The notes beneath the pieces were generated by a model, which saw only the letters and a list, made by a program, of their open reading frames with translations, was not told the origin of the DNA and did not search any database. Shown here one piece after another: positions 1 to 58,263 of a stretch of 58,263 nucleotides of DNA (positions within the stretch are counted from its first letter, which is position 1; every line of letters starts with the position of its first letter). Origin of the DNA: Anaerolineales bacterium (lineage in GTDB: Bacteria; Chloroflexota; Anaerolineae; Anaerolineales; E44-bin32); contig JBFFQB010000004.1 of assembly GCA_041573795.1 (NCBI GenBank), positions 1 through 58,263 of the forward strand. Reading direction: 5' to 3'. The position numbers and the translations under genes were made by a program.

Positions 1-542
1 AGGCCGTCAATTTTCAAGGGTCTCATATCGGCTTTCAAGGAGGACCACTCGATCGCTGCAATAAAGGGAGATTCTTCAAGCAGAAGTTCTTCCGCCTCCT
101 CGCGGGTTACCTGGTCCCATTCTGAAGTCCAGGGGACGGCCAATGCCAGGGATCTCTCGGTAACGACGATGCCATCGGCATCAGGGAGCAGCAAGAAGTC
201 TGCTTGTGCCGGCCGTGTTTCTTCGAGTGCAGGGTCCCATGTTTGCAGTATTACCGCTACAGGGAGCAGATCAGCGGGCAACGAGGAGAGTGCCGCTTCG
301 ACGGGGGATAACCAGCGAGATTCAAGTCCCAGTACAACCTGATCGGGAAAAGGAATATCGCTTGGCGTTGCAGAGGGAGTAGGTGACACGATCGCTTCAC
401 CCCCTTCTGCTTCGCTTTGCGCACGAGAGATATCTTCAGTAGGGTCAAACGCCTGCGAATTTGGAGGGGTTGTGCAGCTATACAAACCAAGCATGAAAAG
501 CAAGAAAGCAGGTATACCAACACGAGACAACATCTGCTTCAC
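1..542 (-). CDS. Lipoprotein, N-terminal part (runs off the window); possibly CapA-family
   Basis: Manual translation, not in the ORF track: (VKQ)MLSRVGIPAFLLFMLGLYSC-TTPP...SPTPSATPS...MRPLKIDG. Open to the window edge, with a lipobox-like LYSC. Alternative in-frame ATG at 614. The family assignment is a guess. Confidence 0.6.
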   Translation of the reverse strand, partial: MKQMLSRVGIPAFLLFMLGLYSCTTPPNSQAFDPTEDISRAQSEAEGGEAIVSPTPSATPSDIPFPDQVVLGLESRWLSPVEAALSSLPADLLPVAVILQTWDPALEETRPAQADFLLLPDADGIVVTERSLALAVPWTSEWDQVTREEAEELLLEESPFIAAIEWSSLKADMRPLKIDG

Positions 543-684
543 GGAAGTATGGCAGGATGTGGTCACCGGGAGGGCATAATTTGGAGATGAGTTTGTAAAG
601 GAAAGTAGCCGCATTGTTGAAGATTATACGCTGTTGTTGCCGGTGGATCGGCTCGCGTGGACGGATTGCCGGTGAGGGAATAAA

Positions 685-719
685 TGAGCCCGGGAGAGCA
701 TTGTTCGCTCCCGGGCTCA
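685..719 (-). terminator. Intrinsic terminator after the vWA gene
   Basis: 12-bp inverted repeat TGAGCCCGGGAG / CTCCCGGGCTCA, followed on the minus strand by TTTATT. Confidence 0.7.
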
Positions 720-743
720 CTTTCTTCTTAGGTAGTGGCCTCG

Positions 744-2039
744 CTATTGGATGGAGCCGTTCAAGAAAGCTAGCTGCTCTTCGACGAGTCGGACAACCAG
801 GTCATCGAGCGAGAGTACGCTGTAATCATCGACGTGATGGGTGGTCTCATCACCTGGTGCGCCGCCTGGACCATAAGTCAGGAACAGAAATTTACCACCG
901 GTGATTTGCGCAAGTTGTCGGAAGATATACTCGCCTTGATCATCTAATCCACTGGAAGCAAGCGGGAAGATCTTGATCCCGGCTTCGACCGCTTCCACGA
1001 CATCCTGGGCATAATCAAAATCCTGAGGGTAGTCGAGGTGTGGTGGCGCATCGGCGATTAAGAAGAGTAAGCTGACGGTTTCCTCCTGGCGCCATTCGGG
1101 CAAGTGAAGTGCCTGATGAAGACCTTCATTAAGGCTCTCGGGATAATCTCCACCTCCCTCAGCGTTAACCTGGCGCAAGGCGTCGGTGAAAACAGTGACA
1201 TCTGGTGTGAAGTCATGCGTTCGGCTGACGAATAAATCCCCGCGATCACGATAGATGGTCATGCCATAGCGCACATCGGGATTGGAGGACATCGAAGTGA
1301 TGCGTTCTGCTACGCTGATCATATTGTCCTTTAGTTGCTGGATCTCGTCACTCATACTCCCGGTGGCATCGATGAGGAAATGGATATCCAATCGCACTGG
1401 ACTGCTGCTGCTGCGGACATCCAAGGTGAGTTGATGTTCATATTGCTCAGGTGGAATTGTCATGCTCGCCTGTTGCCCATCCTTTGAGGCAGAGATCAAG
1501 AATGGTTCGCCAGGACTATCCTTATAAAAGCCAGGGTGAAAATACACCGTCCCATCGGCGCCAGAGGTGGCCGAGAAGAGATGTGCGCCAGAGGAGTCCT
1601 CGACCTCGACGGCAGCGCCTAAAACCGGGCTCCCGCGCAGGTTTGTAAGGGTAATGGTATGGTGCCCCGAGACATCCAGGTCATGAACCTTGATACCCCA
1701 TTCCTGGAATTGAAGGCGATACCTTAAGTAGTCATCCCACTGTGCATTGTCGTCCACGCTTCCAGCTCGCAACTGAGCGTTCTGGTTGACAACCGCTTCC
1801 GCTGCATAAGAACTAGATTCATCCACAGCAGGAGCATCCCCCGATGCCAAAAGGGCAAGCGCTGATTCTTCGGCGGCTGGCATTCCACCGCCATCGGAAG
1901 CTTCGCTCCAGCCGCCGCGCCCATCCCAATCCACCCAGCCTTCTCTCTCGGCCTTCATTGGCAGAAAGAGTGCACACCCGCTCGTTCCGAGCATAAAGAG
2001 TAGCAGGATGGTTATTGATGTACGTGTTGGCGCTTTCAT
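744..2039 (-). CDS. Lipoprotein with carboxypeptidase-regulatory-like and von Willebrand A (vWA) domains
   Basis: Signal peptide and lipobox TSGC; MIDAS motif DATGSM; GGGDYPES and IADAPPH motifs. ATG 2039 follows GGAGGG. Confidence 0.85.
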   Translation of the reverse strand: MKAPTRTSITILLLFMLGTSGCALFLPMKAEREGWVDWDGRGGWSEASDGGGMPAAEESALALLASGDAPAVDESSSYAAEAVVNQNAQLRAGSVDDNAQWDDYLRYRLQFQEWGIKVHDLDVSGHHTITLTNLRGSPVLGAAVEVEDSSGAHLFSATSGADGTVYFHPGFYKDSPGEPFLISASKDGQQASMTIPPEQYEHQLTLDVRSSSSPVRLDIHFLIDATGSMSDEIQQLKDNMISVAERITSMSSNPDVRYGMTIYRDRGDLFVSRTHDFTPDVTVFTDALRQVNAEGGGDYPESLNEGLHQALHLPEWRQEETVSLLFLIADAPPHLDYPQDFDYAQDVVEAVEAGIKIFPLASSGLDDQGEYIFRQLAQITGGKFLFLTYGPGGAPGDETTHHVDDYSVLSLDDLVVRLVEEQLAFLNGSIQ

Positions 2040-2188
2040 TGGACCCTCCAGCGATTCTGCTATTGTCTCTTGCATTGGGGACGCCGATCGTCGTCGAAAA
2101 GTTCCCGGCTATCGAGCCGAGCGGGAGCAGAAAACATGGTTGACATCGACCCTTAATCAGGCATAATTGGAGATCATAATTGAGAAAC

Positions 2189-2460
2189 AAAGGCATCGAC
2201 GGAGAAAAGTAGGCGAGTGGAGTTCGCCAGAGAGGCCGGGGCATGGCTGCAACCCTGGCTCGAGTGAGGCTCGCTGAAGTTCCCTCCTGAGCCGCCCGGG
2301 GGAACGTCCTGTATGGGCTGGTAGTTCGGGCCGGCACCCTGCCGTTATCAACAGGGGACCGATCGTCACGTTAACATGACTGTCGGCTTGAGTGGACCAG
2401 AAGGTCAAAAAGGGTGGTACCACGGGAGAAACCCCGTCCCTTATTGGGGCGGTTTTTTGT
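2189..2460 (+). promoter_or_regulatory. T-box riboswitch, Phe specifier
   Basis: Stem I AGAGA and GCTG motifs; specifier GAAG-TTC (TTC = Phe at 2280-2282); T-box AAGGGTGGTACCACGG at 2410-2425; terminator CCGTCCC/GGGGCGG followed by a T tract; directly upstream of pheS. Confidence 0.92.
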
Positions 2461-2504
2461 TAAATGGATGTACGCCGAATGCTGGGATGCATGAAGGAGG
2501 CGAA

Positions 2505-3530
2505 ATGCTGGAAAGATTGGATCAGATTGAGGATCAAGCGCTCAAGGATCTTGAAGCTGCAGACAATGACGACAAGCTTCAGGAATGGAAAGTGCGTTAT
2601 CTTGGTCGATCGGCCGAGCTCGGCACCATCACAGAGAAGATCCGCGAAATGCCGAAAGAGCAGCGGCCTGCTCTAGGGAAGCGGGCTAATGAAGTGAAGA
2701 CACGCTTGGAGGCGGGGTACCAGGCGCGAGCGGAGATCCAGCGGCGAGAACAGCTTGATCGGCAGCTGCAGGAAGAGCAGCTGGATGTAACCCTGCCAGG
2801 TAGGAAATTAGCGTTCGGTCGCATCCATCCTTCCAATCAGATGCTGCGCAGGATCAACGCCATCTTTGCCTCGATGGGCTTCCAGATCTATCGCTCACGC
2901 GAGGTGGAGACCGACGAGTACAACTTCGAATTACTGAATATGCCTGCCTTTCACCCGGCGCGAGATGAATGGGATACGTTTTATACAACCGATCAAGATG
3001 TCTTGCTGCGGACCCATACCTCCCCCGGGCAAATTCATGTTATGCGTGAAAGAGCCCCTGAGCCAATCCGCGTGATTCTCCCGGGAATGTGTTATCGCTA
3101 TGAGCAGATCACTGCGCGGTCCGAGATTCAATTCAATCAAGTCGAGGGATTGGCCGTCGGAAAGAGCATCACCTTTACCGACCTTAAAGGGACACTGGTC
3201 GCATTTGCGCACCGGTTGTATGGGGATGAAGTACGCACGCGCTTTCGAGCGGGGCACTTTCCCTTCACCGAGCCCTCGGCCGAGATGGATATCGAATGTT
3301 TTATTTGTGACGGAGAGGGTTGTGCAGTATGCAGAAGATCGGGATGGTTAGAAATCCTGGGCTGTGGGATGGTCCATCCGCGCGTGCTGGAAGCCGGGGG
3401 TTATGACCCGCAGGCGGTGACCGGATTCGCTTTTGGCATGGGACCAGAGAGAATCGCCATGAACATCCATCGTATCGAGGATATCCGCTACTTCTGGGCC
3501 AATGATCTGCGCTTCCTTGAGCAGTTTTAA
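2505..3530 (+). CDS. pheS: Phenylalanine--tRNA ligase alpha subunit
   Basis: HPARD, LRTHTSP, FPFTEPS and GFAFGMGPER motifs; RBS AAGGAGG before ATG 2505. Confidence 0.98.
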   Translation: MLERLDQIEDQALKDLEAADNDDKLQEWKVRYLGRSAELGTITEKIREMPKEQRPALGKRANEVKTRLEAGYQARAEIQRREQLDRQLQEEQLDVTLPGRKLAFGRIHPSNQMLRRINAIFASMGFQIYRSREVETDEYNFELLNMPAFHPARDEWDTFYTTDQDVLLRTHTSPGQIHVMRERAPEPIRVILPGMCYRYEQITARSEIQFNQVEGLAVGKSITFTDLKGTLVAFAHRLYGDEVRTRFRAGHFPFTEPSAEMDIECFICDGEGCAVCRRSGWLEILGCGMVHPRVLEAGGYDPQAVTGFAFGMGPERIAMNIHRIEDIRYFWANDLRFLEQF

Positions 3531-3568
3531 CACGGAACAAGAACGATACCGAATTTGAGGATACAACA

Positions 3569-6127
3569 ATGAAAGTACCAGTCTCATGGCTGAAAGAATT
3601 CGTCGAACTTGAGCTTTCCATCCCGGACCTGGCTCATAGGCTAACCCTGGCTGGCATGGAGGTTGAGGAAATTCGTTATGTAGGCTTTCCCTTGCCACAG
3701 GGCGAGGTCGATCCGGTAACGGGACATACACGCAGTATTGGCGCCAACGTGAGCGGTCTGGCCTGGGATCCAGAAAAAATTGTCGTAGGAGCTATCCTGG
3801 AGGTAATGCCCCATCCAAATGCCGACCGTTTGGTGCTCTGCCGCCTGGATGATGGTGATCAGGAACATCGCGTGCTTACTGGCGCTCCCAATCTATTCCC
3901 TTTCAAAGGCCAGGGTCCACTTGAGATCCCATTGAAGGTAGCCTATGCGCGCGAGGGTGCAACACTCTACGACGGCCATAAGGAGGGCTGGGAACTATTC
4001 ACACTAAAGCGAGCCAAGATTCGAGGCGTGGAATCCTACTCGATGGCTTGTTCTGAAAAGGAACTGGGGATCTCGGAGGAGCATGAAGGGGTGATTCTGC
4101 TTGATAGAGATGCGCCTGTCGGCGTTCCACTGGTTGAGTACATGGGCGACATCGTGCTCGACATCACGCTAACGCCTAACCTCGCCCGTAACGCCAATAT
4201 CCTCGGTATAGCACGCGAGGTCTCGGCACTCACAGGTGCCCCCCTGCTGGAGCCTTCCTACGAGGTGCCCTGGAAAGGACCGGCGATAAAGGGACGTGTC
4301 GAGTTGGAGATATCAGAACCCGAACTCAATCCACGCTTCGTCTTGGGCTTGATTGAGGGGATTGAAGTGGGTCCCAGCCCGTACCATGTTCAGCTTCGTT
4401 TGCAATTGGCGGGTATGCGCCCCATCAATAATGTTGTCGATGCAACCAATTACGCCATGTTGGAGATTGGTGAGCCCTTACACGCCTTTGATTATGACGT
4501 GCTGGTTGAGCGTGCCGGCGGTAAGGTGCCCACGATCCTCACCCGTCGGGCGAAGAAAGGTGAGAAGCTAACCACATTGGATGGGGTTGAGCGAGAGTTA
4601 GATAGTTTCACCGTTCTGGTTGCTGATAAAAGCGGTGCACTCTCCATTGCTGGTGTCATGGGCGGCGCCGAATCAGAGGTGAGCGAGTCTACACAGCGTG
4701 TTTTGTTGGAAGGGGCGGCCTGGAATTTCATCAATATCCGCAGGACCGTTGCGGCGCAAGGGCTCCATTCTGAAGCCTCCTACCGCTTCGAGCGCGCCGT
4801 TCATCCGGCGATGGCAGAGCGTGGGGTTCGACGCGGCTTGGTATTTATGCAAAATTTCGCTGGGGGGGAGATTGCTGCAGGGTTGGTCGATGCCTACCCA
4901 CAACCCCATGAACCCTCAATCGTCAGCTTTGGGGGCGAAGAGGTCGAACGCTGGTTGGGAATCAGCCTGGAATTGCATGAGATCGAGGTAATACTATCAA
5001 GTCTGGGATTTGACGTACAAGTCAAGGACAACACCCTTAAGGTTACCTCACCTGACCATCGCCTTGATATCGAAGAGGGTATCGTTGGTGTGGCAGATCT
5101 GATGGAAGAGGTAGCGAGGATTTACGGGTACGATCGCATCCCTGAGACGATGATCGCTGACCAAATCCCCCCACAGTACAGTTTGCCAAGACTGGAAGCA
5201 GAAGAAGGCATACGGGATTTTCTTGTCAGTCTGGGTTTGCAAGAGATCGTGACCTATCGCTTAACCACACCCGAACGCGAAGCTCGCTTCTTACCTCCTG
5301 GGGAGGCGCCGGATGATCGCCCTTACGTGCGATTAGAGAATCCGATTAGCGCTGACCGGGTTGTGATGCGTCATAGCCTGTTGGCGAGCTTGATGGAGAT
5401 CGTTGAGAGCAATGCTCGTTTCCAGGATCGATTGACGCTGTTTGAGATCGGGCCAGTTTATTTAGGCGCTGAAGGTGAGCGGCTTCCCGACGAACCCTTG
5501 CGCCTGGCAATTATTCTAACGGGACCGCAAAGGTTTTCGCATTGGTCTGGTCAAAGCCGGACATGGATGGATTTCTTTGACCTGAAGGGGGTCCTTGAAG
5601 CTTTGTTTGAAGATCTCCACCTTGGCGCCTACCAATTCAAGAATGCCACCCATCCAAGTTTTCATCCGGGGAAATGCTCGATCATGCTTGTGAAGGGGCA
5701 ACAGGTTGGTGTGATGGGAGAGCTACATCCTTTGGTCAAGGATCGATACGACCTGAATGCATCCCCGGTCGTAGCAGCCGAACTGGATCTGGAAGCTATT
5801 CTCTCTATGCTTAGCGACACCGTGACGGTCAAGCCGGTAAAAGCTTTCCCCCCGGTTCTCGAAGATCTGGCCTTCGTCGTCGATGAAACCATCAGCGCAG
5901 AGCAAGTCGCGATCGCAATTCGCAAAGCCGGTGGAGAGCTACTTGAGGCGGTAAAGCTATTTGATGTGTATCGCGGGGAGCAAATTGGGGAGCACCAGAA
6001 GAGCCTGGCCTTTGCGCTGACCTATCAGGCAGCTGATCGTACGCTAACAGACGAAGAGGTGGGCAAGCTGCGTCAAAAGGTGATTTCGCTGTTGGAGAAA
6101 GAACTGAGCGCCAAGCTCAGAGCTTAA
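3569..6127 (+). CDS. pheT: Phenylalanine--tRNA ligase beta subunit
   Basis: MKVPVSWLKEFV, HPNADRL, RPINNVVDATNY, EEVARIYGYD, FDVYRGEQI; follows pheS. Confidence 0.98.
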   Translation: MKVPVSWLKEFVELELSIPDLAHRLTLAGMEVEEIRYVGFPLPQGEVDPVTGHTRSIGANVSGLAWDPEKIVVGAILEVMPHPNADRLVLCRLDDGDQEHRVLTGAPNLFPFKGQGPLEIPLKVAYAREGATLYDGHKEGWELFTLKRAKIRGVESYSMACSEKELGISEEHEGVILLDRDAPVGVPLVEYMGDIVLDITLTPNLARNANILGIAREVSALTGAPLLEPSYEVPWKGPAIKGRVELEISEPELNPRFVLGLIEGIEVGPSPYHVQLRLQLAGMRPINNVVDATNYAMLEIGEPLHAFDYDVLVERAGGKVPTILTRRAKKGEKLTTLDGVERELDSFTVLVADKSGALSIAGVMGGAESEVSESTQRVLLEGAAWNFINIRRTVAAQGLHSEASYRFERAVHPAMAERGVRRGLVFMQNFAGGEIAAGLVDAYPQPHEPSIVSFGGEEVERWLGISLELHEIEVILSSLGFDVQVKDNTLKVTSPDHRLDIEEGIVGVADLMEEVARIYGYDRIPETMIADQIPPQYSLPRLEAEEGIRDFLVSLGLQEIVTYRLTTPEREARFLPPGEAPDDRPYVRLENPISADRVVMRHSLLASLMEIVESNARFQDRLTLFEIGPVYLGAEGERLPDEPLRLAIILTGPQRFSHWSGQSRTWMDFFDLKGVLEALFEDLHLGAYQFKNATHPSFHPGKCSIMLVKGQQVGVMGELHPLVKDRYDLNASPVVAAELDLEAILSMLSDTVTVKPVKAFPPVLEDLAFVVDETISAEQVAIAIRKAGGELLEAVKLFDVYRGEQIGEHQKSLAFALTYQAADRTLTDEEVGKLRQKVISLLEKELSAKLRA

Positions 6128-6756
6128 GTGGTTTTCTCGGCGAATCGTTCAGCCCTATGAATAGCGACAGCTGCGAGCTGGGCAACAACCATAAGCAACA
6201 GGTGATCTTCGGGGGAAAACTCTCTGTGATCAAATTTGTTTATCGCCTCGATCACGCCCAATACCCGATCGCCGTCAAGCAATGGGACGCAAGCTAAGGT
6301 CTGAGTGCGGAACCCAAAGGTTTCATCGACCTGAGGGTAAAAGCGAGAATCCTTTTGCACATCTTGTACGATGGCAGGTTCCTTTTGATCGGCCACCCAT
6401 CCGGCGATCCCTCGGCCGGGAGGCAGGCGGTATCCGGTTAGATTGTCACGCGCGCTGCCATGCACCACGACAAAGACCAATTCCTCCGTTTCATCATCGA
6501 GCAGCAGAAGGGAGCCGTCGCTGGTGCCAAGCACAGCCAGTGCGGAGGCCAGCAGATCATCTAGAAGCTGAACCAGATTCGTATCTGCCTTCATGCGTTG
6601 AATTAAATCTTGGATGGCACTCAGTCCACGGACGGAAGAACGCAGGATAGTCAGCTCATCCTTGAGTTCCTGGTTCTCTTGTTTGAGCCGAGAGACTTCA
6701 TTCTGAAGGAAGCGAACTGGATCGCGTGTGTCAACCATGATCAACCTCGTGTTCAC
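6124..6756 (-). CDS. Stand-alone coiled-coil plus GAF domain protein
   Basis: N-terminal heptad region, then GAF motifs GIAGWVA, DSRFYPQVDETFGFRTQTLACVPL, GVIEAINK; no output domain. Confidence 0.85.
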   Translation of the reverse strand: MNTRLIMVDTRDPVRFLQNEVSRLKQENQELKDELTILRSSVRGLSAIQDLIQRMKADTNLVQLLDDLLASALAVLGTSDGSLLLLDDETEELVFVVVHGSARDNLTGYRLPPGRGIAGWVADQKEPAIVQDVQKDSRFYPQVDETFGFRTQTLACVPLLDGDRVLGVIEAINKFDHREFSPEDHLLLMVVAQLAAVAIHRAERFAEKTT

Positions 6757-6811
6757 ACGATGTTAGCATAGGATCGGCGTTGGGCAAAGGTTGTCTGAAC
6801 AAGTAAAGTGA

Positions 6812-6839
6812 AAGCGCCCCGTCAACGACGGGGCGCTTT
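6812..6839. terminator. Terminator hairpin downstream of the cold-shock gene
   Basis: AAAGCGCCCCGTC-AAC-GACGGGGCGCTTT inverted repeat. Confidence 0.8.
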
Positions 6840-6858
6840 GGTTTGATAGGCATACAGC

Positions 6859-7068
6859 TCAGGTAAGGATAACTTCTGCTGCCTGCAGCCCTTTGGGACC
6901 TGATTCAATGCTGAACTCGACCTGTTGCCCTTCCGCGAGTTTCTTGTAGCCTTCCATTTGGATTGCACTGAAGTGGACGAAAACATCATCCCCTTCGTCG
7001 ATGCCAATGAAGCCATAGCCCTTGACTGCATTGAACCACTTCACCGTTCCTTTGATACGTTCTGACAT
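6859..7068 (-). CDS. cspA: Cold-shock protein (CspA family)
   Basis: GTVKWFN, KGYGFI (RNP1), DVFVHFSAI (RNP2); RBS AGGAGG. Confidence 0.97.
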
Positions 7069-7300
7069 GCTTGCATACCTCCTGCCGCAGGCACACCCCA
7101 GCTAGGAATGGGAAATGGAATACCGCCGGGAACCTGCGCCTGGCGGTAGAAGTCTGGGGCTGTGGTTATCCTGCGTCGTGCACGGCGGGCATGGTATCAT
7201 GCAGCCAGGACAACGTCAAGCCTGAGGTCAAGAGATCGGGCAGGATGTTGAGCTGGTGCTCACATCTGAGTTAACAACTAAGCTATGGGTGACTGAAAGA

Positions 7301-7726
7301 ATGAATATCTATTTCTCTTGCTCTCTCACAGGTGGGCGGCAAGATGAGCAAGTCTATGGCCAGATCGTCGACCACCTCCTTGCGAGTGGGGTCGAAATTC
7401 CAACAGCACATCTAGCCCGCCCAGAAGTCATGGCGCTTGAGCGGGTGGTAGACCCAGAGGAAGTCTATCAACGCGATATTGACTGGATCGATGCATGTGA
7501 TGCGGTGATCGCTGAGGTAAGCACACCCTCCCACGGCGTGGGTTATGAGATTGCCTATGCTCTGGGGATCAAGAAACCCGTCCTGGCATGCTATCGTGAA
7601 GGAGCGACAGTTTCTAAGATGATTATAGGAAACAAGCAGGAGACCCTGCAGGTACTGACCTATTCAGATCCGGCGATCTTGCTTAGGCAGCTTGACCAAT
7701 TTATTGAAAGCCTTGATGGCAGCTGA
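7301..7726 (+). CDS. Nucleoside 2-deoxyribosyltransferase / DNPH1-like N-glycosidase
   Basis: MNIYFSCSLTGGR, RDIDWI, AEVSTPSHGVGYEI. Confidence 0.9.
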   Translation: MNIYFSCSLTGGRQDEQVYGQIVDHLLASGVEIPTAHLARPEVMALERVVDPEEVYQRDIDWIDACDAVIAEVSTPSHGVGYEIAYALGIKKPVLACYREGATVSKMIIGNKQETLQVLTYSDPAILLRQLDQFIESLDGS

Positions 7727-7776
7727 TCCGATCAATGCATTAACACCTCGACGAATCGATAGATAAGGAGCTCAGG

Positions 7777-8436
7777 ATGAAAGCCGAAGATTCCTATTGG
7801 CTGAAGCATTTGCACTGGTTAGGCCATGACTCATACCGCATTGATCAACCGTTGGTGATCTACATCGATCCCTGGCATCTTCCCGAAAATTCTCCACCAG
7901 CGGATCTAATTCTGGTAAGTCATGAACACTTTGATCATTGCTCGCCGGACGATGTTGCCCGTGTCTGGAAGGAGAATACGCGCCTCTTCGCAAATCCCGG
8001 GGCGGCCGAGAAATTCGAGGGAAAGGCTAGCGTGCTTGTCCCGGGCGAATCCGTTGAACTTGAGCAACTGTTGGTTGAGACACTGCCAGCATACAACACA
8101 GACAAAGATTTTCATCCCAAAGTAGCCCAGCACCTGGCTTTCATCTTAGAAGCCGAGGGAGAACGCTTGTATTTCGCCGGAGACACAGATCAGATCCCCG
8201 AGATGGAGGGGGTGGATTGCCAGATTGCCCTGCTTCCAGTAAGTGGAACCTATGTAATGACGGCCGAGCAAGCCGCCAAGGCAGCTGATGTCATCGCTGC
8301 AGATATCTCCGTGCCGATGCACTATGATGCGGGGGTTGTGGGGACAATTGAGGATGCAAAGAAATTTCAGGAACAGACTTCAGGTGAAGTCGTCATCCTG
8401 AAGAATGAAGGGGTCCCAAAAGAGCAACGGCAATAG
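7777..8436 (+). CDS. MBL-fold metallo-hydrolase
   Basis: WLGH, IDP, SHEHFDH, YFAGDT, PMHY motifs. Confidence 0.92.
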   Translation: MKAEDSYWLKHLHWLGHDSYRIDQPLVIYIDPWHLPENSPPADLILVSHEHFDHCSPDDVARVWKENTRLFANPGAAEKFEGKASVLVPGESVELEQLLVETLPAYNTDKDFHPKVAQHLAFILEAEGERLYFAGDTDQIPEMEGVDCQIALLPVSGTYVMTAEQAAKAADVIAADISVPMHYDAGVVGTIEDAKKFQEQTSGEVVILKNEGVPKEQRQ

Positions 8437-8455
8437 CTTCATTCGCGTATTATCA

Positions 8456-8487
8456 AATGCGCAGCGGTACACTTACCGCTGCGCATT
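8456..8487. terminator. Hairpin between convergent genes
   Basis: 14-bp perfect inverted repeat AATGCGCAGCGGTA / TACCGCTGCGCATT. Confidence 0.75.
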
Positions 8488-8926
8488 AGCTTTCTGTAGG
8501 CTCTTCGTGAACGACGATCGTGGCATCCGTCTCTTCCTGGAGCCAGGCAATGAACTTTTCGAATTCACTCTCCCGAAAAGGACTGGACTCACCGGCGGGC
8601 CGACCTAAGACGATCAAGGTTGCGCCAAGCTCGTTGGAAACTTGCGGCAGGACCTCCCGGACAATCCCGGTACGGATAACCGCCTCAGCGCTGACACCCT
8701 TCTCTGAAGCCCGCTCGACGGCCATGGTGAGTAAAAATTCGCCCATATTGACTAATTCTTCATCTACATCTACAACCACAGCTGCGGCGGTCTTATTAAG
8801 AAAGGAGCTGTCCGCCACGTAAAGGAAGGCAAGCGCATAGCCCTTCTCTTTCGCCAGGGCTATAGCTTTTTGTTGCGTGGGGATGCTTGCTTCACCTCCC
8901 CGAGTAGCACACAGCACAAGACCCAT
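8486..8926 (-). CDS. Universal stress protein (UspA family)
   Basis: VLCATRGGEAS, FLYVAD, LIVLGR; 146 aa. Confidence 0.88.
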   Translation of the reverse strand: MGLVLCATRGGEASIPTQQKAIALAKEKGYALAFLYVADSSFLNKTAAAVVVDVDEELVNMGEFLLTMAVERASEKGVSAEAVIRTGIVREVLPQVSNELGATLIVLGRPAGESSPFRESEFEKFIAWLQEETDATIVVHEEPTES

Positions 8927-8938
8927 GGAAGTCTCCTC

Positions 8939-10348
8939 TCAATAACGCAGAATTAAGTAAAGACTCGCCAGCAGCAGTGTTACGATCGTGACGGGAACAC
9001 CATCGCGCACAAACCGACCAAAGGAGAGCCGGTAGCCTGCTTGGGCAAGGAGACCCACCGCGACAATATTGGGCGCTGAGCCGAGATACGTGGCGTTCCC
9101 ACCGAGATCAGCCCCGAGGATAAGCGCCCAATATACAATGCCCGAATCGGTCGCGGCAGGGATGGTTTGCGTGAGGAAGTCGGCAACGGGGAGCGCGGCT
9201 ACTGTGAAGGGGATATTAGCCACAATAGCTGAGGCGAGCCCCGAGATCCAAATGGTCAGCATGGCTGCCAGATCGGCGCTTTCGCCAGCAAATACAGCAA
9301 TGCGGGAGGCCAACCATGCGATTGCACCGGTGGCGTCCATGGCTCCAACCACAATGAATAAACCAATAAAGAACAACAAGGTCGTCCAATCCACCTCACG
9401 CAGCATGCTGTGCATCTCGGGACGGACCCAGGCGATGAGAAGCGCCGCGCCCGAAAGGGCGACAACTCCTGGCGGCAGATTGCTAAATATGTCGGCAATA
9501 GAGAAAAGCAAGAAAGTAAAAAACAGGATGACAAGCGCTTTGCGCAGCGTAGCAAGATTACGAAGGGTAGATTCAGATTCAAGCCGCTCCAGGAGAGAAG
9601 GCTGTATCTCACCTTTGGCTTTATCCAAATCTTTGCGGTACTGAATTCGAATTACAACGAGGAGCGCCAGGATGCATAAGGCCGCAATAGGGCCCATATG
9701 GAACATGTAGTTAAGAAAACCAACCCCGATATGAGATCCAACGATTGTGCTGGGTGGGTTGCCAATTAAAGTCGCAGCGCCACCGATGTTGGATATGAGC
9801 ACCTCGGGGATAACGAACAGGAAGGGATGAATATCCATGGCAAGCGCGATCTGAATCGAGAGTGGCACGAGCAGCAATATCACGGTTACATCGTTTAGCA
9901 ATGCCGAGGTTATCGCAGTCAGGATCAGCAGACTAATCAGCATACGCCAGACACTGCCCTTGGATGCACGGTAAAGTTTTAACGCAGCCCACCGGAAGAT
10001 ATTCGTTTCAGCCAGTATCGCGACGAAGATCATCATCCCCATGATCAGGAAGATGACATTCCAGTCAACGAAGAGCATAGCCTCCTCGAAGGAGAGTAAT
10101 TGCATCTTCGGATCAAAGGTTCCCCAAATATAGGAGATAAGCAGAGTGGCTGTAGCGCCTAGTAGAGCAGCTGAGGTTTCATGCAGAAAGTGGAACGAAA
10201 TGGCAAGAAATACGAGCAAGAAGATTGTGCTTGAAACAAGTGCGGGAAGAACATGAACTTCGGAGGTCTGGGTAGGTAGAGAAGACAACACCTGCACTGC
10301 AGGCACGGATGGAGCTAAGGAGGGAAACAAGAAGGTAAGGTTACCCAT
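8939..10348 (-). CDS. ArsB/NhaD (ion transporter superfamily) permease
   Basis: About 12 TM segments; SALLNDVT, SNIGGAATLIGNPP, LGGNATYLGSAPN. Confidence 0.9.
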   Translation of the reverse strand: MGNLTFLFPSLAPSVPAVQVLSSLPTQTSEVHVLPALVSSTIFLLVFLAISFHFLHETSAALLGATATLLISYIWGTFDPKMQLLSFEEAMLFVDWNVIFLIMGMMIFVAILAETNIFRWAALKLYRASKGSVWRMLISLLILTAITSALLNDVTVILLLVPLSIQIALAMDIHPFLFVIPEVLISNIGGAATLIGNPPSTIVGSHIGVGFLNYMFHMGPIAALCILALLVVIRIQYRKDLDKAKGEIQPSLLERLESESTLRNLATLRKALVILFFTFLLFSIADIFSNLPPGVVALSGAALLIAWVRPEMHSMLREVDWTTLLFFIGLFIVVGAMDATGAIAWLASRIAVFAGESADLAAMLTIWISGLASAIVANIPFTVAALPVADFLTQTIPAATDSGIVYWALILGADLGGNATYLGSAPNIVAVGLLAQAGYRLSFGRFVRDGVPVTIVTLLLASLYLILRY

Positions 10349-10395
10349 AGAGGCGCTCGTGCAGAGGAATTCTAAGGTATAAAAGGGGGGAATGA

Positions 10396-10422
10396 AAGCG
10401 CCTCCAATAGATGGAGGCGCTT
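10396..10422 (-). terminator. Terminator after the NifU-like gene
   Basis: AAGCGCCTCCA / TGGAGGCGCTT inverted repeat. Confidence 0.7.
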
Positions 10423-10446
10423 AGATGCTCAAATTCAAGCGTGTGG

Positions 10447-10713
10447 CTACTCGACGGATTCAACCCGTTTAATATCAGGAAAGAATTGTCTGACGGATCC
10501 CTCCACCCAGCCGCGTAATGTGCCCTCGGAGAGTTGGCAGCCTTCGCATGCGCCACCTAGCTTCACCCTCACAACTTCCCCATCAAATTCGACCAATTCC
10601 ACAGACCCCCCGTGATACTGCTCGATGTAGGAACTAACAACCTCTAAAAGTGAGCGCATCCGCTCTTCTGCGGGCGCATCCATCTGGTGACTATGGTTTT
10701 GAATCTCAGACAT
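10447..10713 (-). CDS. NifU/Nfu-family Fe-S scaffold protein
   Basis: HGGSVELV, LGGACEGC (CxxC). Confidence 0.92.
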   Translation of the reverse strand: MSEIQNHSHQMDAPAEERMRSLLEVVSSYIEQYHGGSVELVEFDGEVVRVKLGGACEGCQLSEGTLRGWVEGSVRQFFPDIKRVESVE

Positions 10714-10753
10714 TATGGCTTCCTCCCGTACCAGTACATTGTACCGTTACAAC

Positions 10754-11215
10754 CTAAGAATTAATACCTTCATGAAGCATATCGACAACGTAGCTATGGG
10801 TTTTCTGCAGCCGCTGGGCGATGACTTCCGCTAGGCGTTCTAAGATGATGACGCCCGTATCGGGATATTGAACGCAAAGTTCCTTAAGCTCTGCACCGAG
10901 GACGCTAAAGGCTGTGCTATCTGCTAGACTTATTGCGCAGGAGGTGTAAACATCGCGGCCAAGGGCTGCTGACCAACCGAAAACACCCCCTTCTTCGATT
11001 TCAGTCACCAGGAGTTGTTCGCCGTCTTCTGGTTTAAAGCGTATTTCCACTTTCCCATCTACAAGGATATACAACTTATCGGCCTGGGCGTCTTGCTCGA
11101 AGATAACTTCACCCTCAGAATAAGTTACATACTCGAAGCGCGGGACGATCAGGTCCAATGTTTGTTGATTGAGCCCCTGAAATAAGGGTAGGGATTTAAC
11201 CGTAGGAATTCTCAT
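10754..11215 (-). CDS. Cyclic nucleotide-binding domain protein (no HTH)
   Basis: LPLFQGL, GEVIFEQD, LYILVDGKV, GGVFGWSA. Confidence 0.88.
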   Translation of the reverse strand: MRIPTVKSLPLFQGLNQQTLDLIVPRFEYVTYSEGEVIFEQDAQADKLYILVDGKVEIRFKPEDGEQLLVTEIEEGGVFGWSAALGRDVYTSCAISLADSTAFSVLGAELKELCVQYPDTGVIILERLAEVIAQRLQKTHSYVVDMLHEGINS

Positions 11216-11342
11216 AAATGGCTAAAGTTACGGATTGTTTTCAGTGTATGACTGGCGAAGAATGATCCGAAGTGGCAACCGTCCGATTCCGGGCGACGAT
11301 GGTCACCTCCTTGTTGGTGTTATCAAGTATCAAGAGTGTTTC

Positions 11343-11371
11343 TTGACGGTGGTGTCCTTTCTCGTTATAGT
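11343..11371 (+). promoter_or_regulatory. Sigma70-type promoter with no downstream ORF
   Basis: TTGACG-N17-TATAGT. Confidence 0.6.
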
Positions 11372-11377
11372 ACGTCT

Positions 11378-11428
11378 AACAGGCGAACATCTGGGTGCCC
11401 CCCTCACCTAGATGTTTGTCTGTTTCTT
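11378..11428 (+). ncRNA. Putative ~50-nt hairpin sRNA
   Basis: 20-bp stem with three G-U pairs that form only on the + strand; CCCCCCT loop; begins 6 nt after the -10 box. Confidence 0.4.
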
Positions 11429-11469
11429 GTACAGCAACTAATGAAAGGGATGGGGCTATGTCCTTGAGT

Positions 11470-12720
11470 TCAAGCAAGCGCTTCGAGGGCCAGACGTAGC
11501 TGTTCGATCTCTTCGATTGTGTTGTAGTGCACCAGCCCTACCCGCAACATACCACCCGAACCCTCAAGGCCCAACCGTTCTGTCACAGCAAGCGCATAAT
11601 AATTACCATCCCAGGCATTGATCCCATTCTGGGCTAGATGCTCAGCGATTTTGCGCGGGGGGCGACCTTCCATGGTGAAAGAAACTGTAGGCACACGCTC
11701 TGCTACGCTTCGCGCTTCGGTTATTCCCCAGATATGAAGACCTGGAATGGATTGCAACGCTTCTATGAGCGCCTTCGACAAGCCAAGCTCTTCTGTTTGA
11801 ATGGCATGTAGTGCCGCTTTCAATAAAAGCTTGCGACCCTCGTATTGACCTGTGAAGGACTCTGCTTTACTTCCGTCGTTCTCCCCGATGGAGGCTAGAT
11901 ATTCAATTGCTCCGAGCACTCCGGCAATACCTTCATGATTTTGCGTTCCAGTTTCGAATTTCCCGGGAGGATCCTTGGGCGCAGGACGCACCTTAAAGGC
12001 ACGCAATCGATCTAGAAGCTCGTATTTTCCAAAAAGCATGCCCATGTGCGGACCGAAAAACTTATAAGCTGAGACCACGAGGAAATCACAGTCCAGATCC
12101 TGGACATCGATCGGGCCGTGGGGTGCGTATTGCACGGCGTCGATGAAAGTGAGCGCGCCGACGTCCCGTGCTTTCTTGATCATGGTGTTTACAGGGTTAA
12201 TGGTCCCGACGGCGTTACTGGCATAACCCAGGGCTAGGAGACGGGTCCGCTCGCTGAGGAGCCTGTCAAATTGATCTTGAAGCAGTGTGCAATCCTCGAT
12301 ATCGAAATCCAGCCAATGTAGTTTAGCTCCACGCGCTTCGGCGATCTGCATCCAGGGCGAGATATTGGCATCATGATCAAGTCGGGTGACGATAATCTCA
12401 TCACCTTCGTTCAATTCCTCAGCCAGAGAACGGCTCAGCGATAGTGTCAGGCTGGTCATGTTTGGCCCAAAAACAATTTCTTCTGCACGGCTGGCATTTA
12501 GAAGATCTGCCACAGCGGACCGCGCTTCCTCTATGAGAGTGTCAGAGGAGATGCTGGTAGCGAATGCTCCGCCATGATTGGCATTGGTTTCGTGATAGTA
12601 AGCGACCATGCGGTCTATAACACGTTGCGGAACCTGTGTGCCCCCAGGATTATCGAAAAAAATCGTCTTGCTCTGGAGGGAGGGAAATTGTTGTCGCAGT
12701 GCTGGGATATCAAGGACCAT
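11470..12720 (-). CDS. Cysteine desulfurase-like PLP enzyme (aminotransferase class V)
   Basis: FFDNPGGTQVP, LDHDAN, DAVQYAPH, SAYKFFGPH, FETGTQN, RVGLVHYNT. Confidence 0.92.
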   Translation of the reverse strand: MVLDIPALRQQFPSLQSKTIFFDNPGGTQVPQRVIDRMVAYYHETNANHGGAFATSISSDTLIEEARSAVADLLNASRAEEIVFGPNMTSLTLSLSRSLAEELNEGDEIIVTRLDHDANISPWMQIAEARGAKLHWLDFDIEDCTLLQDQFDRLLSERTRLLALGYASNAVGTINPVNTMIKKARDVGALTFIDAVQYAPHGPIDVQDLDCDFLVVSAYKFFGPHMGMLFGKYELLDRLRAFKVRPAPKDPPGKFETGTQNHEGIAGVLGAIEYLASIGENDGSKAESFTGQYEGRKLLLKAALHAIQTEELGLSKALIEALQSIPGLHIWGITEARSVAERVPTVSFTMEGRPPRKIAEHLAQNGINAWDGNYYALAVTERLGLEGSGGMLRVGLVHYNTIEEIEQLRLALEALA

Positions 12721-12769
12721 TACGAGTCTCCGCTGGACTGGTTATTCGCCGGATCGGTTATGAGTGGTT

Positions 12770-13381
12770 TTACCGCCTGGGTTCTCGGGAAGGATCCGCC
12801 TGAATAAGCGCTTGTGCTGTTTCAAGATCTTCAGGCGTGTTGATGTTGAAAAAGCTCAAACGCTGGGGGTCAAATATTTCGATCACCTCAGGTTTGATCG
12901 CCAGGACATTAACATATGCGAAAAAGCTGATCATGCGCAACTCATGTTCCGCCAGAGCTCGATCAATTGCGGGTAAGCATGCGCTGCGACGGTAAATGGC
13001 CAACATGGGCTCAAAGTGCCCTTCGATTTGCGGGATGATGACATCAGCGCGTCCAATCAGCGAGAGCATGTGATCGATCAGGTCTGGTTGGAGAAATGGC
13101 ATATCGCAAGCCACAATCAGAACGTGATCATGGCGGGCGGCACTCAAGGCGGTTTTCAACCCAAAGAGGGCACCCTGCCCTGGAACCTCATCCGAAACAA
13201 GTGGAAGCTGGAGATCTTCTAAGGAGTGAGGGGCATTGGTCGTGATAAATAAGTCATCGCTTATGGCTCGCACTCGCTCAAGCACGTGCTCAATTAACCG
13301 CTTACCTGCTAGTGGAACCAGCGCTTTGTCGCGCCCCATACGACTCGAGCGACCTCCGGCTTGGATGGCGATGCTGACCAT
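12770..13381 (-). CDS. mobA: Molybdenum cofactor guanylyltransferase
   Basis: AGGRSSRMGRDKA, VACDMPF, FFNINTPEDL; probably leaderless (TACAAT-6nt-ATG). Confidence 0.93.
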   Translation of the reverse strand: MVSIAIQAGGRSSRMGRDKALVPLAGKRLIEHVLERVRAISDDLFITTNAPHSLEDLQLPLVSDEVPGQGALFGLKTALSAARHDHVLIVACDMPFLQPDLIDHMLSLIGRADVIIPQIEGHFEPMLAIYRRSACLPAIDRALAEHELRMISFFAYVNVLAIKPEVIEIFDPQRLSFFNINTPEDLETAQALIQADPSREPRR

Positions 13382-13437
13382 GGGCACATTGTACACCCCG
13401 CTGCTAGAAAGTGAGCGGTATAATCCCCTATACCAAC

Positions 13438-14562
13438 ATGAAATCCCTCTCTGAGACGCTAGATACGATGACGGCGACGGGAGAGCTGGTTTTACAGCTC
13501 CCTGATCAAGCTGTTCGTTGTCTGGCCTGTGGGCATCGTTGCTTGATCCGCGCGGGCCGCAGAGGCATCTGTCAGGTACGCTTCAATCAATCGGGTGATC
13601 TGCGCGTTCCCTGGGGTTATGTCGCTGGTTTGCAATGTGATCCCACGGAAAAGAAACCCTTCTACCATTTCCTCCCAGGTTCAGATACTCTGACCTTTGG
13701 AATGCTTGGCTGTGATTTTCACTGTGCCTACTGCCAAAACTGGCTTTCCTCTCAAGCTTTGCGCGATCCAGCCTCTGATATCGCCGCTGGCTATCTGCGC
13801 CAACTCACCCCTGGTGAAATCGTACAGCGGGGAGTACAGATGGGGGCTAAGGTGGTTGGTTCTTCTTACAACGAACCCCTGATCACCTCCGAATGGGCGA
13901 AAGCGATTTTCACTGAAGCCCGGGCAGCCGGGATGCACTGTGTCTATGTCTCAAACGGGAACGCCACTCCAGAGGTGCTAGACTACCTGACGCCCTACCT
14001 CTCGGGTTTCAAAATCGACTTGAAAACTATGCAGGATCGGCAATACCGCAAATTGGGGGGCGTCCTCCAGCATGTCCTGGACACAATCGTGGCTGTACAT
14101 ACCCGAGGTTTATGGGTGGAGGTAGTAACGCTGGTTGTACCAGGCTTTAACGACAGCAACGAGGAATTGATGGAGGCGGCACGTTATATCGCCTCGGTGT
14201 CCGAAGATATCCCTTGGCATGTGACGGCGTTTCATCGTGATTACAAGATGGTCGATCCACCTAACACATCGACATCGATGCTGGTAAGAGCAGCCGAGAT
14301 TGGTCTTGAAGCGGGCCTACGCTACGTTTATGCTGGCAACGCACCGGGTCAGGTGGGAGAATATGAACATACAAGCTGTCACCAGTGTGGGAAAATACTA
14401 ATCCGCCGCTACGGGTATATGATCCGTGAGTATGCGCTTACAGATGCAGGCACCTGCCCGCATTGTGATACCGTGATCCCGGGGGTATGGCCTGAAAAGG
14501 CGAGTGAGGTGCGGTTGGATACAGCGCTTGATCGAGTTGCGCGAGGGCCTCGTTTGGTATAA
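13438..14562 (+). CDS. amrS: AmmeMemoRadiSam system radical SAM enzyme
   Basis: N-terminal CxxCxxxC..GxC, DPTEKKPFYHF, CDFHCAYCQNW, YNEP, C-terminal CxxC...CPHC. Confidence 0.92.
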   Translation: MKSLSETLDTMTATGELVLQLPDQAVRCLACGHRCLIRAGRRGICQVRFNQSGDLRVPWGYVAGLQCDPTEKKPFYHFLPGSDTLTFGMLGCDFHCAYCQNWLSSQALRDPASDIAAGYLRQLTPGEIVQRGVQMGAKVVGSSYNEPLITSEWAKAIFTEARAAGMHCVYVSNGNATPEVLDYLTPYLSGFKIDLKTMQDRQYRKLGGVLQHVLDTIVAVHTRGLWVEVVTLVVPGFNDSNEELMEAARYIASVSEDIPWHVTAFHRDYKMVDPPNTSTSMLVRAAEIGLEAGLRYVYAGNAPGQVGEYEHTSCHQCGKILIRRYGYMIREYALTDAGTCPHCDTVIPGVWPEKASEVRLDTALDRVARGPRLV

Positions 14563-14588
14563 AGAAGGTACTGGTTTGGTAGAGGAGA

Positions 14589-14918
14589 ATGCTTGTGCCT
14601 AAAGAAACGTCCGATTCTGCCGTTAAACTGATCATCACTTACGACCCTGTCCCCGAGCGTCGAGAGGCATATTTCCGCTACGTCCTGGGAGAGTTTGTGC
14701 CGGCGCTGGAACAGATGGGGCTGACCTTAAGCGAGGCATGGCACACCGCCTATGGGGAGTACCCGCTGCGTATGAGTGGTTTTCTCGCCAGTGACGTGAG
14801 CCTGATGGACAGCATCCTGACATCGGAAGAATTCCGCCAATTAGAAGAACGCCTGCAGGAGTATGTCATTAACTACTCCAGGCGAGTAGTTGCATGCAAT
14901 AATTCGTTTCAGTTTTAA
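14589..14918 (+). CDS. Hypothetical protein (possible dimeric alpha/beta barrel, NIPSNAP-like)
   Basis: RBS GAGGAG; 109-aa ORF with AWHTAYG; the fold is an inference. Confidence 0.7.
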   Translation: MLVPKETSDSAVKLIITYDPVPERREAYFRYVLGEFVPALEQMGLTLSEAWHTAYGEYPLRMSGFLASDVSLMDSILTSEEFRQLEERLQEYVINYSRRVVACNNSFQF

Positions 14919-15010
14919 TGAGCCTACAAGCGCTTACATCGTTCGGTTTCTGAGAGAGAAAAACTCAACCTTGAGGGTGGCGCAGATCGCTTTACGGGGT
15001 ATACTCTGGA

Positions 15011-15079
15011 AACCCTGGCGCAACCCACATCCTCCTTACAACCCAATTGCCCTACACTGCCCTCACGCCAGGGCTTTTT
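15011..15079 (+). ncRNA. Putative sRNA with C-rich anti-SD loop
   Basis: TATACT at 15000-15005; stem CCCTGGCG / CGCCAGGG; 45-nt almost G-free loop containing CCTCCTT; T5 tail. Confidence 0.45.
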
Positions 15080-15240
15080 ATATAGCGCTCCACTGGAAAG
15101 ATTTCTTTGGCCCGGAGCTTAGTAACCCTGATCTAAACATTTACGAGGCACTTCGTCCAAATTGGTTATGACAGTTGGCACTGGAGCGGGTCTGATCATC
15201 TTGCTACAGTCAGGCTGTAGGATGCTAAAGGGAGGTCCAC

Positions 15241-15462
15241 ATGACCGTCGTCCTCTGGAAAACGATGAAGAGCACAAACTGTGACCGCATCGGTGAGCAA
15301 GTCTCACTGGAGGCTCGCGTGGTTTACCCGGCAGAATTTTTACCGGATCAACCTCCCCGGATCATGGCGCATCGCTGCTCCAAAGGCCTGGAGTGTAATC
15401 AAATGAACACGCCAACCTGTATGTGGGCTGGCACCTTACCAGGTTACGACCCCTTTAAGTAG
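15241..15462 (+). CDS. Small Cys-containing hypothetical protein
   Basis: RBS GGAGG; 73 aa with four Cys (NC...HRCS...C...C). Confidence 0.75.
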   Translation: MTVVLWKTMKSTNCDRIGEQVSLEARVVYPAEFLPDQPPRIMAHRCSKGLECNQMNTPTCMWAGTLPGYDPFK

Positions 15463-15504
15463 AGGACACAACCGAAAAACGCATAGACTCCTCAATAAGG
15501 CGGT

Positions 15505-15535
15505 AAAAAAAGCACCCGGGATACCCGGGTGCTTT
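15505..15535. terminator. Bidirectional terminator
   Basis: A7-GCACCCGGG-ATA-CCCGGGTGC-TTT between convergent genes. Confidence 0.85.
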
Positions 15536-15562
15536 GGATTGTGACCCCTGTTGGTTGAAGGT

Positions 15563-16753
15563 TTAAATTACACCCAACTTTCGACCAACCTTTTCAAAAC
15601 CAGCCAGGCCTTCGTCCAGATCTCCTTGCTCATGCGCAGCGGAGATCATCACTCGAATGCGGGCTTTTCCATGTGGCACTGTGGGGTAGCCAATGGCCAT
15701 AGCGAAGACACCTTCATTGAACAGCTGGCGGCTGAACTGCTGTGCCAAGTTAGCCTCCCCCAGCATGACCGGGGTTATCGGCGTGGTGCTTTTACCCGTA
15801 TCGAACCCCAGCCCCTGCATCTCACGCTTAAAATACTCTGTGTTCGACCACAGGCGATCGACCAAGGTGGTTGATTCTTCGAGTAAATCAACCGCAGCCA
15901 GGCAAGCGGCGGTATCGGGAACTGTCATGGCTGAGGAGAAGAGAAAAGGACGACCGCGTTGCCTTAGCCAGTCAACAATTTCACGTTTTCCTGCCACAAC
16001 ACCCCCCATGACACCGAAAGCCTTGGATAGGGTCCCTACCTCAACATCGACCTTGCCATGCAGATCGAAGTGATCGACGATGCCGCGGCCTCCACGCCCC
16101 AGTACGCCTTCACCATGGGCATCATCCACCATCAGCAAGTAGTTATATTCCTCGGCGATGTCGTAAAAATCCTTCAAGGGGGCAACATCACCATCCATGC
16201 TAAAGACGCCATCGGTAATGATCATACTGCGTTGATAGCCATCGTCCTTATTGGCCTCTATTTTTGCGCGAAGGTCGGCCGGGTCGGCGTGCGCGAATCG
16301 AATGACTTTGGCGCGCGACAACCGGCAGCCATCGATGATGCTTGCATGGTTGAGCTCATCGGAATAGATGACATCCTCTTTCGTAACAAGGGCTGGAATG
16401 GCGGCTAAATTGGCGTTGAAACCGGACTGAAAGGTAATGGCGGCTTGCACCCCTTTGAAGGCGGCCAGGCGCTGTTCAAGCTCTAGGTGGATGCTCATCG
16501 TACCAGCGATGGTGCGGACGGCCCCGGGTCCAACTCCCAGGTCATCGATGGCCTGTTTGGCCCGCTCTACGAGCTCAGGGTGGTTGGCAAGTCCCAGGTA
16601 GTTGTTCGAGCAGAAGTTAAGCACTTCGGCGCCATCCACGGTAAGCCAGGCGCCTTGTGGCGAGCTAAGGGTACGGATGTGGGTGAAAAGCCCAGCCTCC
16701 TTCAGGCCGGCGATCTCATTCGTGATCCATTGCAATTTGTTCTCGGTGCTCAT
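15563..16753 (-). CDS. kbl: Glycine C-acetyltransferase (2-amino-3-ketobutyrate CoA ligase)
   Basis: [54 protein letters not shown]. Confidence 0.93.
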
Positions 16754-16761
16754 GGGGTTCC

Positions 16762-17034
16762 TCAAGAACTTTCTTCATGTGGGCTGGGGTATCCATCAAT
16801 CAGTTTCGATTTGCGTGCCCTGGAAAATGTTTTCAATCGGCGCTCGCGTTTCTGCGCGCTCGATCGATCTGGTTGATCCTCAAGATATACAAGCTGAACC
16901 GGCCGTCGTGAGCGGGTGTAGCGACTCCCCTGACCTTTATTGTGCTGATTCACACGACGATCCGGGTCTGTCGTCCAACCTGTGTAGTAAGTGCCATCGG
17001 AGCATTCAAGTATGTAGCAATAAAAAGTGGCCAC
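16762..17034 (-). CDS. GIY-YIG nuclease family protein (UPF0213-like)
   Basis: [34 protein letters not shown]. Confidence 0.93.
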
Positions 17035-17132
17035 GGAGGAATTATACGTAGGGCTTGATGACGGGCCAAGCTATAAAAGCCCTTAATACTGGGCAGGCGC
17101 ATACCACCACGGTTACAGTACAGGTGGGTGAC

Positions 17133-18104
17133 TTACTCAGACTTCGGCTTACGCTTTCTCAGGCCGAGCATTTGCCTGACGATGCTCGTATCGACGTCGG
17201 GTACCCTGGGGAGTTCTTCAGCAGCCCAATCGCCGTGCGCTCTCACATGCAGCCAGGATGAGCGAGCGGCATCAGCCTGATGGATATAGGCCATGAGCTC
17301 GTCGTCTTGTTCTGCCATCAGCATCTCCTGTATGCGACCCAGCTCGGTGGATAAAGCATCGAGGCGCAGGATGACTTTGTCTCGATTGGCGGATATACGC
17401 TTGTGATGTTGTTGTGGTTCCGTGGCGCAGAGCGCAGTCGATTGGAAGAAGGTCGCTCCCGCTAAACGTTGAAGTTCACGCCAGGAAGGTGAATTAGCGG
17501 CAGATTGGAACATGGCTGCGCTCAACAATCTTGGCAGGTCCTCCGCCGCAGCGGTAGCTGCATCCTGCTCGTCAATGTCCAGAAAGAAAGGTTGGGCATC
17601 GAGGATTTTAGCCAGGTTGATGGCGATAGCGACTGCGCGTTGGGGTGTATTTGCCGCCGCTGTGATGGCCAGGACCCCGCCAGCGAATCGATCAATGCTT
17701 GGCGAGCTGTCCTCAGCTACAAAGTCAGGGTCGCCAACGACAGGTGTGGCACCGATGTAGGCTCGGTCCGAGGGTAAATGTTCTGCAGCCCATCGAAAGA
17801 GAGGCGCCTTGATCAACCCAGTGTCAAGAATGACAGCTTCGGGTTTCGCATTGGGGCCCAGCGCTTCGAGATAGGCTCTGGTTTCATCATGCGGGAGGGA
17901 GAAGATAATCAAATCTGCACTTTCGAAGGCCTGACGCGGGTGGGCGACGAGACGATCGACAGCATTGGCTGCTTTGGCTGCTTTGGCGGTTTTTTTGTCT
18001 GGATCAAAGCCAAGACGCAACACATCACCATCGACGCGCGCCAACGCCAAACCCATGGTCGCACCTACCGGCTCCAATCCAATCAGGAGGATTTTACTTG
18101 TCAT
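17133..18104 (-). CDS. Prephenate dehydrogenase (TyrA)-like protein with degenerate motifs
   Basis: TyrA layout (Rossmann N-terminus, LDTG..K, dimerisation helices), but catalytic motifs are substituted. Confidence 0.75.
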   Translation of the reverse strand: MTSKILLIGLEPVGATMGLALARVDGDVLRLGFDPDKKTAKAAKAANAVDRLVAHPRQAFESADLIIFSLPHDETRAYLEALGPNAKPEAVILDTGLIKAPLFRWAAEHLPSDRAYIGATPVVGDPDFVAEDSSPSIDRFAGGVLAITAAANTPQRAVAIAINLAKILDAQPFFLDIDEQDAATAAAEDLPRLLSAAMFQSAANSPSWRELQRLAGATFFQSTALCATEPQQHHKRISANRDKVILRLDALSTELGRIQEMLMAEQDDELMAYIHQADAARSSWLHVRAHGDWAAEELPRVPDVDTSIVRQMLGLRKRKPKSE

Positions 18105-18113
18105 GCGCTCACC

Positions 18114-18632
18114 TCAATTTTCACTATCAGCCCTTCGCAAATCTCCTAGTAAGCGGGTAAATGCTGTTTGCGGTTTACCGGCGAGAGGTTCCTGATGCCG
18201 CCGGACGAGTTCCTCGAGTTGTGGGGAGGCCCCATTGGCAGCTGCCAGCTCGGCACCCCAGCGAGGATGTTGCCTTGCAATCGCGAACGGACGCCGCCAT
18301 CCTTCTGGCTCAGATTTTCCCCACTGAATTACCTTTCGGGGGAATAACTGGTTTGCAAGCACGACGATCACGCGATCCAAAACGCTTGGCCGGTGCACAG
18401 ATTTGCCGACATCATGAAGAAGGGCTGCTGCCAGTAAATCCGGATCTGACTTGCCCTCAAGCTCGAGTGCGGAAAAGACGCGCAAGCCATGTGCTTGATC
18501 CGAGGGGGCCATGCGCAGGAATAATTCACGCAGTGGTGGATTTAGGATCACCGAAGCCCGTGCCCAGGCATCCTGATCCGGACGTGCTCTCATGATTTGA
18601 AAAAATTGTTGAATTCGGTATGCCACGCCCAT
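18114..18632 (-). CDS. HD-domain protein
   Basis: DQAH, AALLHDVGK, HPRWGAE, RHQ, ADSEN. Confidence 0.88.
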   Translation of the reverse strand: MGVAYRIQQFFQIMRARPDQDAWARASVILNPPLRELFLRMAPSDQAHGLRVFSALELEGKSDPDLLAAALLHDVGKSVHRPSVLDRVIVVLANQLFPRKVIQWGKSEPEGWRRPFAIARQHPRWGAELAAANGASPQLEELVRRHQEPLAGKPQTAFTRLLGDLRRADSEN

Positions 18633-18634
18633 AC

Positions 18635-19264
18635 TTAGAATACAAGCAGTTGGAGAACACTTGATGCGGGGGTTGCGATAAGGAAACCGAGGATATTCAA
18701 TCCCCCGAAGTTGCCAAGCAGGATCAAACCCATAAGAATGTACATGCCATAAGGACGCAAACGATATAAAAAATCTTGTCCGCTGGGAGGCAGGAAGTAT
18801 TCAGCAACCTTCTCACCATCAAGGGGAAAAATTGGGATTAAGTTGAAGAATAGCAGTATCAGATTGATCCAGATAAACTCCAAGAACAAGGTGCTGATAA
18901 AAGAGCTGGAGAAGCCGACAGCAAGGAGGCCGGCACGAAAGGGTAGCGCCCCCAGGATGGCGAGGAGAAGATTGGCGAAAGGCCCTGCGGCTGCAACGAG
19001 CATCATGCCGGCCGGCGTGCGCCGGCGAACTGCGTAGGGATTCACAAGAACTGGCTTTGCCCAACCAAAACCAGCGATCAGCAGCATGATGGAGCCAAGA
19101 GGGTCTAGGTGCGCCAGCGGATTCAATGTAAGACGTCCCTGTAACCTGGGGGTATCATCCCCCAATTGGTCGGCTGCCCAGGCATGTGCAAACTCATGCA
19201 CGCTAAAGGCAATAACCAAGACGATGAGGCGGGAGATTAATCGTTCGATAGAAAGACCAAACAT
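18635..19264 (-). CDS. Site-2 protease (M50 family)
   Basis: HEFAH, GRLTLNPLAHLD, AGPFAN, FNLIPIFPLDG. Confidence 0.95.
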   Translation of the reverse strand: MFGLSIERLISRLIVLVIAFSVHEFAHAWAADQLGDDTPRLQGRLTLNPLAHLDPLGSIMLLIAGFGWAKPVLVNPYAVRRRTPAGMMLVAAAGPFANLLLAILGALPFRAGLLAVGFSSSFISTLFLEFIWINLILLFFNLIPIFPLDGEKVAEYFLPPSGQDFLYRLRPYGMYILMGLILLGNFGGLNILGFLIATPASSVLQLLVF

Positions 19265-19368
19265 AATGTTGGATTATATCATCTGGCCTGGTGGTATAAT
19301 CCGCGCTCCCGATCGATGCAGGTTTACAGGCTCAGCTATGCTTTCCCGTCCGGTATAGGCCAGGTAAG

Positions 19369-19581
19369 GTGAGTTTGATGCTTCCTGATTTAGAACTTGA
19401 TGATCTGCTGCGCTTACGCAAACCCCATCCCTGTGGGAGCACAGATTGGGTCGTTTACCGCCTGGGCGCAGACATAGGCTTAAAGTGCGTTGGGTGTGGA
19501 CGCAGGATCTTGCTTCCCCGGCGCGAGGTCGCCCGCAGAATGAAAACACGCCTGCCTCGATCCGAGGAAGGCGCGGGGTGA
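19369..19581 (+). CDS. DUF951 family protein
   Basis: [26 protein letters not shown]. Confidence 0.9.
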
Positions 19582-19633
19582 GCCTGTTAAACTAATGCTT
19601 TCTCGTTTCTCAGTCGGGTAATCTCTAACGCAA

Positions 19634-19777
19634 CTAGAAATTGGCGATGACGTTGCTGAACATGTTTCCAACACCTGAGCCGAACAACGCCAGCATCACG
19701 ATGATAAGGATCGCTACTAGTATGATGATAAAGGCATACTCGACTAGCCCCTGGCCTCGCGGGGATGCCTTGAACAT
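19634..19777 (-). CDS. flp: Flp family type IV pilin (not in the ORF track)
   Basis: MFKASPRG/QGLVEYAFIIILVAILIIVMLALFGSGVGNMFSNVIANF: G|xxxxEY prepilin motif plus a hydrophobic helix; RBS GGAGG. Confidence 0.9.
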   Translation of the reverse strand: MFKASPRGQGLVEYAFIIILVAILIIVMLALFGSGVGNMFSNVIANF

Positions 19778-19941
19778 GAATGCCTCCGGATAAATAGACG
19801 GATAAACCGTTTAATAAATCTCTACAATAATTTCAGGATAAGTATAGGAATTTAGGCTTCTAGCGCCAATAGCACATAGGTCCAGCGGATATAAGCCAGC
19901 CATAATAGAAAGCTGGATGAGGGCAGACCAAGGGAGAAGCG

Positions 19942-20253
19942 ATGCACAAGCTGATGGTGGTATTTAAATCATCAGATGATTCACTGACGCTTGAAACGCT
20001 GTGGAGCACGGAGTTTGTGGCGCGTGCGGAGAGGATGCCTGGACTGCGGCGCGTCAGTGTCAGCCGCATTGTCGGGGGACCGGGCGGAGCGACGGATATT
20101 CATCTGGTGCACGAGCTCTATTTTGATGACCTTGAGGCGCTGAAAACAGCACTCGCTTCAACACAAGGCCAGGAAGCTGGACGGGCACTCACGGCCTTTG
20201 CCGGAGATAAGGTAAGTATCTTCTTTGCCCACCACCTCGAAGAGGACCGCTAA
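19942..20253 (+). CDS. EthD-family protein
   Basis: KLMVVF..., MPGLRR, ELYFDDLEALKTALAS..G. Confidence 0.8.
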   Translation: MHKLMVVFKSSDDSLTLETLWSTEFVARAERMPGLRRVSVSRIVGGPGGATDIHLVHELYFDDLEALKTALASTQGQEAGRALTAFAGDKVSIFFAHHLEEDR

Positions 20254-20310
20254 ACATCGTTTTGGTGAAGCGATAATTTGGTCTTTTTCCGATTTTATGC
20301 AGAGGCCAGC

Positions 20311-20829
20311 ATGATGCAAGGACCACATTTGACAGCCATGGATCTAAAAGCTTTTATCGATCGCCAGGAGCTTGAAGCGGATTTGATCGAGCTATCGGTC
20401 CCGACACCTACCGTCGAGGCGGCGGCAGCAGCACTTGGTGTAGAACCCACGCTAATTGTCAAATCGTTGTTATTCTGGGTCGGGTCCGATCCAGTTCTGG
20501 TATTAGCTAGCGGCCCAACACTTGTTGATCGCCGCAAACTGGCGGAATACTTCGGCGTTGGACGCAAGCAGATTAAACTCATGTCGTCCCGTGAAGTGCT
20601 TGAGATCAGCGGTTACCCGGTTGGAGCTGTCCCACCTTTCGGCCACGCTGTTGAAATCAAGACATTCATGGATCAGAACATCCTTTCGGATCCGATCGTA
20701 TATGCTGGAGGAGGGGCGGAGAACACGCTTATGCAGGTGCCCGCGGAGGAGATCCAAAAGATCACGCATGCGACCATGCTAGATTTCCTCTCAGCAGGTG
20801 GCAGGTATGAACCGGAGGGTTCAGATTAA
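20311..20829 (+). CDS. YbaK/EbsC (aminoacyl-tRNA deacylase) family protein
   Basis: TVEAAAAALGV, IVKSLLF, GAVPPFGH, YAGGG; start uncertain (20311 or 20338). Confidence 0.9.
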   Translation: MMQGPHLTAMDLKAFIDRQELEADLIELSVPTPTVEAAAAALGVEPTLIVKSLLFWVGSDPVLVLASGPTLVDRRKLAEYFGVGRKQIKLMSSREVLEISGYPVGAVPPFGHAVEIKTFMDQNILSDPIVYAGGGAENTLMQVPAEEIQKITHATMLDFLSAGGRYEPEGSD

Positions 20830-20832
20830 ATC

Positions 20833-21567
20833 ATGCGGTTTCAAGATAGGGCGCGCCCAAAGCGAATTAGTTTGTGGCTAGCGGCTGTAGCCATTCTTCT
20901 ACTGGTCGGGGTGTATCTACTTCTGCGCGACATTCGTCCTTTGGCTGAACGCATGACTCGCTTACGCCAATTCTGGTCGAATCCGCAAGCACATCGAGAT
21001 TGGATGATCAAGGTTGGAGAGCGTTGTGGTGAAGCACCGTTTTTAATGCCGACCGATGGCTTCATCGGTTCACTCTGGGGTTCGTCCTTCAGACCAGGGC
21101 ATGCACATCAAGGCATTGATGTCTTTGGCCCAAGCGGACCGGATGGTTTGGGGTTGGATGCGGTGGTTGTTGCCTACGATGGTTATCTTACGAGACTGCC
21201 GGATTGGCGCTCATCCGTGATCATTCGAGTTCCAAAGGATCCACTTCAACCGGGTCGTCAAATTTGGATGTACTACACTCATCTGGCTGATGCAGAAGGG
21301 AATTCCTTTATCCTTGAAGCCTTCTCCCCGGGGACTCAAGAGCTCTTTGTCAGTGCAGGAACACTCCTGGGCTATCAAGGTAATTACTCAGCCGATCCAG
21401 ATAACCCGACCGGTATGCATTTGCATTTTTCCATTGTGAAGGATAATGGTGAGGGTAGCTTTAAGAACGAGTTGGAAATCCGCAATACGCTCGATCCGAG
21501 CCCCTATCTGGGTGTTGATGTCAACGCAGAAAGCGTTGGGACTGCCATCATTGTATGCCAATCTTAA
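20833..21567 (+). CDS. Membrane-anchored M23-family metallopeptidase
   Basis: N-terminal TM; HQGID, YTHL, HLHF motifs. Confidence 0.88.
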   Translation: MRFQDRARPKRISLWLAAVAILLLVGVYLLLRDIRPLAERMTRLRQFWSNPQAHRDWMIKVGERCGEAPFLMPTDGFIGSLWGSSFRPGHAHQGIDVFGPSGPDGLGLDAVVVAYDGYLTRLPDWRSSVIIRVPKDPLQPGRQIWMYYTHLADAEGNSFILEAFSPGTQELFVSAGTLLGYQGNYSADPDNPTGMHLHFSIVKDNGEGSFKNELEIRNTLDPSPYLGVDVNAESVGTAIIVCQS

Positions 21568-21604
21568 GGCGCCAAGATATGGCGAATGAGGCTGGATCTA
21601 CCAT

Positions 21605-22321
21605 ATGCGCTTTAAGGATGTTGTTGTTCTTGTAACCGGTGCAGGCCGAGGGTTGGGGCGTGCGATCGCCCTGGCATTTGCGCGAGAAGGTGCGCGCCTG
21701 GCGATTAACGACCTCACCCCGGTGAATCTGGATATTACCGAGAATTTGCTGTCCAAGATGGGCGCAGATTGTCTCTCGATCACAGGCGATGTCTCTAAAA
21801 AGACCCAGGTTCAAGGAATGCTCGAGACTGTGCTTGATCGTTACGAGCGCCTGGATATCCTGATTAATAACGCCGGGGTGGAGCCTTCCAGTTCACTTCT
21901 GACTATAGATGAGTGGGATTGGGATCGGACCTTGGCAGTAAATCTCAAGGGTCCGTTTTTAGCAATGCAGTCGGTTGCCCGCATCATGAGGGAACAAGGT
22001 GGGGGAACCATCTTAAATATTGGTGCCAGCGGGTTAAAGGGAGAGTTCCTGGCGAACCGTCCCGCATATGCGGCCAGCAAGGAAGGTTTGTTGATGCTAA
22101 CCCGTGCAGCGGCCATTGAATTGGCGCCCTACCACATTCGGGTCAACATGGTCGCGCCCGGGCCGAGCCGGGCGGAGACAAGTGCTTCTGACCCAACCAA
22201 GCCTGATCCAGGCGTGGGCGAGGCAGCAATCGCTGACGCAGTACTCTTTTTGTGTTCTCCGAATGCGAATTTCATCACGGGTGAGGTCATTTCTATTAAC
22301 GACAAGATGGAGGTGGACTGA
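21605..22321 (+). CDS. SDR family oxidoreductase
   Basis: TGAGRGLG, NNAG, YAASK. Confidence 0.95.
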   Translation: MRFKDVVVLVTGAGRGLGRAIALAFAREGARLAINDLTPVNLDITENLLSKMGADCLSITGDVSKKTQVQGMLETVLDRYERLDILINNAGVEPSSSLLTIDEWDWDRTLAVNLKGPFLAMQSVARIMREQGGGTILNIGASGLKGEFLANRPAYAASKEGLLMLTRAAAIELAPYHIRVNMVAPGPSRAETSASDPTKPDPGVGEAAIADAVLFLCSPNANFITGEVISINDKMEVD

Positions 22322-22322
22322 T

Positions 22323-22997
22323 ATGGCCTATCTCGTCTGCGTTGAAGAAGCTGAAGATCGCTGGATTGCGCATGTGCCTGATTTGCCCGGATGCTTTACC
22401 TGGGCTGAGGGACGCGATGTCGCCATCCAGGCTGTGCCCGATGCCGTCGAAGCGTATCTTGCCTGGGCGAAGGGGCATGGTTTGCGGATCACTGGACTTT
22501 CGGCGCCAATGCAGGTCTCAGAGGTTATCCGGGCTTGGGAGTTCGAAGATGACAATATGGTCCAGGCGTTCTTTGCCACGGATCGGCCCCCACTCCATCG
22601 TGAAGAATTACGGGAATACCGATCACTCCTAGAGGCCACGCTGCGGGATCTTGCAGTTGCGTTGGAGGAGATTGGCTCCGAGGACATGCTGCAGACATTT
22701 CCCGATGAGCGTTGGTCCATCGCCGGTGTTGTGGAGCATGTTGCCCGGTCTGAATGGTGGTATCTCGATCGCCTGGGGCTAGCCTTCGCCCGCGATAAAA
22801 TGCCAGCCGATCCGGTTGAGGCCGTAATTAAAGTCCATCAACACATGCTCTCTAGCCTGGAGGCGCTGGTTGAACGTAGTGGCGTATTAACGGTTCGGGG
22901 TGAAACATGGTCATCACGCAAGGTGCTCAGAAGGACATTGTGGCACCGTCGTGATCATCATGAGCATATCTTGAAGTTACGCGAGAAGATTCGCTAA
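22323..22997 (+). CDS. HicB-like N-terminal domain fused to a DinB-like domain
   Basis: AHVPDLPGCFTWAE (HicB RNase H-like fold); WSIAGVVEHVARSE...WHRRDH (DinB His triad). Confidence 0.8.
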   Translation: MAYLVCVEEAEDRWIAHVPDLPGCFTWAEGRDVAIQAVPDAVEAYLAWAKGHGLRITGLSAPMQVSEVIRAWEFEDDNMVQAFFATDRPPLHREELREYRSLLEATLRDLAVALEEIGSEDMLQTFPDERWSIAGVVEHVARSEWWYLDRLGLAFARDKMPADPVEAVIKVHQHMLSSLEALVERSGVLTVRGETWSSRKVLRRTLWHRRDHHEHILKLREKIR

Positions 22998-23036
22998 GAA
23001 ATTAGGTTGCCAGCAGCGAAGATCGGGAGGCAAATC

Positions 23037-23810
23037 ATGGATTTCACACAAATCAAGCTGGAAGCACGTGGACAGGTAGGCCTGATTCAAATCGATCGAC
23101 CGAAGGCTTTAAACGCGTTGAACCGTCAGGTTATGCAGGAAATCGGTCAGGCGTTAAGACAATTTGACGATGATCCTGAGATTGGGGCTATTGTAATCAG
23201 CGGTGATCAGCGGGCATTCGCCGCAGGGGCGGATATTAAAGAAATGGCGGAGGCCTCCTCGGTAGAGATGCTCAACCGGGATACGATCGGCCTCTGGGAT
23301 CAGATTGCTGATGTGAGCATACCGATTATTGCAGCGGTTTCGGGTTGGTGCCTGGGTGGGGGAAATGAATTGGCGATGGCCTGTGACATGATTGTTGCGA
23401 GCGAGAGCGCAAAATTCGGTCAACCAGAGATTAATATCGGGGTGATCCCGGGCGCAGGCGGGACACAGCGCCTGACGCGCGCAGTTGGGAAAGCCCTCGC
23501 AATGGAAATGGTGCTCAATGATCGACATCTGACAGCAGCGGAAGCTTTACACTATGGGCTTGTTAATAAAGTCGTGCCTGACGAGCTCTATTTGGAAGAG
23601 TCCTTGAAGCTGGCAGCAGAGATCGCCGCTCGTGCGCCGTTAGCCCTTAGATTCGGGAAGGAGTTGGTCAACCAATCCTTCGAAACAGGCTTGGCAGAGG
23701 GGATTGCAGATGAACGCCGTAGTTTTTACTTTCTCTTTGGAACGACTGATCAAAAAGAAGGCATGCAAGCGTTCATCGAGAAACGCAAGCCTGAATGGCG
23801 TGGGGAATAA
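23037..23810 (+). CDS. Enoyl-CoA hydratase (PaaF-like)
   Basis: RPKALNALN, FAAGADIKEM, GGGNELAMACD, GQPEI, GAGGTQRL. Confidence 0.93.
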   Translation: MDFTQIKLEARGQVGLIQIDRPKALNALNRQVMQEIGQALRQFDDDPEIGAIVISGDQRAFAAGADIKEMAEASSVEMLNRDTIGLWDQIADVSIPIIAAVSGWCLGGGNELAMACDMIVASESAKFGQPEINIGVIPGAGGTQRLTRAVGKALAMEMVLNDRHLTAAEALHYGLVNKVVPDELYLEESLKLAAEIAARAPLALRFGKELVNQSFETGLAEGIADERRSFYFLFGTTDQKEGMQAFIEKRKPEWRGE

Positions 23811-23854
23811 CTGGTGCCTGAATCTGCCGATGGGGCCAGGCTGCTCTTCTCGCG

Positions 23855-24658
23855 ATGATCACCTACCGGGATTTCAATCGCGCGCTTACTGAGCTTGATA
23901 TTCAAGCTCATAGCCGCGTCATCCTGCATGCGGCCGTCGCTCCCTTTGGGTCTGTGGCTGGGGGGGTTGAGAGCCTGGTGGGGGCCGTCATTAATCAGTG
24001 CGAACTAGTGATTGCGCCGGCTTTCACACCCCAAACCATGGTCACGCCGAGCGTGGGACCAGAAAATAACGCACTCGAATATGGCAGCGAAAGCAAAGCG
24101 AACCTGAACGCGGCGATTTACGCTGCAGATTTACCCGTCGATCCGCAGCTAGGCAGCGTGAATGAAGTGTTGCGAGAGCATCCACAAGCGGAGCGATCGA
24201 TCCACCCGATCCTTTCCTTCTCCGGAATCAACGCCGACGAGGCACTTGCAGCTCAAACGCTGGAATCGCCCCTGGGTCCCATCGAGTGGTTGGCCAACTA
24301 TGATGGCGATATTTTGATGATGGGTTGTGATCAGCGAGCGAATGTAGCGCTGCACCTTGCCGAACAACTTGCTGGTAGGAAGACTTTTACTCGCTGGGCG
24401 TTGACAGCTGGTGGCGTGGTTGAGTGCTCCGAAATGCCTGGATGTTCTGAGGGTTTTGAGCAGATGCGGGGCCGTTTAGGCGCCATTGCCAGGACCACCA
24501 CGCTGAACGCGGTCGTATTAGAAGCAATCCCTTTACGTGATCTTCTTAACTTGGTGGCGGGATGGATTCGAGAAGATCCGCGCGCGTTACTCTGTGACCG
24601 CACCGGTTGTCCGCATTGTGCCAGCGTACGCAATGATGTACGAGTCGCACCAGATTGA
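23855..24658 (+). CDS. AAC(3)-family N-acetyltransferase
   Basis: LH...GSVAGG, PAFT, RSIHPILSF, LHLAE, GCSEGF, C-terminal CxxxxCxxC. Confidence 0.85.
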   Translation: MITYRDFNRALTELDIQAHSRVILHAAVAPFGSVAGGVESLVGAVINQCELVIAPAFTPQTMVTPSVGPENNALEYGSESKANLNAAIYAADLPVDPQLGSVNEVLREHPQAERSIHPILSFSGINADEALAAQTLESPLGPIEWLANYDGDILMMGCDQRANVALHLAEQLAGRKTFTRWALTAGGVVECSEMPGCSEGFEQMRGRLGAIARTTTLNAVVLEAIPLRDLLNLVAGWIREDPRALLCDRTGCPHCASVRNDVRVAPD

Positions 24659-24692
24659 TTTGCGTAATTGAAACGGTCCGAGGGAGTAAGTT

Positions 24693-25907
24693 TTGAAGAC
24701 CATCTACTTTGATAAAGATGTCCCCAGAGTCTTGCTGACAAAGCTGCTACAACCACTTTGGCCGGGAGTCATCTGGAGCCGAATTTCACCCGTTCGCTGG
24801 GTGGAACATAAAGCACCGGAACTTCCCGGACCTCGCTGGTTGCGGGTAAAGAATAATCAGTGTGGTATTTGTGCCACCGATCTCGCTTTACTTAAGGCTG
24901 AGGCCGACCCGCGCATATCGGGTGCGGCGGTTCCTGGGATCCAGCGGATCTACCTGGGCCATGAAGTGGTGGGAGAGGTGGTAGAAGTGGGCGCAGGTGT
25001 CACGCGTGCCAAGGTAGGAGATCGGGTGGTGATCGAAGCACGACCCTTTGGGAGTCCCAATTGTCACACGCAGGAACTTGATCCGCCTTGCCGGCCATGT
25101 CACGATGGTCAGAGTCGCTTTTGTGAGAATGGATCAATCGATGTAGGGATGAATGGTGTTGGTGCCGGTTGGGGAGATAGCTATACGGCGCATGAGAGCG
25201 AAATTTGGCCTGTGCCGCACGATATTGACGATGATCACGCTACACTGATTGAACCCCTAGCCGTTGCCGTTCATGCCGTATTGCGTAGACAGCCCAAGTC
25301 GGGTGATAAGGTGCTGGTCGTAGGGGGTGGAATTATCGGACTGTTGACTCTGCAGGCCATAAAGGCTCTTGAACCGGCATCCGAGGTGACGATCCTTGTT
25401 CGCTATCCACAACAGGCTGAGGCTGCTCATGTCCTGGGCGCTCATCACGTAGTGTTTGAAGAAGATTCGTACCGTTCTATGGCGGAGATTACAGGCGCCA
25501 AGCTCTACAACGCACCTATCAATCGAGGTATGTTGCTGGGGGGGTTCGATCTTGTTTTTGAATGCGTTGGGAAGGCCAAGACCCTGCTCGATAGCTTGCG
25601 CTGGACAAGATCCCGGGGTGCTGTGATCCTGGTGGGGACTTCATTTACATACCTGGATTTTGATCCAAGCCCAATTTACTACCAAGAAGTGGACTTAATC
25701 GGATCAAACACCTTTGGAACTGAATTTTACCAGGGTCGTACAATTCATACCTTTGATCTTGTGATTGAGCTAATCCGTGAGGGGAAATTGCGGGAGAGCG
25801 GGTTAATCACCCACCGCTTTCCCTTTAAGTCACTCCGTCAGGCAATTACTACGGCAAACGATAAACGTTCAGGCGCAATCAAGGTAATTCTCACATATGA
25901 TGCATAG
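24693..25907 (+). CDS. Zn-dependent alcohol dehydrogenase (MDR family)
   Basis: GICATD, GHEVVG, structural Zn Cys cluster, GGGIIG. Confidence 0.92.
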   Translation: MKTIYFDKDVPRVLLTKLLQPLWPGVIWSRISPVRWVEHKAPELPGPRWLRVKNNQCGICATDLALLKAEADPRISGAAVPGIQRIYLGHEVVGEVVEVGAGVTRAKVGDRVVIEARPFGSPNCHTQELDPPCRPCHDGQSRFCENGSIDVGMNGVGAGWGDSYTAHESEIWPVPHDIDDDHATLIEPLAVAVHAVLRRQPKSGDKVLVVGGGIIGLLTLQAIKALEPASEVTILVRYPQQAEAAHVLGAHHVVFEEDSYRSMAEITGAKLYNAPINRGMLLGGFDLVFECVGKAKTLLDSLRWTRSRGAVILVGTSFTYLDFDPSPIYYQEVDLIGSNTFGTEFYQGRTIHTFDLVIELIREGKLRESGLITHRFPFKSLRQAITTANDKRSGAIKVILTYDA

Positions 25908-25947
25908 GAAGGTGACCACATAAAAAGTGGTTTAGCAATCCTTCGCT

Positions 25948-26829
25948 TCATGTTCCAACGCTCTGATTAATGCTCCAGTCATATGGCAGGTACCGCAGAT
26001 TTAAGTCAGCGGCGGCAGGTAGGGCTCGAATCTCCTCGTCCAGTGTATGGCCTCTGATGAAATCAAGTGTGCCTTCCTTGCCACCAAAATCATCCAGATA
26101 CCAAGCAAAGATCTTTGATAACCAGAGTGTATTGCCTTGTGAATCCCATTTGACGGAATCTCCGTTGATAAACCCGCCTGCTGCCTGGTCAAGCTGTATA
26201 GCTAAACGTTCGGGGCTGTAATAGGCGATTGGAGGGCAAGATCTTGCCCCACAGACCAGTGCAAAATGGATTCGAGGATCAAATTGCTCCACCATGTATC
26301 GTGCGCGCGGATCATCCGATGTAAAGGGTCTAATCGGCAAGACGGGATTCGGACGATTCCGACGAAGGATCCCATGCTCAATATCATCTGCTGAGAAACG
26401 GCTGCCATCAATCATGTAGGCGGCCTCACGGAAGACCCCAGGCTTGCGCATCATGCTGCCCCGAATCTCATACTGGATGATGGCGTCGATAATCAGGGCA
26501 TTGTAAATATTGATCCAAAATGCTAAATAGGCGGGACCTTCACCCAGCTTGTCTACCGGGAAATGCTTCAGGGATAGTGCGAGATCGCGGAAATCCTGGT
26601 AGGTATCACTCTGTTTAAGGGAGGCGTAATCGATCAGACCGGATCCAGGATCGACTGCTTCTGCCAGGACCGCTTTGCTTGCCCTCATTAATTGCGCCGC
26701 AATATCGCCTTCATAGCTCGTCGGCGCACCTCGATTAAGAATCGCCTCGTGCTGTACCCGCAGCGCAAAGTCGGAGAGACGTCGTAGCGACGCGTTGAGC
26801 TTGTTTGAAAGAAGCATCGTTTTATCCAA
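25948..26829 (-). CDS. DUF547 domain protein
   Basis: AFWINIYNAL, DDIEHGILR, DPRIHFALVCGARSCP, LSKIFAWY. Confidence 0.92.
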   Translation of the reverse strand: MDKTMLLSNKLNASLRRLSDFALRVQHEAILNRGAPTSYEGDIAAQLMRASKAVLAEAVDPGSGLIDYASLKQSDTYQDFRDLALSLKHFPVDKLGEGPAYLAFWINIYNALIIDAIIQYEIRGSMMRKPGVFREAAYMIDGSRFSADDIEHGILRRNRPNPVLPIRPFTSDDPRARYMVEQFDPRIHFALVCGARSCPPIAYYSPERLAIQLDQAAGGFINGDSVKWDSQGNTLWLSKIFAWYLDDFGGKEGTLDFIRGHTLDEEIRALPAAADLNLRYLPYDWSINQSVGT

Positions 26830-26984
26830 CCTCAGTGGGTTTGACGGGTTTAACCTGTGGGATCTTACGGTTAAGCGCTGTCAGCCTGGGGGGTGAGATT
26901 TGCAAAAGCGCGCGGCTGCATGCATAATGCGCGCAGCGTGAAGCTATCCAATCCATAACAGTTAATTCACGAGGATAAGTAAGT

Positions 26985-27959
26985 ATGAGAGCGCTGGTTT
27001 TGGGTTCAACGGGTTTTATCGGTGGCCATATTGCGATAGCTGCCCTAGAAGCCGGATGGTTTGTGCGCGCACTACGCCGGGATCCGCAACGGACCGGGAT
27101 GCTTACCGACCTACCTGTCGAATGGGTTACCGGCGATCTTGATGCCCCCGAAGGTCTTGCCTCCACTTTCTCGGATATCGATGTCGTATTCCATGCGGCG
27201 GGCTATTACCCGCTCGATAGCAAGAACGTACCAGCTCAAGTGGCACATTCTATGCAGCAAACAGCCAATGTTGTCGATCTTGTACGCAAGTCAAGGGTTA
27301 AGCGGCTTGTCTATACATCGTCGTATACGACTATGGTCCCGCCTATCAGCAAGGCGGATACGCTCGCAGATGAGAGCGACTACTACCAACCGGGAATGCT
27401 GGCAAGGTCGGCATACTATGAATGCAAATTCGCCATGGAGCATCTCTTGCTAAAAACGCAACATAAGGGCTTGGACGTCGTGATCCTGAATCCAACATTA
27501 GTCCTCGGACCAGGAGGCGACTCGCGCGGAACAGGTGCCATGTTCATGGCTATGGCGCGCGGCTGGGTTCGGGCCTGGTTGCCGGCCAAGATCAATGCGG
27601 TCGATGTACGCGATGTGGCACAAGCTCATTTCAATGCAGTCGGGCGTGGGACTTCTGGGGAGCGTTACCTGCTCGGAGGTCACAATCTTATGCTGCGTCA
27701 ACTCATCGAAATGGTTGCACAAATGGCAGGAGTCAGAAAACCCGGGGTTAAATTGCCGCTGTTTCTTATCGATCTGCTTGTCTGGATGGAAGATCACATT
27801 CCCGGTGTTAATAGCTACGCCAACCACTTGCGCGCCATCCGTCACTGGCCTTATTTTACTAATGCGAGAGCCCGAAGGAAGTTGGAGATTGAGTTCAGAC
27901 CGTTAGAAGATACAATCAGTGAAGCTTTGGCAAGCTATAAGCTCAGGGGATATCTTTAA
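26985..27959 (+). CDS. NAD-dependent epimerase/dehydratase (dihydroflavonol reductase-like)
   Basis: GSTGFIG, FHAAG, YTSS, YYECK, VDVRDVA. Confidence 0.9.
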   Translation: MRALVLGSTGFIGGHIAIAALEAGWFVRALRRDPQRTGMLTDLPVEWVTGDLDAPEGLASTFSDIDVVFHAAGYYPLDSKNVPAQVAHSMQQTANVVDLVRKSRVKRLVYTSSYTTMVPPISKADTLADESDYYQPGMLARSAYYECKFAMEHLLLKTQHKGLDVVILNPTLVLGPGGDSRGTGAMFMAMARGWVRAWLPAKINAVDVRDVAQAHFNAVGRGTSGERYLLGGHNLMLRQLIEMVAQMAGVRKPGVKLPLFLIDLLVWMEDHIPGVNSYANHLRAIRHWPYFTNARARRKLEIEFRPLEDTISEALASYKLRGYL

Positions 27960-28016
27960 GCCCGTTCGATGTGGTAAGATTCCGCCGCTCATAGAGCACA
28001 CTTCGTCGAGGTAAGC

Positions 28017-28436
28017 ATGACTGAACCCGCAAAGATAACCATCATAGAAGGCCCCCCTCCCACATTTGAACTGGTTGGTGATGCTTGGATTTTTGGTTTG
28101 ATTGAAGGGCCACTGCCTTCGAATGTCGCAGTTTGTCGGGTGCGCACGGCCAATGGTCCAGCGCTGGTAGAGCGTTGTTATCGAGCATGGCGCGAGAGGC
28201 AACCGATTTACCTCGAATATCGCTCTGAGGATGGCCTCACCGAGCAAGCTCCCATCACAGCTGTGCGGTTTTTGGAATCGAATGAGGGCCACCTGCTGCT
28301 GCTCTGGGTGCGTCTCGAGGAAGAGGATATTGAAATCGAGTTTGAATTCGAGGATGAAATGGAGGATGACTTCGATTTTGACATCGATTTTGAAGAGGAA
28401 GACGACGACGATCAAGATCTTGATTATTCGATCTAG
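28017..28436 (+). CDS. Hypothetical protein with an acidic C-terminal tail
   Basis: RBS GAGG; globular ~100 aa plus a D/E/F-rich tail; own terminator. Confidence 0.8.
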   Translation: MTEPAKITIIEGPPPTFELVGDAWIFGLIEGPLPSNVAVCRVRTANGPALVERCYRAWRERQPIYLEYRSEDGLTEQAPITAVRFLESNEGHLLLLWVRLEEEDIEIEFEFEDEMEDDFDFDIDFEEEDDDDQDLDYSI

Positions 28437-28444
28437 GAGCCTCG

Positions 28445-28470
28445 ACCGGGCGCTTAAACGCCCGGTTTTT
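28445..28470 (+). terminator. Intrinsic terminator
   Basis: ACCGGGCG-CTTAAA-CGCCCGGT-TTTT. Confidence 0.8.
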
Positions 28471-28511
28471 GGTTAAACCCGAGTGGGTATTGTCGGGTAA
28501 GGGAGTAGGCC

Positions 28512-29297
28512 ATGGAGGATTACAGTTACCTTGATATCGCCCTGGATGGTGGCGTGTTGACGATCTTGTTAGATCGGCCGAGAGTCAACGCTTTTAGCCT
28601 TGAAATGATTGAAGAATTGATCCATGTGCTCAAGTGGGGCCGGGACGAGGATCGGGTCAGATCTATCATTCTCTCAGGCAAAGGCGACTATTTCAGCACA
28701 GGTCAAGACATCGATGTGATCCTGGCACTGGGTGATCAGATCCCGTATCAGGAGCATCTGGAGCAGACCTATAACCAGATCGTGAGGTTGCTGCGCACCA
28801 TGGAGAAGCCGGTGCTGGCTGCAATCAATGGACCTGTCGCGGGTGCTGCGCTGGGCCTTGTCCTGGCGACGGATATTCGTTGGGCTAATGACCGTGCCAG
28901 TTTTGTCTTCGGTTTTACGCGGGTCGGGTTAAGCGCCGACGCTGGAACGGCCTTCAGTTTACCGATGAACATCGGCTGGGCCAAAGCGATGGAGATGGCC
29001 TTCACGAATAAACCGATGTTGGCTGATGAAGCTTTAGCGTATGGATTGGTCAGCAGGGTCTTCTCGCAAGATGAGCTTATGGATCAAGTCCGGCAGCTAG
29101 CCCATGAACTGGCCACAGGGCCAACGCGGGCATATGGGTTGATCAAGCGAGCCTTCAATCACGTCATCTTTGAACAGCTGAACCGGACACTTCAGTATGA
29201 AGCCTTTCTTCAAGAGATCGCCGGAAGTACGCAGGATCACCGCGAGGGGGTGTTAGCGTTCTCAGAGAGACGTACGCCGCAATTTCGTGGGTTGTAG
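28512..29297 (+). CDS. Enoyl-CoA hydratase/isomerase (PaaG-like)
   Basis: FSTGQD, KPVLAAINGPVAGA, GLSADAG, DHREGV. Confidence 0.9.
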   Translation: MEDYSYLDIALDGGVLTILLDRPRVNAFSLEMIEELIHVLKWGRDEDRVRSIILSGKGDYFSTGQDIDVILALGDQIPYQEHLEQTYNQIVRLLRTMEKPVLAAINGPVAGAALGLVLATDIRWANDRASFVFGFTRVGLSADAGTAFSLPMNIGWAKAMEMAFTNKPMLADEALAYGLVSRVFSQDELMDQVRQLAHELATGPTRAYGLIKRAFNHVIFEQLNRTLQYEAFLQEIAGSTQDHREGVLAFSERRTPQFRGL

Positions 29298-29300
29298 CTC

Positions 29301-30389
29301 TTAATCGCTAAAGGCCGGGGTGGATGTGGCGGCTTGTTCGGTGGCGACGCGGATATCATCACGGTTCAAGCCATAGAAGATATCGGCTCCCTCGTCCGTC
29401 AGACCGCTGAATGTGAAGCTGGTGTTGGTGGGGTCTACCGGCTCAGTCCCCCAATTGCGCAGTGCGGCCAGTATGACGCCGTCACTACTCACATAGAGAG
29501 ACGGCTGTGGGATATTGTTATCGCCCCAGCGTAGCCCAAAAACATCCCAAGAACTCTCCGAGGCGTTCCAGAGGTAGAGCTCCAGGGTCAGTGGTGCAGG
29601 TTCTTCCGGATTTATTAGGTGGAAGGTCAGCGTTGCGACAACTTGTAGCGTGAATTCATCGGAGGGCTCAAAGCGATATGCCTGAAAAGCTCCCGGGAAG
29701 ATCGTGATCGGTCCGCTTCCGTCGTTAACATCCACCGGGATTGCAGACGCTATTTCGGGAAAGGATTCTGGGGTTGGAGGTTGTTCGGTCGGCTCTTCGG
29801 GTGTGGGGGTGAGCGTGGGCGTGGGAGTTGCTGTCGGGGGACGAGGCGTCGGTGAAAGCGTTGGGGTCCAAGTGGGGATGCTCGCAAGTGAAGAGCTTGT
29901 GCTCCTGGAGGTAGGTGCCGGGCCTTGGGGTGTCGGGGCAGCGGTTTCAGTGGGCGCAGAGGCCACACCAGCCAGCAAGCTGCTTAGAGCCTCACTCAGT
30001 GGACCTTCCAGGTAGCCGCTAGAATCGAGAAACACATAACCGCCCCCGCCGATTATGACTAGAATCGTAAAGATACCTAGGAGGACCAGGACCAGGGTCT
30101 GACGGCCACGGGGACGGCCACCAGCCTTGGATTTACGCGAGGAGCGACTGCTCGGAGCTAATCCCAGGCGTTGGCGGGCACCATCGTGGTCAGGGTTCAG
30201 AGCGAGGACTTTCTTGAAGCAGTAGAGGCGCTGTTGGTTATCGTCGACGCTCAATCCCAGATACCACCAGGCGGCTTCGGACTCGGGGTTCTCAAGGACA
30301 ACTTTGCTGAGCAATGCGCGGCCACGGGTCCGATCACCTGCTCGGACTGCTGCAATGCCTTCACGTAAAAGACTGTCGTCCGCCATCAT
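29301..30389 (-). CDS. TPR-containing membrane protein with a Pro/Thr-rich linker
   Basis: N-terminal TPR (AAWWYLG, KVLALNPDH), single TM, PT-rich linker, C-terminal beta-rich domain. Confidence 0.8.
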   Translation of the reverse strand: MMADDSLLREGIAAVRAGDRTRGRALLSKVVLENPESEAAWWYLGLSVDDNQQRLYCFKKVLALNPDHDGARQRLGLAPSSRSSRKSKAGGRPRGRQTLVLVLLGIFTILVIIGGGGYVFLDSSGYLEGPLSEALSSLLAGVASAPTETAAPTPQGPAPTSRSTSSSLASIPTWTPTLSPTPRPPTATPTPTLTPTPEEPTEQPPTPESFPEIASAIPVDVNDGSGPITIFPGAFQAYRFEPSDEFTLQVVATLTFHLINPEEPAPLTLELYLWNASESSWDVFGLRWGDNNIPQPSLYVSSDGVILAALRNWGTEPVDPTNTSFTFSGLTDEGADIFYGLNRDDIRVATEQAATSTPAFSD

Positions 30390-30572
30390 TCAACCTTATA
30401 GGCCTCGTAATTCAATTGAACATGAATTACGGCAGATAGATCATTCTCAAGGTTAGATTGTAGAACTCCTACGCCCTTGGGTCAATCCAACCTTAGATAC
30501 CAGGGAGAACAAAGTACTAGGATTCCCCTGACAGCCTGGACGAGCGCGCTTTTTCCCACTGAAGGCGATCCG

Positions 30573-32348
30573 TTAGCGTGGCTGACCAAGTTTCAAACGC
30601 TCTTGATCAATAATTTCTTCATCCAGCTTGGGGAACAGTGGGTCGGGTTGTAATAATGCCTGACCGGGCGCGAGTTGGCTGGGTTGCCAGCGCCCTCGCG
30701 CATTTGTCCCATCATAGACAAGCGCTTTATGGGACCGCTGCTCCTCTTGAAAATTCTCGATGCGCAATTCGCCAAAGAGTTGATCTTGATAACCAAGAGT
30801 CCGGTGGAGTTGCTCTGAGCTGAAGGGTAAGAATGGCGAAAAAAGGGTTTTGAGCGAATCGATCGCCTTGAGGGCAGTGTAGACTGTGGTCGCGGCCTTC
30901 AGTGGATCATCCTTGATCACGCTGAACCATGGAGCCTGATCGAGGTAGGCGTTGGCTTCGCGCGCCAGTGCAAGGGCTTCATTTAGCGCGGCCCGTAAAT
31001 TAACTGCGGAAAGTTTCTCGCCCACTGTTCCGAATCCCGCCTCCATTTTTTCAATCAATTCCTGGTCTTCCGGCCGTAAATCTCCCGGCTGCGGTACCAC
31101 ACCCTCCCAATGCTTATAGGCAAAGGACAAGACTCGGTTGGCGAGGTTGCCCCACGCGGCCACAAGCTCGTCGTTGTTGCGACGGACGAATTCAGACCAG
31201 GAGAAATCGCTATCGCGTGCTTCTGGCATCGCTGCGGCGACATAGAAGCGGATCGCATCCGGGTGGTAGCGCTCGAGGATATCCGGCAACCATACTGCCC
31301 AATTGCGACTCTTACTGAACTGCGCCCCTTCGATGTTCATGAATTCATTGGCTGGTATGTCATAGGGTAGGTTCAAAGGCCGGTTTTCCGGTTCATCGTA
31401 GATGCTCTTGATGCCCAATAGCTCGGCCTGCCAGATCACTGTGTGGAAGGGGATGTTGTCCTTGCCAATGAAGTTGAAGATCTTAGCCTGGGGGTTGAAC
31501 CACCATTCCTTCCAGGCTTCGGGCTGACCGATGTTGTGAGCCCATTCAACTGAGGCGGTGAAGTAGCCCATTACGGCCTCAAACCAGACATACAGGCGCT
31601 TGGTATCCCAACCGTCAAGCGGCACTGGGACACCCCACTCAACGTCGCGCGTGACCGGACGTCCTTTCAACCCGCCCTCGATGAAGTTGCGGGCGAAGTT
31701 GATCACGTTCGGTCGCCAGGTAGCCCCCTGTCGTTCAAGATAGGCGAGCAGTTCATCGGTAAAGGCTGGCAGATCGAGAAAGAAGTGCTCCGTTTCACGC
31801 ACGATTGGTTTGCTGCCATCGGTTTTACTGCGGGGATTAATCAGTTCAAGAGCATCTAGAAGATTACCGCAATTATCACATTGATCCCCTCGGGCTTCCT
31901 CGTAACCGCAGATCGGACAGGTCCCTTCAACGTAGCGATCTGGTAGAAATCGATCTTCGGCTTCAGAATAGAGCTGCTGTTGCGTTTGACGGTAGAGGTA
32001 CTCGTTTTCGTAAAGGCGAGTAAAGAAGTCTTGTGCTATGCGATGATGATTTTCGGTGTCCGTATGTGTAAATAGGTCGTAGCTAATCCCGATGCTTTGC
32101 TGTGCCTCCAGAAAGCGCTGATGATAAAACTCGAATAGCTCACGCGGAGACTTGCCCTGTTTATCGGCTTCAACTGTGATTGGCGTACCATGCGAATCAG
32201 ATCCAGATACCATCAGAACACGGTTGCCTCTCAGGCGATGATAACGAGCGAAGATATCCGCCGGCAAGTAAGCTCCAGCCAGGTGGCCAACATGCAGATC
32301 CCCATTGGCGTAAGGCCAGGCTACAGAGACATGGATGATTTCAGTCAT
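30573..32348 (-). CDS. metG: Methionine--tRNA ligase
   Basis: AWPYANGDLHVGH, Zn knuckles CPIC/CDNC, GKDNIPFH, FSKSR; no C-terminal dimerisation domain. Confidence 0.98.
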   Translation of the reverse strand: MTEIIHVSVAWPYANGDLHVGHLAGAYLPADIFARYHRLRGNRVLMVSGSDSHGTPITVEADKQGKSPRELFEFYHQRFLEAQQSIGISYDLFTHTDTENHHRIAQDFFTRLYENEYLYRQTQQQLYSEAEDRFLPDRYVEGTCPICGYEEARGDQCDNCGNLLDALELINPRSKTDGSKPIVRETEHFFLDLPAFTDELLAYLERQGATWRPNVINFARNFIEGGLKGRPVTRDVEWGVPVPLDGWDTKRLYVWFEAVMGYFTASVEWAHNIGQPEAWKEWWFNPQAKIFNFIGKDNIPFHTVIWQAELLGIKSIYDEPENRPLNLPYDIPANEFMNIEGAQFSKSRNWAVWLPDILERYHPDAIRFYVAAAMPEARDSDFSWSEFVRRNNDELVAAWGNLANRVLSFAYKHWEGVVPQPGDLRPEDQELIEKMEAGFGTVGEKLSAVNLRAALNEALALAREANAYLDQAPWFSVIKDDPLKAATTVYTALKAIDSLKTLFSPFLPFSSEQLHRTLGYQDQLFGELRIENFQEEQRSHKALVYDGTNARGRWQPSQLAPGQALLQPDPLFPKLDEEIIDQERLKLGQPR

Positions 32349-32389
32349 AATGAACCTCGTTCAGCAGGAGTGATGGAAACCTTTACGGC

Positions 32390-32418
32390 AAAAGAAACCG
32401 CCAGCTTGAGGCTGGCGG
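32390..32418 (-). terminator. Attenuator terminator in the metG leader
   Basis: Minus strand CCGCCAGC-CTCAA-GCTGGCGG-TTTCTTTT, about 40 nt before the metG ATG. Confidence 0.8.
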
Positions 32419-32444
32419 GAGTAAGCTGCCGGGGCAAATTGCGA

Positions 32445-32540
32445 TCAAGCGCATCTGGCCCGAGCCGATGAGCCTCGCTCCATCGGCGACGGCAGACAAC
32501 ACATGACCATTGGAAGGCTACGAACGAGAAGCGGTTTCAC
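32445..32540 (-). CDS. Putative metG leader peptide (31 aa)
   Basis: GAGG RBS, GTG start, MKPLLVRSLPMVMCCLPSPMERGSSARARCA*; lies between a promoter and the terminator. Confidence 0.55.
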   Translation of the reverse strand: MKPLLVRSLPMVMCCLPSPMERGSSARARCA

Positions 32541-32572
32541 GTAGACCTCGAATCTTTTCGTCGATGGTTTGT

Positions 32573-32600
32573 ATTCTACACTGTGCCGATACCAAGTCAA
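32573..32600 (-). promoter_or_regulatory. Sigma70-type promoter for the metG leader
   Basis: TTGACT-N16-TAGAAT. Confidence 0.65.
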
Positions 32601-32615
32601 GCAGTTGGCGCCGAA

Positions 32616-32954
32616 TCAGGGAAGATAGCCATCTGCCCGTGCCGCAAAGACGAAATCAGCTTCACTGAGACCACCGATACTATGGGTCCAAATCGTCAGC
32701 GTCACTTTACCCCAGGTGAGGCATAGCTCAGGGTGATGATCGACCTCTTCGGCCAAAGCACCTACTTTATTGGTAAAGTCAAGCGCCTCCTGGAAGTCCT
32801 TGAATGAATATGTTTTTTGAAGGTGATGGTCATCAATCAACATCCATTCCTGTCCCAGCATGGCGTATAACTCGGCCAAAGATTGTCCTGTAAGGGCGCG
32901 CTGGCCTTCACCTCGAGGGGGTACTAGCTCGCGCTGAGCTAACTCGCTCATCAT
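32616..32954 (-). CDS. Pterin-4-alpha-carbinolamine dehydratase
   Basis: FKDFQEALDF, AEEVDHHPEL, WTHSIGGLSEADF. Confidence 0.93.
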   Translation of the reverse strand: MMSELAQRELVPPRGEGQRALTGQSLAELYAMLGQEWMLIDDHHLQKTYSFKDFQEALDFTNKVGALAEEVDHHPELCLTWGKVTLTIWTHSIGGLSEADFVFAARADGYLP

Positions 32955-33028
32955 TCACTCCTGTAAGCTAAGATCAAAAGGATTGTATCAGGCCGCTCTA
33001 ACGTTGGCGGGTCATGGCTCTGGGGAGG

Positions 33029-34897
33029 CTAGGCTTTGCCGCGGATGGCTTCGATGATCTCAGCAGCCATATCATAGCGGCTGAAAGGGGGCATGAGGTA
33101 GACACCTTGGACCATGGTGGAGAGAGCGTCGAAGAGCTCAATCGCTACTTGAATACCGGTCTTAGGCGCATCATCCCCCGCCTTTTCTATCCGGGACAGT
33201 ATTGGGTCAGGGATTTGAATGCCCGGTACTTCGTGGTGCAGGAAAGATGCATGGCGGGCGTTGTAGAGCGGTAGCAAACCAACCAGAATCGGCAGATGTA
33301 GCTCCCCGAAGCGAGCCTCATAGGTCTCTATAAACTTAGCAGCCAGTTCAGGCTCATACACTGGTTGGGTCAAGGCGAAGCTCGCCCCGGCTGCAAGCTT
33401 CTTCTGCAACAACTGCATCTCCCGATCGAGATCCTGTGCACACAAATTAAGAGCACAACCAGTGAAAAATGAGGTTGCTTCTCCAATGTCACTCCCGGCA
33501 TGATCGACACCCTGGTTGAATCCCTGTTGAATCAATTGAATCAGTCCAGTCGGCACCAGGTCGTAGTCATCCATGGCATCAGGGTAATCGCCGATGGCGG
33601 TGGGATCCCCCATGACAACAAATACGTTGCGAACACCAAGCGCATGAGCGGCGAGCAGGTCGCCCTGGACGCGCAGCAAGTTGCGCCCGCGAGTGGGAAA
33701 GTGCAAAACGGTCTCTAGGCCAACCTGCGACTGGATCAATTGGCAGACTGCCCAGGGACTCATACGCATGCGTGCCATCGGGCTATCGGCAACGTTGATG
33801 ACATCAGCGCCGGCTTCGGCTAGTAAACTGGCGCCCGCCAGCAGCTTGTGTGTGGAGAAGCCGCGCGGTGGATCCATTTCGACCGATATGACGAGACGAT
33901 CTTCTTCAAATAAACGCGCTAACTTCGTTGGTGGTTCACTGGAAGCGGAGGGTGTGGTGCTGATCACTTCGAGGTCAAGGGCTTCAGGTTCAAGGCAAAC
34001 CCCCTCGCCTTCATCCAGTGCCTGGCGCATTGCAGCGATATGATCGGGCGTGGTCCCACAACACCCGCCAATAAAGACCGCGCCGGCCTCGCAAAAGGAG
34101 CGGGCATAATCGCCGAAATACTCAGCGGTTGCGGGGTACATGATGCGACCCGATACGCGCTCGGGCCAACCGGCATTGGGCATGACTGCATAGTGTGCCT
34201 GGGGAGCAGCACTCCGCATCAACGATAGGATCCTTAGGAGTTGCGCCGGCCCACTTGAACAATTCGCACCGATGATGTCTACACCTAATTCGCTTAATGT
34301 TCGGGCGACATGCTGGGGAGAATCGCCCAGGAGCGTACGGTCGTCACGGGTGAAGGTTAGCGTCGCCACCACGGGCAGCTGGCATACCGCTCTAGCGGCG
34401 CGTACCGCTTCCGCTACCTCATGCAGGTCGGTTTGTGTCTCAACCATCAGTAGATCGCTCCCTGCTTCTGCAAGGGCTTCGATCTGTTCCCTAAATGCGT
34501 CGAAGGCCTGCTCAGGTTGTACCCGACCAAACGGGGCCAGGCGTACACCCAGGGGCCCGACGCTGCCAGCAATCAGGATGGGTTTGAAGGATGCCTCAAC
34601 GGCGCGTTGAGCTAGTTTGACAGCTGCCTGGTTGATCTCACGCACCTTATCTTCCAGGCCATGGGCGCTGAGCTTGTAACGATTCGCGCCGAAGGTGTTT
34701 GTCTCGATGATCTGTGCGCCGGCACTAATATATTCCTGATGAATCTCGGCGACGAGGGCGGGCTGTGTCAGGTTAAGTTCATCAAAGCAGGCATTAAAGG
34801 AGACACCGCGGCTGTGGAGCATGGTGCCCATGGCACCGTCGGCCAGGATGATGCCATCCTTTTCAAGCAGCTCTTGGAGGAGATCGGGGTTTGCCAT
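33029..34897 (-). CDS. yitJ: Bifunctional homocysteine S-methyltransferase / methylenetetrahydrofolate reductase
   Basis: DGAMGT, GANCSSGP, GGCCGT; C-terminal MTHFR motifs VEMDPP, NVADSPMARMRM, TQPVY. Confidence 0.93.
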   Translation of the reverse strand: MANPDLLQELLEKDGIILADGAMGTMLHSRGVSFNACFDELNLTQPALVAEIHQEYISAGAQIIETNTFGANRYKLSAHGLEDKVREINQAAVKLAQRAVEASFKPILIAGSVGPLGVRLAPFGRVQPEQAFDAFREQIEALAEAGSDLLMVETQTDLHEVAEAVRAARAVCQLPVVATLTFTRDDRTLLGDSPQHVARTLSELGVDIIGANCSSGPAQLLRILSLMRSAAPQAHYAVMPNAGWPERVSGRIMYPATAEYFGDYARSFCEAGAVFIGGCCGTTPDHIAAMRQALDEGEGVCLEPEALDLEVISTTPSASSEPPTKLARLFEEDRLVISVEMDPPRGFSTHKLLAGASLLAEAGADVINVADSPMARMRMSPWAVCQLIQSQVGLETVLHFPTRGRNLLRVQGDLLAAHALGVRNVFVVMGDPTAIGDYPDAMDDYDLVPTGLIQLIQQGFNQGVDHAGSDIGEATSFFTGCALNLCAQDLDREMQLLQKKLAAGASFALTQPVYEPELAAKFIETYEARFGELHLPILVGLLPLYNARHASFLHHEVPGIQIPDPILSRIEKAGDDAPKTGIQVAIELFDALSTMVQGVYLMPPFSRYDMAAEIIEAIRGKA

Positions 34898-34901
34898 GGC
34901 A

Positions 34902-37900
34902 TCATTCTCGCATGAGCTGTTCAACCCGGCTCACGCCAACGTTGAAATACTTCGCCTGTGGGTGATGTACGATGATCGCCGCGGTCGACTGTTCCGGGAT
35001 CAGTTGAAAGGCAGGAGAAAGGCTCATTCCCAGCGCTTCCTCAGCTGGGAGCAGGTGGAAGACCTTGGCGTGATCCTCTAACTCCGGGATGGCGGGATAA
35101 CCCCATGAATAGCGTTTGCCCTGATCGGATTGAAGCTTTAATTCTCGGCGGATGTGGCGATGGAGGTACTCGGCCGCTGCTTCTGCAGTCTGGACGGCAA
35201 GTCCATGGGTGAAATACGACTCGCTGTAATCGTCGCTTGTTTGAAGTTCATCGAAGCGTTCTGTTGCTTCCTTTCCCACACTTACTACCTGCAGGGCGAG
35301 GACATCGAACTCCCCAGAATCGAGCGGGAGAAAATAATCAGAAAGACAAAGACCCTCGCCGCTTATCTGGCGTGGGAATGAAAAGCGCACAAGCTCCTGT
35401 GGCTCTCCCTGGATCGTGTCAGGATCGAAGACAAGTAGATCATTTCCTTCGGATACAGCAGGCCAGTAGCCATAAACGCCATGGGGTTTTAACCAACCTT
35501 CGTTTAATGCCTGCCGTTGCATCTGCTCCAGGCGTGTCTCATATTCTTTTCGCAACCGATCCCAATCCTCGCCATGTGTATTCTTGGCGCCCCATGAAAG
35601 ACGGAAGAGCTCGTTCTTGGCCAGGTGCTGGAAGACCGCCTCGAGCGGCATGCGTTCGACTATATGGGGACCCCATTGCGGCGGTTGTGGAATTTGCTGT
35701 GCCGGCATGATTTGCGCCTTACGGCTGACCGTTGCTGTGCCACCCTGATCTTTTTGGATCTCTCGCTCAGCCTGCTGCAAGCGATCCTGAAGCAAGGATT
35801 CCCGTCGTGTTTCGTCCTGAAGTTGGTCCATCACATCCAGACCCTCAAAGGCATCTTTACAGTAGAACACGCCACCACCATAAGGGGTATTCTCTTCAGG
35901 GAAGAGGATGCGTCGGCCAAAGCGGCGGTTGATCGCGGCACCCCCGATGAGAACGGGAATTTGCAGGTCTCGTCGATGGAGCTCATTCACGATCAATGGC
36001 ATCTGCTTACTGGTACTCACGAGCAAGGCGCTCAACCCGATTGCATCCGCTTCCCATTCGATGGCGGTGTCGATGATCAGGTTGGCAGGGACCTGTTTCC
36101 CCAGGTCCTGTACCGTGTAGCCATTGTTGGAAAGAATCGTTTTCACCAGGTTCTTACCGATATCGTGTACATCGCCGTAAACGGTGGCCAGCACAACTTT
36201 ACCCTTGCTGACCCCTTCCTGCACATCAAGGTAGCCTTCAAGGTGGGAGACGGCTAGCTTCATTACCTCGGCGGACTGCAAGACGAAGGGCAGGATCAAT
36301 TCGCCGGATCCGAACTTGTCGCCGACTTCCTTCATTGCCGGCAGGAGAACGGAGTTGAGTACCTCGACAGCTCGGGCCGACTGCTCTTCTGGCCCTGCGG
36401 TGGAAAGGAGCAGATCGATACCCTCCGGCACGCCCTCCTTATGGCGATGAACGATACTCCAATGTAGTCGTTCGGCAGGTGACATTCCTGCGGTGGGATC
36501 ACTGGCGCTATCAGTGGGTTCAAGCGTCACCGATTCGAAGTGTTCGATCAGTTTTTGCAAGGCCTCTGGATGGCGATTAAAGATTAGGTCATCAACCAAC
36601 TTCTGTTCCTCAGGCGGAATTTCTCCATAGGGTGTGATGTGCGCCGGATTGACAATGGCCATATCCAAGCCGGCATCGACACAGTGGTGAAGCATGATGC
36701 TGTTAAGAACACGACGAGCCTGTGGACTGAGTCCAAACGAGACATTCGAGACGCCCAGAGATGTTAGCGTGCCTGGTAGCGCAGCTTTGATCTGGCGGAT
36801 GCCCTCAATCGTCTCGATGGCCGAATTTTCATACTCCGGATCACCCGTGGCGAGCGTGAAAGTCAACGCATCAAAGATCAAATCTTCTGGTTCGAGACCG
36901 TACTCCGTGACCGCAATGCTGTAGATTCGCTGGGCGATCTCGAGCTTGCGCTGGGCGGATTTCGCCATGCCCTCCTCATCGATGGTCAAGGCGATCACGG
37001 CTGCCCCGTGTTCTTTAGCCAGGGTAAGGACGCGATCTAGTTTTTCGCGACCGGCCTCCAGGTTTACGGAGTTGAGCAAGGCGCGACCCGGGTTGATCTT
37101 AAGGGCGGCTTCCATCACTTCGGGTTCAGTCGTGTCAATCACCAGGGGCGCTTCGACTGTCATGGCCAAACGATGGATGACCTCGGCCATCATCTCAGGC
37201 TCATTGCTGCGTTCTGTCAGGGCTACGCAAATGTCGAGAACGTGGGCGCCCCCTTCGATCTGATCACGGGCAAGTTCGACAATGGCATCGTAATCCTCAG
37301 CCAGCAAAAGGCGTTTGGCGCGGCGCGAGCCCTGTGTGTTGATGCGCTCACCAATGAGTAAGGGTCGCGGCTCTTGATGTAAGGGAACACTGCGAACGGC
37401 TGAGCTAAGATGTGGCGGGTGATGTTCTGGCCGTGGTGGGCGCTCATGCTGGCCGACTGCTTCGACCAGCAACTTGAGGTGCTCTGGTGTGGTCCCGCAG
37501 CAACCACCGACAACGCCAACGTTATACTTCTCGACAAACTCGAGCATATCCTCTTTGAAAGGTTCTGGCTCGAGTGGATATACCGCCTGTCCGTCGACGT
37601 TGAGGGGTAATCCAGCGTTCGGGATACAGGACACAGGCAAGGTGGCGTTTTCTCCCAGAAAGCGGATTGGTTCGCGCATGTGCTCGGGGCCGGTAGAGCA
37701 ATTTAATCCTACAAGATCGATGGGCAGGCGCTCGAGAATATTCAACGCGGCACCAATATCGGTGCCCAACAACATGCGCCCTGAAGTGTCGAGAGTCACC
37801 TGGGCTTGGATCGGAAGGCTTTTTCCGGCCTGCTCGAAGGCTTGCTGAAATCCCTGGATGGCAGCCTTGACTTCGAGGATATCTTGGGAGGTCTCGATGA

Positions 37901-38405
37901 GCAGCAGGTCAGCGCCTCCTTCGATTAGACCGAGTGCTTGTTCGGCAAAGATATCCACCAGTTCATCGAAGCTGATATCGGAAAGGTCGGGGTCGTTGGC
38001 TGAAGGTAGTTTTCCAGTGGGTCCGACAGAACCTGCGACAAAGCGCGGTTTTTCGGCAGTAGCGTATTCATCTGCCAGGTCGCGTGCTAACCGTGCTGCC
38101 GCAACATTAATGGCGTGAACTTGATCTTCGAGAGCATACTCACCAAGGGTGATGCGGTTTGCACGGAATGTATTGGTCTCGATCACGTCAACACCGACGT
38201 CGAGGAATGATCGATGGACGCGTTCTACCGCCTCGGGTTTGCTGATCACCAGGTGGTCGTGGCAGCCTTCGAGGTGGTCCCCGCCAAAGTCCGCTGCTGT
38301 CAGTTCTTGGGCTTGCAGACTGGTTCCCATGGCGCCGTCAAATACAAGCACTCGCTTCTCAAGTGCGTCAAGATAGGCTCGGTGGGTGATCTCACGCTGC
38401 TTCAA
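34902..38405 (-). CDS. metH: Cobalamin-dependent methionine synthase
   Basis: GGCCGT, IGERIN, GDVHDIGKN (B12-binding), reactivation domain SWGYP...PEQST. Confidence 0.97.
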   Translation of the reverse strand: MKQREITHRAYLDALEKRVLVFDGAMGTSLQAQELTAADFGGDHLEGCHDHLVISKPEAVERVHRSFLDVGVDVIETNTFRANRITLGEYALEDQVHAINVAAARLARDLADEYATAEKPRFVAGSVGPTGKLPSANDPDLSDISFDELVDIFAEQALGLIEGGADLLLIETSQDILEVKAAIQGFQQAFEQAGKSLPIQAQVTLDTSGRMLLGTDIGAALNILERLPIDLVGLNCSTGPEHMREPIRFLGENATLPVSCIPNAGLPLNVDGQAVYPLEPEPFKEDMLEFVEKYNVGVVGGCCGTTPEHLKLLVEAVGQHERPPRPEHHPPHLSSAVRSVPLHQEPRPLLIGERINTQGSRRAKRLLLAEDYDAIVELARDQIEGGAHVLDICVALTERSNEPEMMAEVIHRLAMTVEAPLVIDTTEPEVMEAALKINPGRALLNSVNLEAGREKLDRVLTLAKEHGAAVIALTIDEEGMAKSAQRKLEIAQRIYSIAVTEYGLEPEDLIFDALTFTLATGDPEYENSAIETIEGIRQIKAALPGTLTSLGVSNVSFGLSPQARRVLNSIMLHHCVDAGLDMAIVNPAHITPYGEIPPEEQKLVDDLIFNRHPEALQKLIEHFESVTLEPTDSASDPTAGMSPAERLHWSIVHRHKEGVPEGIDLLLSTAGPEEQSARAVEVLNSVLLPAMKEVGDKFGSGELILPFVLQSAEVMKLAVSHLEGYLDVQEGVSKGKVVLATVYGDVHDIGKNLVKTILSNNGYTVQDLGKQVPANLIIDTAIEWEADAIGLSALLVSTSKQMPLIVNELHRRDLQIPVLIGGAAINRRFGRRILFPEENTPYGGGVFYCKDAFEGLDVMDQLQDETRRESLLQDRLQQAEREIQKDQGGTATVSRKAQIMPAQQIPQPPQWGPHIVERMPLEAVFQHLAKNELFRLSWGAKNTHGEDWDRLRKEYETRLEQMQRQALNEGWLKPHGVYGYWPAVSEGNDLLVFDPDTIQGEPQELVRFSFPRQISGEGLCLSDYFLPLDSGEFDVLALQVVSVGKEATERFDELQTSDDYSESYFTHGLAVQTAEAAAEYLHRHIRRELKLQSDQGKRYSWGYPAIPELEDHAKVFHLLPAEEALGMSLSPAFQLIPEQSTAAIIVHHPQAKYFNVGVSRVEQLMRE

Positions 38406-38445
38406 TTAGAACTCTCCTGCGTGTGCTATTCACGCCATGGCGAAG

Positions 38446-38626
38446 AAAAACCTCTTCGTGGAAGAAGAGGCTCGACGTGGACTCACGTGCTTCCTCTCAT
38501 CTTCCAGACGGTTATGCTCGCCGTATAACCTTCTGCCGGAGTTGGCACCTTCCGCCTTGATGATCTACAAGGACAAGGGTTGCCGAGGCTTCTTCGGGCC
38601 GGTCCCTCCGCCTCTCTCGATGAGTA
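38446..38626 (-). promoter_or_regulatory. SAM-I (S-box) riboswitch with terminator
   Basis: Minus strand CTCATCGAGAG..GGAGGGACCGGCCC..GGCAACC...GGTGCCAACTCC...GAAGATGAG, then CCTCTTC/GAAGAGG-TTTTT. Confidence 0.95.
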
Positions 38627-38722
38627 TTCCGGACATTTAATTGTTGATAAGTTTTGTCAGTTTACCATGCGCAGAAAACGGATGTCAATTGTCTGCAAGA
38701 TATGGACTGAGGCCGTCGATTG

Positions 38723-39766
38723 TCATTCGCGTAGGCTGAGTGCGGTAGCGTTGAGCGTATCGATAACCTGGTCAGCGATCTCGACACTGGTAGATCCCAA
38801 TCCGCAGCTTGCGCTGAGTAGACTGATCGGATCAAGGGTTGTGGGCAACTCGATGCCGCGTTGCGCAGCCCGTTGGAGAATCCCTTCGATCCCATCCCGC
38901 AGGGATGTGGCCAGCTGGGCAGCGCTGGTGGTATTTATCGTCTCGTTGTTTGGGACCATCCCCCAGGCTATTCGCCCGCCGCGTGCAAAAAAAGCGCTCA
39001 GTTCTTCCGGATAGAGTGCCAGATTATGGAGATAACCTTGCGCATCGAGACTGAGGATATCGACTTGGGTCGCGAGCAGTACAGACCAATCGGTATTGGC
39101 GCAGCAGTGGACTGCGGCCAGGGCGTTTTCATCGTGGATAGCCTGAAAGACTTCATCCAGCATCTGAAGTACCTGCTCGCGACTCAGGCTGATGAAAGCC
39201 GAACCGAACGATGCCATATAGGGCTCGTCGACGAAGAGCATTACATTGGGACGCAGTGTCTTAAGCGCAGAAATCTGCCAGCGAGCGGTCATAACGGTAT
39301 TTTTTAGAATGACATCGGCAAGATGCTCGTGGTAGAGGCTGGCACGCAGATCCTGATCGGTAACCGTCAAGCCGAAGCTGATCGGCCCCGTGACCTGGCC
39401 CTTGATCCAGCCTTCATGCGAGGCGTCTAATTGCTGTTTAAGTGCATAAAAACCACTGGCATAACTCTCGGGCAGAGCAAAGAATTCAAGATCATCGGAT
39501 AGCACCCTTTCATAGAAAGGCGTGATGGCCGCGGTCAGATCTCCCTCAGTGTTGAAGTTTATTTTCTCCTTGCTCTCATCGAGGATAAGTGCGGGAAGGG
39601 AGGCGCTAAACTGAGTGTACATATTCTCGAGGAAGGTCTTGCGTGGTAGTTGAGGCCAGGACGGGATGTCGAGGCTGTCGTTGAGCCGAGCGGTTATCTC
39701 CTGTGCTTCAAGGTGCGGGACGCTGCCGATATTGACTGTGGCAAAAGGGGGAAGTTGCTTGAGCAT
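38723..39766 (-). CDS. Short 'core' MetE-like methionine synthase (MesB-like)
   Basis: IGSVPH, WPQLP, KGQVTGPISF, DEP, HCC, WGMVP, SCGLG; single barrel of 347 aa with no folate-binding N-terminal half. Confidence 0.8.
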   Translation of the reverse strand: MLKQLPPFATVNIGSVPHLEAQEITARLNDSLDIPSWPQLPRKTFLENMYTQFSASLPALILDESKEKINFNTEGDLTAAITPFYERVLSDDLEFFALPESYASGFYALKQQLDASHEGWIKGQVTGPISFGLTVTDQDLRASLYHEHLADVILKNTVMTARWQISALKTLRPNVMLFVDEPYMASFGSAFISLSREQVLQMLDEVFQAIHDENALAAVHCCANTDWSVLLATQVDILSLDAQGYLHNLALYPEELSAFFARGGRIAWGMVPNNETINTTSAAQLATSLRDGIEGILQRAAQRGIELPTTLDPISLLSASCGLGSTSVEIADQVIDTLNATALSLRE

Positions 39767-39886
39767 TGAGGACCAACCCTTCTGGAGGCATTCGTGACAA
39801 TAGACCGTGGATGGTTATATTGTAACCACTCTACGTGATTTGCCTACCACCTCTTATGGCAGCGCATGGATCTGAAGATTGTGGGC

Positions 39887-39929
39887 TTGACAAAGAAGCA
39901 CACCTATAATATTCTATATATAGAATATT
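39887..39929 (+). promoter_or_regulatory. Promoter with an overlapping 22-bp palindromic operator
   Basis: TTGACA-N17-TATTCT; perfect palindrome AATATTCTATATATAGAATATT at 39908-39929. Confidence 0.75.
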
Positions 39930-39947
39930 CTTTAGTTAGGATAATGT

Positions 39948-40481
39948 ATGACAAATGCTGAGCTGGCGGTACTCTCCCTGATCTTAGAGCAGCCACGACA
40001 TGGCTATGATATCGAGACGCAGATCGAAGAACGGAACATGCGTGATTGGACTGATATTGGCTTCTCCTCGATCTACGCGGTCTTAAAGAAGCTTGAAAAG
40101 AAGGGTTGGATCCAAGCGGAGGCTGGCCTGAGCGTTGGTCAGGGCGCACCCCGCAAAGTGTTTGGGATAACAGAAACCGGTCGACAAGCTCAAACCGCCG
40201 CAGTCGTTGAGGCCCTGTCGACTCCCGGGCGACCGAACTCGTCATTGCTCCTGGGTCTGGCAAACATCCCGCTCGTTACAAGGGATCAGGCTGTGGAGGC
40301 GCTACGCCAATACAGTGCCGCGCAGGAGGCCAGGTTGGGAGAATTGCTCACGCGCGCCGAAGCGCAGCGGCCACTACCTGACTTCGTGGAAGCGATGTTC
40401 GATTACAGCACGGCGATGATCGCAACAGAATTGGCCTGGCTAGGCAACTACATTCAATCATTGGAGAACCAAGATGGATAA
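39948..40481 (+). CDS. PadR family transcriptional regulator
   Basis: PRHGYDI, SSIYAVLKKLEKKGWI, RKVFGITETGR. Confidence 0.92.
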   Translation: MTNAELAVLSLILEQPRHGYDIETQIEERNMRDWTDIGFSSIYAVLKKLEKKGWIQAEAGLSVGQGAPRKVFGITETGRQAQTAAVVEALSTPGRPNSSLLLGLANIPLVTRDQAVEALRQYSAAQEARLGELLTRAEAQRPLPDFVEAMFDYSTAMIATELAWLGNYIQSLENQDG

Positions 40482-41094
40482 AGTCGATTTCAAAAAAACG
40501 TTGAAGCATCTATACAATGCCCCCAAAAAAGATTTTGTCATCGTTGAAGTTCCAAGAATGAACTTTCTGATGGTGGATGGTCAGGGCGATCCAAATACAT
40601 CCGTCGCCTACCAGGAGGCACTTGAAACGTTGTATGCAGTTGCCTATGCCGTTAAGTTCTCAAGTAAGCAGGAATTGGAACGTGATTACACCGTTCCTCC
40701 CCTGGAAGGACTCTGGTGGGCTGAGGATATGCAAACATTCACAATGACAGATGTGAAGGATGAGTGGTTCTGGACGATGATGATTATGCAACCTGAGTGG
40801 ATCGAAGAAGGGATTATCGACGCGGCCCGCACCCATGCTGCTTCAAAGAAAGACCTACCGGCGCTTGAAGCCTTACGTTTCGAAACGTATGATGAAGGGC
40901 TTTCCGTTCAGATTATGCACATAGGATCCTATGACGACGAAGCCCCAACGATTGAACGACTGCACAAGCAATTCCTGCCCGCAAACAATCTAACCGAAAA
41001 TGGCAAGCATCACGAGATCTACCTGAGTGATCCAAGGCGGGTGGCTACTGAGAAGTTGAAGACAATCCTACGTCAACCAGTGCGGCGGCTTTAG
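40474..41094 (+). CDS. GyrI-like small-molecule-binding protein
   Basis: DGQGDPN, PLEGLWW, HIGSYDDE, HHEIYLSDPR, KTILRQP. Confidence 0.9.
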   Translation: MDKVDFKKTLKHLYNAPKKDFVIVEVPRMNFLMVDGQGDPNTSVAYQEALETLYAVAYAVKFSSKQELERDYTVPPLEGLWWAEDMQTFTMTDVKDEWFWTMMIMQPEWIEEGIIDAARTHAASKKDLPALEALRFETYDEGLSVQIMHIGSYDDEAPTIERLHKQFLPANNLTENGKHHEIYLSDPRRVATEKLKTILRQPVRRL

Positions 41095-41191
41095 GCTGAA
41101 TAGGGAGAACTTGGGATATAAGGTATATCCTCTTCGGGGGGTTGTTTTTATCATACGCTGGTAGAAGGGCAGCGCTAGCAAGAGCGTCAGC

Positions 41192-41372
41192 GCAGAGGTT
41201 GTGAGAGCGGCCCTGATCGAAGGCCAACGCCCGAAAGCTCCTGAGATCGGTCCCCCGACGATTTATCCGAGAGCATCCATCTGACAAGTATCTCAGCTTC
41301 GGATACGTGGACCGACAAGCATGCCGTAGGGATTGCGCTGCTTATGTTCGGGATACACGAACCTACCTCTGC
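41192..41372. ncRNA. Putative ~180-nt rod-shaped structured RNA (6S-like?)
   Basis: Nested pairings GCAGAGGT/ACCTCTGC, CCCGAA/TTCGGG, TCGGTCC/GGACCGA, TATCCGA/TCGGATA; intergenic; family not confirmed. Confidence 0.45.
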
Positions 41373-41384
41373 TACAATACCGGC

Positions 41385-42206
41385 GTGGGCAAGCTGTATC
41401 TCGTAGCCACGCCAATCGGCAATCTGGAAGATATCACCCTGAGGGCGAAAAGAATCCTTGGGGAGGTCGACTTGATCGCGGCCGAAGATACGCGCCACTC
41501 ACGCCGATTGTTGTCGCATTATGACATCCACACTCCCCTTACGAGCTACCATGATCACAGCAAACCGGGGAAGCGAAAGCAAATCCTGGCGGCACTTGAA
41601 CGCGGTGATGTAGCCCTGATCTCCGATGCGGGTACCCCAGGCCTGAACGATCCCGGATTCGCGCTTATTCGTGAAGCCTTAGAAGCCGGTCACACGGTTT
41701 CGCCGATCCCTGGACCCTCTGCACCTATCGCTGCCCTGACCGCCTCCGGATTACCTACCGACGCCTTCATCTTCTTTGGGTATATTCCCCGCAAGCGGAA
41801 CGAGCGAGCAGCTTTGTTCCAATCGCTCAAGCTGGAAAACCGCACTGCGATCGGGTTTGAGGTGCCCAACCGCATCCTGACAAGCATGCAGGAACTCTTG
41901 CATGTTGTTGGAAGTGATCGCCCACTGGTATTGTGCCGCGAGCTCACTAAAATGCACGAAGAGATCATGCGCGGCTCGTTGGAGGAACTCGTGCGGCGCG
42001 TGCGTGATGAGGGAGCCCGGGGTGAATACACCCTGATCCTCGGCGGGGTAGAAGATATTGCCCGCTGGACCGAAGATGAAGTTCGCCATGCCCTGGCGCG
42101 TGAGCTCGATAAGGGTGCCTCACGGAGCGAAGCGGCCAAGTCAATCGCATCGCTCTCAGGATGGTCACGCAATAAAATTTACAACATCAGTTTGGAGGAT
42201 GAATGA
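41385..42206 (+). CDS. rsmI: 16S rRNA (cytidine1402-2'-O)-methyltransferase
   Basis: LYLVATPIGNLEDIT, AEDTR, SDAGTPG, RELTKMHEE; leaderless GTG. Confidence 0.96.
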   Translation: MGKLYLVATPIGNLEDITLRAKRILGEVDLIAAEDTRHSRRLLSHYDIHTPLTSYHDHSKPGKRKQILAALERGDVALISDAGTPGLNDPGFALIREALEAGHTVSPIPGPSAPIAALTASGLPTDAFIFFGYIPRKRNERAALFQSLKLENRTAIGFEVPNRILTSMQELLHVVGSDRPLVLCRELTKMHEEIMRGSLEELVRRVRDEGARGEYTLILGGVEDIARWTEDEVRHALARELDKGASRSEAAKSIASLSGWSRNKIYNISLEDE

Positions 42207-43258
42207 ATCTCGATGACACAAGGCGTTTTGGCGAGTTAGATCCGGGTGGCATGTTGGATGCGATTGACAGTTTGCCGGATCAACTCGAAACAGCCTGGGA
42301 GGTAGGGAGCCGTTTCCCGCTGGGCGAGATCGCAAGGGTAAGGCAAGTGATCCTGGCCGGCATGGGTGGTTCTGCGATCGGAGCCGACCTGCTCGCATCC
42401 TATGCTATGCCGATGGCAACGGTACCGGTGATCGTTTGGCGCAATTATGATATTCCCGCCTTTGCGGCCGGTAATGGCACGCTCGTGGTGGTTTCGTCCC
42501 ATTCGGGCAATACCGAGGAAAGCCTCTCGGCTTTAGCCAGTGCGCGTGAATGCGGAGCACAAACACTGGCAATCACCACTGGGGGTAAGCTTGCGCAGGC
42601 AGCTCTCGATATGGGTGCTCCAGTATGGCAATTTGAACATGCGGGGCAACCGCGCGCAGCTGTTGGATATAGCTTTGGTTTACTCTTAGCGCTCTTCACA
42701 CGGCTGGGTTTAATCCCCGACCCAGAGGATGAATTTGAGGGAACGCTGGCCACCCTGCGTGACCAGCAGGCGCAAATTCGCGCCGATGTACCTGTGGTCA
42801 AGAATCAAGCCAAGCGCATTGCTGGTCAGTTCATTGAAAGATGGCCAATGATCCTGGGATCCGACTTTTTAGAGCCTGTTGCCAGGCGCTGGCGAACGCA
42901 GATCGCTGAACTGGCCAAGGCCGTTGCGCAATTTGAAGCCTTACCTGAGGCGGACCACAATATGGTCGCAGGCGTACTGCATCCGGAAGCACTCTTTAGT
43001 AGCACCATGGTGATCTTCCTGCGTGGCAGCATGGTTCACCCACGCAATCTGCTACGCATCGATGCAACCCGGCAAGTCTTGATGGTTGAAGGTTTCAATA
43101 CAGATGTGATCGAAGCTGTCGGCGAAACCTGCATGGCCCAACAATGGAGTATGCTCCACTATGGTGACTATGCGGCTTATTATCTGGCGATGGCTTATGG
43201 AGTTGACCCCACACCGGTTGATGCGATTGAGGCGCTTAAGCGTCACTTGTTGAAGTAG
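42203..43258 (+). CDS. Bifunctional phosphoglucose/phosphomannose isomerase
   Basis: GMGGSAIG, SHSGNTEE, QPRAA, E..K, PEADHN, VDPTPV. Confidence 0.92.
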   Translation: MNLDDTRRFGELDPGGMLDAIDSLPDQLETAWEVGSRFPLGEIARVRQVILAGMGGSAIGADLLASYAMPMATVPVIVWRNYDIPAFAAGNGTLVVVSSHSGNTEESLSALASARECGAQTLAITTGGKLAQAALDMGAPVWQFEHAGQPRAAVGYSFGLLLALFTRLGLIPDPEDEFEGTLATLRDQQAQIRADVPVVKNQAKRIAGQFIERWPMILGSDFLEPVARRWRTQIAELAKAVAQFEALPEADHNMVAGVLHPEALFSSTMVIFLRGSMVHPRNLLRIDATRQVLMVEGFNTDVIEAVGETCMAQQWSMLHYGDYAAYYLAMAYGVDPTPVDAIEALKRHLLK

Positions 43259-43331
43259 GCCAAAGTATTGGACATGTGCGATAGCGCGTGTTTGTCACCT
43301 TGCAGAGTGCGGTGAGTGTAGACATAAGACC

Positions 43332-44759
43332 ATGAAACCGAGCCGACGTCGCCCCCCCAGCGTTCTCGTCATAGGTGCCGGGATCCTCATCGGGGTCGCA
43401 TTGATAATCACAATCAATGCGCCGCGAGTGGTGGAATTCAGTCCTTCGGATTCCGAGGGAAGCGTCTCGTCCTTAAGTAGACTGCGCTTGCGATTCAATC
43501 GGCCGATGATGGACCTCAGCGTCGAAGCACGCATTCAGATCGATCCAGTGTTGCCGGGCAGGTTTTACTGGGAAGAGGAGACATTGATTTTTGAGCCAGA
43601 CATACCCTGGCCAGCCGATAGTACTGTGACCGTGAGGTTGTTGGCTGGATCGCAGGGGACCAACCGTGTCCCGATGCTAAGGCAGCGACGATGGTCGTTT
43701 AGAGTGGGACTACCCCGTCTAATTTATCTGTGGCCAGGCAATGGTAAAAGCGACCTTTATCAGTTGGCACTGCAGCCAGGTAGCGAGCCGGTCCAAATAA
43801 CTGAGAGTGAGGCGGGCGTCACGGATTACACCACCAGCACAGATGGCGCTCTGGTAATCTACAGCGCACATCTTGAGGGCGGCGGGGCGGAATTGCGCGC
43901 CTTTGACATGATCGCCCGCGAAGACCGAATATTGCTATCGTGCGAAGCTGAATCCCTGTGCAGCGCACCCGCCATCTCGCCTGATGGAGAGTGGCTGGCA
44001 TTCGAGCGGGCAGAATTTACAATGGGGGAAGCGGGGCGGATGCTGCTATCCCAGACGCGCGTATGGCTTCTATCCCTCTTGAACGAGACGCAGCCCTTTC
44101 CTGTCAGCCCCTCTGAACATACGGCGAACACCCCAAATTGGTCGCCAACGGGTTGGTTGGTTTATTTCGACGATGACCTGAAGGCGTTAGCCCTTGTGAA
44201 TCCTGGGGAGGAGCAAGAAATCACGCCGATTAATTATCTTCCAACAGGCTTGGGTATCGTGGGAAGTTGGTCTCCCGATGGCACTCGACTAGTATATCCC
44301 GACATCATCTTCCCGGAGGAAGACCAATCCGCGGGAGAAGGTTCACCAGATGCAAGTAGCCCACTCTACTACAGCCATCTTTATGTCGTCGATGTAACCA
44401 GTGGTCGTACAGTTGATATTTCACCGGGCGATTGGATGGTTGAAGATGCTTCACCAAGCTTCAGCCCGGATGGGGAATGGGTGGCTTTCACGCGTAAGTT
44501 TCTTGATCCCGGGCGCTGGTCACCCGGACGCCAAGTATGGTTGATGAATAGTGAGCGAACGGAGACCCAAGCGATGACCAGTGAGCCCGGGGCGACCTTT
44601 TCCTCCCTGGCTTGGAGTCCTGATTCAGAGCATCTGGCTTTTATGCGTAAATATCTCGCCGATCTCGCTCAGCCTGCGGAAATCTGGATTGTGGATGTGA
44701 TCAGCGGTGAGAGCAAGAAGGTTGTGGAAGATGCTTTCTTGCCAGGCTGGCTGCCGTGA
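43332..44759 (+). CDS. Membrane-anchored Ig-like (Big_5) plus PD40/TolB-like beta-propeller protein
   Basis: TM anchor; FNRPM Ig-like domain; repeated SPDG/WSPD motifs. Confidence 0.82.
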   Translation: MKPSRRRPPSVLVIGAGILIGVALIITINAPRVVEFSPSDSEGSVSSLSRLRLRFNRPMMDLSVEARIQIDPVLPGRFYWEEETLIFEPDIPWPADSTVTVRLLAGSQGTNRVPMLRQRRWSFRVGLPRLIYLWPGNGKSDLYQLALQPGSEPVQITESEAGVTDYTTSTDGALVIYSAHLEGGGAELRAFDMIAREDRILLSCEAESLCSAPAISPDGEWLAFERAEFTMGEAGRMLLSQTRVWLLSLLNETQPFPVSPSEHTANTPNWSPTGWLVYFDDDLKALALVNPGEEQEITPINYLPTGLGIVGSWSPDGTRLVYPDIIFPEEDQSAGEGSPDASSPLYYSHLYVVDVTSGRTVDISPGDWMVEDASPSFSPDGEWVAFTRKFLDPGRWSPGRQVWLMNSERTETQAMTSEPGATFSSLAWSPDSEHLAFMRKYLADLAQPAEIWIVDVISGESKKVVEDAFLPGWLP

Positions 44760-45274
44760 TTGCGCTGGGTAAGAGTATTCCTGATTTTCAGCTAAAGGAT
44801 ATCCGGGGCAAGACCCATGGCCCAAAAGACGCTTTAGGAACAATCCTTGTGCTTGTCTTCTGGTCAGCTGAATGCCCTTGGTCGTTGAGAGCAGATGAGC
44901 TCATAGATACTTGGCGCAAGGAATGGGGAGGGGATGTCGATGTTTGGATGATCGCATCCAATGCAAACGAGGGGGAGCAGCAGGTGGCAACGGTCGCCAG
45001 TGAGCGCGAGCTGGAGATGGTACTTTTCGATCCCGATCACAAGCTTGCAGATCTGCTTGGGGCCGTAACGACACCACACTGCTATGTTATCGACCGGGAG
45101 GGAAAGTTACGCTACCGTGGTGGTCTGGATGACATCAACTTTCGACAGAGAGAGGCAACAAGGTTCTACCTCAAGGATGCAGTCGCTTCCGTGCTCTCGG
45201 AAGAGCCAGTTGAAGTCCCTGATACGCCGGGCTATGGTTGCACGATCGTGCGCATGGGATTGACCTCCATCTGA
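44756..45274 (+). CDS. Redoxin / thioredoxin-like protein
   Basis: PDFQLKD, WSAECP, GAVTTP, YRGGLDD, YGCTI. Confidence 0.88.
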   Translation: MIALGKSIPDFQLKDIRGKTHGPKDALGTILVLVFWSAECPWSLRADELIDTWRKEWGGDVDVWMIASNANEGEQQVATVASERELEMVLFDPDHKLADLLGAVTTPHCYVIDREGKLRYRGGLDDINFRQREATRFYLKDAVASVLSEEPVEVPDTPGYGCTIVRMGLTSI

Positions 45275-45328
45275 CCCCTGTTTCCCCTCCCTTCAACATG
45301 CCTGAAATTGCCAATAGGAGAGTCAACC

Positions 45329-45994
45329 ATGCCAGAACCAACCTTTTTGGACCTGGTCGCGGAAAATGGACAGCCTCTAAGACATAAATACATGCAGCAG
45401 GAAGGAGAACCGAAGGGTCTGGTTGTATCCTTACCTGGGGATAATTACGGTGTGGACGGTCCTCTGTTGTACTATCCCAGCCAGGGGCTTTGGAGCTTGG
45501 GTTGGGATACGGCGGCGATCACCTACGGTTATCAATCCGCCGGGGAACCATTTTCTCCTCTAACGATAGCGGATGTACTCGCTGAATGTGAGCGTGCGCT
45601 TCAAACCCTATTGACAACCAGAGCCTATTCCCGCCTGGTGCTCATGGGAAAATCACTTGGCGCAGTCTTGGTTGGCCTGCTCTGCCAACAAATGACCCTG
45701 CCTTCCCCGACCCATGCCGTGTACCTTACACCCCCGCTCGGAGCCATGTTCAACCCTATCTTCCTGGAAACTACGCAGAGGGCTTGCGTAGCATTGGGAA
45801 CTGCTGATCGCTTCTTTGAAGCGAGTGTGCTGGAGCAGATTCAGGGAGAAAAAGCGTTTACATTGATCCAGGTCGATGGGGCCGATCATAGCATGAATAT
45901 CGCCGGCAACCTGGAAGCAACTTTGAATGCCTTAGGGAATGTTGTCGAGGGGGTCGTTACTTTCGTGACAATGGGAGATGAGGATCTAACCTGA
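45329..45994 (+). CDS. Alpha/beta hydrolase
   Basis: GKSLG nucleophile elbow, GTAD, GADHS. Confidence 0.85.
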   Translation: MPEPTFLDLVAENGQPLRHKYMQQEGEPKGLVVSLPGDNYGVDGPLLYYPSQGLWSLGWDTAAITYGYQSAGEPFSPLTIADVLAECERALQTLLTTRAYSRLVLMGKSLGAVLVGLLCQQMTLPSPTHAVYLTPPLGAMFNPIFLETTQRACVALGTADRFFEASVLEQIQGEKAFTLIQVDGADHSMNIAGNLEATLNALGNVVEGVVTFVTMGDEDLT

Positions 45995-46007
45995 AATAAA
46001 CTACAGC

Positions 46008-46481
46008 CTATTCGCCCGCCTCGAGTAAATTTGCAAATTCAACCTCGATCACGCGTAACAGATCTTTTCTCTTCAGGATAATCCCGGCATTTCTTATCCC
46101 GGCGCCGATGGATAGAATTTCATGCTCTTTCAACCCGTGATCCGCAAGGATGCGAAGGTTTTGTTTGAGCCCGATTGGTGATACCGCACCCGGAGAATAA
46201 CCTGTAACAGCTTGGACCTCATCACCATCTGCTGTGGTGAGCCTTCGCACACCTACAGCTTTCCGCAATCTGGACCAGCTAACCTTACCTGGACCGGCAA
46301 TCAGCACGAGGATGTACTGCTGATCTTCAAGCCGGAAGAGCAAGGAGCGGACAATTTGCCCATGCTTTAAACCACGTTCGGCTGCCGCCTGTTCCAGGGA
46401 GAGTAAAGGTCGATCATGAATATGCAGGGTATGCGCTATGCCCATCTCGGAGAGCTTGCGAGTAACTGGGGTATCTGTCAT
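46008..46481 (-). CDS. YbaK/EbsC family protein (second paralog)
   Basis: SLEQAAAERG, IVRSLLF, GAVSPIG, SIGAG. Confidence 0.9.
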   Translation of the reverse strand: MTDTPVTRKLSEMGIAHTLHIHDRPLLSLEQAAAERGLKHGQIVRSLLFRLEDQQYILVLIAGPGKVSWSRLRKAVGVRRLTTADGDEVQAVTGYSPGAVSPIGLKQNLRILADHGLKEHEILSIGAGIRNAGIILKRKDLLRVIEVEFANLLEAGE

Positions 46482-46732
46482 TATGCCCGGGATTCTACCG
46501 CGTGCTTTTTGATATCATGTTTTGGTTAAAATAGGGCTGAATAGCAGCGAGTGTAAACTGGCACAACGCCATTATCTACTCCGTGATTCGGGTTGGATTA
46601 CCACCTGTCTCCGCTCATAATAAGCCTTGAGAGGCAATGGCGTTATCCGGGGCCTTTCCATAATGCAGAACGTGTCAGGCCGACACAAGCAGTAGACGAG
46701 CGATCTGAACTGGTAGGATTTATCGCTAAATG

Positions 46733-46774
46733 CATCTCGGGTTATACGTGGAGATGATTGGCCATTCAGATGGC
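46733..46774 (+). promoter_or_regulatory. Candidate Na+-sensing (DUF1646-type) riboswitch
   Basis: CATCTC-GGGTTATACGTG-GAGATG hairpin, ATTG, then GCCAT/ATGGC hairpin; in the leader of an nhaA operon; the match to the family is from memory only. Confidence 0.5.
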
Positions 46775-46826
46775 GTAAATAGAGAGCCATAACAGTCAGC
46801 GAGACTCATTATTGCAGGGGACGTCG

Positions 46827-47357
46827 ATGCGGTGGATCAAAGCGCTATTGAAGAAATTTCGAACAGCAGTTCCAACAGGAAAAATTAAGTTAGAAAGTCC
46901 GGCGCCAGAATTCTCACTCCCAAGCACAACAGGTGGGGAGATTCGCTTGCAATCCTTGCGTGGGCGACCGGTCGTCCTTGCTTTCTATCCGGCGGATTGG
47001 AGCCCGGTGTGTGGTGATCAAATGGTGCTTTACAATGAAGTGCTGGATCTATTTGCTGAATACGATGCACAGATCATGGGCATTTCTGTGGATGGCATCC
47101 ATAGCCATAAAGCATTTGCGGAGGCTAAAAAACTGCGCTTCCCCCTGCTTTCTGATTTCGAACCGAAGGGCGAGGTTGCGCAACGCTATGGAGTCTATCA
47201 AGAGCGACGTGGCACAAGCAAGCGGGCATTGTTTGTCCTGGATGAAGCAGGTCGTGTGTTCTGGAGTCATATCTCACCAGGTGATGTGAACCCTGGCGCC
47301 AATGGGATTCTGGACGCGCTCCGGAGATTAAAGCAGGATCGGGAGGATGAATCATGA
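46827..47357 (+). CDS. Peroxiredoxin (AhpC/TSA, AhpE-like, single Cys)
   Basis: FYPADWSPVC, GISVD, FPLLSDFEPKGEVA, RALF. Confidence 0.9.
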   Translation: MRWIKALLKKFRTAVPTGKIKLESPAPEFSLPSTTGGEIRLQSLRGRPVVLAFYPADWSPVCGDQMVLYNEVLDLFAEYDAQIMGISVDGIHSHKAFAEAKKLRFPLLSDFEPKGEVAQRYGVYQERRGTSKRALFVLDEAGRVFWSHISPGDVNPGANGILDALRRLKQDREDES

Positions 47358-49228
47358 GTGAGCCGGGTACTCGATTAAAACCGACAGTGAGTGAACGCGA
47401 TCATGTCGAAGGATCGCTCGACGCCCCAGTTGTCATTGTTGAATATGGTGACTATGAATGCCCACACTGTCTGCAGGCGCATTCGATTGTGGGAGAGCTA
47501 CAAGAGAGGCTGGGTGATCGCCTGAGCTTCGTCTACCGCCATTTCCCGATCCGCTCAATGCATCCCAATGCCCAACACGCTGCAGAGGCAGCTGAAGCTG
47601 CTGGCGCGCAGGGAAAATTCTGGGACATGCATGACTTGCTCTTTGAAAATCAAGGCGCTCTCGATGATGCCAGTCTGGCTGAGTATGCGGAGCAAATCGG
47701 TCTCGATAAGGTCCTATTTCAGCAAGACCTGGAAAGCGCCCGTTTTAGGGATCGTGTTGAAGAAGATTTTAAAAGCGGTGTGCAAAGTGGCGTGAATGGA
47801 ACACCAACGTTCTATATCAACGGCGAACGTTATGACGGTCCTTGGGACATCGAGTCGCTGGTTGAGGAGGTCGAAAAACCGATTGGCGTCCAGGTACGAA
47901 ACCTCTTTAACCGCTTTACCCGATTGCAAGCCTCTGGTGGCATCCTGCTGGTTATCACAACGCTGATCGCATTGATTCTGGCAAATTCGAATTTTGCCAA
48001 CGCCTATTTTGATCTTTGGAAGACGGATTTGTCGATTACCTTTGGTGAGGTAGGGTTATCCAAGTACCTGCTGAAATGGGTCAACGACGGTTTGATGGTC
48101 TTGTTTTTCTTTGTTGTAGGATTGGAAATTAAACGCGAAATCACCGTAGGGGAACTGAATACACCACGTAAAGCGGCGTTGCCGCTTATGGGGGCCATCG
48201 GTGGTATGGCTTTCCCGGCCTTGCTCTACGTTTTGTTGAACACGGGCAGCATCGGGATAAGGGGTTGGGCGATCCCGATGGCAACCGATATCGCCTTCAT
48301 GCTGGGGTTGCTGGCACTCCTGGGGCGGCGGATTCCACTTTCCTTGCGGGTTTTCTTCACGGCATTGGCCATCGTTGATGATCTGGGCGCGGTATTGGTA
48401 ATCGCTTTGTTCTATACCAGCGACATTCTGTGGAGTGCACTCGGTGTTGCCGGCATCATTATGCTGGTCTTGATCGCCCTGAACTGGGTAGGTGTGCGCA
48501 ATCCGCTGCCCTATACTCTACTGGGCATTGGCCTGTGGCTGGCTTTTGTCCAATCGGGCGTGCACGCTACGATCGCAGGCGTCTTGCTAGCGTTCACGAT
48601 CCCTTCACAAACACGGGTACGCGCCCAGGCGTTTATGGCGCAGTGTATTGCGGTTCTTGGCGGTGTCGAGGGTGAAGATCTCACAATCGGCAGCAGTGAA
48701 GTCGAGATGAGTGACCGCCGTCAGGCGGCAGCCCATGCACTCGAGGCGATCGCAGAACGGATGCAATCTCCGGCTCAGCGTTTAGAGCATAGCCTGACGC
48801 CTTGGGCAACCTATTTGGTGCTGCCGATCTTTGCCCTGGCCAATGCGGGCGTGGTCATCAGCACAGACTTTGGGGCATTGTTCAGCAACCGCATCGCCCT
48901 GGGCATTATATTCGGCCTGGTTTTCGGGAAATCGCTGGGGATCACCTTTTTTACCTGGCTCGCCATAAGGCTTGGGATTGCAGAACTTCCTGCAAGAGTG
49001 GGGTGGTCGCAATTATTCAGCGCGACCTGGCTGGCGGGAATAGGATTCACCATGGCGCTTTTCATAACCAACAGCGCCTTTACCGACCCGGATCAACTCG
49101 CGACTGCAAAACTTGCTATTCTTATCGCATCCTTGATCTCAGGCTTGATCGGTTTTGTATTACTGCTCATAACGAGTCGCGAGCGTGATCATATTACGGA
49201 TTTGGAGGTTGTCGCCGCAGCGGCTTAG
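47354..49228 (+). CDS. nhaA: DsbA/thioredoxin domain fused to Na+/H+ antiporter NhaA
   Basis: EYGDYECPHC...GVNGTPTF, then WVNDGLM, GLEIKRE, ATDIAF, LAIVDDLG, GIGFTM. Confidence 0.93.
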   Translation: MSEPGTRLKPTVSERDHVEGSLDAPVVIVEYGDYECPHCLQAHSIVGELQERLGDRLSFVYRHFPIRSMHPNAQHAAEAAEAAGAQGKFWDMHDLLFENQGALDDASLAEYAEQIGLDKVLFQQDLESARFRDRVEEDFKSGVQSGVNGTPTFYINGERYDGPWDIESLVEEVEKPIGVQVRNLFNRFTRLQASGGILLVITTLIALILANSNFANAYFDLWKTDLSITFGEVGLSKYLLKWVNDGLMVLFFFVVGLEIKREITVGELNTPRKAALPLMGAIGGMAFPALLYVLLNTGSIGIRGWAIPMATDIAFMLGLLALLGRRIPLSLRVFFTALAIVDDLGAVLVIALFYTSDILWSALGVAGIIMLVLIALNWVGVRNPLPYTLLGIGLWLAFVQSGVHATIAGVLLAFTIPSQTRVRAQAFMAQCIAVLGGVEGEDLTIGSSEVEMSDRRQAAAHALEAIAERMQSPAQRLEHSLTPWATYLVLPIFALANAGVVISTDFGALFSNRIALGIIFGLVFGKSLGITFFTWLAIRLGIAELPARVGWSQLFSATWLAGIGFTMALFITNSAFTDPDQLATAKLAILIASLISGLIGFVLLLITSRERDHITDLEVVAAAA

Positions 49229-49245
49229 CGTGCGGCGAAAGATTC

Positions 49246-50289
49246 GTGGAAGTCGCCATTTTTCTGGCAGGATTACTGCTGACCTTCGCGGCACTGCTCT
49301 CAGCGGTGCGGACATTTGTGCTGCCGCGCAGCGCGCCCGATCGACTCACGCGCTCCGTCTTTCGGATCGTACGCATGCTCTTCAATCTGCCGATTAGCCG
49401 CATGCGATCCTTCGAACAACGTGATCGCGTGATGGCGTTTTACGCCCCCTTCAGTCTCTTGTTGCTTCTCCCGACGTGGTTGGCCGTCGTCTTGGTTGGC
49501 TATATGGCCATGTTCTGGGCTTTGGGGGTTCGACCCTGGGTCGAAGCATTCAACGTCAGCGGTTCTTCTCTCCTCACGCTGGGTTTTGCCCGGGGGGAAG
49601 GATTCTGGATCACCATGCTGGAGTTCAGTGAAGCCACACTGGGGTTGATCTTGGTGGCCCTTCTAATCGCGTATTTACCGACGATGTACAACGCATTTTC
49701 AGACCGAGAACACGCGGTTACGCTGCTGGAGGTCCGGGCAGGTTCGCCCCCTTCTGCAGTTGAAATGCTGGCCCGCTTCCAGCGCATCAACATGCTGGAT
49801 GATCTGGCGAGTTTCTGGGAAGCTTGGGAGGCCTGGTTTGCCGCGTTAGTCGAGAGCCATACTTCCCTGGCCGCCCTGGTCTTCTTCCGATCTCCACGCC
49901 CGGAAGCCTCCTGGGTTACAGCCTGCGGCGCAGTGCTTGACGGCGCAGCGTTGAAACGCTCGGTGGTTGCTCTGCGGCGCGATCCCCAGGAAGCCCTATG
50001 CTTACGCGCCGGATTTGTTGCTCTGCGGGCGATCGCTGATTTATTCGGTGTAAAACACAATCAAGACCCCCATTGGCCTGATGATCCCATTAGCATCCAG
50101 CGCGATGACTTCATGGAGGCGTGTAAAGAACTGAAAAAGCACGGGGTGCCTCTGGTCGACGATCTCGATCAAGCCTGGCTAGATTTTGCGGGCTGGCGAG
50201 TGAACTATGAAACGGTTTTACTTGCTCTGGCCGAGATCACCATGGCACCCGCGGCGCCCTGGATCTCCGAATTTATCCAAGAATCCTAG
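49246..50289 (+). CDS. Hypothetical membrane protein (two-TM channel-like domain)
   Basis: Three hydrophobic segments; SGSSLLTLGF pore-like motif; YLPTMYNAFSDRE; FFRSP..SW. Confidence 0.7.
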   Translation: MEVAIFLAGLLLTFAALLSAVRTFVLPRSAPDRLTRSVFRIVRMLFNLPISRMRSFEQRDRVMAFYAPFSLLLLLPTWLAVVLVGYMAMFWALGVRPWVEAFNVSGSSLLTLGFARGEGFWITMLEFSEATLGLILVALLIAYLPTMYNAFSDREHAVTLLEVRAGSPPSAVEMLARFQRINMLDDLASFWEAWEAWFAALVESHTSLAALVFFRSPRPEASWVTACGAVLDGAALKRSVVALRRDPQEALCLRAGFVALRAIADLFGVKHNQDPHWPDDPISIQRDDFMEACKELKKHGVPLVDDLDQAWLDFAGWRVNYETVLLALAEITMAPAAPWISEFIQES

Positions 50290-50322
50290 CGTGAAGGTGT
50301 GAATCCTTTGCTATAATCATTT

Positions 50323-50408
50323 TGCCGCTTGGATCGGGCCCCGACCGAGACGGCAGGATTATTCAATCATGCTGTCCCGCCCCTCTGGCCCGGGCGGGTT
50401 GTTGTTTC
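50323..50408 (+). promoter_or_regulatory. pan RNA motif leader with terminator
   Basis: TGCCGCTTGG...CCGAGACGGCA hairpin with bulged A, then CCCGCCC/GGGCGGG-TTGTTGTTT; TATAAT at 50312; upstream of panB. Confidence 0.7.
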
Positions 50409-50448
50409 CTCGGGCCGTTGGGCATCTCACTCGTTGGAGGAGATAGCC

Positions 50449-51324
50449 ATGTCAAAAACCTCGAAAGAACCATCACGTCAGAAAATCACCACTCGCACGA
50501 TCCGTGAGATGAAGCTGCGTGCTGAGGCGATAACAATGCTCACGGCTTACGACTATGGCACCGCGCTGGCCGTCGACCGGGCCGGGATCGATGCCATTCT
50601 CGTAGGTGATTCGTTGGGGATGGTTGTCCTGGGATATGAAACAACACTGCCGGTGACCATGGAGCACATGCTCCATCACTGCCGAGCCGTTGCGCGCGGG
50701 GCAGCATACGCCCTGCTGATCGGCGATATGCCCTTCATGTCCTATCAGGCCAGTGTTGAAGACGCAGTGCGAAATGCCGGACGCTTTTTACAGGAAGCCA
50801 ATATGGACGCGGTCAAGCTGGAGGGCGGGCACGAGCGGCTTGAGGCAGTGCAGGCAATCACCGCAGCTGGAATCCCCGTGATGGGCCATTTGGGCCTGAC
50901 GCCGCAATCGGTGCATCAGTTTGGCGGCTTTCGGGCTCAAGGCAAGGAGGTCGATGCGGCCAAACGCCTGCTCGATGACGCCCTGCTTCTGGAGCAAGCC
51001 GGTTGTTTCTCGATTGTGCTCGAGTCGATCCCGGCTCGCCTTGGAAAACTGGTCAGCGAGCGATTGACAATACCTACGATCGGAATCGGCGCTGGCCCGG
51101 ATTGCGACGGGCAGGTTCTGGTGACACATGACCTCCTTGGCATGTTCGATCGCTTTACCCCACGCTTCGTCAAACGCTATGCCGAGATCCATAAGGCCAT
51201 GGATAAGGCTCTCGTCAGTTTCCGTGAAGAGGTGACGACCAAGAACTTCCCCACAGCAGAACACAGCGTAGAGATGACTGACGAGAACTGGGAAGCGCTG
51301 GTCAAAAGTCTTGATAATGATTGA
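50449..51324 (+). CDS. panB: 3-methyl-2-oxobutanoate hydroxymethyltransferase
   Basis: LTAYD, LVGDSLGM, DMPFMSY, KLEGG, GHLGLTPQ. Confidence 0.97.
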   Translation: MSKTSKEPSRQKITTRTIREMKLRAEAITMLTAYDYGTALAVDRAGIDAILVGDSLGMVVLGYETTLPVTMEHMLHHCRAVARGAAYALLIGDMPFMSYQASVEDAVRNAGRFLQEANMDAVKLEGGHERLEAVQAITAAGIPVMGHLGLTPQSVHQFGGFRAQGKEVDAAKRLLDDALLLEQAGCFSIVLESIPARLGKLVSERLTIPTIGIGAGPDCDGQVLVTHDLLGMFDRFTPRFVKRYAEIHKAMDKALVSFREEVTTKNFPTAEHSVEMTDENWEALVKSLDND

Positions 51325-51359
51325 GCTCGTGCCTGGAGAAAGCATGCGGGGTTGCTGAC

Positions 51360-52277
51360 ATGCCACTTGATTCTTTGCTGATTGTCGGTAGTGGAGCGAT
51401 GGCGTGCTTGTTCGCCTCGCGCCTCGCGCCGGTCACCGCTGTCACTCTACTGGGTTCATGGGAGGAAGGCCTGGCGGCGATCGAAACGAGAGGCATCCGG
51501 GTCATTGAGTTGGACGGCCATGAAACCGAGGCCAGGGTAGCGGTGACTCGCCAACCAAAGACTATCGGGAGCACAAGAACCGCACTTGTTTTAGTCAAAT
51601 CTTGGCAGACCCAACGTGCCGCTGAACAGGTGCAGGCATGCCTTGCAGAGGATGGATTGGCTCTTACGCTGCAAAATGGTCTGGGGAACCTGGAAGTACT
51701 CCAGGAGATTCTGGGGGAAAGCCGAACCGCAGAGGGTGTGACCACCACGGGGGCGACAATGCTGGGTCCAGGTCATGTTCAACATGGCGGCGACGGACCG
51801 ATAACACTCGGGTCGCACTCCCGTGTTAATGCTCTGGCGGAAACCCTGGCAGCGGCAGGATTTGTTGTGCAGCGTAAGGATGATTTAGATGGCTTGATCT
51901 GGACGAAGCTGGCAGTAAACGCAGCGATCAATCCGCTCACGGCTTTGCTGGAAGTGCGCAATGGGGGCTTGCTAGAGCACAGCGCCGGGCGTGATCTCAT
52001 GACAGCTGCAGCGGTTGAGGTGGGCGCTGTTGCGAAGAAAATGGGAATCCAACTTACCACCGAAGATCCAGCCGCTTTTGCCTTCCAGGTCGCGGAACGC
52101 ACAAGCTCCAACCTCTCCTCAATGCTGCAGGATATTAAACGAGGGGCGCCCACTGAAATCGACGCCATTTGTGGCGCCATTTCTCGGGTTAGCGCTGAGC
52201 TAAACATGGAGACCCCCATCAACTGGGGTTTGTGGAAGCTCGTCCGTGCCAAGGCAGCACTCGTATCTGGAGGGTGA
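51360..52277 (+). CDS. panE: 2-dehydropantoate 2-reductase
   Basis: GSGAM, VKS, LQNGLG, WTKLAVNAAINP, SSMLQD, TEIDAI. Confidence 0.95.
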   Translation: MPLDSLLIVGSGAMACLFASRLAPVTAVTLLGSWEEGLAAIETRGIRVIELDGHETEARVAVTRQPKTIGSTRTALVLVKSWQTQRAAEQVQACLAEDGLALTLQNGLGNLEVLQEILGESRTAEGVTTTGATMLGPGHVQHGGDGPITLGSHSRVNALAETLAAAGFVVQRKDDLDGLIWTKLAVNAAINPLTALLEVRNGGLLEHSAGRDLMTAAAVEVGAVAKKMGIQLTTEDPAAFAFQVAERTSSNLSSMLQDIKRGAPTEIDAICGAISRVSAELNMETPINWGLWKLVRAKAALVSGG

Positions 52278-52279
52278 AG

Positions 52280-53116
52280 ATGAAGGTAGTTGAGCGGTTA
52301 GACGAGTTGCGTGAAGCCCGAGCATCCCTTCCAGATCCCTTTGGGCTGGTACCCACGATGGGCTTCTTGCATGAAGGACATCTATCACTTGTCCGCGCTG
52401 CAAAGCAGGAATGCAACAGTGTCGGTGTCAGCATCTTTGTAAACCCAACCCAATTCAGTCCAAGCGAAGATCTGGCGGCTTACCCGCGCGATCTCGAACG
52501 TGATCTGGCGCTGCTCTCGAAGGAAGGTGTCGATTTGGTATGGACGCCGGATGTCGTCGATCTCTATCCACCAGGCGCACCCACCTGGGTGGAGGTCGAA
52601 AGGCTCACCACATTTCTGGAAGGTGCAAGGCGGCCCAGTCATTTTCGCGGTGTCACGACGGTTGTGCTCAAGCTATTCAACGCCTTCCAGCCAAACAAGG
52701 CTTTCTTTGGGCAAAAGGATGCGCAGCAAGCACGCGTGATTCAAAGGATGACGGAAGACCTGCTCTTACCTGTCGATATCGTCATCTGTCCGATTGTGCG
52801 CGAGCAGGATGGCCTGGCGATGTCAAGCCGAAATACTTATCTGAACAAGGATGAGCGCCAGGCAGCGACGGTTCTCTCCAGAGCGCTCAACGCTGCTGTC
52901 GTTGCTTTTGATAGTGGGGTGCATAAGGCTGATGCACTGCGGGAGAAGATGCTCGAAATACTAGCCTCGGAGCCGCTGGCGGAGGTCGAATATGTTTCGG
53001 CAGCAGATCCGCAGACGTTAGAAGAGTTGGAAGGGCGCGTTTCTCATGCCTTGTTGTCCATGGCGGTATATGTAGGGAAAACGCGCCTGATCGATAACCG
53101 CTTGCTGGGAGCTTAA
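52280..53116 (+). CDS. panC: Pantoate--beta-alanine ligase
   Basis: VPTMGFLHEGH, FVNPTQF, FGQKDAQQ, GLAMSSRN, TRLIDN. Confidence 0.97.
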   Translation: MKVVERLDELREARASLPDPFGLVPTMGFLHEGHLSLVRAAKQECNSVGVSIFVNPTQFSPSEDLAAYPRDLERDLALLSKEGVDLVWTPDVVDLYPPGAPTWVEVERLTTFLEGARRPSHFRGVTTVVLKLFNAFQPNKAFFGQKDAQQARVIQRMTEDLLLPVDIVICPIVREQDGLAMSSRNTYLNKDERQAATVLSRALNAAVVAFDSGVHKADALREKMLEILASEPLAEVEYVSAADPQTLEELEGRVSHALLSMAVYVGKTRLIDNRLLGA

Positions 53117-53184
53117 CCCCACCACGCAATGATTCTGAATGCAAGCTATGGAACTTGCGGATAGACGCTGGAATGTAAGGAGAT

Positions 53185-53964
53185 GTGCTTATGCTGCTGG
53201 CAATTGACATCGGCAATACCAACATCACCCTCGGGCTTTACCGGGAGGAGGAGCTGGTCGATGCTTGGCGCCTGGCGACAGATCACGACCGCATGCCCGA
53301 CGAGTACGGTCTTCAACTCTTAGGCTTGCTCGAACACGCCGCGTGTAAGCGTGAAGACCTGACCGCCGCAGCCCTGGCATCGGTGGTGCCACCGCTCACA
53401 GGAAAATTCCTCGAAGCGTGTGAACACTACTTGAAGATTACGCCCCTCGTGGTCGACGCCGGTGTAAAGACCGGCTTGAAGATCCGTTACGAGGACCCTA
53501 AGTTCGCCCTGGGCGCAGATCGTGTCGTTGATGCAGTGGCGGTGCTGCAACTCTACGGCGGGCCTGCATGCGTCGTTGATTTCGGCACGGCGACGACCTT
53601 CGATGCGATCACAAGCGCGGGGGAGTATCTTGGTGGGGCCATCGCGCCCGGGATCGGGATTGCCGCAGATGCGCTCTATCAGCGGGCGGCAAAATTACCA
53701 CGGGTGGAGATTGGCCGGCCACCTGGCCCCATTGGCCGCAATACCGTGCATGCGATGCAATCAGGACTTCTTTTTGGCTACGTTGGACTGGTGGAAGGTA
53801 TGGTGGCGCGTTTTCGCAAGGAGCTTGGCCAGGATATGAAGGTTATTGGAACCGGTGGATTGGCGGGCTTAATTGCTGCTGAGACAGAGGTGATCGAAAT
53901 CCTGGCCCCTTGGCTCACCCTCGATGGTTTGCGCATACTGTGGAATCTAAATTCAGAAGAATAA
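53185..53964 (+). CDS. coaX: Type III pantothenate kinase
   Basis: IDIGNTN, GADR, VDFGTATT, GGAIAPG, TGG. Confidence 0.96.
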   Translation: MLMLLAIDIGNTNITLGLYREEELVDAWRLATDHDRMPDEYGLQLLGLLEHAACKREDLTAAALASVVPPLTGKFLEACEHYLKITPLVVDAGVKTGLKIRYEDPKFALGADRVVDAVAVLQLYGGPACVVDFGTATTFDAITSAGEYLGGAIAPGIGIAADALYQRAAKLPRVEIGRPPGPIGRNTVHAMQSGLLFGYVGLVEGMVARFRKELGQDMKVIGTGGLAGLIAAETEVIEILAPWLTLDGLRILWNLNSEE

Positions 53965-53988
53965 GACCCACCATTGGTTAGGTTGATT

Positions 53989-54035
53989 TTTGGTCTCCAC
54001 TGGATTTGATCGAGAGGTGGAGACCAAATTCTTTT
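53989..54035 (+). terminator. Terminator after coaX
   Basis: TTTGGTCTCCAC / GTGGAGACCAAA followed by TTCTTTT. Confidence 0.7.
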
Positions 54036-54064
54036 CACAAATTTGATCTTTCCGAGTTATATCA

Positions 54065-54619
54065 TTGATGATTAATCGAAATTTCAACAAAAGCGCCGAT
54101 CAGCGTCCACCCTTCACTGACTTGTTGGAGAAGTACGGTAGAGAGCTATACGCCTATCTTGTGCGTATGCTAGGGAACCAGCAGGATGCTGAAGATTGCC
54201 TTCAGGATACCTACCTGCGGGCTTTGGGAGCCTTTGAGCGTACGTGGTCGGAGTCCAATTACCGGGCCTGGCTTTATAAAATTGCTACGAACGTAGCTCG
54301 AACACACTTACAAAAGCATCAGCGAGACGAGCGTGCTGCAATGGAGGGGGAGCATCAGATCATGGCAGGTCCTCAAGAAGCGCTGTTGCATAAGGAGCAA
54401 GTGCACTTGGTCGTAGCTGCGATGGCACGCTTATCGTTTCGTCAGCGGTCAGCGATCCTCCTGCGCAAATACAATGAACTGACTTATGAAGAAATTGGGC
54501 AAGCGTTAGATTGCACTCCGGAAACGGCCCGGGCACACGTCTACCAGGGGATAAAGAAACTGAAGGAAAAGCTGGGAGACTCTATCTCAGCAAAGGGAAA
54601 AAGCCATGCATCACGATGA
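54065..54619 (+). CDS. ECF RNA polymerase sigma factor
   Basis: Region 2 DAEDCLQDTYL, AWLYKIATN; region 4 LTYEEIGQALDC..ETAR. Confidence 0.93.
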   Translation: MMINRNFNKSADQRPPFTDLLEKYGRELYAYLVRMLGNQQDAEDCLQDTYLRALGAFERTWSESNYRAWLYKIATNVARTHLQKHQRDERAAMEGEHQIMAGPQEALLHKEQVHLVVAAMARLSFRQRSAILLRKYNELTYEEIGQALDCTPETARAHVYQGIKKLKEKLGDSISAKGKSHASR

Positions 54620-55286
54620 AAAACGAAACAGAGCTTGGTTGGATGATGGTGATATGCAGATCGAATCTGATGCCGTTACTGAGCTATTAGATTTGACCTT
54701 TGCGGCTGCCCCAGCTAAAGGGGAGGCTCGGCAGGTCATCGCCAACGTTAAGCAGGCATTGGCTGAGGAGATGGGCGGCGTGCTGTACTACGATGTGATT
54801 TCATCAACGCCCTTCGGACCTATTTACATCGCTGTCAGCAGCGAAGGGCTTGCTGCAGTGGGTTTCGACGATAGTGAACAGGATTTCCTCACGCGCATGC
54901 ATAAGCGTTATCGCGCCTCGCTCGAGCGCTCGCGATCCCAGGTTGCCCAGGTTGCGGAACAACTGAAGGAGTATTTCGCCGGCAGGCGCCTGAGCTTTGA
55001 CATTAAGTTGGATCTAAACAGGCTAAGACCCTTTCAGCGCGCCGTCCTTGAGGGCATTCAACGCGTCCCTGCTGGGGAAACCGTAAGTTATGGTGACTTG
55101 GCCCGGCGCATTGGTAAGCCGGGATCGGCACGTGCTGTGGGACGAGCCCTGGGCAGCAACCCTATACCAATCATCATCCCCTGCCATCGCGCGCTGGCTG
55201 CCGATGGGTCGTTGGGAGGCTACTCCGGGCGAGGCGGAGTTCGGACCAAACAAGCCTTGCTCATCCTGGAGGGTGCCTGGGAATGA
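54606..55286 (+). CDS. ogt: Methylated-DNA--protein-cysteine methyltransferase with an N-terminal extension
   Basis: EYFAG, SYGDLA, ARAVG, NPIPIIIPCHR, LGGY. Confidence 0.93.
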   Translation: MHHDEKRNRAWLDDGDMQIESDAVTELLDLTFAAAPAKGEARQVIANVKQALAEEMGGVLYYDVISSTPFGPIYIAVSSEGLAAVGFDDSEQDFLTRMHKRYRASLERSRSQVAQVAEQLKEYFAGRRLSFDIKLDLNRLRPFQRAVLEGIQRVPAGETVSYGDLARRIGKPGSARAVGRALGSNPIPIIIPCHRALAADGSLGGYSGRGGVRTKQALLILEGAWE

Positions 55287-55996
55287 GTGAGCGTTCTCGG
55301 CATTCTTCCTGGCAAGTGCATCATCGCTCGGTGATCTCCTGCCGCCGTTGCCCACGTCTTGTGGCATGGCGGGAGCAAGTGGCCCATGAGAAACGGCGGG
55401 CGTTTCTCGATTGGGATTATTGGGGTAAGCCCGTACCGGGATTTGGCGATCACCAGGCACGCTTGGTGCTGATTGGCCTTGCGCCAGGCGCCCATGGGTC
55501 CAACCGGACGGGCAGAATGTTCACGGGCGATAGCTCGGGCGATACGCTCTACCCGGCGCTTCATCGCGCCGGGTTTGCAAGCCAAGCGCATGCCACTGAT
55601 AGAAGGGATGGCATGCAACTCATCGATACCTATATCACCGCGCTGGCGCGCTGTGTCCCGCCTGGCAACAAGCCCGTCGCAGAAGAGTTGAATAACTGCC
55701 GACCCTACCTGAGGGAAGAAATGCGGTTTCTGAAGCGCGCAGAAGTCGTGCTGGCGCTGGGGGGCATGGCCTTCAATGGTTACCTGCGTGCGCTGCGCGA
55801 GATGGGTTTTGATCCCCCGCGCCTCAAATTTTCCCATGGCGCCTGGCATCCAATCGATGCTGGATTACCGGTCTTGGCGGCCTGCTATCACCCTAGTCGG
55901 CAGAACACACAGACGGGGCGACTGACAGAGGCTATGCTCGAAGCGGTTTTTAAACGTATTCGGGAACACCTGGATGGTGGTCGAGGTGTGGCTTGA
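55283..55996 (+). CDS. Uracil-DNA glycosylase family 5 (UdgB-like)
   Basis: CRRCPRL, GLAPGAHGSNRTGRMFTGD, RCVPPGNKP, YHPSRQNT. Confidence 0.93.
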   Translation: MSERSRHSSWQVHHRSVISCRRCPRLVAWREQVAHEKRRAFLDWDYWGKPVPGFGDHQARLVLIGLAPGAHGSNRTGRMFTGDSSGDTLYPALHRAGFASQAHATDRRDGMQLIDTYITALARCVPPGNKPVAEELNNCRPYLREEMRFLKRAEVVLALGGMAFNGYLRALREMGFDPPRLKFSHGAWHPIDAGLPVLAACYHPSRQNTQTGRLTEAMLEAVFKRIREHLDGGRGVA

Positions 55997-56175
55997 GTCA
56001 GATGATGGGCAGCGGGTCCGGACAAATTACGGCTCGCGGTCTGACCAACCTGTTCATTGTTTACTTTGTATGGGGTAGCACCTACCTGGCGATCCGGGTC
56101 GCCGTGCGCCCCGGCGCTGGCATTCCACCGTTCACTCTCGGGATGGGGCGCACGTTGTTCGCAGGTGCGGAATAA
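55993..56175 (+). pseudogene. Truncated EamA/YedA-type DMT transporter
   Basis: VYFVWGSTYLAIRV...PPF; stops after 60 aa; I found no continuation downstream. Confidence 0.75.
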
Positions 56176-56205
56176 ATAGGTGTTAGCGTTACCTTGAACA
56201 CGAGC

Positions 56206-56229
56206 AAGCCGTGGATCGTCCACGGCTTG
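56206..56229. terminator. Hairpin between convergent units
   Basis: AAGCCGTGGA-TCG-TCCACGGCTT. Confidence 0.65.
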
Positions 56230-56332
56230 TTGATTTAATCGGCCGCAAGCATATCAGAAGCTGTTAGATGCGAGCTATGCGGTCACTTCTACAAGCATTC
56301 AAGTACCAAAGGGGGAGAGAGCGGTAAATGAC

Positions 56333-57724
<1,392 letters not shown>

Positions 57725-57877
57725 TCCTATCCTCCTCGTGATGAACTCTTGGGATTTGTGGGGCAAGTCACGTTCGTGCAGGGCTAGTTAAGGATTCGCC
57801 ATTTCAACACTATCAACACTCTTGGGCTGCTAAAGATATGCCCGCGGTTATGGTCGGCCTTGATGTAGAATGAAGCG

Positions 57878-58263
57878 ATGGCGACAATGCTTAGGATGAG
57901 TGATCACGATCAGGCGAAGCTCAATGGAAAGCTTGGTCCGGGTATGGAGATGGCGATGCGCATCATCGTGCGCATGGCGCGTATCTTGGGTGCACACGAG
58001 TTGCTCGATATCGAGGGTGCGCACATCGATAGTTCGCTGTATATGGGAGACGCCACGCTGGATTTCGCCGAAAGATTGGTGGAGCTCGGCGCGCAGGTCA
58101 GCGTCCCCAGCACGTTGAATGTAAGCGGCGTGGACGAGCATGGTTGGCAATCCTGGCCTGTCGATCCCTCATGGGCTGAAAAGTCGCGGCGCCAGATGGT
58201 GGCTTATGAGAGGATGGGCTGCAACCCGATCTGGACCTGCGCCCCCTACCAGAGCGAATTCAA
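57878..58263 (+). CDS. Aconitase X catalytic domain protein (DUF521), partial
   Basis: Manual translation: AMRIIV...GAHIDS..Y...STLN...MGCNPIWTCAPY; open to the window end. Confidence 0.88.
   Translation, partial: MATMLRMSDHDQAKLNGKLGPGMEMAMRIIVRMARILGAHELLDIEGAHIDSSLYMGDATLDFAERLVELGAQVSVPSTLNVSGVDEHGWQSWPVDPSWAEKSRRQMVAYERMGCNPIWTCAPYQSEF

Follow-up and report, generated by a model that had tools for sequence, protein, structure and literature searches.

How a bacterium of the class Anaerolineae (Chloroflexota) might adjust the supply of its methionyl-tRNA synthetase is the question raised by a 267-nt gap upstream of metG in the genome of an Anaerolineales bacterium (E44-bin32; assembly GCA_041573795.1). 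The window, by which we mean the whole stretch of DNA analysed, comprises 58,263 nt (contig JBFFQB010000004.1, positions 1 to 58,263), and metG occupies 30573..32348 on its minus strand, with an ATG at 32348 and a GAGG of its own at 32358-32355. The 591-aa product matches the Pfam families tRNA-synt_1g (E 1.9e-146) and Anticodon_3 (E 1.2e-14). SAM riboswitches, T-boxes and protein regulators are all known to act on methionine metabolism and metG. For this gene the initial annotation had proposed classical ribosome-stalling attenuation, and our analysis supports that proposal through a conserved leader ORF (uORF) with conserved Met codons 11 and 13, ATG clusters across the order, and a leader without a match in Rfam. 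Judging from comparative sequence analysis, we consider it probable that the metG leader is a classical ribosome-mediated transcription attenuator that reads Met codons and senses the charging of Met-tRNA.

All of the elements previously listed for the leader are present at the coordinates given for them, on the minus strand. A sigma-70-type promoter-like site at 32573..32600 consists of TTGACT (32600-32595) and TAGAAT (32578-32573) separated by 16 nt, and matches the consensus at 10 of 12 positions; TTGAC-N17-TAGAAT is also seen upstream in relatives from the genus. A Shine-Dalgarno-like GAGG (32546..32549) is recognizable in the sequence 5 nt before the GTG at 32540 with which the uORF (32445..32540; MKPLLVRSLPMVMCCLPSPMERGSSARARCA) begins, and by eye a purine-rich stretch precedes the start-codon column in most, not all, of the genus relatives. 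The uORF has 31 codons (32540..32448) and ends in TGA (32447-32445). Its codons 11 (32510-32508) and 13 (32504-32502) are Met codons, within an ATG GTC ATG (32502..32510) that is the proposed stall site; codons 14-15 are TGT TGT, and a third ATG, codon 20 (32481..32483), falls within the 5' strand of hairpin P2 (32464..32487; GCCGATGG/TCATCGGC), which has 8 pairs and an 8-nt loop. The loop and 3' strand of P2 contain GAGGCU (32471..32476, codons 22-24), the candidate 5' strand of an antiterminator (region 2) and the exact complement of AGCCUC at 32413-32408, which makes up the last three bases of the terminator 5' arm and the first three of its loop. The intrinsic terminator (32390..32418), about 50 nt before metG, has a stem-loop at 32418-32398 (CCGCCAGC/GCUGGCGG, -15.3 kcal/mol) whose stem of 8 pairs, 7 of them G-C, is followed by TTTCTTTT, with the U tract at 32397-32390; stem and UUUCUUUU together span 32418-32390.

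Taken by itself, the window is not beyond chance. There are three promoter-like sites where 1.0+-0.9 are expected in 1.2 kb and one terminator-like site where 1.0+-1.0 are expected in the same length, and the leader fold has z = -1.76, with 6 of 200 shuffles folding equally well or better. Values so near the shuffled expectation are what one would see if an unrelated short ORF and a terminator merely happened to lie upstream of metG in the window, and the significance of the leader comes only from comparison with relatives. That comparison, described below, contradicts a chance arrangement through conservation in 19 of 19 leaders of the genus, ATG clustering 27 times above shuffles across the order, and a single, metG-linked match of the leader's covariance model in the window's genome, and we regard chance as highly improbable.

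The window was scanned with Rfam 15 at the gathering threshold, and the interval 32250-32750 with cmscan at a permissive E<=10. A match to a known riboswitch had been named beforehand as a finding that would speak against attenuation; no riboswitch, T-box or leader family matched the metG leader in that interval at E<=10, the sole listings being NsiR1 (E 4.4) and Pseudomon-1 (E 9.8), both over the terminator. Where RNA controls a synthetase gene in Firmicutes, it is usually a T-box leader (RF00230). The T-box model matches nothing in the metG leader at E<=10 and matches the pheS leader at 2187-2444 with 103.6 bits, which agrees with the T-box noted earlier for pheS in the window. SAM riboswitches (RF00162 and its clan) likewise have no match in the metG leader, and an aptamer at 38494-38626, upstream of metH, was found by the same model.

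Alignment of 19 metG leaders from the window's genus (alignment A1) reveals a distinctive pattern of constraint. The start-codon column is [AG]TG in all 19, the 27-nt spacer from the start codon to the Met codons is variable in sequence with neither an indel nor an in-frame stop in any of them, ATG-GNC-ATG is invariant, and the terminator stem is unchanged throughout; the peptide outside the Met codons is not conserved. Such a pattern, to judge from the alignment, is that of a leader that is translated and whose peptide sequence is of no importance. The expectation that the uORF and its Met codons would be conserved thus held for the uORF and codons 11 and 13 (19/19) and failed for the third Met codon, codon 20, which is GTG in two leaders (L017 and L018), where a U-to-C change on the opposite strand of the hairpin compensates (pair 73:88 of P2 in the consensus fold: AU in 17, GC in 2). 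The third ATG therefore looks structural, and probably is so, rather than regulatory. The same two leaders depart from the others elsewhere: in L017 the uORF stop falls inside P2, and L018 has no GAGGC in its P2 loop, and its frame is shifted and longer. The description of the element as a Met/Cys leader is not supported, as codon 14 is Cys in 2 of the 19 leaders and codon 15 in 2 of the 19; codon 14 is mostly Arg (CGY) in the other leaders, and variation in the bases that follow the Met codons keeps to YGY, not to the amino acid (Arg or Cys).

The consensus fold of A1 is a three-way junction, P1-P2-P3, closed by the conserved helix P1. The 5' strand of P1, UGCCG (32490..32494, codons 16-17), pairs with the 3' strand CGGCA (32427..32431) to form 5 pairs, with G-U variants in two sequences and one sequence broken; by eye, CGGCA(G) is seen again before the terminator in family f9 leaders. 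From the first base of Met codon 13 to this 5' strand is 9-14 nt, which would put the strand at the leading edge of a ribosome held at that codon. In P2, one pair is changed on both sides in two sequences, and three pairs each show a one-sided G-U change in a single sequence. P3 (32432..32461; 10 pairs in the consensus fold), whose loop contains the stop codon of the uORF, is an uncertain helix, since the consensus fold of a second alignment, A3, pairs its 5' strand otherwise than A1 does, and some of its pairs are broken in several sequences. The covariance model R1 has exactly one match in the window's genome, at 32393-32516 on the minus strand; among 150 genomes of the order it yields 31 rows at E<=1e-3, 23 of them directly upstream of a mapped metG.

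Such a conserved junction invites a different explanation, in which P1-P2-P3 and the terminator form a structured RNA switch for a small ligand, for tRNA(Met) or for MetRS itself, and the ORF and its ATG codons are by-products. The unusual sequence conservation of the P2 loop and the terminator stem would suit it, as would the YGY variation after the Met codons, which suggests constraint at the RNA level. However, changes on both sides are seen in only 3 of the 31 predicted pairs, Rfam is without a match at E<=10, and the variable spacer is free of indels and stops in a way that an aptamer would not require. The junction is, moreover, limited to families f1, f3, f4, f6, f9 and f13, whereas unrelated leaders elsewhere keep the Met-rich uORF and the terminator.

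Those other leaders were collected from 70 genera of the window's order, each represented by a single genome, in which metG was mapped and its upstream region fetched. An intrinsic terminator follows the uORF, 15-260 nt upstream of metG, in 59 of the 70. When ATG codons were counted per 8 codons in ORFs that stop at the terminator or within 160 nt before it, at least three were found in 35 of the 59 genera and at least two in 52, compared with means of 1.28 (maximum 5) and 14.3 (maximum 23) in 200 dinucleotide shuffles; because the genera are related, these counts overstate independence, and some of the two-ATG cases are probably spurious, those in L049 and L095, for instance, being the C-terminal ends of upstream genes. 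The next commonest codon, CGC, reaches at least three in 8 of 59. Some of the relatives' leader ORFs carry 6-8 Met, with runs such as MMAVMMMVMRM, and several Met-rich uORFs begin, by eye, 6-11 nt after the -10 box and are apparently leaderless. The element is rare or missing in some families (f2, 0/4; f15, 2/5; f17, 1/3).

Three terminator types are distinguished among the family groups, and the leader RNA sequences differ between groups. As the RNA sequence differs and the Met-rich uORF and terminator are common to the groups, codon sensing is favoured over an aptamer. The hisS leaders of the order, moreover, share the design with His codons in place of Met: 16 hisS leaders with a terminator were found in 41 genera, of which 6 have 4 or more His in 8 codons and none has 3 or more Met. 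Weighed together, these observations make a ligand-binding RNA switch quite unlikely.

Attenuation at metG would also call for an antiterminator, and the pairing proposed for this role is that of GAGGCT with AGCCTC, noted as complementary in the initial annotation. The complement is exact, and the hexamer complement, chosen a priori, recurs in 4 of the 17 genera with the window's terminator type, against 0.79 expected. In the window itself the pairing does not stand out statistically: nested folding does not predict it, and the window's best duplex with the terminator 5' arm and loop, which includes GAGGCU:AGCCUC, has -15.1 kcal/mol with p = 0.17 against shuffles. For the GAGGC:GCCUC pairing, covariation is visible by eye in L098 (CAGGGC with GCCCUG) and L033 (G:C for A:U), with exceptions, also by eye, in L018, L032, L034 and L035; in the MAFFT alignment A2 of 36 leaders the GAGGC motif lies one column apart in f1 and f9. 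The longest exact complement to the terminator top is marginal both for the window's type (Fisher p = 0.068) and for the others (p = 0.074).

A more general signal emerges from the position of complementarity. With the stall site set by a cluster rule, the segment from the Met cluster (+13 nt) to the terminator exceeds 95% of its own shuffles in complementarity to the terminator 5' arm and loop in 18 of 50 genera, where 2.5 are expected, and all 18 significant segments start inside the uORF or at most 12 nt after the first base of its stop codon, which is where a ribosome that does not stall would mask them. (A previous rule, which took the last ATG of the densest 8 codons as the stall site, was replaced; in the window it picked codon 20, masking GAGGCU.) When transcripts are cut off ahead of the 3' arm, pairing of the 5' arm exceeds 70% in 27 of 50 leaders if the ribosome sits at the Met cluster; with a ribosome at the stop codon instead, this holds for 4 of 50, and with the upstream sequence shuffled, for 7 of 50 (Wilcoxon p = 0.0014 for the Met cluster versus shuffled). 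The cut transcript of the window has no such gain, with 5' arm pairing of 0.48 versus 0.64 for shuffled sequence, under nested folding that leaves pseudoknots outside the model. An antiterminator is, on predicted pairing, clear in many relatives and unproven for the window's own leader, in which, rather than a simple competing hairpin, it may be a pseudoknot that joins the loop of a hairpin to that of the terminator.

At equilibrium, folding favours the terminator in 41 of the 50 leaders, including that of the window, where its probability is 0.99 even with a ribosome at Met13; stalled and shuffled leaders are alike in this respect (p = 0.25). As this is so across the order, any antitermination must be kinetic, and equilibrium folding is uninformative for a kinetic switch. 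A terminator favoured whatever the ribosome position would also fit a uORF that is translated and works mainly in some other way, by translational coupling or re-initiation, via Rho, or as a small protein, with a terminator that is constitutive or leaky, for example as the end of a metH-pterin dehydratase transcript; the genes upstream of the leader (metH-pterin dehydratase) are indeed on the same strand as metG. Several features argue otherwise. A promoter-like site separates the upstream gene from the uORF, and the leader goes with metG regardless of what precedes it, be it a pterin dehydratase, the tail of a PEP-utilising enzyme or the tail of a sigma factor. The terminator's place, after the uORF and 50-250 nt before metG, is kept in the 59 genera noted above, the antiterminator complementarity is at the ribosome-masked position in every one of the 18 significant cases, and the peptide is not conserved outside its Met codons. 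We consider action of the uORF at another level unlikely.

These comparisons show that the uORF, its Met-codon cluster and the terminator are conserved and linked exclusively to metG. We infer from them that the uORF is translated, that ribosomes would stall in it, that bases of the window's leader would act as an antiterminator, and that the leader would respond to Met limitation. Under classical attenuation of metG, transcription would begin at the TTGACT/TAGAAT promoter, and a ribosome would engage the 31-codon leader ORF while RNA polymerase nears the intrinsic terminator. When Met-tRNA(Met) is plentiful, the ribosome would pass codons 11 and 13, unwind or cover the GAGGCU region and reach the stop codon; with the GAGGCU segment masked, the terminator hairpin would form and most transcripts would end before metG. 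When methionine or MetRS activity is limiting, the ribosome would stall at ATG-GTC-ATG, its leading edge covering the 5' strand of P1 and leaving the downstream segment free to pair with the emerging 5' arm and loop of the terminator, which would then be unable to close, so that metG would be transcribed. The outcome would be negative feedback of MetRS on its own synthesis.

RNA-library contigs from four runs of one study (X1-X4) cover part of the locus; they are of low depth and cannot show 3' ends or transcript levels. Two of them bridge the leader and the 5' end of metG (X2 record 11, 32109-32572; X4 record 18, 32065-32423), which is compatible with read-through transcripts, though carried-over DNA may also account for it. 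Three features of the contigs cannot be taken for RNA ends and were set aside as evidence: X1 has a gap at about 32340-32474, X3 record 16 stops at 32387 (3 nt beyond the U tract), and X2 record 11 stops at 32572, beside the -10 box.

In the literature searched, neither a Met-codon leader peptide nor a metG attenuator was found. A close relative in logic is the E. coli pheST attenuator, which provides negative feedback through the supply of charged tRNA. Its synthetase genes, like metG here, follow a short ORF (pheM) rich in codons for their own amino acid and an intrinsic terminator; it reads Phe codons in Gammaproteobacteria, whereas the metG leader has Met codons, is found in Anaerolineae (Chloroflexota) and matches no Rfam leader family at E<=10, a scan that thus detected no kinship between the two in sequence or structure. 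The leaders of trp (trpL), his, leu, thr and ilv have a leader peptide, a cluster of regulatory codons and alternative antiterminator and terminator hairpins. They control biosynthetic operons, whereas the metG leader precedes a synthetase gene; trpL has two adjacent regulatory codons, and the window's leader likewise has just two. The T-box, which the window's pheST employs, also senses tRNA charging to set terminator read-through before a synthetase gene, but does so by binding the tRNA directly, whereas the metG leader would sense it through the ribosome.

A leuL leader is described in PMC5314783. Outside Proteobacteria, classical-type attenuators have been predicted upstream of the genes for two synthetases, trpS and leuS, in Streptomyces, according to PMC1262725, which also reports no conserved RNA structures upstream of methionine operons in Actinobacteria; these attenuators differ from the metG leader in amino acid and in phylum. 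Mycobacterial polycysteine leaderless short ORFs are presented in 10.1101/834739 as amino-acid-responsive attenuators that often start at the mRNA 5' end. They resemble the metG leaders in their runs of codons for one amino acid, and several Anaerolineae Met-rich uORFs are similarly near the -10 box; they differ in reading Cys before Cys-related operons, and in that the window's uORF has a 5' leader and a GAGG. The ilvB uORF of Corynebacterium (ilvB-II motif), first taken for a riboswitch, is conserved and enriched in cognate codons, with a terminator and a complementary antiterminator, as reported in PMC11109978 and PMC10272879; it differs in having Ile/Leu/Val codons, a biosynthetic operon and a range of one genus, while the metG element spans many families.

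Whether this is the first attenuator to read Met codons, and one that is lineage-wide, with Met-rich metG leaders in many Anaerolineae families, at least three unrelated terminator/antiterminator designs and His-rich hisS leaders in part of the lineage, we judge to be evenly balanced. MetRS charges both initiator and elongator tRNA(Met), so that the leader would tie both the initiation and the elongation of the uORF to the enzyme it controls, a coupling that, if this reading is true, is not known from other attenuators. If confirmed, methionine would be added to the few amino acids that classical attenuation is known to read, and Chloroflexota would combine ribosome-mediated attenuation (metG, hisS), a T-box (pheST) and a riboswitch (metH) in one genome. 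A Met-rich uORF and terminator before metG would then also serve as an annotation signature for a large and mostly uncultured lineage, and three unrelated RNA designs with one codon logic offer natural material for studying how evolution rebuilds attenuators.

When uORFs with an amino-acid cluster and a terminator were ranked over the whole of the window's genome, the best precedes hisS and is His-rich (MNHHLQHTHCL). The window's metG leader, in which only two Met codons are clustered, ranks 159th of 430 uORF-plus-terminator candidates, and does so by its two Cys codons. A second Met-rich uORF, on contig C5 (4 Met in 8 codons), was rejected as an off-frame reading of the His-rich C-terminal end of the upstream gene; the gene downstream of it is unrelated to Met.

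The initial annotation proposed that metG (30573–32348, minus strand) is controlled by a candidate leader-peptide attenuator with Met and Cys codons, and all of the elements that it listed are present where it had placed them. A 267-nt intergenic gap separates metG from a pterin-4a-carbinolamine dehydratase gene (32616–32954, minus) and carries, all on the minus strand, a promoter-like TTGACT–16 nt–TAGAAT (32600–32573); GAGG, five bases ahead of the GTG start (32540) of a 31-codon upstream orf (uORF) that ends at TGA (32447–32445) and in which codons 11, 13, and 20 are ATG and codons 14–15 are TGT TGT; a hairpin, P2 (32487–32464); GAGGCT (32476–32471), the complement of AGCCTC (32413–32408); and a terminator (32418–32398) followed by TTTCTTTT. 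As single-window evidence this proves little: a scan around the leader found three promoter-like sites (1.0±0.9 expected) and one terminator-like site (1.0±1.0 expected), and the leader fold has z = −1.76 relative to shuffles.

A known riboswitch, which had been named as an outcome contrary to the attenuator reading, was not found, as no Rfam family matches the metG leader even at E≤10. The identical library recovers the T-box leader (2187–2444, plus strand, 103.6 bits) ahead of pheS and pheT (2376–6127, plus), as had been claimed for pheS, and a SAM riboswitch (38494–38626, minus) ahead of metH. The latter belongs to a methionine cluster (32616–38626, minus) that adjoins the metG leader upstream and includes MetH (34902–38405, minus), an orf fusing homocysteine S-methyltransferase and MTHFR (33029–34924, minus), and the pterin-4a-carbinolamine dehydratase. 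In this arrangement metG comes after an operon under SAM control, yet with a promoter-like site and a leader of its own.

In relatives of the window's genome metG was located by genome search, the regions upstream of it were excised, and 19 leaders from the window's genus were aligned. The uORF start-codon column is [AG]TG in all 19, the next 27 bases vary in sequence with no indels or in-frame stops, and the ATG-GNC-ATG after this spacer is invariant; the proposed uORF and its first two Met codons are thus conserved. The Cys component does not hold up, with Cys at codon 14 in two of the 19 leaders and at codon 15 in two; codon 14 is Arg CGY in most non-Cys leaders. A YGY (Arg CGY or Cys UGY) follows the second Met codon in many families (32499–32501 in the window), a column conserved at the level of bases, with GCGC just ahead of the uORF stop as a possible pairing partner. 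The third ATG (codon 20), also assigned to the attenuator, is GTG in two leaders, L017 and L018, where the facing base of P2 has changed to compensate; the pair is AU in 17 leaders and GC in two in the consensus fold, which argues that this codon serves the hairpin. Judged from these alignments, neither the Cys codons nor Met codon 20 appear to belong to the attenuator. The L017 uORF terminates inside P2, and that of L018 is shifted in frame and longer. In the consensus fold a helix P1 (UGCCG:CGGCA) closes hairpins P2 and P3, the invariant terminator follows, and two-sided changes occur at three of 31 predicted pairs; a second alignment pairs the 5′ strand of P3 differently, so this strand is uncertain.

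Mapping of metG across the order succeeded in 147 of 151 genomes, 80 further upstream regions were added with at least one per genus, and one genome per genus was counted, giving 70 genera. A terminator (ΔG≤−10, at least five U in eight, 15–260 nt before metG) is present in 59 of these. Scoring orfs that stop at, or no more than 160 nt before, that terminator, and counting ATG per 8-codon window, at least three ATG are found in 35 of the 59 genera and at least two in 52. By the same procedure the best of all other sense codons, CGC, reaches at least three in 8/59, and over 200 dinucleotide shuffles the count averages 1.28 (maximum 5) for at least three ATG and 14.3 (maximum 23) for at least two. 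By family, at least two ATG are present in f1 (7/7), f9 (6/6), f14 (7/7), f16 (6/7), f11 (5/6), f5 (5/6), f7 (4/5), and f10 (3/4), with low values in f2 (0/4), f15 (2/5), and f17 (1/3); a few two-ATG cases are tail ends of upstream genes (e.g. L049 and L095). The conserved uORF, Met cluster, and terminator of the relatives uphold the core of the earlier reading, and these sequence comparisons support a putative Met-codon leader-peptide attenuator at metG, kept across many Anaerolineae families, in which the antiterminator is still a candidate.

A covariance model built from leaders of the window's type has a single match in the window's genome (32393–32516). Run on 150 genomes from the order, it yields 31 matches at E≤1e-3, 23 of them directly upstream of a mapped metG and five in genomes without a metG mapping; one other is an opposite-strand duplicate, one is at a contig end in a genome with a cut metG contig, and one (in G096) is away from metG. 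Matches by family are f1 11/12, f3 1/1, f4 5/7, f6 1/1, f9 8/12, and f13 2/2.

A blind whole-genome scan for short orfs with amino-acid clusters ahead of terminators ranked first a His-rich uORF, MNHHLQHTHCL, before hisS (Pfam tRNA-synt_His). At this locus (L231; genome G000, contig C2, 26166–27736; uORF 1460–1425, terminator about 1376–1350, hisS 1335–67, minus) the order is a −10 box TGCTATAAT, the 11-codon uORF with four His, the terminator, and GGAGG-ATG; Rfam contains no leader family matching it at E≤1. In 41 genera sampled from the order, 16 hisS leaders with a terminator were found, of which six have at least four His in eight codons and none has at least three Met. Met clusters track metG and His clusters track hisS, the signature of cognate-codon attenuation, and together with the T-box and SAM riboswitch this suggests that one genome uses a T-box for pheST, leader peptides for metG and hisS, and a riboswitch for metH. 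The second-ranked scan match, a Met-rich frame on contig C5 (G000, 32460–33322, plus; four Met in eight codons), is an artefact, an off-frame reading of the upstream gene's His-rich C-terminal end (..EHGHVHDHGAHGH), in which CAT-GGT-CAT runs mimic ATG clusters.

The metG leaders are not a single RNA family; their common features are the Met-rich uORF and the terminator. Terminators are of type A (CCGCCAGCCUC.., the window's), type B (GGCUGUCC..GGGCAGCC), or type C (ACCGUCUGUC..GACAGGCGGU, in records labelled Aggregatilineales and Phototrophicaceae), each with its own partner segment within the uORF, and the stem sequences of types B and C are conserved within groups of families (loci L055–L103 and L152–L193). 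Leaders with a type B or C terminator carry, towards the 3′ end of the uORF and 13–36 nt past the last clustered Met, a near-copy of the terminator 3′ arm that is visible in the peptide (e.g. ..DRR.. in type C). Complementarity exceeds 95% of shuffles in 18 of 50 genera and 99% in five; in all 18 the segment starts within the uORF or no later than 12 nt downstream of the first stop-codon base. In transcripts that end short of the 3′ arm, pairing of the 5′ arm exceeds 70% in 27/50 with a ribosome at the Met cluster, against 4/50 with a ribosome at the stop codon and 7/50 with shuffled upstream sequence. As modelled, the relatives' arrangement is the classical attenuator topology: a stalled ribosome would leave the candidate antiterminator 5′ strand free to capture the terminator 5′ arm and loop, and a ribosome running on would mask it.

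For the window's own terminator type the antiterminator evidence is weaker than for the relatives. The proposed GAGGCU:AGCCUC complement exists where it had been placed and is a candidate antiterminator: with two short helices it forms the best duplex (−15.1 kcal/mol vs −15.3 for the terminator), but shuffling of this G+C-rich segment gives p = 0.17, and nested folding, which covers pseudoknot-free structures, predicts no switch for the window leader. Because GAGGCU lies in the P2 loop, pairing it with AGCCUC would create a pseudoknot. The hexamer complement, chosen a priori, is present in four of 17 genera of the window's type vs 0.79 expected (P about 0.005), and a looser complement test in this type gives Fisher p = 0.068. 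Inspection by eye shows two double changes in L098 (CAGGGC opposite GCCCUG) and, in family f9, the 8-nt GCCGAGGC opposite GCCUCGGC; L018, L032, L034, and L035 fail to fit the pairing. The P1 5′ strand lies 9–14 nt past the first base of Met codon 13, from which spacing a ribosome held there should block P1 and spare P2, and the stall could be read out via blocked P1 and intact P2. The leader is covered by RNA-library contigs from a single study, two of which run across the terminator into metG; they are compatible with read-through transcripts but may also stem from DNA, and contigs do not show ends.

Leader-peptide attenuation is a textbook class that includes trpL and pheM-pheST, and a survey of synthetase-operon attenuators and Vitreschak et al. 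2004 are not known to list metG. Published accounts describe members of this class at leuL (PMC5314783), trpS and leuS in Streptomyces (PMC1262725), ilvB in Corynebacterium (PMC11109978), and poly-Cys leaderless orfs in mycobacteria (10.1101/834739). A full-text literature search turned up neither a Met-codon leader nor an attenuator of metG; the mechanism class is well known, and the Met-codon metG case is without match in the literature searched.

Outside the order, among 40 other families of the class, at least three ATG with a terminator occur in only two leaders, about two further leaders are plausible by eye, and 21 of the 40 lack a terminator altogether. Similarity of MetRS sequence led to 77 leaders in named public records; 25 of these have at least three ATG and 45 at least two. 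Positives carry the labels Anaerolineae, Anaerolineales, Anaerolineaceae, Aggregatilineales, or Phototrophicaceae, and none is labelled Actinomycetes, Gaiellaceae, Dormibacterota, or Caldilineales. This distribution places the window in a bacterium of the Anaerolineae (phylum Chloroflexota).

One leader, L031 (G041), has two terminator 5′-arm motifs, GCCAGCCUCGGGC and GCCGGCCUCGGGC, ~35 nt apart and about 90–40 nt ahead of the terminator's U tract; the arm may have been duplicated, or the second motif may form an additional alternative helix. In L024–L029, L066, L067, and others, the uORF ATG is 6–11 nt past a −10-like hexamer, a spacing so short that these leader orfs may sit on leaderless mRNAs.
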